From IMG/VR virus record IMGVR_UViG_2875713109_000004: a DNA stretch of 18,564 nt; one strand, written 5' to 3'. This document shows positions 1-18,564 of the stretch, piece after piece (the stretch's first letter is position 1; each line of letters begins with the position of its first letter). The DNA comes from a virus. Lineage: Duplodnaviria > Heunggongvirae > Uroviricota > Caudoviricetes. Both the position numbers and the translations under genes were made by a program. The notes beneath the pieces are model-generated. The model ran no database searches. It had not been told where the DNA came from and saw only the letters and a list, made by a program, of their open reading frames with translations.

Positions 1-1254
1 TTGCTTACCGATACCAAACTGAAAAATCTGAAGCCGCAGGAGAAACTGTATAAGGTTTCCGACCGTGACGGGCTGTATGTCGCCGTGCTCACGTCAGGAT
101 CTGTCTCGTTCCGCTACGACTACCGCATTAACGGCCGCCGGGAAACGCTGGTGATCGGTCAGTACGGTCGTGACGGTATCAGCCTGGCGGAAGCGCGCGA
201 GGAACTTATTGCCGCCAAAAAGTTGCTGAAGTCAGGCCAGTCGCCTGCTGCGGCAAAACGTGACGGTATCAGGCAGATTTCCAGCGCAGAAACATTCGCG
301 GTATATACCGACGCCTACATGAAATATGTCACCCTGGCCGACAGCACCCGATCCATGAAGCAGGCGGTTATTGAGCGTGATATCCTCCCGGTGCTCGGAA
401 ACAAGATGATGACTGAGATAACCACCAGGGTGGTGCGCGACCTGTGCGATCGTATCGTCGAGCGTGGCGGCCGGGCGACGGCGATTCAGGTCAGGGAGAT
501 AATCAGCAGTGTGTACCGGTATGCCAACGACCGCGGGCACGGCCTGTTCAATCCGGCTGCCGACATTAAGCCATCATCCATCGCTATGTTTAAGCCGCGC
601 GAGCGCACACTGTCGCCAGAGGAGATCGGCATTTTCTTCCGCGCGCTGGACGACATCGGAGCGATGGGCACAATGAAGATGGCTCTCAAGCTGGTACTGC
701 TGACGCTGGTGCGAAAAAGCGAATTCACTTACGCGACCTGGGCAGAGATCGATTTCAAGAAATGGACATGGACGATCCCCGCTGACAGGATGAAGGCCGG
801 GCGTGCGCATGTGATTTACCTGCCGAAGCAGGCGCAGGATCTGCTGGTGGGGTTGCAGATGTGTGCTGGCGGCAGTGAATACCTGGTGCCCGGGCGCTAC
901 AACTTCCGTAAGCCGTTATCGAACGCGGCGCTGAACTCGCTGGTAAACCGTACCGTGGAGGCCATAAACAGAGACGGCGAGAAGATACAGGACTTCACGG
1001 TGCATGACCTGCGCCGCACTGCCAGCACGCTGCTGCACGAAGCGGATTATCCTTCAGACTGGATCGAGAAGGCGCAGGCGCATGAGCAGAAGGGCGTGCG
1101 GGCGGTGTACAACAAAGCGGAGTATTCTCGGCAGCGCGCCTATATGTTGCAGCAGTGGGCAGATATGGTTGATGCCTGGATTAAAGGGGAGCACACCGAT
1201 CTGGTGCCGTTCTCCCCGTCGAAGTTTGAGAGGTGGACGGAAGGTAAGGATTAA
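1..1254 (+). CDS. int: Tyrosine recombinase / phage integrase (P4-like family); 5' end at or just beyond the window start
   Basis: ORF track 417 aa; N-terminal LTDTKLKNLKPQEK...GLYVAV resembles P4-type integrase N-terminus; C-terminal catalytic region has HDLRRT...H...Y pattern consistent with R-H-R-Y tyrosine recombinase residues. Frame opens at position 1 with TTG so true start may lie upstream of the window. Confidence 0.88.
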   Translation: MLTDTKLKNLKPQEKLYKVSDRDGLYVAVLTSGSVSFRYDYRINGRRETLVIGQYGRDGISLAEAREELIAAKKLLKSGQSPAAAKRDGIRQISSAETFAVYTDAYMKYVTLADSTRSMKQAVIERDILPVLGNKMMTEITTRVVRDLCDRIVERGGRATAIQVREIISSVYRYANDRGHGLFNPAADIKPSSIAMFKPRERTLSPEEIGIFFRALDDIGAMGTMKMALKLVLLTLVRKSEFTYATWAEIDFKKWTWTIPADRMKAGRAHVIYLPKQAQDLLVGLQMCAGGSEYLVPGRYNFRKPLSNAALNSLVNRTVEAINRDGEKIQDFTVHDLRRTASTLLHEADYPSDWIEKAQAHEQKGVRAVYNKAEYSRQRAYMLQQWADMVDAWIKGEHTDLVPFSPSKFERWTEGKD

Positions 1255-1258
1255 GCAG

Positions 1259-1609
1259 CTATTCAAGCTTAACACCAGGGATGTCGCTTGCAGCTATAGC
1301 GTCGTAAATTGCCTCCGCTGTCTTGCTGGCATCCCTTACCAATAAGCAAGCTGCATCGATGGCGCTTATAGCTGCATCACGCTTCTTATCTGCTTCTGAG
1401 CGGATATGGCGGAATCGATGAGCTTGGGAGGTATTTATGCAGTCAAGTCCACGAAATCTCGGGTCTTCTCCAAGCCATGTAAATGCGATTCCATCCATAG
1501 TTATGCATTCTACTCGAACCTTCTTAATTCCATATCCATTCGTTTCGTACTCACACTCACAACCAACCTGAGGCAATCCCTCGCCATCCCATTCTGTAAT
1601 ATTTTTCAT
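1259..1609 (-). CDS. Hypothetical protein (116 aa), last gene of leftward methyltransferase operon
   Basis: Internal ATG (MKNITEWDGEGL...) of track ORF 1259..1741; ATG overlaps stop of upstream methyltransferase gene (ATGA, 1606-1609); GGGAG Shine-Dalgarno about 9 nt upstream. No recognisable family. Confidence 0.45.
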   Translation of the reverse strand: MKNITEWDGEGLPQVGCECEYETNGYGIKKVRVECITMDGIAFTWLGEDPRFRGLDCINTSQAHRFRHIRSEADKKRDAAISAIDAACLLVRDASKTAEAIYDAIAASDIPGVKLE

Positions 1610-2253
1610 GCCGCACGCTCCCGGCCCTGGTTGTCTGTTGGTGACAACGGAGCATTTGCGAATGCCCGCGTCATCCCGGCGATATCCAGCGCGTAGCCAG
1701 GTTGCAACTGCACCGCTGGACCTTTGCACTGGTTGCCCCATACGTCGAAACCATGCGACGACTGGCGGGCGAACAACTCGATGCGCGGCACATCTCCCAG
1801 CAACTGCACCAGTTTTTCCCTGATCACGTCAGGCTTTCGCGAGTTCTCCAGGCGTGGCGCCGTGACGTGCTGGCAGATAGAGGCGTCCATGCGCGCCGGG
1901 AGTTTCCCGCGCACCGCGAAAAGGCAGTCTTCGCTGTTCGCCCTGGTCATGTGTCCCATGCCGATCTCGCTGTTGCCTTTGTGCTTGTTCGTCTTATGCC
2001 AGGTGAATCCCTTCATTGTCATCAGCTTGAATCCCCACGCTTCGACAACCTTCAACGCTTCAACCGGCTGCGTCGGAACCCACCACATCGCGAGCAGGCA
2101 ATCTTCGGCGGCCAGGTCCCACACCGGCAGGCGGCAGATATCCAGCACGTTCATGACCGGGTATTTGAACCCGGCGCCGCGGTTGCCGTCTGCTGCTTTG
2201 TCGCGGTATACCCAGGGCGGGTCAGCGTAGATAAGAGTGTATTTTCCGGTCAT
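1606..2253 (-). CDS. DNA methyltransferase, beta-class amino-MTase (MT-A70-like, DPPW motif near N-terminus); likely N6-adenine
   Basis: Track ORF 215 aa; motif LIYADPPWVY near N-terminus is the hallmark motif IV of MT-A70/beta-class N6A/N4C methyltransferases; AAGGTGG SD 6 nt upstream; start overlaps upstream stop (ATGA). Confidence 0.78.
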   Translation of the reverse strand: MTGKYTLIYADPPWVYRDKAADGNRGAGFKYPVMNVLDICRLPVWDLAAEDCLLAMWWVPTQPVEALKVVEAWGFKLMTMKGFTWHKTNKHKGNSEIGMGHMTRANSEDCLFAVRGKLPARMDASICQHVTAPRLENSRKPDVIREKLVQLLGDVPRIELFARQSSHGFDVWGNQCKGPAVQLQPGYALDIAGMTRAFANAPLSPTDNQGRERAA

Positions 2254-2408
2254 GCTGCCACCTTCTTGCTGTTCATCAGCTCAGCCAGGCGCTGAGCCTT
2301 CAATAGGTTTCTGATAACCTGGCCGCCTGGTGCCAGCCACCCGCGGCGCAGTGTTGAATAAAACAGCGTGATGCTGCCGACGCGGATATTGTCGTGAGGG
2401 CTAGTCAT
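2250..2408 (-). CDS. Small hypothetical protein (52 aa)
   Basis: Internal ATG (MTSPHDNIRV...) of track ORF 2250..2582 placed so that it starts 5 nt after the stop of the upstream PerC-like gene and its stop overlaps the methyltransferase start; weak SD. The longer track ORF would overlap the upstream gene extensively. Confidence 0.3.
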   Translation of the reverse strand: MTSPHDNIRVGSITLFYSTLRRGWLAPGGQVIRNLLKAQRLAELMNSKKVAA

Positions 2409-2700
2409 AAACCACCCCGCGACATCCGATCCCGCTGTAATCCAGGTGCGGGGTGCGGTTACCTTTGGTGATGCACTGCTGGCGGCGCACCGCGATTCGG
2501 GCGCGCTCCACTTCACCGACGGCAGCATCCAGACACTGTAGCCATAGTCTGGCTGCGATTCGGTAATGCCCGCGGCGCTCACGCTCGATGGCCCGGCTTT
2601 CGATCTCCATCGCTTCCGGAGTTACTGCCACAACTTTTTCAGTTCCGCGCTGCGATGCTTTGTTCATGTGATATTTTTCAAGGCGGGTTAATTTTCTCAT
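2401..2700 (-). CDS. PerC/ANR-family-like small transcriptional regulator
   Basis: Internal ATG (MRKLTRLEKYHMNKAS...) of track ORF 2401..2784; motif ERERRGHYRIAARLWLQCL resembles the G-x-WRRAA-x-RWL signature of PerC/ANR small regulators (recalled from memory, not searched). Alternative start at 2667 (MNKAS). Confidence 0.45.
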   Translation of the reverse strand: MRKLTRLEKYHMNKASQRGTEKVVAVTPEAMEIESRAIERERRGHYRIAARLWLQCLDAAVGEVERARIAVRRQQCITKGNRTPHLDYSGIGCRGVVYD

Positions 2701-2809
2701 TTGATCTACCCATCTCAACTGATTACCGCCGCCAGCCACATCAGGTAGGCGACCACGGCCAGATACAGGTAAACATCTGACCATCTTCCGATATGCTTTT
2801 TCAGCGCCG

Positions 2810-3058
2810 TCATGCTGCTGCGCTCACCGGGCGATACACTCGGCGGTCAACTGGCGGCTTTTTTCCGGTGAACGTCGCCGGGCTTGCCGCCTTACGTTTA
2901 TCCAGCCAGGCTTCAACTTCGCTCTGGTCCCACGCGCAGCGGCGATCGGTGATCCAGAAACGAGACGGAAATTTGCCAGCCTGTTCCAGGCGGTCAATCG
3001 TGCTCCATGACAGTGGCACCACCGCCAGGAGTTCCTTCTTACCAAACGCACCTTTCAT
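2810..3058 (-). CDS. AlpA-family phage regulatory / excisionase-like DNA-binding protein
   Basis: Track ORF 82 aa; segment FPSRFWITDRRCAWDQSEVEAWL resembles AlpA/Xis-type winged-helix proteins; GAGAGG SD upstream of ATG at 3058. Confidence 0.7.
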   Translation of the reverse strand: MKGAFGKKELLAVVPLSWSTIDRLEQAGKFPSRFWITDRRCAWDQSEVEAWLDKRKAASPATFTGKKPPVDRRVYRPVSAAA

Positions 3059-3107
3059 AAATACCTCTCTTGGTTGCAGGTGTGGCGCCGCGGCGCCACA
3101 GTGGTGA

Positions 3108-3989
3108 TTACATAGGGACGTTGTTCAGCTCATCACGGCGGATGGTGTAAACGTCTGTTGCTTTAGCCAGGAGCTCATCATCGTTAGCGAGCTTGCTGGC
3201 AACGTATTTGTATGCCTTATCAAGATCCTTCAGCGTGTTGTAGTTCATCGCTGCGTCAGTGAAAGCGCACAGAATTTCTTCAGGATCGCGGTCATCACTG
3301 CTCTTCGGCTTCTCTTCCTGGTGCTGCTCAGGCTTGGAGTTGATCAGCTTGTTCATGCCTGAGGCGGTGGCGGGCGTCGGCGTGATATCGCGCTCAACGC
3401 GTGGTGCTGTCTCCTGCAATTCGTCAGGGGTGTACACGCCAAGCAGGACGTCTGGAGCATTCAGTCGCGCCCAACGCTTAACGCACAGGTATGCCAGTTG
3501 CTGGCGTGGATCCTGCTCCCACAGAGGGGAGTTACGCACACCGGCCTGCGCCATGCTGATCGTCAGCTCGCGCGGTTCTGATTCTCCTTTGAGGGTCGCC
3601 CACACGGTTACTGTCAGGTTCGGCGATTTGTCGGATTTCCCGTTTACTTTCGACCAGTCACCGTCCCAGCGATAATTCAGGCGGGTGGCCAGCAGATTGG
3701 AGGAGGACACAACCGCGTTAACCAGTTGCGCTTCATATCCCAGCGTGCCGTTTACCACGTGAGTTTTCTGAGCCACGGCGAACGGGTTCATTCCCCACTG
3801 TGCAGCCTGCATAGTCACTGCCAGGCAGTCAGCAGGCTTACCTGCCAGGTGTGCCGGAACAGTGGCCTTACTGTCAGCCATCAGGGTTGCGAAACGCACC
3901 AGGCGGTCCATACCCTCAGGGCTGAATATTGCCGCAGCGGTGCCAACTGTAGCGCCAGGCTGCGATGTGATTGCGATGTCGTTGCTCAT
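3108..3989 (-). CDS. recT: RecT-family single-strand annealing recombinase
   Basis: Track ORF 3108..4016; start placed at internal ATG (MSNDIAITSQ...) whose ATG overlaps the stop of the upstream exonuclease gene (ATGA at 3986-3989). Sequence resembles prophage RecT proteins as recalled; paired with a nuclease gene as expected for a RecET-type module. Confidence 0.8.
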   Translation of the reverse strand: MSNDIAITSQPGATVGTAAAIFSPEGMDRLVRFATLMADSKATVPAHLAGKPADCLAVTMQAAQWGMNPFAVAQKTHVVNGTLGYEAQLVNAVVSSSNLLATRLNYRWDGDWSKVNGKSDKSPNLTVTVWATLKGESEPRELTISMAQAGVRNSPLWEQDPRQQLAYLCVKRWARLNAPDVLLGVYTPDELQETAPRVERDITPTPATASGMNKLINSKPEQHQEEKPKSSDDRDPEEILCAFTDAAMNYNTLKDLDKAYKYVASKLANDDELLAKATDVYTIRRDELNNVPM

Positions 3990-4807
3990 ACGTACATATC
4001 CTGTTTGCGTGCCCACTCAGGGCGTTTAATAATTTCAAATCCACCCCATTCGCCTGACTCCCGGCACTGGTGGTAGGTATTCAGATCCCGGCGGAACAGT
4101 GCATGCCCGGCATCTACGTCTGTCGCATCCAGCTCGAACACGCGCACCGGGTAGCGGCCACAGTCGATGGTTTCGCTCACTGCCAGGAAGAAGAATCCGT
4201 GCGGCTCACCGGTGGTCTGCTGCGCGCCTTCGCGGTACATGGCGTCCTGAACGTGGTACCGGAATTCTTCGACGTGGCGGGCGAAGCGCTCCATGTCTGC
4301 AACTTTCTTCACGTCCAGCAGCACCGGGTGATACTTCAGCCGCTTGTCCGGGCGGATGCGGCACAGCTCGCCAGTCTCCGGATCCGTCCAGTAATGCGAT
4401 GCTTCGCAGAATCCTTCCGCTTCAAGCAGCCAGCGCGATGCCGGGTGAGCCATTGCGCTATCACGCATCAGCTCCAGTTTCCGCCACTGCTCTTCATCAA
4501 GTACCGAAATACCCATATCCGCCACATCACGAAGAAATGCCTCTTCGTCAGCTTTACCTTGTTTCGTCCGACGATCGAATTTCGGTGAAACAATGAAGCG
4601 TTTGTCGAACTCTCCAGGCTCCAGAAGCAGACAGTGCAATGCGGTTCCCATATCCAGTGCAGACTTTTTCTCTTCGTCTTCTGGTGCTGCCTGAACCCAT
4701 TTAAGAAGCGCCGGATTCTTGGCTACCATGTCCAGTTGCGACTTACTCACGCCGTCACCGGCGTGGTAGTCTTCGTTGCTGATGTCGAAATAAATTCCCG
4801 GTTTCAT
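3986..4807 (-). CDS. PD-(D/E)XK-family exonuclease (RecE-like partner of RecT)
   Basis: Track ORF 273 aa; region ...RIRPDKRLKYHPVLLDVKKV... fits a D...(D/E)xK nuclease core; position immediately upstream of recT with overlapping stop/start; AGAGGGA SD upstream of ATG at 4807. Confidence 0.7.
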   Translation of the reverse strand: MKPGIYFDISNEDYHAGDGVSKSQLDMVAKNPALLKWVQAAPEDEEKKSALDMGTALHCLLLEPGEFDKRFIVSPKFDRRTKQGKADEEAFLRDVADMGISVLDEEQWRKLELMRDSAMAHPASRWLLEAEGFCEASHYWTDPETGELCRIRPDKRLKYHPVLLDVKKVADMERFARHVEEFRYHVQDAMYREGAQQTTGEPHGFFFLAVSETIDCGRYPVRVFELDATDVDAGHALFRRDLNTYHQCRESGEWGGFEIIKRPEWARKQDMYV

Positions 4808-5103
4808 GCCGCGTCCCTCTGTCCATCAAGCTGATCCGCCAGATCCCAGCGGGCGATAATTGCCATTGCCTCGCGCCGGTAGGCATCCATCAGTTCTTCG
4901 AACTCAGGGCTGTCTTTAGCAGCCTCCAGTACTTCCTGACGAACGCCTTTGCCTGTTACAACGTCGAAAGTTGAGGACAGTTGATGAAGTCGGATGCTCT
5001 CAATCAGTTCAACTTGTCGGTCATATAGCTGTTCTGACAGGTGGTAGTCCTTGTCGAATGCCAGCATGATTTTTTGAAGATTTTTCTGCTGATTAACGTT
5101 CAT
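4804..5103 (-). CDS. Hypothetical early protein (99 aa)
   Basis: Internal ATG (MNVNQQKNLQ...) of track ORF 4804..5118 with strong GGAGGG SD upstream; stop overlaps start of exonuclease gene (ATGA). Confidence 0.5.
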   Translation of the reverse strand: MNVNQQKNLQKIMLAFDKDYHLSEQLYDRQVELIESIRLHQLSSTFDVVTGKGVRQEVLEAAKDSPEFEELMDAYRREAMAIIARWDLADQLDGQRDAA

Positions 5104-5105
5104 TA

Positions 5106-5258
5106 TCAGCCCTCCCATATCTCGTTATCGTTGGCCACATCGCGAGCTTCTTTGCTGACGAAAGCCCACTTGATGCCTTCCTGTAAGGTGCGGCACTTGG
5201 TGCTCATCAGCCCGCACGCCGTAACGCAGTACCAACCGTTGATGATTTTCCACTGCAT
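5106..5258 (-). CDS. Small Cys-containing hypothetical protein (50 aa), first gene of leftward early operon
   Basis: Hand translation of minus strand: MQWKIINGWYCVTACGLMSTKCRTLQEGIKWAFVSKEARDVANDNEIWEG; below the ORF-track size cutoff; stop lies 2 nt before next gene start; TGAGGT-like SD upstream. Coordinates hand-derived, could be off by a few nt. Confidence 0.3.
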   Translation of the reverse strand: MQWKIINGWYCVTACGLMSTKCRTLQEGIKWAFVSKEARDVANDNEIWEG

Positions 5259-5275
5259 AATTCGTTACCTCAGTG

Positions 5276-5352
5276 TTACCGTTGGGGTAATAATTATCCT
5301 TATGTGGTTTGAAGTCAATAGGTATGATTATAAAAAATTACCCGTAAGGTAA
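5276..5352 (-). promoter_or_regulatory. Leftward early promoter region with two perfect TTACC-N5-GGTAA operator palindromes (5276-5290 and 5338-5352) and a TATAAT -10 (minus strand, 5327-5332)
   Basis: Read directly: gTTACCgttggGGTAAt and aTTACCcgtaaGGTAAt; minus-strand TATAAT at 5327-5332 with the 5338-5352 palindrome sitting where a -35 would be. Confidence 0.55.
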
Positions 5353-5361
5353 TTCTAAGGG

Positions 5362-5390
5362 CAATAAAAAAGCCGCTCAATGGCGGCTTA
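5362..5390 (-). terminator. Rho-independent terminator downstream of repressor gene
   Basis: Minus-strand hairpin AAGCCGC-cattga-GCGGCTT followed by TTTTTTATT (plus-strand aaaaaagccgctcaatggcggctt). Confidence 0.6.
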
Positions 5391-5409
5391 ATATCTGAAA
5401 TGTATGGAG

Positions 5410-6000
5410 TTATTCTTGAGTTTTACCGTTCTGAACAATCACGAAATCGACGTAGCTCTCGATCTTGCTTTTCTCGCTCTCAGGTAACAATGCGTAGCGG
5501 GCCCGGTCGTAATGGATGGTCGCCGGGTCGCGAGGATGGATGAGCAACTCATAGCCGCGGCGGCCGAACGCGCTGGCGATCGCCTCCAGGGTGGAGATGG
5601 AAACGCTAACCTCATTGTTCAGCATGCGGTTGATTGTCGCCTGGGCAACGCCGGACGCCTTCGACAGCTTACCCTGGGAGGACAGGTCGCGGTTGTTCTG
5701 CATCCACGCTTCGAGGTTATGCGCCGCCAGCTGGCCGATATCGGAAGGGGTGATCTCCTCCTGGGGGATGGCAACAGCAGATAATGAGTGGTCGACGTCC
5801 AGCCAGTTCGACGGTTTGTTCGCTGCCTTCTCAATCTTGCGCGCCACCGTGTCGCCGACAACCTTCTGCCCGCGGGCCCAGCGGTTCACCAGGTTTGCCT
5901 GAGTTCCCAGTTTTTCCGCCAGACGAGTCTGCACCCCGTTAAAGTCACGGTCGATGATATCGTTAATATTCTGCCTGCGGATATCCTGAATACTTTTCAT
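5410..6000 (-). CDS. Prophage repressor, tandem helix-turn-helix architecture (186-CI-like N-terminal HTH), no S24 peptidase domain
   Basis: Track ORF 196 aa; two HTH-like segments (QTRLAEKLGTQANLVNRWARGQ and LSKASGVAQATINRMLNNEVS); no Ala-Gly cleavage site plus Ser/Lys peptidase domain seen; divergent from a Cro-like gene across an operator-rich intergenic region. Confidence 0.75.
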   Translation of the reverse strand: MKSIQDIRRQNINDIIDRDFNGVQTRLAEKLGTQANLVNRWARGQKVVGDTVARKIEKAANKPSNWLDVDHSLSAVAIPQEEITPSDIGQLAAHNLEAWMQNNRDLSSQGKLSKASGVAQATINRMLNNEVSVSISTLEAIASAFGRRGYELLIHPRDPATIHYDRARYALLPESEKSKIESYVDFVIVQNGKTQE

Positions 6001-6055
6001 GCTCTGGTGAATCGCCTCATATATGAATTAGTTAGTGGTTCAATTAAAAGCGAAT

Positions 6056-6118
6056 TTACCTCACAGGTAAATGCACCCGACAGGTAACAAACCTTGATTT
6101 TTATTACCTTCTGGGTGA
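6056..6118. promoter_or_regulatory. Divergent immunity-region operator/promoter array: perfect TTACC-N5-GGTAA (6056-6070), degenerate copies at 6073-6087 and 6104-6118, candidate rightward promoter TTGATT (6094-6099)
   Basis: Read directly: tTTACCtcacaGGTAAa; gcaccCGACAGGTAA; TTACCttctgGGTGA. Three-site arrangement between repressor and cro-like gene resembles lambdoid OR organisation. Confidence 0.6.
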
Positions 6119-6154
6119 ATATTTGTTATCTGAAATTAATATCAGGCAATAGCT

Positions 6155-6385
6155 ATGAGCGAGAACGAAAAATTCGACTTCAAAAAACACTGGTTGCAAC
6201 TCACTCCTGATGAGCGAAATGCCTTTGCTGACGAGGCCGGAACGACCAGCCACTACATCCAGACTCATCTGACAGGCCGCCGGAAAATGCCCGGTAAGAC
6301 ATTGATGAATGGGCTATTTAAGGCATGTAAACAACGCGGATGGGTCAGAACTAAGCCTGAACTGGCTATCTTCTTCTACGAATAA
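6155..6385 (+). CDS. Cro/CII-like small HTH regulator
   Basis: Track ORF 76 aa; segment AFADEAGTTSHYIQTHLTGRRKMP resembles small phage HTH regulators (Cro/CII/YdaS-like); divergent from repressor. Confidence 0.6.
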   Translation: MSENEKFDFKKHWLQLTPDERNAFADEAGTTSHYIQTHLTGRRKMPGKTLMNGLFKACKQRGWVRTKPELAIFFYE

Positions 6386-6405
6386 AAACTCCTTCTAAAC
6401 CCCAT

Positions 6406-6430
6406 CAGGCCGCCTTCTGGCGGTCTTTTC
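6406..6430 (+). terminator. Rho-independent terminator immediately downstream of cro-like gene
   Basis: Hairpin GGCCGCC-ttct-GGCGGTC (one G-U pair) followed by TTTTC; 20 nt after cro-like stop. Confidence 0.5.
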
Positions 6431-6534
6431 ATATCTATTCAGTCCTCTCAGGTAATAATAATCCGAATATGGTTGATCTTTTTTCGGCCATCGCACAAAA
6501 TCATCGTAACCATAACCAGAATCTGAGGTGAAGT

Positions 6535-6744
6535 GTGGAGATTATCACTCGTATGTCAGCCGCGAAGGCTGGACTGAAGCGTTATTACACCGGAAAGCAG
6601 TGTAAGCGAGGCCATGACAGCGAGCGCTGGGTTTACAACGGCCATTGTGTGGAATGCACCATGGAGTCAAACCGCAGGCGCCAGGCAGAGATTAAACGGA
6701 TTATGGATGAAGCTGCGAAAGGCAACGTGCCGGAGGTGATCTGA
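6535..6744 (+). CDS. Small putative zinc-binding protein (69 aa)
   Basis: Track ORF; motif CKRGHDSERWVYNGHCVEC (C-x3-H ... C-x2-C); GAGGTG SD before GTG at 6535 (alternative ATG at 6553). 3' end overlaps the convergent minus-strand ORF by about 44 nt, so one of the two may be shorter or spurious. Confidence 0.4.
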   Translation: MEIITRMSAAKAGLKRYYTGKQCKRGHDSERWVYNGHCVECTMESNRRRQAEIKRIMDEAAKGNVPEVI

Positions 6745-6928
6745 TGGCGCGCAGCTCAGCCATCGGGCCATCAACATTAAAGCCATCATCACCCAGCTGG
6801 CGCAGCAATGTCATCAGGTGCGAATCTTCAACAAGGGAGCGAACGCCTCCCGGCGTGTGTATACGTTCGGCAAAGCCTTTTTCCAGCGGGTGATGATACT
6901 GACGTTGCATCTGATATTCTCCATGCAT
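6701..6928 (-). CDS. Small ORF directly downstream of a LexA box; candidate SOS-controlled antirepressor (function inferred from context only)
   Basis: Track ORF 75 aa (MHGEYQMQRQYHH...); second ATG at 6910 has GGAG SD about 8 nt upstream and is the more likely start; LexA box sits 4 nt upstream of the first ATG. No recognisable domain. Confidence 0.35.
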   Translation of the reverse strand: MHGEYQMQRQYHHPLEKGFAERIHTPGGVRSLVEDSHLMTLLRQLGDDGFNVDGPMAELRAIRSPPARCLSQLHP

Positions 6929-6929
6929 T

Positions 6930-6949
6930 CACTGTATTTATGTACAGTA
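6930..6949. promoter_or_regulatory. LexA (SOS) box
   Basis: cACTGTATTTATGTACAGTA: perfect CTGT-N8-ACAG with AT-rich spacer, 17 of 20 matches to TACTGTATATATATACAGTA by hand alignment. Confidence 0.7.
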
Positions 6950-6986
6950 GCAAAAGTCCAAGTGACTATCCAGAACGAATTGCCAT

Positions 6987-18564: not shown

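What the first reader, a model, noticed from the sequence alone, without database searches (positions are those of the whole stretch)
1259..2700. Translationally coupled four-gene operon: PerC-like regulator, small ORF, DPPW methyltransferase, unknown 116-aa protein
Four consecutive minus-strand genes are joined by ATGA overlaps or a 5-nt gap, implying co-translation. The operon sits next to the integrase, a typical accessory or anti-defence hotspot. An orphan beta-class methyltransferase (no cognate restriction enzyme visible in the window) coupled to a PerC/ANR-type regulator and two proteins with no recognisable domains could be an anti-restriction or epigenetic regulation unit. The 116-aa protein (MKNITEWDGEGLPQVGCECEYETNGYG...) is the most opaque member.
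Basis: partly seen in the sequence, partly recalled or inferred. Interest (0 to 1): 0.5.

Follow-up and report, generated by a model that had tools for sequence, protein, structure and literature searches.

The report
Accessory gene tail of epsilon15-like prophage
The four coupled genes are real, but they are the ordinary integrase-proximal end of the long early operon of a decayed epsilon15/phiV10-type prophage of E. coli; three belong to known phage families, and only the 116-aa protein, a small barrel-plus-helices module with a freely swapped middle, remains uncharacterised.

Summary
The four minus-strand genes exist and overlap (8, 4 and 4 nt). They are not a self-contained operon. The coupled chain continues upstream through a 32-aa peptide, Xis/AlpA, RecT and a RecE-like nuclease to the repressor. 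This matches the early-left operon of epsilon15/phiV10 phages (Uetakevirus). The prophage sits at guaA and is a 15.9-kb remnant.

- **PerC gene:** equivalent to epsilon15 gp31.
- **52-aa protein:** 67% identical to lambda Orf60a (DUF1317), so it is not domain-less.
- **Methyltransferase:** an orphan MT-A70/DPPW enzyme, 73% identical to M.EcoPA8orf6770P of Stx phages. That enzyme needs the partner PNB-2 to target 16S rRNA. No PNB-2 homologue is present here.
- **116-aa gene:** low-GC cargo (GC3 0.39 versus 0.61-0.75 for neighbours) in a variable slot next to int. The slot is empty or differently filled in relatives.

The 116-aa protein is the minimal module of a large uncharacterised phage family (3,686 clusters). 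The model shows a Tudor/SH3-like barrel plus a helical hairpin. Its ends are conserved, while the barrel is exchanged as a cassette. The family is not linked to methyltransferases elsewhere.

Verdict: a new member of a known kind, of modest interest.

The parts
2401..2700 (-). PerC-family small regulator (99 aa), equivalent of epsilon15 gp31 / phiV10 p34
   Evidence: Pfam PerC 27.1 bits against a cut-off of 22.6. phrog_868 matches residues 1-99 of 99 at E 2e-49, which fixes the start at 2700. PGAP gives the same coordinates. NCBIfam ANR scores below its cut-off, 25.5 against 32.
2250..2408 (-). DUF1317 protein (52 aa), homologue of lambda Orf60a; its start overlaps the PerC stop by 8 nt
   Evidence: Pfam DUF1317 77.7 bits. 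phrog_1998. 67% identity over 51 aa to lambda Orf60a, E 5e-25. Junction measured.
1606..2253 (-). Orphan MT-A70 family N6-adenine methyltransferase (215 aa, DPPW at residues 11-14), ATGA overlap at both ends
   Evidence: Pfam MT-A70 87 bits. phrog_359 E 8e-116. PADLOC MTase_II 248.7 bits. PDB sequence matches to the ciliate MT-A70 protein and METTL3. 73% identity over residues 1-186 to M.EcoPA8orf6770P. The core is invariant among relatives and the tail after PG186 varies.
1259..1609 (-). 116-aa cargo protein: Tudor/SH3-like barrel (about residues 18-59) plus helical hairpin (72-90, 94-106). It is the minimal 'module C' of a large uncharacterised phage family.
2715..2813 (-). 32-aa membrane peptide ORF (epsilon15 gp32 / phiV10 p35-like), ATGA overlap with AlpA and 14 nt upstream of PerC
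   Evidence: phrog_17484 'membrane protein' E 1.7e-5. Equivalent genes are annotated in epsilon15 and phiV10. A 32-aa gene is called at the same place in L012. Spacing.
2810..3058 (-). AlpA-family excisionase/regulator (82 aa)
   Evidence: Pfam Phage_AlpA 28.3 bits. phrog_66 and phrog_2790, excisionase.
3108..3989 (-). RecT recombinase (PGAP start at 3989), 4-nt overlap with the upstream nuclease gene
   Evidence: Pfam RecT 111.9 bits. PGAP coordinates. Junction.
3986..4807 (-). RecE-like PD-(D/E)XK nuclease (273 aa)
   Evidence: Pfam DUF3799 75.1 bits. Annotated as a PD-(D/E)XK nuclease-like protein.
4804..5258 (-). Two small early genes (epsilon15 gp36- and gp37-like), the first genes of the leftward operon
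   Evidence: phrog_856 E 3e-55. PGAP CDSs at window 4804-5103 and 5106-5258. Synteny with epsilon15 gp36/gp37 and phiV10 p38/p39.
5410..6000 (-). CI-like repressor with HTH. The 5259-5409 spacer downstream of it holds a terminator-like hairpin and two promoter-like sites, making it the candidate PL region.
   Evidence: Pfam HTH_3 51.4 bits. Terminator-like site at 5389-5370 and promoter-like sites at 5380-5352 and 5318-5290 on the minus strand; site counts are not above chance. Operators are annotated at the equivalent place in epsilon15.
1..1254 (+). P4-type tyrosine integrase, convergent with the cluster
   Evidence: Pfam Arm-DNA-bind_3, Phage_int_M and Phage_integrase. PGAP annotation.

Best explanation
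The four genes are the promoter-distal, integrase-proximal end of the leftward early operon of an epsilon15/phiV10-type (Uetakevirus) prophage. The prophage is integrated at the 3' end of guaA in E. coli and has decayed to a 15.9-kb remnant.

**Transcription (inferred from synteny).** It starts at the PL-like region beside the repressor gene, at about 5260-5400. It then runs through gp37-like, gp36-like, the RecE-like nuclease, RecT, Xis/AlpA, the 32-aa peptide, PerC, the Orf60a-like protein, the methyltransferase and the 116-aa gene. It ends against the convergent int gene. The start/stop overlaps couple translation along the chain.

**The genes are independent accessory functions, not subunits of one machine.**
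- The PerC-family protein is a small regulator that is core to this phage group.
- The Orf60a homologue is a predicted beta-sheet DNA-binding protein. In lambda and Phi24B it biases development towards lysis.
- The MT-A70 enzyme most likely acts alone as an orphan N6-adenine DNA methyltransferase on replicating phage and host DNA. This is my inference. Its close relative M.EcoGV is listed with GATC specificity. rRNA targeting in the Stx-phage relative requires PNB-2, which is absent here.
- The 116-aa gene is later-acquired low-GC cargo in the variable slot beside int. Its conserved N-terminal motif and C-terminal helical hairpin form a constant frame. The Tudor/SH3-like barrel between them is a swappable specificity module, probably binding a host or phage macromolecule (inferred).
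For: **Identity and synteny**
- The window is 100% identical to E. coli PSS-07 next to guaA, and 563 of 5,426 E. coli genomes carry related sequence.
- Gene order matches epsilon15 gp27-gp38 and phiV10 p31-p40.
- The sequence is 92% identical to Enterobacter phage BUCT554.

**Continuity of the operon**
- Junctions are -4, +49, -4, +14, -8, -4 and -4 nt.
- No promoter or terminator excess was found.
- The same overlaps occur in J6, E2348/69 and epsilon15.

**Family assignments:**

**Independence of the genes**
- The gene beside int varies among relatives: none in J6, DUF1382 in phiV10 (and upstream of the methyltransferase in other E. coli prophages), gp28 in epsilon15, two small ORFs in PT62, and a 59-aa ORF in E2348/69. 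E2348/69 and SPNIS2 also carry an ASCH or DGQHR gene upstream of the methyltransferase.
- The methyltransferase is a pseudogene in PT62.

**Cargo status of the 116-aa gene**
- GC3 is 0.39 against 0.61-0.75 for neighbours.
- The gene is absent from otherwise ~90%-identical prophages.

**116-aa family**
- Two confident AF2 models with unrelated barrel sequences have the same architecture and the same fold class.
- The ends are 70-96% identical while the centre is 6-26% identical among short forms.
- The DNA flanks are more than 95% identical around an unrelated core of about 150 nt.
- The same cassettes are present in long forms.
- No MT-A70 lies nearby in 14 of 15 other loci.

**No PNB-1 or PNB-2 homologue:** best E 1.2.

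**Literature:** PMC10810198, PMC6602927, PMC6213356 and PMC8614690.
Against: - No transcript data exist. The single-operon reading rests on synteny and spacing.
- A weak promoter-like match (2718-2691) overlaps the PerC start, and a G+C-rich hairpin sits between RecT and xis (3081-3100; z -1.4, not significant).
- The substrate of the methyltransferase is untested. Its nearest characterised relative prefers 16S rRNA when complexed with a partner, and MT-A70 enzymes often need partners.
- DUF1317 is frequently adjacent to the MT-A70 gene in this phage group, and Orf60a is predicted to bind nucleic acid. A partnership is therefore not excluded.
- The prophage is defective, so some of these genes may no longer serve any function.
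- The function of the 116-aa protein is wholly inferred from fold and variation pattern.
Confidence: 0.75

Rival explanations
1. The four genes form a self-contained, co-evolving anti-restriction or epigenetic unit in which a regulator and two helper proteins act with the methyltransferase.
For: Translational coupling is tight. The methyltransferase is orphan. The position next to int is a cargo hotspot. DNA-modification-related genes (DGQHR, ASCH) occur next to the methyltransferase in relatives.
Against: Coupling extends upstream to xis and recET. Each gene is lost or replaced independently in close relatives. Orf60a occurs in lambda without any methyltransferase. The 116-aa family is not methyltransferase-linked and differs in composition.
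Confidence: 0.08
2. The methyltransferase is an rRNA (or RNA) methyltransferase holoenzyme like M.EcoPA8orf6770P-PNB-2. The coupled DUF1317 protein, or the coupled 116-aa Tudor-like protein, would replace PNB-2 as the nucleic-acid-binding targeting subunit and tune prophage induction.
For: The catalytic core is 73% identical to the Stx-phage enzyme. In that system the partner gene lies immediately upstream with a 4-nt overlap, the same geometry as DUF1317/methyltransferase here. Orf60a is modelled as a DNA-binding beta-sheet domain. The 116-aa protein has a fold class that often binds nucleic acids or proteins. The C-terminal tail proposed to bind the partner is lineage-specific.
Against: No PNB-2 homologue is present. 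phiV10 and PT62 have the same tailed enzyme without DUF1317, and J6 has it without the 116-aa gene. E2348/69 has another gene inserted between DUF1317 and the methyltransferase. DUF1317 and the 116-aa family both occur widely without MT-A70.
Confidence: 0.1
3. The cluster is functionally dead baggage: intact-looking ORFs in a recently deleted prophage remnant, neither expressed nor selected in this host.
For: The prophage has lost everything from the replication gene to the tailspike. The orthologous methyltransferase is a pseudogene in PT62. Only 5 of 5,426 E. coli genomes carry this exact arrangement.
Against: All ORFs of the left operon, the repressor and int are intact and match full-length profiles. 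The five carriers come from different hosts and countries yet are at least 99.8% identical. The remnant retains serotype-conversion and lysis genes that suggest selection for some cargo.
Confidence: 0.12

Closest known systems
Early-left region of Salmonella phage epsilon15 (gp27 int to gp38 repressor) and E. coli phage phiV10 (p31-p40), genus Uetakevirus
   Same: Same gene order and orientation: int convergent with a variable gene, then MT-A70 methylase, a small ORF, PerC-like activator, membrane peptide, AlpA/Xis, RecT, RecE-like nuclease, two small genes and the repressor. The same 4- and 8-nt overlaps occur. The same guaA-side integration is seen in E. coli relatives.
   Different: The slot beside int holds the 116-aa gene here, in place of epsilon15 gp28 or the phiV10 DUF1382 gene. 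phiV10 lacks DUF1317. The epsilon15 enzyme lacks the C-terminal tail. Here the prophage is a 15.9-kb remnant.
M.EcoPA8orf6770P-PNB-2 of Stx phage PA8 (Gong, Chakraborty and Koudelka 2023, PMC10810198) and its relative M.EcoGV
   Same: MT-A70 enzyme with DPPW, 73% identical over residues 1-186. Prophage-encoded near int. Orphan. A small gene sits upstream with a 4-nt overlap.
   Different: The upstream gene there is a 143-aa winged-helix protein (PNB-2), and a 225-aa PNB-1 lies further upstream. Neither has a homologue in the window. The C-terminal ~30 residues differ. Substrates reported for the relatives are 16S rRNA with PNB-2 and GATC DNA for M.EcoGV. Nothing was tested for this enzyme.
Lambda exo-xis region protein Orf60a (DUF1317)
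   Same: 67% identical over 51 residues. An early-left, non-essential accessory gene near the recombination genes. Published data: deletion gives more lysogens and slower induction, and the protein is modelled as a three- or four-stranded beta-sheet DNA-binding domain.
   Different: In lambda it follows exo directly and lies between exo and xis. Here it lies beyond xis, after PerC and before a methyltransferase. It is 52 aa against 60 aa.
PerC / Pch family of EPEC and EHEC (Pfam PF06069)
   Same: The Pfam PerC domain scores above the gathering cut-off. It is a small prophage-borne protein annotated as a transcriptional activator.
   Different: The match covers only residues 37-85 at 27 bits. 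No evidence exists for LEE/ler activation. In this phage group it is a core early gene rather than a virulence add-on.
PHROG 7798 / 3483 (uncharacterised phage proteins); Tudor/PWWP/SH3-like fold class
   Different: The window protein lacks the N-terminal module or modules of typical members, which are 180-210 aa. Sequence identity to any solved Tudor or PWWP domain is about 10%, and no functional site was compared, so this is fold resemblance only.

Membership tests
MT-A70 family / beta-class N6-adenine methyltransferase | Pfam PF05063 match above the gathering score over the full domain | tested here: met
   87 bits against a cut-off of 23.9; residues 5-175 match profile positions 1-172 of 172.
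MT-A70 family / beta-class N6-adenine methyltransferase | Catalytic motif IV DPPW near the N-terminus | tested here: met
   IYADPPW at residues 8-14, invariant in six relatives. It aligns with the DPPW of the ciliate MT-A70 chain.
MT-A70 family / beta-class N6-adenine methyltransferase | Methyl transfer to adenine N6, and identity of the substrate (DNA motif or RNA) | not testable with these tools
   Needs methylome or in-vitro assays. Relatives are reported on GATC DNA and on 16S rRNA.
M.EcoPA8orf6770P-PNB-2 type rRNA methyltransferase holoenzyme | PNB-2 (winged-helix partner) encoded next to the methyltransferase | tested here: not met
   tblastn of PNB-2 and PNB-1 against the window gives a best E of 1.2. 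The upstream gene is DUF1317 instead.
M.EcoPA8orf6770P-PNB-2 type rRNA methyltransferase holoenzyme | Conserved C-terminal ~27 residues proposed to be needed for the partner | tested here: not met
   Similarity ends at about residue 186 and the tails are unrelated.
Type II restriction-modification system | Cognate restriction endonuclease gene adjacent to the methyltransferase | tested here: not met
   The neighbours are DUF1317, the 116-aa protein and int. The only nuclease found in the prophage is the RecE-like recombination exonuclease. The enzyme is therefore orphan.
DUF1317 / lambda Orf60a | Pfam PF07026 above cut-off and direct similarity to lambda Orf60a | tested here: met
   77.7 bits against 22.3. 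67% identity, E 5e-25.
DUF1317 / lambda Orf60a | Location in the exo-xis interval directly after exo | tested here: not met
   Here it lies between PerC and the methyltransferase, beyond xis.
PerC family | Pfam PF06069 above the gathering score | tested here: met
   27.1 bits against 22.6, residues 37-85. phrog_868 matches full length.
PerC family | Activation of ler/LEE or another defined target | not testable with these tools
   No functional data for Uetakevirus PerC-like proteins were found (one search returned nothing relevant).
ANR (AraC negative regulator) family | NCBIfam NF033650 at or above its cut-off | tested here: not met
   25.5 bits against a cut-off of 32.
Uetakevirus (epsilon15-like) early-left operon | Synteny int / variable gene / MT-A70 / small ORF / PerC / membrane peptide / AlpA / RecT / nuclease / two small genes / repressor | tested here: met
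   DNA identity is 92% to BUCT554 and about 80% to epsilon15.
PHROG 7798/3483 'module C' family (116-aa protein) | Conserved frame: W-x-G-x-G-L-P-x-x-G before the barrel, then P-I-R-S-E-x-D-K-K-R and Y-D-A-I-A-x-G-x-I-P after it | tested here: met
   W7, G9, G11, P13, G16, P68, R70, E72, K76, R77, Y102, I105, G108 and I110 are at least 90% conserved in 113 sequences. PHROG matches.
Tudor / PWWP reader domains | Aromatic cage or defined ligand-binding site | not tested

The most novel reading that the evidence does not exclude
The 116-aa protein is the minimal form of a very large, entirely uncharacterised family of early phage proteins. The family comprises at least 3,686 clusters at 50% identity and occurs in temperate P22-like and epsilon15-like phages and in virulent siphoviruses.

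In this family a constant frame carries a Tudor/SH3-like barrel that is exchanged between phages as a recombination cassette. The frame consists of the N-terminal WDGxGLPPVG motif and a C-terminal helical hairpin.

The most novel reading not excluded is that the barrel is a target-recognition module under arms-race diversification. It would bind a variable host defence or host-takeover target. In the Uetakevirus slot it may act together with the translationally coupled MT-A70 enzyme.
Probability: 0.15. Interest if true: 0.6.

Novelty: new member of a known kind. Interest (0 to 1): 0.3.

Why it matters
As submitted, the finding is an ordinary accessory segment of a known phage type, and three of its four genes fall into described families. 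Two points have some value.

1. It is a natural variant of the Stx-phage MT-A70 enzyme that lacks the PNB-2 partner and carries a different C-terminal tail. That makes it a clean comparator for the open question of whether these prophage enzymes methylate DNA, rRNA or both, and what the partner contributes.
2. The 116-aa protein gives a compact, confidently modelled entry point into a very widespread early-phage protein family of unknown function. Its barrel is swapped like a cassette. This pattern is usually seen in specificity determinants and could repay an anti-defence or host-target screen.

Tried and rejected
- **Solved-structure sequence search for the 116-aa protein:** no meaningful hit; best E 1.3.
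- **Other libraries for the 116-aa protein:** Pfam, NCBIfam and PADLOC gave nothing. Pfam on ten long forms and ten extra-long, multi-module forms gave nothing. BFVD fold search returned only uncharacterised proteins. The afdb50 fold library was unavailable.
- **Methyltransferase linkage of the 116-aa family:** rejected. Only the same-lineage locus L012 has an MT-A70 gene within 4-5 kb; 14 other loci do not.
- **PNB-1/PNB-2 homologues in the window:** none.
- **Internal promoter or terminator delimiting a four-gene operon:** site counts equal chance. The RecT-xis hairpin is not significant (z -1.4) and lacks a T-run.
- **Structured RNA:** no Rfam family in the window.
- **Epsilon15 genome paper:** three attempts to reach it for data on the methylase failed because it is not held. 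Literature searches for PerC in epsilon15-like phages returned nothing relevant.
- **Complex prediction:** methyltransferase plus small-protein complexes could not be modelled, because the structure tool folds single chains only.
Full report
**Observation**

The window has four consecutive minus-strand ORFs at 2401-2700 (99 aa), 2250-2408 (52 aa), 1606-2253 (215 aa) and 1259-1609 (116 aa). The junctions are overlaps of 8 nt (ATGACTAG), 4 nt (ATGA) and 4 nt (ATGA). Each start is preceded by a purine-rich Shine-Dalgarno-like stretch inside the upstream gene. The last stop lies 4 nt from the stop of a convergent tyrosine integrase at 1-1254. PGAP annotates the same four CDSs in a 100%-identical E. 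coli chromosome, strain PSS-07.

**Context**

The window is a prophage of the epsilon15/phiV10 type (genus Uetakevirus).
- The segment is 92% identical to Enterobacter phage BUCT554 and about 80% identical to Salmonella phage epsilon15.
- Gene order is the same as epsilon15 gp27-gp38 and phiV10 p31-p40. That order is int, a variable gene, adenine methylase, a small ORF, PerC-like activator, a membrane peptide, AlpA/Xis, RecT, a RecE-like nuclease, two small genes and the repressor.
- In the window these are int, the four genes, a 32-aa peptide (2715-2813; phrog_17484), AlpA (2810-3058), RecT (3108-3989), a PD-(D/E)XK nuclease (3986-4807), gp36- and gp37-like genes (4804-5258) and a CI-like repressor (5410-6000).
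- Spacing along the chain is -4, +49, -4, +14, -8, -4 and -4 nt.
- Promoter-like and terminator-like sites occur no more often than in shuffled sequence.
- The only notable structure is a G+C-rich hairpin between RecT and xis (3081-3100). It has no T-run and is not significant (z -1.4). Epsilon15 annotates a 'pausing' stem-loop at the same place.

The four genes are therefore best read as the distal end of one long leftward early operon, not as an operon of their own. This is an inference from synteny and spacing. No transcript data exist.

**State of the prophage**

A 16-bp direct repeat, ATTGAGTGGGAATGAT, lies at the 3' end of guaA just upstream of the window and again at window 15645-15660. 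The element is therefore about 15.9 kb, against about 39-40 kb for epsilon15-like phages. Similarity to BUCT554 stops at about 6756 inside the replication (primosomal) gene. The next gene is the tailspike at 7106-9457. It is followed by a Wzy-like gene, a 514-aa gene, GtrB and GtrA, two holins, an endolysin and Rz. The replication, packaging and virion genes are gone.

**PerC gene**

The protein scores 27.1 bits against Pfam PerC, above the 22.6 cut-off. It matches phrog_868 over the full length (residues 1-99 of 99), which fixes the start at 2700. The NCBIfam ANR model scores below its cut-off. The gene is a core gene of this phage group. I found no functional study of it.

**52-aa gene**

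It is not domain-less.
- It scores 77.7 bits against Pfam DUF1317 and is 67% identical to lambda Orf60a.
- Lambda tables list orf60a as the DUF1317 protein of the exo-xis region.
- Published work reports that deleting orf60a from lambda and Phi24B gives more survivors and lysogens and slower induction (PMC6213356; PMC8614690).
- The protein is modelled as a small beta-sheet DNA-binding domain (PMC8614690).

**Methyltransferase**

The 215-aa protein matches Pfam MT-A70 at 87 bits over the full domain and has DPPW at residues 11-14. Its nearest solved relatives are the ciliate MT-A70 protein and METTL3. No restriction enzyme was found in the prophage ORFs that were scanned, so the enzyme is orphan.

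It is 73% identical over residues 1-186 to M.EcoPA8orf6770P of Stx phage PA8. That enzyme was shown to do the following (PMC10810198):
- raise spontaneous prophage induction;
- be weak and non-specific on its own;
- form a 1:1 complex with PNB-2, a winged-helix protein encoded immediately upstream;
- then prefer 16S rRNA as substrate.

Its relative M.EcoGV is listed with GATC specificity and methylates GATC in vivo when overproduced.

The window has no PNB-1 or PNB-2 homologue; the best tblastn E is 1.2. The C-terminal ~30 residues, which the authors suggest serve the partner, are unrelated. Within Uetakevirus the same tailed enzyme occurs in several arrangements:
- without DUF1317 (phiV10, PT62);
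- without a downstream gene (J6);
- with an ASCH gene inserted upstream (E2348/69);
- with a DGQHR gene upstream (SPNIS2);
- as a pseudogene (PT62).

I therefore favour a stand-alone DNA adenine methyltransferase. This is inference. The substrate is untested.

**116-aa gene: origin and distribution**

- Its GC3 is 0.39 against 0.61-0.75 for every neighbour.
- It is absent from otherwise ~90%-identical prophages, in which the methyltransferase abuts int.
- The slot beside int holds other genes in other relatives. The gene is therefore acquired cargo.
- It has no Pfam, NCBIfam, PADLOC or PDB sequence match.
- It matches the C-terminal half of phrog_7798 and phrog_3483, both of unknown function.
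- There are 648 homologues in the word-indexed search. A profile search finds 3,686 clusters at E<=1e-3, of which 1,106 are at 1e-10 or better.
- Typical members are 180-210 aa and carry an N-terminal module (MKLIDILVxELPxxGGWPEGA...). Some are 260-390 aa with repeated modules. None has a Pfam domain.
- Homologues occur in early-gene clusters of virulent siphoviruses, next to xis/int in P22-like prophages and beside recombination genes.
- Of 15 other loci examined, only the same-lineage locus has an MT-A70 gene within 4-5 kb.

**116-aa gene: structure and variation**

Conserved residues lie before the barrel (W7, G9, G11, P13, G16) and in the helical part (P68, R70, E72, K76, R77, Y102, I105, G108, I110).

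Among 27 short-form relatives:
- the first 19 residues are mostly 70-95% identical to the window protein;
- the last 50 residues are mostly 72-96% identical;
- the central 47 residues are only 6-26% identical in most.

At the DNA level the window and locus L012 are more than 95% identical on both sides of an unrelated core of about 150 nt. Each barrel variant also occurs, at up to 98% identity, in long-form proteins.

A second model was built for P0035, whose centre is 11% identical to the window protein. It has the same architecture (pLDDT 81.9) and the same fold class. The protein is thus a constant frame carrying an exchangeable barrel cassette. What the barrel binds is unknown. Variable target recognition is my inference from this pattern.

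**Verdict**

It is wrong on one junction, on the 'no domain' claim for the 52-aa protein and on the operon boundary. The idea of a dedicated four-gene anti-restriction or epigenetic unit is not supported by comparative data, although the methyltransferase is orphan and the location is a cargo hotspot.

The segment is a new member of a known kind. Residual interest lies in two things. The first is the PNB-2-less variant of a prophage MT-A70 enzyme whose substrate is debated. The second is the uncharacterised cassette-swapping barrel protein.

Noticed in passing
window 1-15660 (attR core 15645-15660; deletion junction about 6756-7100): The prophage is a remnant of about 15.9 kb. A 16-bp repeat, ATTGAGTGGGAATGAT, lies at the guaA 3' end (L001:4595) and at 15645-15660. 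Similarity to phage BUCT554 stops at about 6756 inside the replication gene, and the next gene is the tailspike. Replication, packaging and virion genes are missing.
   Followed up: partly
window 9606-13712: Surface-modification cargo lies between the tailspike and the lysis genes: a Wzy-like O-antigen polymerase or ligase (9606-10817, weak Pfam match), a 514-aa protein with no family match (10851-12395, minus strand), a GtrB-like glycosyltransferase (12310-13239) and GtrA (13236-13712). The 514-aa gene sits where a serotype-specific GtrC would be expected.
   Followed up: no
window 3081-3100: A perfect G+C-rich palindrome (GUGGCGCC-GCGG-GGCGCCAC) sits in the 49-nt gap between RecT and xis, with no T-run after it. 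Epsilon15 annotates a 'transcriptional pausing' stem-loop at the same position. The folding energy is not significant against shuffles (z -1.4).
   Followed up: partly
window 2715-2813: A 32-aa membrane-peptide ORF (phrog_17484) overlaps the AlpA stop by ATGA. It is not annotated by PGAP in the identical PSS-07 genome, but it is annotated in epsilon15 and phiV10 and called in L012.
   Followed up: partly
L019:1791-2504 (E. coli E2348/69) and L005:2361-3428 (phage SPNIS2): In relatives, an ASCH-domain gene or a DGQHR-domain (DndB/DpdB-like) gene lies directly upstream of the MT-A70 gene. This suggests that the spot collects nucleic-acid-modification genes.
   Followed up: no
P0152, P0157, P0167, P0129 (relatives of the 116-aa protein): Long family members of 280-390 aa are chains of repeated modules. 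Up to three copies of the MKLIDILV...GGWPEGA module occur, along with a second barrel-like module (GWIEWxGGECPV...DIIAYRL), ahead of the module found in the window. No Pfam domain is present in any of them.
   Followed up: partly
window 15754-18564: Beyond attR lie host genes: a DUF5384 protein (15754-16287) and a glycine-zipper lipoprotein (16303-16821). An IS3-family transposase follows (17174-18268), with a further ORF running to the window end (18265-18564).
   Followed up: no
window 1-6000: The prophage left arm has 55-63% G+C, higher than I would expect for E. coli, and its best phage match is an Enterobacter phage at 92% identity. This suggests a recent origin in Enterobacter-like hosts. 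Close homologues of the 116-aa protein are also mostly from Enterobacter.
   Followed up: no
window 1702-2295 (+) and 1724-2230 (+): Two long ORFs (197 and 168 aa) run antisense to the methyltransferase gene. They have no independent support and are most likely a by-product of the high G+C content.
   Followed up: no

What the first reader, a model, noticed from the sequence alone, without database searches (positions are those of the whole stretch)
5410..6000. Repressor with tandem HTH domains and no autocleavage module
The 196-aa repressor appears to carry two HTH-type DNA-binding segments and lacks any LexA/CI-like S24 peptidase region (no Ala-Gly cleavage site, no Ser-Lys dyad context). 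Such repressors cannot self-cleave after RecA activation and are normally inactivated by a separate antirepressor (as in coliphage 186 Tum and Gifsy-type prophages). A single polypeptide with two HTH units facing a palindromic operator is an unusual arrangement worth structural attention.
Basis: partly seen in the sequence, partly recalled or inferred. Interest (0 to 1): 0.55.

Follow-up and report, generated by a model that had tools for sequence, protein, structure and literature searches.

The report
Known antirepressor-controlled prophage repressor (Rep)
This gene encodes the master repressor of an epsilon15-like prophage in E. coli, a close relative of the already crystallised Salmonella phage SPC32H Rep that is switched off by a small SOS-induced antirepressor rather than by self-cleavage, so the finding is correct but ordinary; the only twist is that here a 25-kb deletion has cut the antirepressor gene short.

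Summary
The 196-aa ORF at 5410-6000 (minus strand) is real. It has two HTH-type segments: aa 24-67 is just below Pfam's HTH_3 cut-off and aa 108-148 is above it. It has no S24 peptidase domain and no Ala-Gly or Cys-Gly dipeptide. It is a full-length orthologue (46% identity, E 1e-48) of the Rep repressor of Salmonella phage SPC32H (PDB 5D50, 5D4Z). In SPC32H Rep the N-terminal HTH is the DNA-binding domain, the second HTH-fold is described as a dimerisation domain, and the C-terminal tail tetramerises and binds the antirepressor Ant. The idea of two HTH units both facing the operator, and its novelty, are not: phiV10's RefSeq note already records "two helix-turn-helix motifs".

The window is an E. 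coli chromosome segment holding a 15.5-kb remnant of a Uetakevirus prophage at guaA. The cognate ant gene lies at 6701-6910 behind a perfect LexA box (6932-6947). A 25.5-kb deletion (junction 6752/6753) removed ant codons 54-86 together with all replication, packaging and virion genes. Candidate operators (TTACC-N5-GGTAA) flank rep and recur upstream of the tailspike and holin genes.

Verdict: new member of a known kind; low interest.

The parts
5410..6000 (-). rep: 196-aa prophage master repressor (SPC32H Rep orthologue)
   Evidence: ORF. PDB 5d50_A E 1.2e-48 over aa 1-192. 46% identity to SPC32H rep. Foldseek top hits 5d50/5d4z.
5776..6000 (-). Rep N-terminal HTH domain (aa 1-75), inferred operator-binding domain
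   Evidence: HTH_3 21.3 bits and YdaS-type HTH 24.2 bits, both below cut-off. Four helices at aa 4-59. Net charge +3.8, pI 9.9 across the family. Called the DBD in SPC32H Rep (PMC9986798).
5521..5745 (-). Rep middle domain (aa 86-160): canonical XRE/Cro-C1 HTH fold, equivalent to the dimerisation domain (MDD) of SPC32H Rep
   Evidence: HTH_3 34.9 bits, HTH_26 34.2 bits. Five helices at aa 88-153. Aligns to 5d4z (Rep 92-198), E 4.6e-23. MDD role taken.
5413..5520 (-). Rep C-terminal tail (aa 161-196), equivalent to the tetramerisation/Ant-binding domain (CAD)
   Evidence: Aligned to 5d4z/5d50. Helix 174-194. No Pfam family. CAD role taken from PMC9986798.
5370..5389 (-). intrinsic terminator after rep
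   Evidence: Terminator scan.
5276..5290 (.). OL-type operator palindrome TTACCGTTGGGGTAA, next to the -10 of a leftward promoter-like site (5318..5290)
   Evidence: Equivalent sites in phiV10, Tyrion, BUCT711 and SPC32H.
5338..5352 (.). OL-type operator palindrome TTACCCGTAAGGTAA, abutting the -10 of a second leftward promoter-like site (5380..5352)
   Evidence: The 62-bp spacing to the 5276 site is also seen in relatives.
6056..6070 (.). OR operator O1, perfect palindrome TTACCTCACAGGTAA
   Evidence: Conserved in 5 Uetakeviruses.
6073..6087 (.). OR operator O2 (GCACCCGACAGGTAA), 17 bp from O1
6104..6118 (.). OR operator O3 (TTACCTTCTGGGTGA), between the conserved -35 TTGATT (6093-6098) and the -10 of the rightward promoter
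   Evidence: Promoter hexamers read from the sequence.
6155..6385 (+). cro-like 76-aa gene divergent from rep
   Evidence: phrog_35 'transcriptional repressor', E 2.7e-10; the same PHROG also matches the Rep N-terminal domain. Syntenic with SPC32H_042.
6701..6910 (-). ant': truncated antirepressor gene. Codons 1-53 of 86 remain, fused to 16 unrelated codons.
   Evidence: 82% identity to SPC32H Ant over aa 1-56. PDB 5d50_E 'Anti-repressor protein', E 1.1e-26. Intact 86-aa Ant in the sibling prophage. Breakpoint.
6752..6753 (.). junction of a 25.47-kb deletion (2-bp overlap) that removed replication, terminase, portal, capsid and tail genes and the 3' third of ant
   Evidence: Window 1-6753 = L020 1407-8159 and window 6752-17170 = L020 33630-44052. 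Gene map of the intact prophage.
6932..6947 (.). LexA (SOS) box CTGTATTTATGTACAG immediately upstream of ant'
   Evidence: The only zero-mismatch CTGT-N8-ACAG in the window. The same box is at the same place in SPC32H and BUCT554.
6987..7001 (.). perfect operator palindrome TTACCTGAAAGGTAA in the ant/tailspike intergenic region
   Evidence: Equivalent sites at SPC32H 20013 and BUCT554 27548.
13631..13645 (.). operator-like site TCACCTTTAGGGTAA upstream of the holin/lysis operon
   Evidence: An identical 15-mer sits upstream of the SPC32H holin operon (24782). Overexpression of the ZX5 repressor cut holin/endolysin mRNA by >99.9% (PMC9782041).

Best explanation
The gene encodes Rep, the lysogeny-maintaining repressor of an epsilon15-like (Uetakevirus) prophage integrated at the 3' end of guaA in E. 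coli. It has three modules: an N-terminal Cro/YdaS-like HTH domain, a second canonical XRE-type HTH-fold domain, and a short C-terminal tail.

By orthology with SPC32H Rep (inferred, not shown here), it would work as follows:
- The middle domain makes dimers and the tail joins two dimers into a tetramer.
- The N-terminal domains pair on 15-bp palindromes (TTACC-N5-GGTAA) at the leftward and rightward early promoters and at further promoters (tailspike, lysis).
- The protein is not cut after RecA activation.
- DNA damage instead removes LexA from a box in front of the small ant gene. The 86-aa Ant tetramer then binds the Rep tail and N-terminal domains and pulls Rep off the DNA as dimers.

In this window the switch is broken. 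A 25.5-kb deletion removed ant codons 54-86 and every replication, packaging and virion gene. Rep, which is 100% identical to that of intact sibling prophages, probably now acts as a permanent lock and immunity factor on a remnant that still carries recombination, tailspike, O-antigen-modification and lysis genes.
For: Shown here:
- Full-length homology to PDB 5d50_A 'Repressor' (E 1.2e-48) and 5d4z, with 46% identity to the SPC32H rep CDS.
- Foldseek of the AF2 model returns the 5d50/5d4z Rep-Ant entries first.
- Same gene order as SPC32H, BUCT554 and the intact E. coli prophage.
- No S24 domain and no AG/CG dipeptide.
- The ant homologue matches 5d50_E 'Anti-repressor protein' at E 1.1e-26 and sits behind a perfect LexA box.
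- Operator palindromes are strongly over-represented and lie in regulatory gaps: window 20 hits against 5.7 expected, SPC32H 18 against 0.65, BUCT554 14 against 0.49. Their layout is conserved in five phages.
- The deletion is mapped to the base.
- The exact Rep sequence occurs in 907 collection blocks and the exact Ant' fusion in 52.

From papers:
- SPC32H Rep has a DBD, an MDD and a tetramerisation/Ant-binding domain (PMC9986798).
- Rep binds DNA as a tetramer, and the Ant tetramer binds two Rep dimers and breaks the tetramer (PMC9638917).
- LexA-controlled Ant inactivates the repressor by protein-protein contact (PMC7380047).
- The E. coli Uetakevirus ZX5 has a repressor 75% identical to this one. 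Overexpressing it abolished free phage and cut holin/endolysin transcripts by >99.9%, and overexpressing its antirepressor lowered lysogeny (PMC9782041).
Against: - Nothing here measures oligomeric state, DNA binding, Ant binding or resistance to RecA-stimulated cleavage for this protein. All are transferred from a 46%-identical homologue.
- The primary SPC32H papers were not available, so domain roles rest on secondary descriptions and my recollection of the abstract.
- The operator assignment is a sequence inference.
- The middle domain is, by sequence, the more canonical HTH (34.9 against 21.3 bits). A residual DNA contact by it cannot be excluded from sequence alone.
- Whether Ant' (53 native residues) is truly inactive is inferred only from conservation of the lost C-terminal third (24 of 33 residues identical to SPC32H).
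Confidence: 0.87

Rival explanations
1. Both HTH units of one polypeptide bind DNA. A Rep oligomer would then present N-terminal and middle HTH domains to the operators, or to a second class of sites.
For: - The middle domain scores as a bona fide Cro/C1 HTH above Pfam cut-offs.
- It keeps a conserved recognition-helix-like motif: Q120, T122 and R125 are nearly or fully invariant.
- MDD plus tail weakly resembles stand-alone small phage repressors: NCBIfam RstR at 22 bits, 3vk0 NHTF at E 0.002, phrog_13326 at E 3e-24.
Against: - In the solved homologue this domain is described as the dimerisation domain and the N-terminal one as the DBD.
- Its net charge is about +1, against +3.8 for the N-terminal domain.
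- Aligning the rep/cro-like intergenic region of five phages shows no conserved repeat class other than TTACC-N5-GGTAA and the promoter hexamers.
Confidence: 0.07
2. It is a cryptic LexA/CI-type repressor that still self-cleaves after RecA activation through an unrecognised catalytic region.
For: None beyond its position as a prophage repressor next to SOS-responsive elements.
Against: - No Peptidase_S24 match at E<=1 for the whole protein or for its parts.
- No AG or CG dipeptide.
- Only about 40 residues follow the second HTH-fold domain, too few for an S24 fold.
- The full length is accounted for by the 5d50 Rep architecture.
Confidence: 0.01
3. It is not the master repressor but an XRE-family accessory regulator or a HigA-like antitoxin carried by the prophage.
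For: Weak sub-threshold matches to HigA (TIGR02607, 22 bits against a 47.7 cut-off; 6af3 at E 0.0046) and to 'plasmid antitoxin with HTH domain' (phrog_1381, E 6e-4).
Against: - No adjacent toxin gene.
- It occupies the classical cI position, divergent from a cro-like gene and flanked by operator clusters.
- These hits are generic HTH similarity, far below cut-offs.
Confidence: 0.03

Closest known systems
Rep/Ant switch of Salmonella phage SPC32H (epsilon15-like; PDB 5D50 Rep-Ant complex, 5D4Z Rep 92-198; Kim & Ryu 2013, Kim et al. 2016)
   Same: - Same three-module protein of the same length (196 against 198 aa), 46% identity end to end.
- Same gene neighbourhood: early-left operon, rep, divergent cro-like gene.
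- Same ant gene divergent from the tailspike gene, behind a LexA box.
- Same TTACC-N5-GGTAA operator core and layout.
- No S24 domain.
   Different: - Different host genus (E. coli/Enterobacter rather than Salmonella).
- Inner operator bases differ (TTACCT..AGGTAA against mostly TTACCA..TGGTAA).
- Rep has diverged far more than Ant (46% against 80% identity).
- In this window ant is truncated and the prophage is defective.
Repressor ORF21 / anti-repressor ORF4 of E. coli Uetakevirus vB_EcoP_ZX5, and phiV10 p40
   Same: - 75% identical repressor.
- Same guaA attachment core: ATTGAGTGGGAATGATT is found at window 15645-15661.
- The phiV10 RefSeq record already notes two HTH motifs.
- Repressor and antirepressor roles were tested by overexpression in ZX5.
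   Different: Those are complete, inducible phages. No structural or operator work has been done on them, and this window holds a deletion remnant.
Coliphage 186 CI/Tum and Gifsy/Fels-2 repressor-antirepressor pairs
   Same: Same logic: a non-cleavable repressor that is inactivated by a LexA-repressed small antirepressor.
   Different: No detectable sequence relationship: there is no Phage_CI family match. The repressor architecture and the mode of antirepressor action differ, since SPC32H Ant does not compete for the DNA-binding surface.
Lambda CI / P22 C2 / LexA (S24 autocleaving repressors)
   Same: - N-terminal HTH DNA-binding domain.
- cI-like map position.
- Multiple operators at divergent promoters, and oligomerisation.
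   Different: No S24 peptidase domain and no Ala-Gly site. The SOS signal enters through LexA control of ant rather than through RecA-stimulated cleavage of the repressor.

Membership tests
SPC32H-type Rep (Uetakevirus repressor, PDB 5D50/5D4Z) | Full-length sequence homology covering the N-terminal DBD, the middle dimerisation domain and the C-terminal tail | tested here: met
   phmmer E 1.2e-48 over aa 1-192 to 5d50_A, and E 4.6e-23 over aa 91-192 to 5d4z. BLASTP 46% identity over 195 aa. Foldseek top 12 hits are all 5d50/5d4z.
SPC32H-type Rep (Uetakevirus repressor, PDB 5D50/5D4Z) | cI-like position in an epsilon15-like genome, divergent from a cro-like gene | tested here: met
   Gene maps of SPC32H, BUCT554 and the E. 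coli sibling prophage compared with the window.
SPC32H-type Rep (Uetakevirus repressor, PDB 5D50/5D4Z) | Cognate small Ant gene next to the tailspike gene, under a LexA box | tested here: met
   The ant homologue (5d50_E, E 1.1e-26) and a perfect LexA box at 6932-6947 are present. The gene is truncated after codon 53 in this window and intact in the sibling prophage.
SPC32H-type Rep (Uetakevirus repressor, PDB 5D50/5D4Z) | Tetramer that binds operators through N-terminal domains and is dismantled by the Ant tetramer | not testable with these tools
   Only single-chain prediction is available. The behaviour is transferred from PMC9638917 and PMC9986798.
SPC32H-type Rep (Uetakevirus repressor, PDB 5D50/5D4Z) | Resistance to RecA-stimulated cleavage | not testable with these tools
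   The sequence is consistent with it (no S24 domain, no AG/CG), but the biochemical property needs an experiment.
LexA/CI S24 autocleaving repressors | Peptidase_S24 catalytic domain with a Ser-Lys dyad | tested here: not met
   No S24 match at E<=1 for the whole protein or for domain fragments.
LexA/CI S24 autocleaving repressors | Ala-Gly (or Cys-Gly) cleavage site in the linker | tested here: not met
   Zero AG or CG dipeptides in the 196 residues.
XRE / Cro-C1 HTH (Pfam HTH_3, HTH_26) | Profile match above the gathering score | tested here: met
   The middle domain scores 34.9 bits for HTH_3 (cut-off 23) and 34.2 bits for HTH_26 (cut-off 22). The N-terminal domain alone scores 21.3 bits, just under the cut-off.
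Coliphage 186 CI-type repressors (Pfam Phage_CI_repr / Phage_CI_C) | Profile match to the 186 CI families | tested here: not met
   No such family among the Pfam matches at E<=1. The resemblance is functional only.
CTXphi RstR family (NCBIfam NF041951) | Score above the family cut-off (80 bits) | tested here: not met
   22.3 bits over aa 104-193. This is at most a distant relationship of the middle domain plus tail.

The most novel reading that the evidence does not exclude
In the deletion lineage the SOS switch may have been inverted. The LexA-controlled ant promoter now lies about 900 bp upstream of rep on the same strand, and the scan finds no consensus intrinsic terminator on that strand between them. 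DNA damage could therefore drive read-through transcription antisense to the cro-like gene and sense into rep. That would reinforce repression of a remnant that still carries an intact holin-endolysin-spanin cassette. Rep would then be kept as a domesticated lock and immunity factor rather than as part of a phage switch.
Probability: 0.12. Interest if true: 0.4.

Novelty: new member of a known kind. Interest (0 to 1): 0.15.

Why it matters
It matters little for new biology. The non-cleavable, Ant-controlled Rep of epsilon15-like phages was described genetically in 2013 and structurally in 2016, and this protein is an uncharacterised orthologue with the same architecture, partner gene and operator core.

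Three practical points follow:
- Genome annotation names this widespread protein only as an "HTH transcriptional regulator". The exact sequence occurs in 907 collection blocks across E. coli and Enterobacter. It could be named as the Uetakevirus Rep, and the 86-aa "hypothetical protein" beside the tailspike gene as its antirepressor.
- The scattered TTACC-N5-GGTAA sites give a testable operator map for the whole genus.
- The remnant is a clean natural case of a prophage that lost its inducer and virion genes but kept its repressor, lysis cassette and O-antigen-modifying genes.

Tried and rejected
- **Primary papers.** The PNAS 2016 paper (DOI and PMC4983836), J Virol 2013 (PMC3807360) and the epsilon15 genome paper (PMC2698709) are not held. 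Domain roles therefore come from secondary descriptions.
- **Rep against the cro-like protein.** BLASTP found nothing. hhalign of the Rep N-terminal domain against the cro-like protein was in register but not significant (E 0.25). The only link is that both match phrog_35.
- **Genome-contig scan with Rep.** It returned only 4 species representatives and did not identify the host. The host came from E. coli genomes instead.
- **Did the deletion remove an ant terminator?** The intact prophage has only a plus-strand terminator hairpin downstream of ant and no consensus minus-strand terminator. The hairpin at 6407-6426 folds on the minus strand but has no adjacent U-tract. The read-through idea is therefore kept only as a low-probability speculation.
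- **RNA genes.** The Rfam and tRNA scans of the window found nothing.
- **/data files.** Early Python attempts failed because some loci were not yet in /data. The junction was first approximated with DNA alignment against BUCT554 and then fixed against the 99.9%-identical E. coli sibling prophage.

Full report
**Observation.** The minus-strand ORF 5410..6000 exists as described: ATG start, 196 aa. The N-terminus MKSI is invariant in 33 homologues.

Pfam finds HTH_3 in two stretches (E 1.1e-13) and no peptidase family at E<=1. Scanning the parts separately gives the following:
- aa 1-75: HTH_3 at aa 24-67 (21.3 bits, cut-off 23) and a YdaS-type HTH (24.2 bits, cut-off 30).
- aa 86-160: HTH_3 at 34.9 bits and HTH_26 at 34.2 bits, both above cut-off.
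- aa 156-196: no family.

An AlphaFold2 model built on the 33-sequence alignment (mean pLDDT 80) has four helices at aa 4-59, a disordered linker at 76-85, five helices at 88-153 and a long helix at 174-194. The two bundles align in register by hhalign (E 0.0027, 41 columns). The protein has no Ala-Gly or Cys-Gly dipeptide.

**Identity.** A sequence search of the PDB gives a full-length match to 5d50_A "Repressor" (199 aa, E 1.2e-48, aa 1-192) and to 5d4z_A (107 aa, E 4.6e-23, aa 91-192). Foldseek of the model returns the same entries first, titled [quoted passage not shown]. Generic XRE HTH domains follow (SinR, C.AhdI, P22 c2 DBD, HigA). tblastn against phage genomes places the gene in Uetakevirus (epsilon15-like podoviruses):
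- 98% identity to Enterobacter phage BUCT554.
- 75% to phiV10 and vB_EcoP_ZX5.
- 67% to Tyrion.
- 43-45% to SPC32H ("rep: repressor"), epsilon15 and Klebsiella phages.

BLASTP against the SPC32H rep CDS gives 46% identity over 195 aa. The phiV10 RefSeq note for the orthologue already reads "two helix-turn-helix motifs (Pfam PF01381)".

**What is known about the family.** The primary papers were not available, so this comes from secondary sources.
- PMC9986798 describes SPC32H Rep as a DBD at the N-terminus, a dimerisation domain (MDD) in the middle, and a C-terminal domain (CAD). The CAD tetramerises Rep, binds the antirepressor Ant, and has a p53-like TetDloop fold.
- PMC9638917 summarises that Rep binds DNA as a tetramer. 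The DNA-binding domain pairs come from different dimers, and the Ant tetramer binds two Rep dimers and breaks the tetramer.
- PMC7380047 lists SPC32H among prophages in which LexA self-cleavage lets an antirepressor be made that inhibits the repressor by protein-protein contact.
- For the E. coli Uetakevirus ZX5 (repressor 75% identical), overexpressing the repressor abolished free phage and cut holin/endolysin mRNA by more than 99.9%. Overexpressing the antirepressor lowered the prophage titre (PMC9782041).

The second HTH-fold segment of the window protein therefore corresponds to the MDD, not to a second operator-reading head. Two observations here fit that reading:
- The N-terminal domain is basic (mean net charge +3.8, pI 9.9), while the middle domain is near neutral (+1.1).
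- An alignment of the rep/cro-like intergenic region from five phages shows no conserved repeat class other than one palindrome type and the promoter hexamers.

**Partner gene and SOS input.** In SPC32H, ant (86 aa) lies on the minus strand, divergent from the tailspike gene. The window has the same arrangement.
- ORF 6701..6928 (-) matches SPC32H Ant at 82% identity over its first 56 residues. It also matches PDB chain 5d50_E "Anti-repressor protein" at E 1.1e-26.
- The homologous start is the ATG at 6910 (MQRQYHH), preceded by GGAGA.
- Immediately upstream lies CTGTATTTATGTACAG (6932-6947), the only perfect CTGT-N8-ACAG in the window.
- The same box sits at the same place in SPC32H and BUCT554.

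**Operators (inferred from sequence).** The palindrome TTACC-N5-GGTAA is strongly over-represented:

| Genome | Mismatches allowed | Hits | Expected by chance |
|---|---|---|---|
| Window | <=2 | 20 | 5.7 |
| SPC32H | <=1 | 18 | 0.65 |
| BUCT554 | <=1 | 14 | 0.49 |

The four perfect copies in the window lie in regulatory gaps.
- **OL-like sites:** 5276 and 5338, between the rep terminator and the early-left operon, next to the -10 elements of two leftward promoter-like sites.
- **OR-like sites:** 6056 (O1), with weaker O2 at 6073 and O3 at 6104. O3 lies between a conserved -35 TTGATT and the -10 of the rightward promoter.
- **ant/tailspike gap:** 6987.
- **Holin promoter:** a one-mismatch copy at 13631 upstream of the holin gene is identical to the 15-mer upstream of the SPC32H holin operon.

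The positions and spacings (17 and about 30 bp at OR, 62 bp at OL) recur in phiV10, Tyrion, BUCT711 and SPC32H.

**Context: a defective prophage.** The exact Rep sequence is widespread. It occurs in 907 collection blocks and is named "helix-turn-helix transcriptional regulator" or "putative repressor protein" in E. coli and Enterobacter.

The window is 100% identical to E. coli PSS-07 (NZ_AP027673.1) across 5300-7300. It is also 100% identical to CP035331.1 across its first 16 kb. The element sits between guaA and yfgI. The attachment core reported for ZX5 (ATTGAGTGGGAATGATT) is at 15645-15661.

An intact 41-kb sibling prophage in E. coli USMARC-50748 aligns as follows:
- Window 1-6753 = L020 1407-8159 (99.91% identity).
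- Window 6752-17170 = L020 33630-44052 (99.76% identity).

A 25.47-kb deletion with a 2-bp overlap has therefore removed the DnaT-like and P replication genes, terminase, portal, capsid and tail genes, and ant codons 54-86. What remains is a 69-aa fusion ORF. The intact Ant is 86 aa and 80% identical to SPC32H Ant, including 24 of the 33 lost residues. That conservation argues that the missing part is needed. The exact fusion protein is found in 52 collection blocks, always in the same context, so the deletion is inherited in a lineage and is not an assembly artefact.

**Mechanism.**
- *Shown:* orthology, architecture, absence of an S24 module, presence and truncation of ant, the LexA box, the operator-like sites and the deletion.
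- *Inferred from the solved and tested homologues:* tetrameric Rep binds the palindromes through its N-terminal domains. SOS induction expresses Ant, which binds the C-terminal tail and N-terminal domains and releases Rep from DNA.
- *Inferred for this window:* the Ant route is disabled and no virions can be made. Rep persists as a repressor of the remaining early, tailspike and lysis promoters and as an immunity factor.

**Rivals.** The alternatives are a tandem DNA-binding arrangement, cryptic autocleavage, and an accessory regulator or antitoxin. They are given low weight for the reasons listed under Rival explanations.

**Novelty and score.** This is an uncharacterised orthologue of a structurally and genetically characterised repressor family, with the same partner, context and operator core. 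It is a new member of a known kind. A specialist would not be surprised, so interest is 0.15. The most novel reading not excluded is that the deletion placed the LexA-controlled promoter upstream of rep on the same strand, so that SOS might now reinforce repression. The terminator scans neither support nor exclude this, and I give it a probability of about 0.12.

Noticed in passing
window 6752-6753 (junction); remnant runs from left of the window to about 15661: A 25.47-kb internal deletion relative to an intact 41-kb sibling prophage (E. coli USMARC-50748). It removes replication, terminase, portal, capsid and tail genes and the 3' third of ant. The result is a 15.5-kb remnant between guaA and yfgI. 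The deletion also makes the 69-aa ORF (6535-6744, +) and the Ant' fusion ORF (6701-6910, -) overlap by 44 bp.
   Followed up: yes
L007 and L011, compared with window 6535-6760: Other genomes carrying the exact same Rep show different internal deletions of the same prophage. In L007 the 69-aa ORF abuts a terminase-like gene. In L011 replication protein P abuts a capsid-cement gene. Both deletion variants listed keep rep.
   Followed up: partly
window 5276, 5338, 6056, 6073, 6104, 6987, 13631; SPC32H (L002) 12, 3175, 20013, 24782, 26960, 33528-33666, 34390-34437, 35972, 36034: The 15-bp palindrome TTACC-N5-GGTAA is scattered across many intergenic regions of all Uetakevirus genomes examined, including upstream of the terminase, tailspike, holin and integrase genes. 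The core is the same although the Reps are only about 45% identical. This suggests repression at many promoters and possibly overlapping immunity.
   Followed up: partly
Ant: window 6701-6910, L020 33528-33788, L002 19676-19936: Ant is far more conserved than its target. It is 80% identical between SPC32H and the E. coli prophage, against 46% for Rep. This leaves room for cross-acting antirepressors between Uetakevirus prophages, as in Gifsy/Fels-2.
   Followed up: no
Rep aa 100-194 (window 5419-5703): The middle domain plus tail alone matches a PHROG of unknown function (phrog_13326, E 3e-24). It also weakly matches stand-alone small repressors (CTXphi RstR family at 22 bits, Neisseria NHTF 3vk0 at E 0.002). 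Rep may have arisen by adding a Cro/YdaS-like HTH domain to an RstR-like HTH-plus-oligomerisation protein.
   Followed up: partly
window 7106-13712: A serotype-conversion and adsorption module survives in the remnant. It comprises a 783-aa tailspike (polysaccharide-lyase type), a 403-aa O-antigen ligase-family membrane protein (9606-10817) and a gtrA / GT2 (yfdH-like) / glycosyltransferase cluster on the minus strand (10851-13712). An intact holin-holin-endolysin-spanin cassette follows (13743-15534).
   Followed up: partly
window 15645-15661: A perfect copy of the guaA attachment core ATTGAGTGGGAATGATT reported for phage vB_EcoP_ZX5. It marks the right prophage end (attR) just before yfgI.
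   Followed up: yes
window 6910 down to 5410, minus strand: After the deletion, the LexA-controlled ant promoter lies upstream of rep on the same strand. The consensus scan finds no minus-strand terminator between them. The 6407-6426 hairpin lacks a U-tract on that strand.
   Followed up: partly
window 6535-6744 (+): A 69-aa Cys/His-rich protein (CKRGH...CVEC) conserved after the cro-like gene in all relatives (phrog_1081, function unknown). It has a weak match to an endonuclease VII PHROG family.
   Followed up: no

What the first reader, a model, noticed from the sequence alone, without database searches (positions are those of the whole stretch)
6701..6949. Perfect LexA box next to a small orphan ORF: candidate SOS-controlled antirepressor
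cACTGTATTTATGTACAGTA (6930-6949) is a near-consensus SOS box lying 4 nt upstream of the first ATG of a 69-75 aa minus-strand ORF with no recognisable domain, about 900 bp from a non-cleavable repressor. This is the expected genetic logic for a LexA-gated antirepressor switch. The ORF product itself would be an uncharacterised antirepressor family if confirmed.
Basis: partly seen in the sequence, partly recalled or inferred. Interest (0 to 1): 0.7.

Follow-up and report, generated by a model that had tools for sequence, protein, structure and literature searches.

The report
Truncated known SOS-gated phage antirepressor gene
The LexA box and small gene are real, but they belong to an antirepressor switch already worked out in Salmonella phage SPC32H, and this E. 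coli copy lost its last third in a 25-kb deletion that crippled the prophage, so it is an ordinary, decaying remnant.

Summary
CACTGTATTTATGTACAGTA (6930-6949) is the only CTGT-N8-ACAG site in the window. It sits at the same position upstream of the same small gene in eight related phages.

The ORF is a homologue of Ant of Salmonella phage SPC32H (PDB 5D50, E=1.6e-26). The 196-aa regulator at 5410-6000 is a homologue of its non-cleavable repressor Rep (E=1.2e-48).

This copy is damaged. A near-identical intact prophage in E. coli USMARC-50748 shows that the window carries a 25,472-bp deletion with its junction at 6752/6753. The deletion removes the replication, packaging, head and tail genes and the last 33 of Ant's 86 codons. 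What remains is 53 native residues plus 16 unrelated ones, starting at ATG 6910 (69 aa).

The "900 bp from the repressor" spacing is a by-product of this deletion. The lost segment is as conserved as the retained one.

The LexA box and promoter region are identical to the intact prophage, so SOS-induced transcription probably persists. The product is probably inactive, and the prophage cannot make virions in any case.

Verdict: already known, low interest.

The parts
6930..6949 (.). LexA (SOS) box CACTGTATTTATGTACAGTA; on the ant strand it reads TACTGTACATAAATACAGTG
   Evidence: Unique CTGT-N8-ACAG in the window; 17/20 to consensus, 0 of 200 shuffles. Positionally conserved in 8 relatives. The orthologous SPC32H box carries the G->T change found in SPC32N. 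100% identical to the intact parent prophage.
6944..6972 (-). Proposed ant promoter (inference): -35 TGGATA (6972-6967), 17-nt spacer ending in an extended -10 TG (6952-6951), -10 TACTGT (6949-6944), which is the upstream arm of the LexA box
   Evidence: CTGGATAG and TGnTACTGT are conserved in all eight aligned upstream regions while the spacer varies. The consensus scanner did not call it, because the -10 hexamer matches only 3 of 6. No transcript data.
6919..6922 (-). Shine-Dalgarno GGAG, 8 nt before ATG 6910
   Evidence: GCATGGAG is conserved in all the Escherichia, Salmonella and Enterobacter relatives.
6752..6910 (-). Native part of ant: codons 1-53 (MQRQYHHPLEKGFAERIHTPGGVRSLVEDSHLMTLLRQLGDDGFNVDGPMAEL)
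   Evidence: 100% DNA identity to the full-length ant of E. coli USMARC-50748 from 6752 rightwards. 79% identical to SPC32H Ant / 5D50_E.
6701..6751 (-). Foreign tail of the truncated ant ORF: 16 codons (RAIRSPPARCLSQLHP) plus stop, read antisense to the 3' end of orf69
   Evidence: No similarity to any Ant homologue. This DNA belongs to the early-right operon of the parent.
6752..6753 (.). Deletion junction: 2-nt microhomology (CA) joining the 10th nt of the DnaT-like primosomal gene to codon 53 of ant. 25,472 bp are missing relative to NZ_CP104117.1 (1339659-1365130).
   Evidence: The left parent is identical through 6753 and the right parent from 6752. Same result against BUCT554 and Tyrion. 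The junction is seen 100% identical in CP035331.1 (L017), E. coli PSS-07 (H59) and an ENA metagenome scaffold.
6535..6744 (+). orf69, a conserved small early-right gene (CxxGH...CxxC motif). Its stop overlaps the ATG of the deleted DnaT-like gene, of which only 6744-6753 remain.
   Evidence: Homologous to Tyrion gp42 and BUCT554 QQM14163, and followed by DnaT-like and lambda-P-like genes in intact prophages.
6155..6385 (+). cro-position gene (76 aa) with a terminator-like hairpin at 6407-6426
   Evidence: Same position as SPC32H_042, Tyrion gp41 and the 76-aa gene in L015. Hairpin. No Pfam hit.
5410..6000 (-). Rep: 196-aa repressor with HTH domains and no peptidase domain; the target of Ant in the intact system
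   Evidence: 5D50_A E=1.2e-48 over residues 1-192. Pfam HTH_3/HTH_26 only. The exact protein is found in intact prophages.
6987..7001 (.). Rep-operator-like palindrome TTACCTGAAAGGTAA in the ant-tailspike intergenic region; a twin, TTACCTCACAGGTAA, lies at 6056-6070 between rep and cro
   Evidence: only two perfect copies in the window, both in regulatory intergenic regions. The same motif lies in the equivalent regions of SPC32H (20013-20027) and BUCT554 (27548-27562). The epsilon15 record annotates a 'repressor' binding site at the corresponding place.
7106..9457 (+). Tailspike gene, divergent from ant; predicted promoter TTGACA-16-GATGAT at 7041-7068, more than 90 nt from the LexA box
   Evidence: RefSeq: phage tailspike polysaccharide lyase family protein.

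Best explanation
This is the ant locus of an epsilon15/phiV10-type (Uetakevirus) prophage integrated at the 3' end of guaA in E. coli.

In intact relatives the mechanism is as follows. Host LexA sits on a box that overlaps the ant promoter. DNA damage leads to LexA self-cleavage, and the 86-aa Ant is made. An Ant tetramer binds the non-cleavable tetrameric repressor Rep and takes it off its operators, starting lytic growth. This mechanism comes from the literature on SPC32H, not from anything tested here.

In this window a single 25,472-bp deletion with 2-nt microhomology (junction 6752/6753) fused the start of the primosomal gene to codon 53 of ant. It removed the replication genes, all packaging, head and tail genes except the tailspike, the hairpin that follows ant in the parent, and Ant's last 33 residues.

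Shown: the LexA box, the ribosome-binding site and the first 53 codons are 100% identical to the intact parent. Rep, cro, the early-left operon, the tailspike, the O-antigen genes and the lysis cassette are retained.

Inferred: the promoter is still SOS-inducible. The 69-aa product (53 native + 16 foreign residues) is probably unable to assemble or to inactivate Rep. Even if it could, no phage could be produced. The locus is therefore a vestigial SOS switch in a defective prophage.
For: Identity of the system: Ant homology to SPC32H ant and PDB 5D50_E. Rep homology to 5D50_A. Same gene order ant(-)/tailspike(+) in BUCT554, SPC32H, epsilon15, phiV10 and Klebsiella phages. LexA box at the same offset in 8 relatives. 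The SPC32H/SPC32N difference falls in the CTGT arm of the orthologous box. Literature statements on LexA-dependent Ant synthesis and on the Ant tetramer binding two Rep dimers.

Deletion: window 1-6753 is 99.91% identical and 6752-8103 is 100% identical to two places 25.5 kb apart in E. coli NZ_CP104117.1. The same break is seen against BUCT554 and Tyrion. Intact prophages with the identical Rep carry DnaT-like, lambda-P-like, terminase and portal genes after orf69. The window has none of these.

The junction is real and inherited. It is 100% identical in CP035331.1, in PSS-07 and in a metagenome scaffold. The exact 69-aa product is indexed in 52 blocks, and all 24 contigs read had the same neighbourhood.

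Loss of function: 87 of the 120 listed clusters are 85-86 aa. Residues 54-80 are as conserved as 1-53 (mean top-residue frequency 0.87 vs 0.86), with invariant L56, Y59, V60, H73, L74, D75 and C77. The crystal chains have 67-77 ordered residues. The predicted helices 47-62 and 67-85 are cut and lost, respectively.
Against: No experiment was possible on this allele. The retained 53 residues include most invariant positions of the N-terminal half, and I could not read the structure papers to learn which Ant residues contact Rep or form the tetramer. Residual or altered activity is therefore not excluded. The ORF is still open and is present in dozens of assemblies, though the deletion looks too recent for this to show selection. 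The promoter assignment rests on conservation only, and the consensus scanner did not call it. The AF2 monomer model agrees poorly in 3D with the crystal chains (TM 0.43), so only its secondary structure was used.
Confidence: 0.8

Rival explanations
1. The truncated Ant' still works as an antirepressor. The N-terminal 53 residues would be enough to bind Rep, so SOS still derepresses the remnant (RecET-type recombination genes, methylase, int, perhaps lysis genes). It might also act in trans on a co-resident intact Uetakevirus prophage with a compatible Rep.
For: The promoter region, LexA box, SD and codons 1-53 are identical to the intact parent. The N-terminal half holds many invariant residues. 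The ORF remains open and the allele is found in at least 24 contigs. Trans-acting antirepressor crosstalk is documented for other Salmonella prophages (citing Lemire 2011).
Against: One third of a small, uniformly conserved protein is missing, including seven invariant positions. Nearly all family members keep 85-86 aa. The C-terminal part is ordered in the Rep-Ant crystal, and Ant acts as a tetramer. The 16-residue foreign tail is arbitrary antisense sequence.
Confidence: 0.13
2. The deletion rewired the circuit. The LexA-gated promoter now points towards rep on the same strand. The hairpin that follows ant in the parent is gone, so SOS-induced transcripts run antisense through orf69 and cro and then into rep in the sense direction. 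SOS would then reinforce repression of the remnant instead of relieving it.
For: ant' and rep are both on the minus strand, with 700 nt between the two ORFs (6001-6700). The hairpin that follows ant in the parent (L023 1075-1094) lies inside the deleted segment. No minus-strand terminator-like site was found between 6700 and 6000; only a plus-strand hairpin at 6407-6426.
Against: This is inferred from geometry alone. The GC-rich cro hairpin could terminate in both directions, Rho could stop the untranslated read-through, and there are no transcript data. No sign of selection for this arrangement: 1 of 5426 complete E. coli genomes.
Confidence: 0.05
3. The palindrome is a chance match or serves only the rightward tailspike promoter, and the small ORF is not a gene.
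For: CTGT-N8-ACAG alone occurs at least once in 39 of 200 shuffles. The scanner found no canonical minus-strand promoter at the box.
Against: 17/20 to the full consensus was never reached in shuffles. The box, the SD and the ORF are conserved together across phages of four host genera. The box lies 19 nt from the ant start but more than 90 nt upstream of the predicted tailspike -35. The ORF product is a crystallised protein.
Confidence: 0.02

Closest known systems
Ant-Rep-LexA lytic switch of Salmonella phage SPC32H (Kim & Ryu 2013, J Virol 87:11775; Kim et al. 2016, PNAS 113:E2480; PDB 5D50, 5D4Z)
   Same: Homologous Ant (79% identity over the retained part) and homologous full-length Rep. 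Same divergent ant/tailspike arrangement. LexA box at the same offset from the ant start with the same conserved flanks. Same Rep-operator-like palindrome in the intergenic region.
   Different: Ant here has 53 native residues instead of 86, plus a 16-residue unrelated tail. rep is 0.9 kb away instead of about 24 kb along the prophage. Replication and virion genes are absent. The host is E. coli. Rep matches SPC32H Rep over its full length but is too diverged for me to say whether the two phages share an immunity type.
Intact guaA-integrated Uetakevirus prophage of E. coli USDA-ARS-USMARC-50748 (NZ_CP104117.1), and Enterobacter phage BUCT554
   Same: 99.9-100% DNA identity to USMARC-50748 on both sides of the junction, with the identical Rep protein and the identical tailspike protein accession. 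85-92% identity to BUCT554.
   Different: Those genomes carry the full 86-aa ant and the 25.5 kb of replication, packaging, head and tail genes that are missing here.
Other LexA-controlled antirepressors: Tum of coliphage 186, and GfoA/GfhA of the Gifsy prophages (Shearwin 1998; Lemire 2011)
   Same: Same logic: the SOS signal is read through LexA at the antirepressor promoter, and a non-cleavable repressor is inactivated by protein-protein contact.
   Different: The review read calls these antirepressors homologous to Tum, but nothing here shows sequence similarity: Ant has no Pfam family, I did not compare it directly with Tum or the Gifsy proteins, and from my recollection of the Kim & Ryu 2013 abstract it was described as structurally distinct from Sipho- and Myoviridae antirepressors.
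P22 Ant and Bro-N/KilAC-type antirepressors
   Same: They also inactivate a phage repressor. Some Uetakeviruses (phiV10 p23, Tyrion gp20, ZX5 ORF4) carry such a gene next to the small ant.
   Different: They are much larger, unrelated proteins, controlled by Mnt/Arc in P22 rather than by LexA. No such gene is present in this window.

Membership tests
SPC32H-type small antirepressor Ant (PDB 5D50 chains E-H) | Significant sequence similarity to SPC32H Ant | tested here: met
   phmmer E=1.6e-26 to 5D50_E, query 7-62 to chain 1-56. tblastn 79% identity to the annotated ant of SPC32H/SPC32N.
SPC32H-type small antirepressor Ant (PDB 5D50 chains E-H) | Full-length 85-86-aa protein with the conserved C-terminal segment A-L-x-N-Y-V-T-S-S-Q...H-L-D-Y-C | tested here: not met
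   Native sequence stops at residue 53. Residues 54-86 are replaced by RAIRSPPARCLSQLHP. 87 of 120 listed clusters are 85-86 aa.
SPC32H-type small antirepressor Ant (PDB 5D50 chains E-H) | LexA box overlapping the promoter region immediately upstream of ant | tested here: met
   The box at 6930-6949 is 19 nt from ATG 6910 and aligns with the SPC32H box that carries the SPC32N point change. The overlap with the promoter is inferred.
SPC32H-type small antirepressor Ant (PDB 5D50 chains E-H) | Cognate Rep: HTH repressor without a RecA-cleavable S24 domain, homologous to SPC32H Rep | tested here: met
   5D50_A E=1.2e-48 over the full length. Pfam HTH families only.
SPC32H-type small antirepressor Ant (PDB 5D50 chains E-H) | Genomic position between the tail/ejection-protein genes and the divergent tailspike gene | tested here: inconclusive
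   The tailspike side is conserved. The other side has been replaced by early-right genes because of the deletion.
SPC32H-type small antirepressor Ant (PDB 5D50 chains E-H) | The protein tetramerises, binds Rep and induces the prophage | not testable with these tools
   Needs expression, pull-down or reporter assays with the 69-aa product.
E. coli SOS regulon operator (LexA box) | CTGT-N8-ACAG palindrome close to TACTG(TA)5CAGTA | tested here: met
   17/20 match with both arms intact.
E. coli SOS regulon operator (LexA box) | LexA binding and DNA-damage-inducible transcription | not testable with these tools
   Supported only by orthology to the SPC32H site and by the literature.
Inducible (complete) Uetakevirus prophage | Replication genes, terminase, portal, capsid and tail genes are present | tested here: not met
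   None in the window. 25,472 bp are missing relative to NZ_CP104117.1, about 25.7 kb relative to BUCT554.
Bro-N / KilAC / P22-Ant type antirepressors | Pfam Bro-N, ANT or KilA-type domain | tested here: not met
   No Pfam family at E<=0.01 for the ORF.

The most novel reading that the evidence does not exclude
The deletion did more than kill ant: it created a new SOS-controlled transcription unit. The intact LexA-gated promoter now faces rep on the same strand. The hairpin that follows ant in the parent is lost, so DNA damage would drive antisense transcription across orf69 and cro and sense transcription into rep. An induction switch would thus become an SOS-reinforced lock on a remnant that still carries a lysis cassette, a tailspike and O-antigen-modifying genes. 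Alternatively, the 53-residue Ant stub retains Rep binding and acts as a trans-acting or dominant-negative modulator of related co-resident prophages.
Probability: 0.07. Interest if true: 0.4.

Novelty: already known. Interest (0 to 1): 0.12.

Why it matters
It matters little for new biology. The LexA-Ant-Rep switch of epsilon15-like phages has been described genetically and structurally, and this copy is a truncated allele.

It is useful as a caution.

It also documents, at nucleotide resolution, one step of prophage decay at the E. coli guaA site. The remnant keeps its immunity, serotype-conversion, tailspike and lysis genes but has lost the ability to replicate, to package and probably to respond to SOS.

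RefSeq names both the 69-aa product and its full-length 86-aa counterpart only 'hypothetical protein'. They could be annotated as a truncated and a full-length Ant-family antirepressor.

Tried and rejected
- Pfam on the ORF gave nothing, so membership had to come from PDB and phage-record homology.
- The primary papers (Kim & Ryu 2013; Kim et al. 2016; Kropinski et al. 2007) are not held. Mechanistic statements therefore rest on secondary citations, on database annotations and on my memory of the abstracts. I could not establish which Ant residues contact Rep.
- An exact-match scan of species-representative genomes for the junction found nothing. The junction was found instead through exact-protein look-ups and the E. 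coli collection.
- The consensus promoter scanner found no minus-strand promoter at the box. I propose a conserved TGGATA-17-TGnTACTGT promoter from the alignment only.
- My first operator pattern used the wrong spacing (N5) and gave only chance hits. It was corrected to TTACCT-N3-AGGTAA.
- The AF2 monomer model of full-length Ant (pLDDT 70) superposes poorly on the crystal chains (TM 0.43, rmsd ~15 A). This is presumably because Ant is extended in the tetramer. I rejected it for any tertiary-structure argument and used only the helix boundaries.
- Rfam: no RNA family anywhere in the window.
- The ZX5 'anti-repressor' paper turned out to concern a different, Bro-N-type gene. It was useful only for the attB sequence.
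- I considered and rejected an assembly artefact as the cause of the junction. It is seen identically in two finished E. coli chromosomes, a metagenome scaffold and at least 24 contigs.

Full report
**1. The observation**

The sequence CACTGTATTTATGTACAGTA is at 6930-6949.
- It is the only CTGT-N8-ACAG site in the window. The expectation is 0.21, and 39 of 200 shuffles had at least one.
- It is the only site within three mismatches of the 20-mer LexA consensus. None of 200 shuffles had one.
- A minus-strand ORF runs from 6928 to 6701 (75 aa from the first ATG) and has no Pfam domain.

Two details need correcting.
- **Start codon.** The ATG at 6928 is not conserved in relatives. The conserved start, 8 nt after a conserved GGAG, is ATG 6910 (69 aa). 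That is where GenBank places the start of SPC32H ant and where RefSeq places the start of this gene.
- **Distance to the repressor.** The repressor-like gene at 5410-6000 has HTH domains and no S24 peptidase domain. Its closeness to the box is secondary, as section 3 shows.

**2. What it is**

A tblastn search of the ORF against phage genomes hit 35 records at 80% coverage or more. All are epsilon15-like podoviruses (genus Uetakevirus) or related prophages of Salmonella, Escherichia, Enterobacter and Klebsiella. They include Salmonella phages SPC32H and SPC32N, where the gene is annotated 'ant: anti-repressor protein'.

Against the PDB:
- the ORF matches chain E of 5D50, 'Crystal structure of Rep-Ant complex from Salmonella-temperate phage' (E=1.6e-26);
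- the 196-aa regulator at 5410-6000 matches the repressor chain 5D50_A over its whole length (E=1.2e-48).

The arrangement of ant on one strand and the tailspike gene diverging from it is the same in BUCT554, SPC32H, epsilon15, phiV10, TL-2011b and three Klebsiella phages.

Seven of these relatives (all but the three Klebsiella phages, and counting Tyrion and the YDC107_2 record) have a CTGT-N8-ACAG box at the same offset from the ant start. The arms are invariant, the centre is variable and AT-rich, and the flanks CTGGATAG and TGnTACTGT are conserved. The three Klebsiella homologues have ATGT in one arm.

SPC32H and SPC32N differ in this region at only two positions. One is a G->T change in the CTGT arm of the orthologous box. 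This agrees with my recollection of the Kim & Ryu 2013 abstract: a single LexA-site mutation makes Ant constitutive in SPC32N.

Papers I could read say the following.
[quoted passage not shown] - The C-terminal domain of Rep is the Ant-binding domain.

The family, however, is already characterised genetically and structurally.

**3. The twist: this copy is truncated by a large deletion**

Homology to Ant stops two thirds of the way along the protein.

*Evidence from phage genomes*
- Window 6755-7110 matches the ant-tailspike region of Enterobacter phage BUCT554. Window 6400-6753 matches a different part of Enterobacter phage Tyrion: the early-right genes gp41, gp42 and the start of the primosomal gene gp43.
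- BLAST of the whole window against BUCT554 shows the window jumping from BUCT554 position 13240 to 27797 at window 6752-6756.

*Evidence from E. coli genomes*
- Exact-protein look-ups located the source. Window 1-16000 is 100% identical to E. coli CP035331.1.
- E. coli USDA-ARS-USMARC-50748 (NZ_CP104117.1) carries an intact sister prophage. Window 1-6753 is 99.91% identical to its int-to-orf69 segment. Window 6752-8103 is 100% identical to its ant-tailspike segment.
- The two segments lie 25,472 bp apart in that genome (1339659-1365130 is missing here).
- The junction has a 2-nt microhomology (CA, 6752-6753).

*What was lost and what remains*
- In intact prophages with the identical Rep, orf69 is followed by DnaT-like, lambda-P-like and RuvC-like genes, terminase, portal and the rest of the virion genes. 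The window has none of them.
- The parent Ant is 86 aa. The window keeps codons 1-53 (6752-6910) and then reads 16 unrelated codons, antisense to orf69, to a stop at 6701.

*The junction is not an assembly artefact*
- It is identical in E. coli PSS-07 (NZ_AP027673.1), where RefSeq calls the 69-aa product a hypothetical protein, and in an 811-bp metagenome scaffold.
- The exact 69-aa protein is indexed in 52 blocks of the assembly collection. All 24 contigs read had the same neighbourhood.

*Frequency.* The allele is rare. One of 5426 complete E. coli genomes has it, against 16 with at least one of the two halves and no junction; 14 of those carry both halves in separate places.

**4. Whole-element context**

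In window order:
- integrase (1-1254);
- an early-left operon on the minus strand (MT-A70 methylase, DUF1317, PerC, AlpA, RecT, a PD-(D/E)XK exonuclease);
- Rep, a cro-position gene and orf69;
- the junction and ant';
- the tailspike, a Wzy-like membrane protein and gtrC/B/A;
- two holins, an endolysin and a DUF2514 protein;
- the att core ATTGAGTGGGAATGAT at 15645-15660.

A second copy of the att core lies at the 3' end of guaA next to int. It equals the attB reported for the E. coli Uetakevirus ZX5.

Beyond attR lie a DUF5384 gene, a glycine-zipper gene and an IS3-family element.

**5. How it most likely works now**

*Shown.* The box, the SD, codons 1-53 and the whole intergenic region are unchanged from the intact parent.

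*Inferred: SOS-inducible transcription persists.* The conserved TGGATA (6972-6967), a 17-nt spacer ending in TG, and TACTGT (6949-6944) form an extended -10 promoter. Its -10 hexamer is the upstream arm of the box, so LexA would occlude RNA polymerase and SOS would release it. The consensus scanner did not call this promoter, so it rests on conservation alone.

*Inferred: the product is probably inactive.*
- It lacks 33 of 86 residues.
- Those residues are as conserved as the rest of the protein (mean top-residue frequency 0.87 for residues 54-80 against 0.86 for 1-53). They include invariant L56, Y59, V60, H73, L74, D75 and C77 across 87 full-length clusters.
- 87 of the 120 listed clusters keep 85-86 aa.
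- The crystal chains have 67-77 ordered residues.
- Predicted helix 47-62 is cut and helix 67-85 is lost.

Whatever the stub does, no virion or replicating phage genome can result.

I put about 0.8 on this overall reading. The identity and the deletion are close to certain. The loss of function is at about 0.7.

**6. Rivals**

- **The stub still binds Rep (0.13).** It would derepress the remnant or act in trans on related prophages.
- **The circuit is rewired (0.05).** The LexA-gated promoter now faces rep on the same strand, and the hairpin that follows ant in the parent is deleted. No minus-strand terminator-like site lies before rep. SOS could therefore drive antisense transcription across cro and sense transcription into rep.
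- **Chance palindrome, or a tailspike-only operator (0.02).** This is contradicted by the conservation of box, SD and ORF together, and by the distance of more than 90 nt to the predicted tailspike -35.

**7. Comparison and novelty**

The system works like, and is homologous to, the SPC32H LexA-Ant-Rep switch.

On membership, sequence similarity, the LexA box and the cognate Rep are met. The full-length C-terminal segment is not met. This is therefore a truncated allele of a known family, not a new one. The locus shares only its logic, not any demonstrated sequence similarity, with Tum of phage 186, the Gifsy antirepressors and P22 or Bro-N-type antirepressors.

Novelty: already known. Interest: low, about 0.12.

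Two things may be of minor use. The deletion is a cleanly documented prophage-decay event. And both the stub and its full-length parent gene are still named only 'hypothetical protein' in RefSeq.

Noticed in passing
window 6056-6070 and 6987-7001 (perfect); 5338-5352 (1 mismatch); 5276-5290, 6104-6118 and 13631-13645 (2 mismatches): The 15-bp palindrome TTACCT-N3-AGGTAA marks the rep-cro, early-left, ant-tailspike and gtrA-holin intergenic regions. The same motif clusters in the equivalent regions of SPC32H and BUCT554. It is probably the Rep operator, which implies that Rep also acts at the ant/tailspike and lysis/gtr control regions (the epsilon15 record annotates a 'repressor' site at the same place).
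   Followed up: partly
window 15645-15660; second copy at L017 16192-16207 (3' end of guaA): The 16-bp att core ATTGAGTGGGAATGAT marks attR, and phage homology ends at about 15660. The prophage sits at the 3' end of guaA, next to guaB and xseA. This is the same attB as published for E. coli phage ZX5.
   Followed up: yes
L018 8181-9466; L022 7060-9466: Other E. coli genomes with the identical Rep show different internal deletions of the same prophage. In L018, orf69 is followed directly by a 358-aa product with a terminase-small domain. In L022, the lambda-P-like gene is followed directly by a Bbp16-like virion gene. This suggests repeated independent decay of this prophage at guaA.
   Followed up: no
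proteins P0104, P0105, P0108, P0112, P0114, P0116, P0118, P0120; L003 2314-2535 (YDC107_2): Several other database entries are Ant homologues broken between residues ~45 and ~65 and continued by unrelated sequence, or cut short (51 aa in the YDC107_2 record). The ant gene is therefore a recurrent casualty of prophage degradation or of frameshifts.
   Followed up: no
L011, L012, L013 (Klebsiella phages), about 40 nt upstream of their ant start: Klebsiella homologues carry ATATGTATATATATACAGTA, with ATGT instead of CTGT in one arm of the box. This may be a weaker or host-adapted LexA site.
   Followed up: no
window 9606-13712: A Wzy-like 403-aa membrane protein (weak Wzy_C hit, below the Pfam cut-off) and a gtrA/gtrB/gtrC-like cluster lie between the tailspike and the lysis genes. 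This O-antigen-modifying cargo is retained by the defective prophage.
   Followed up: no
window 15754-18564: Outside attR lie a DUF5384 gene, a glycine-zipper (Rick_17kDa_Anti/TraT-like) gene and an IS3-family element (orfB with rve domains at 17174-18268, orfA at 18265 to the window end), all on the minus strand.
   Followed up: no
L005 2097-2801 (Tyrion gp20); L009 1189-1383 (phiV10 p23); L011 1188-1380: Several relatives carry a second, large Bro-N/KilAC-type 'anti-repressor' gene just downstream of the small ant. The deleted prophage here and its parent's ant-proximal region show no such gene.
   Followed up: no
window 6535-6744: orf69 encodes a small conserved protein with a C-x2-G-H...C-x2-C pattern and no Pfam family. 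It is conserved immediately upstream of the DnaT-like gene in all relatives examined. Its function is unknown.
   Followed up: no
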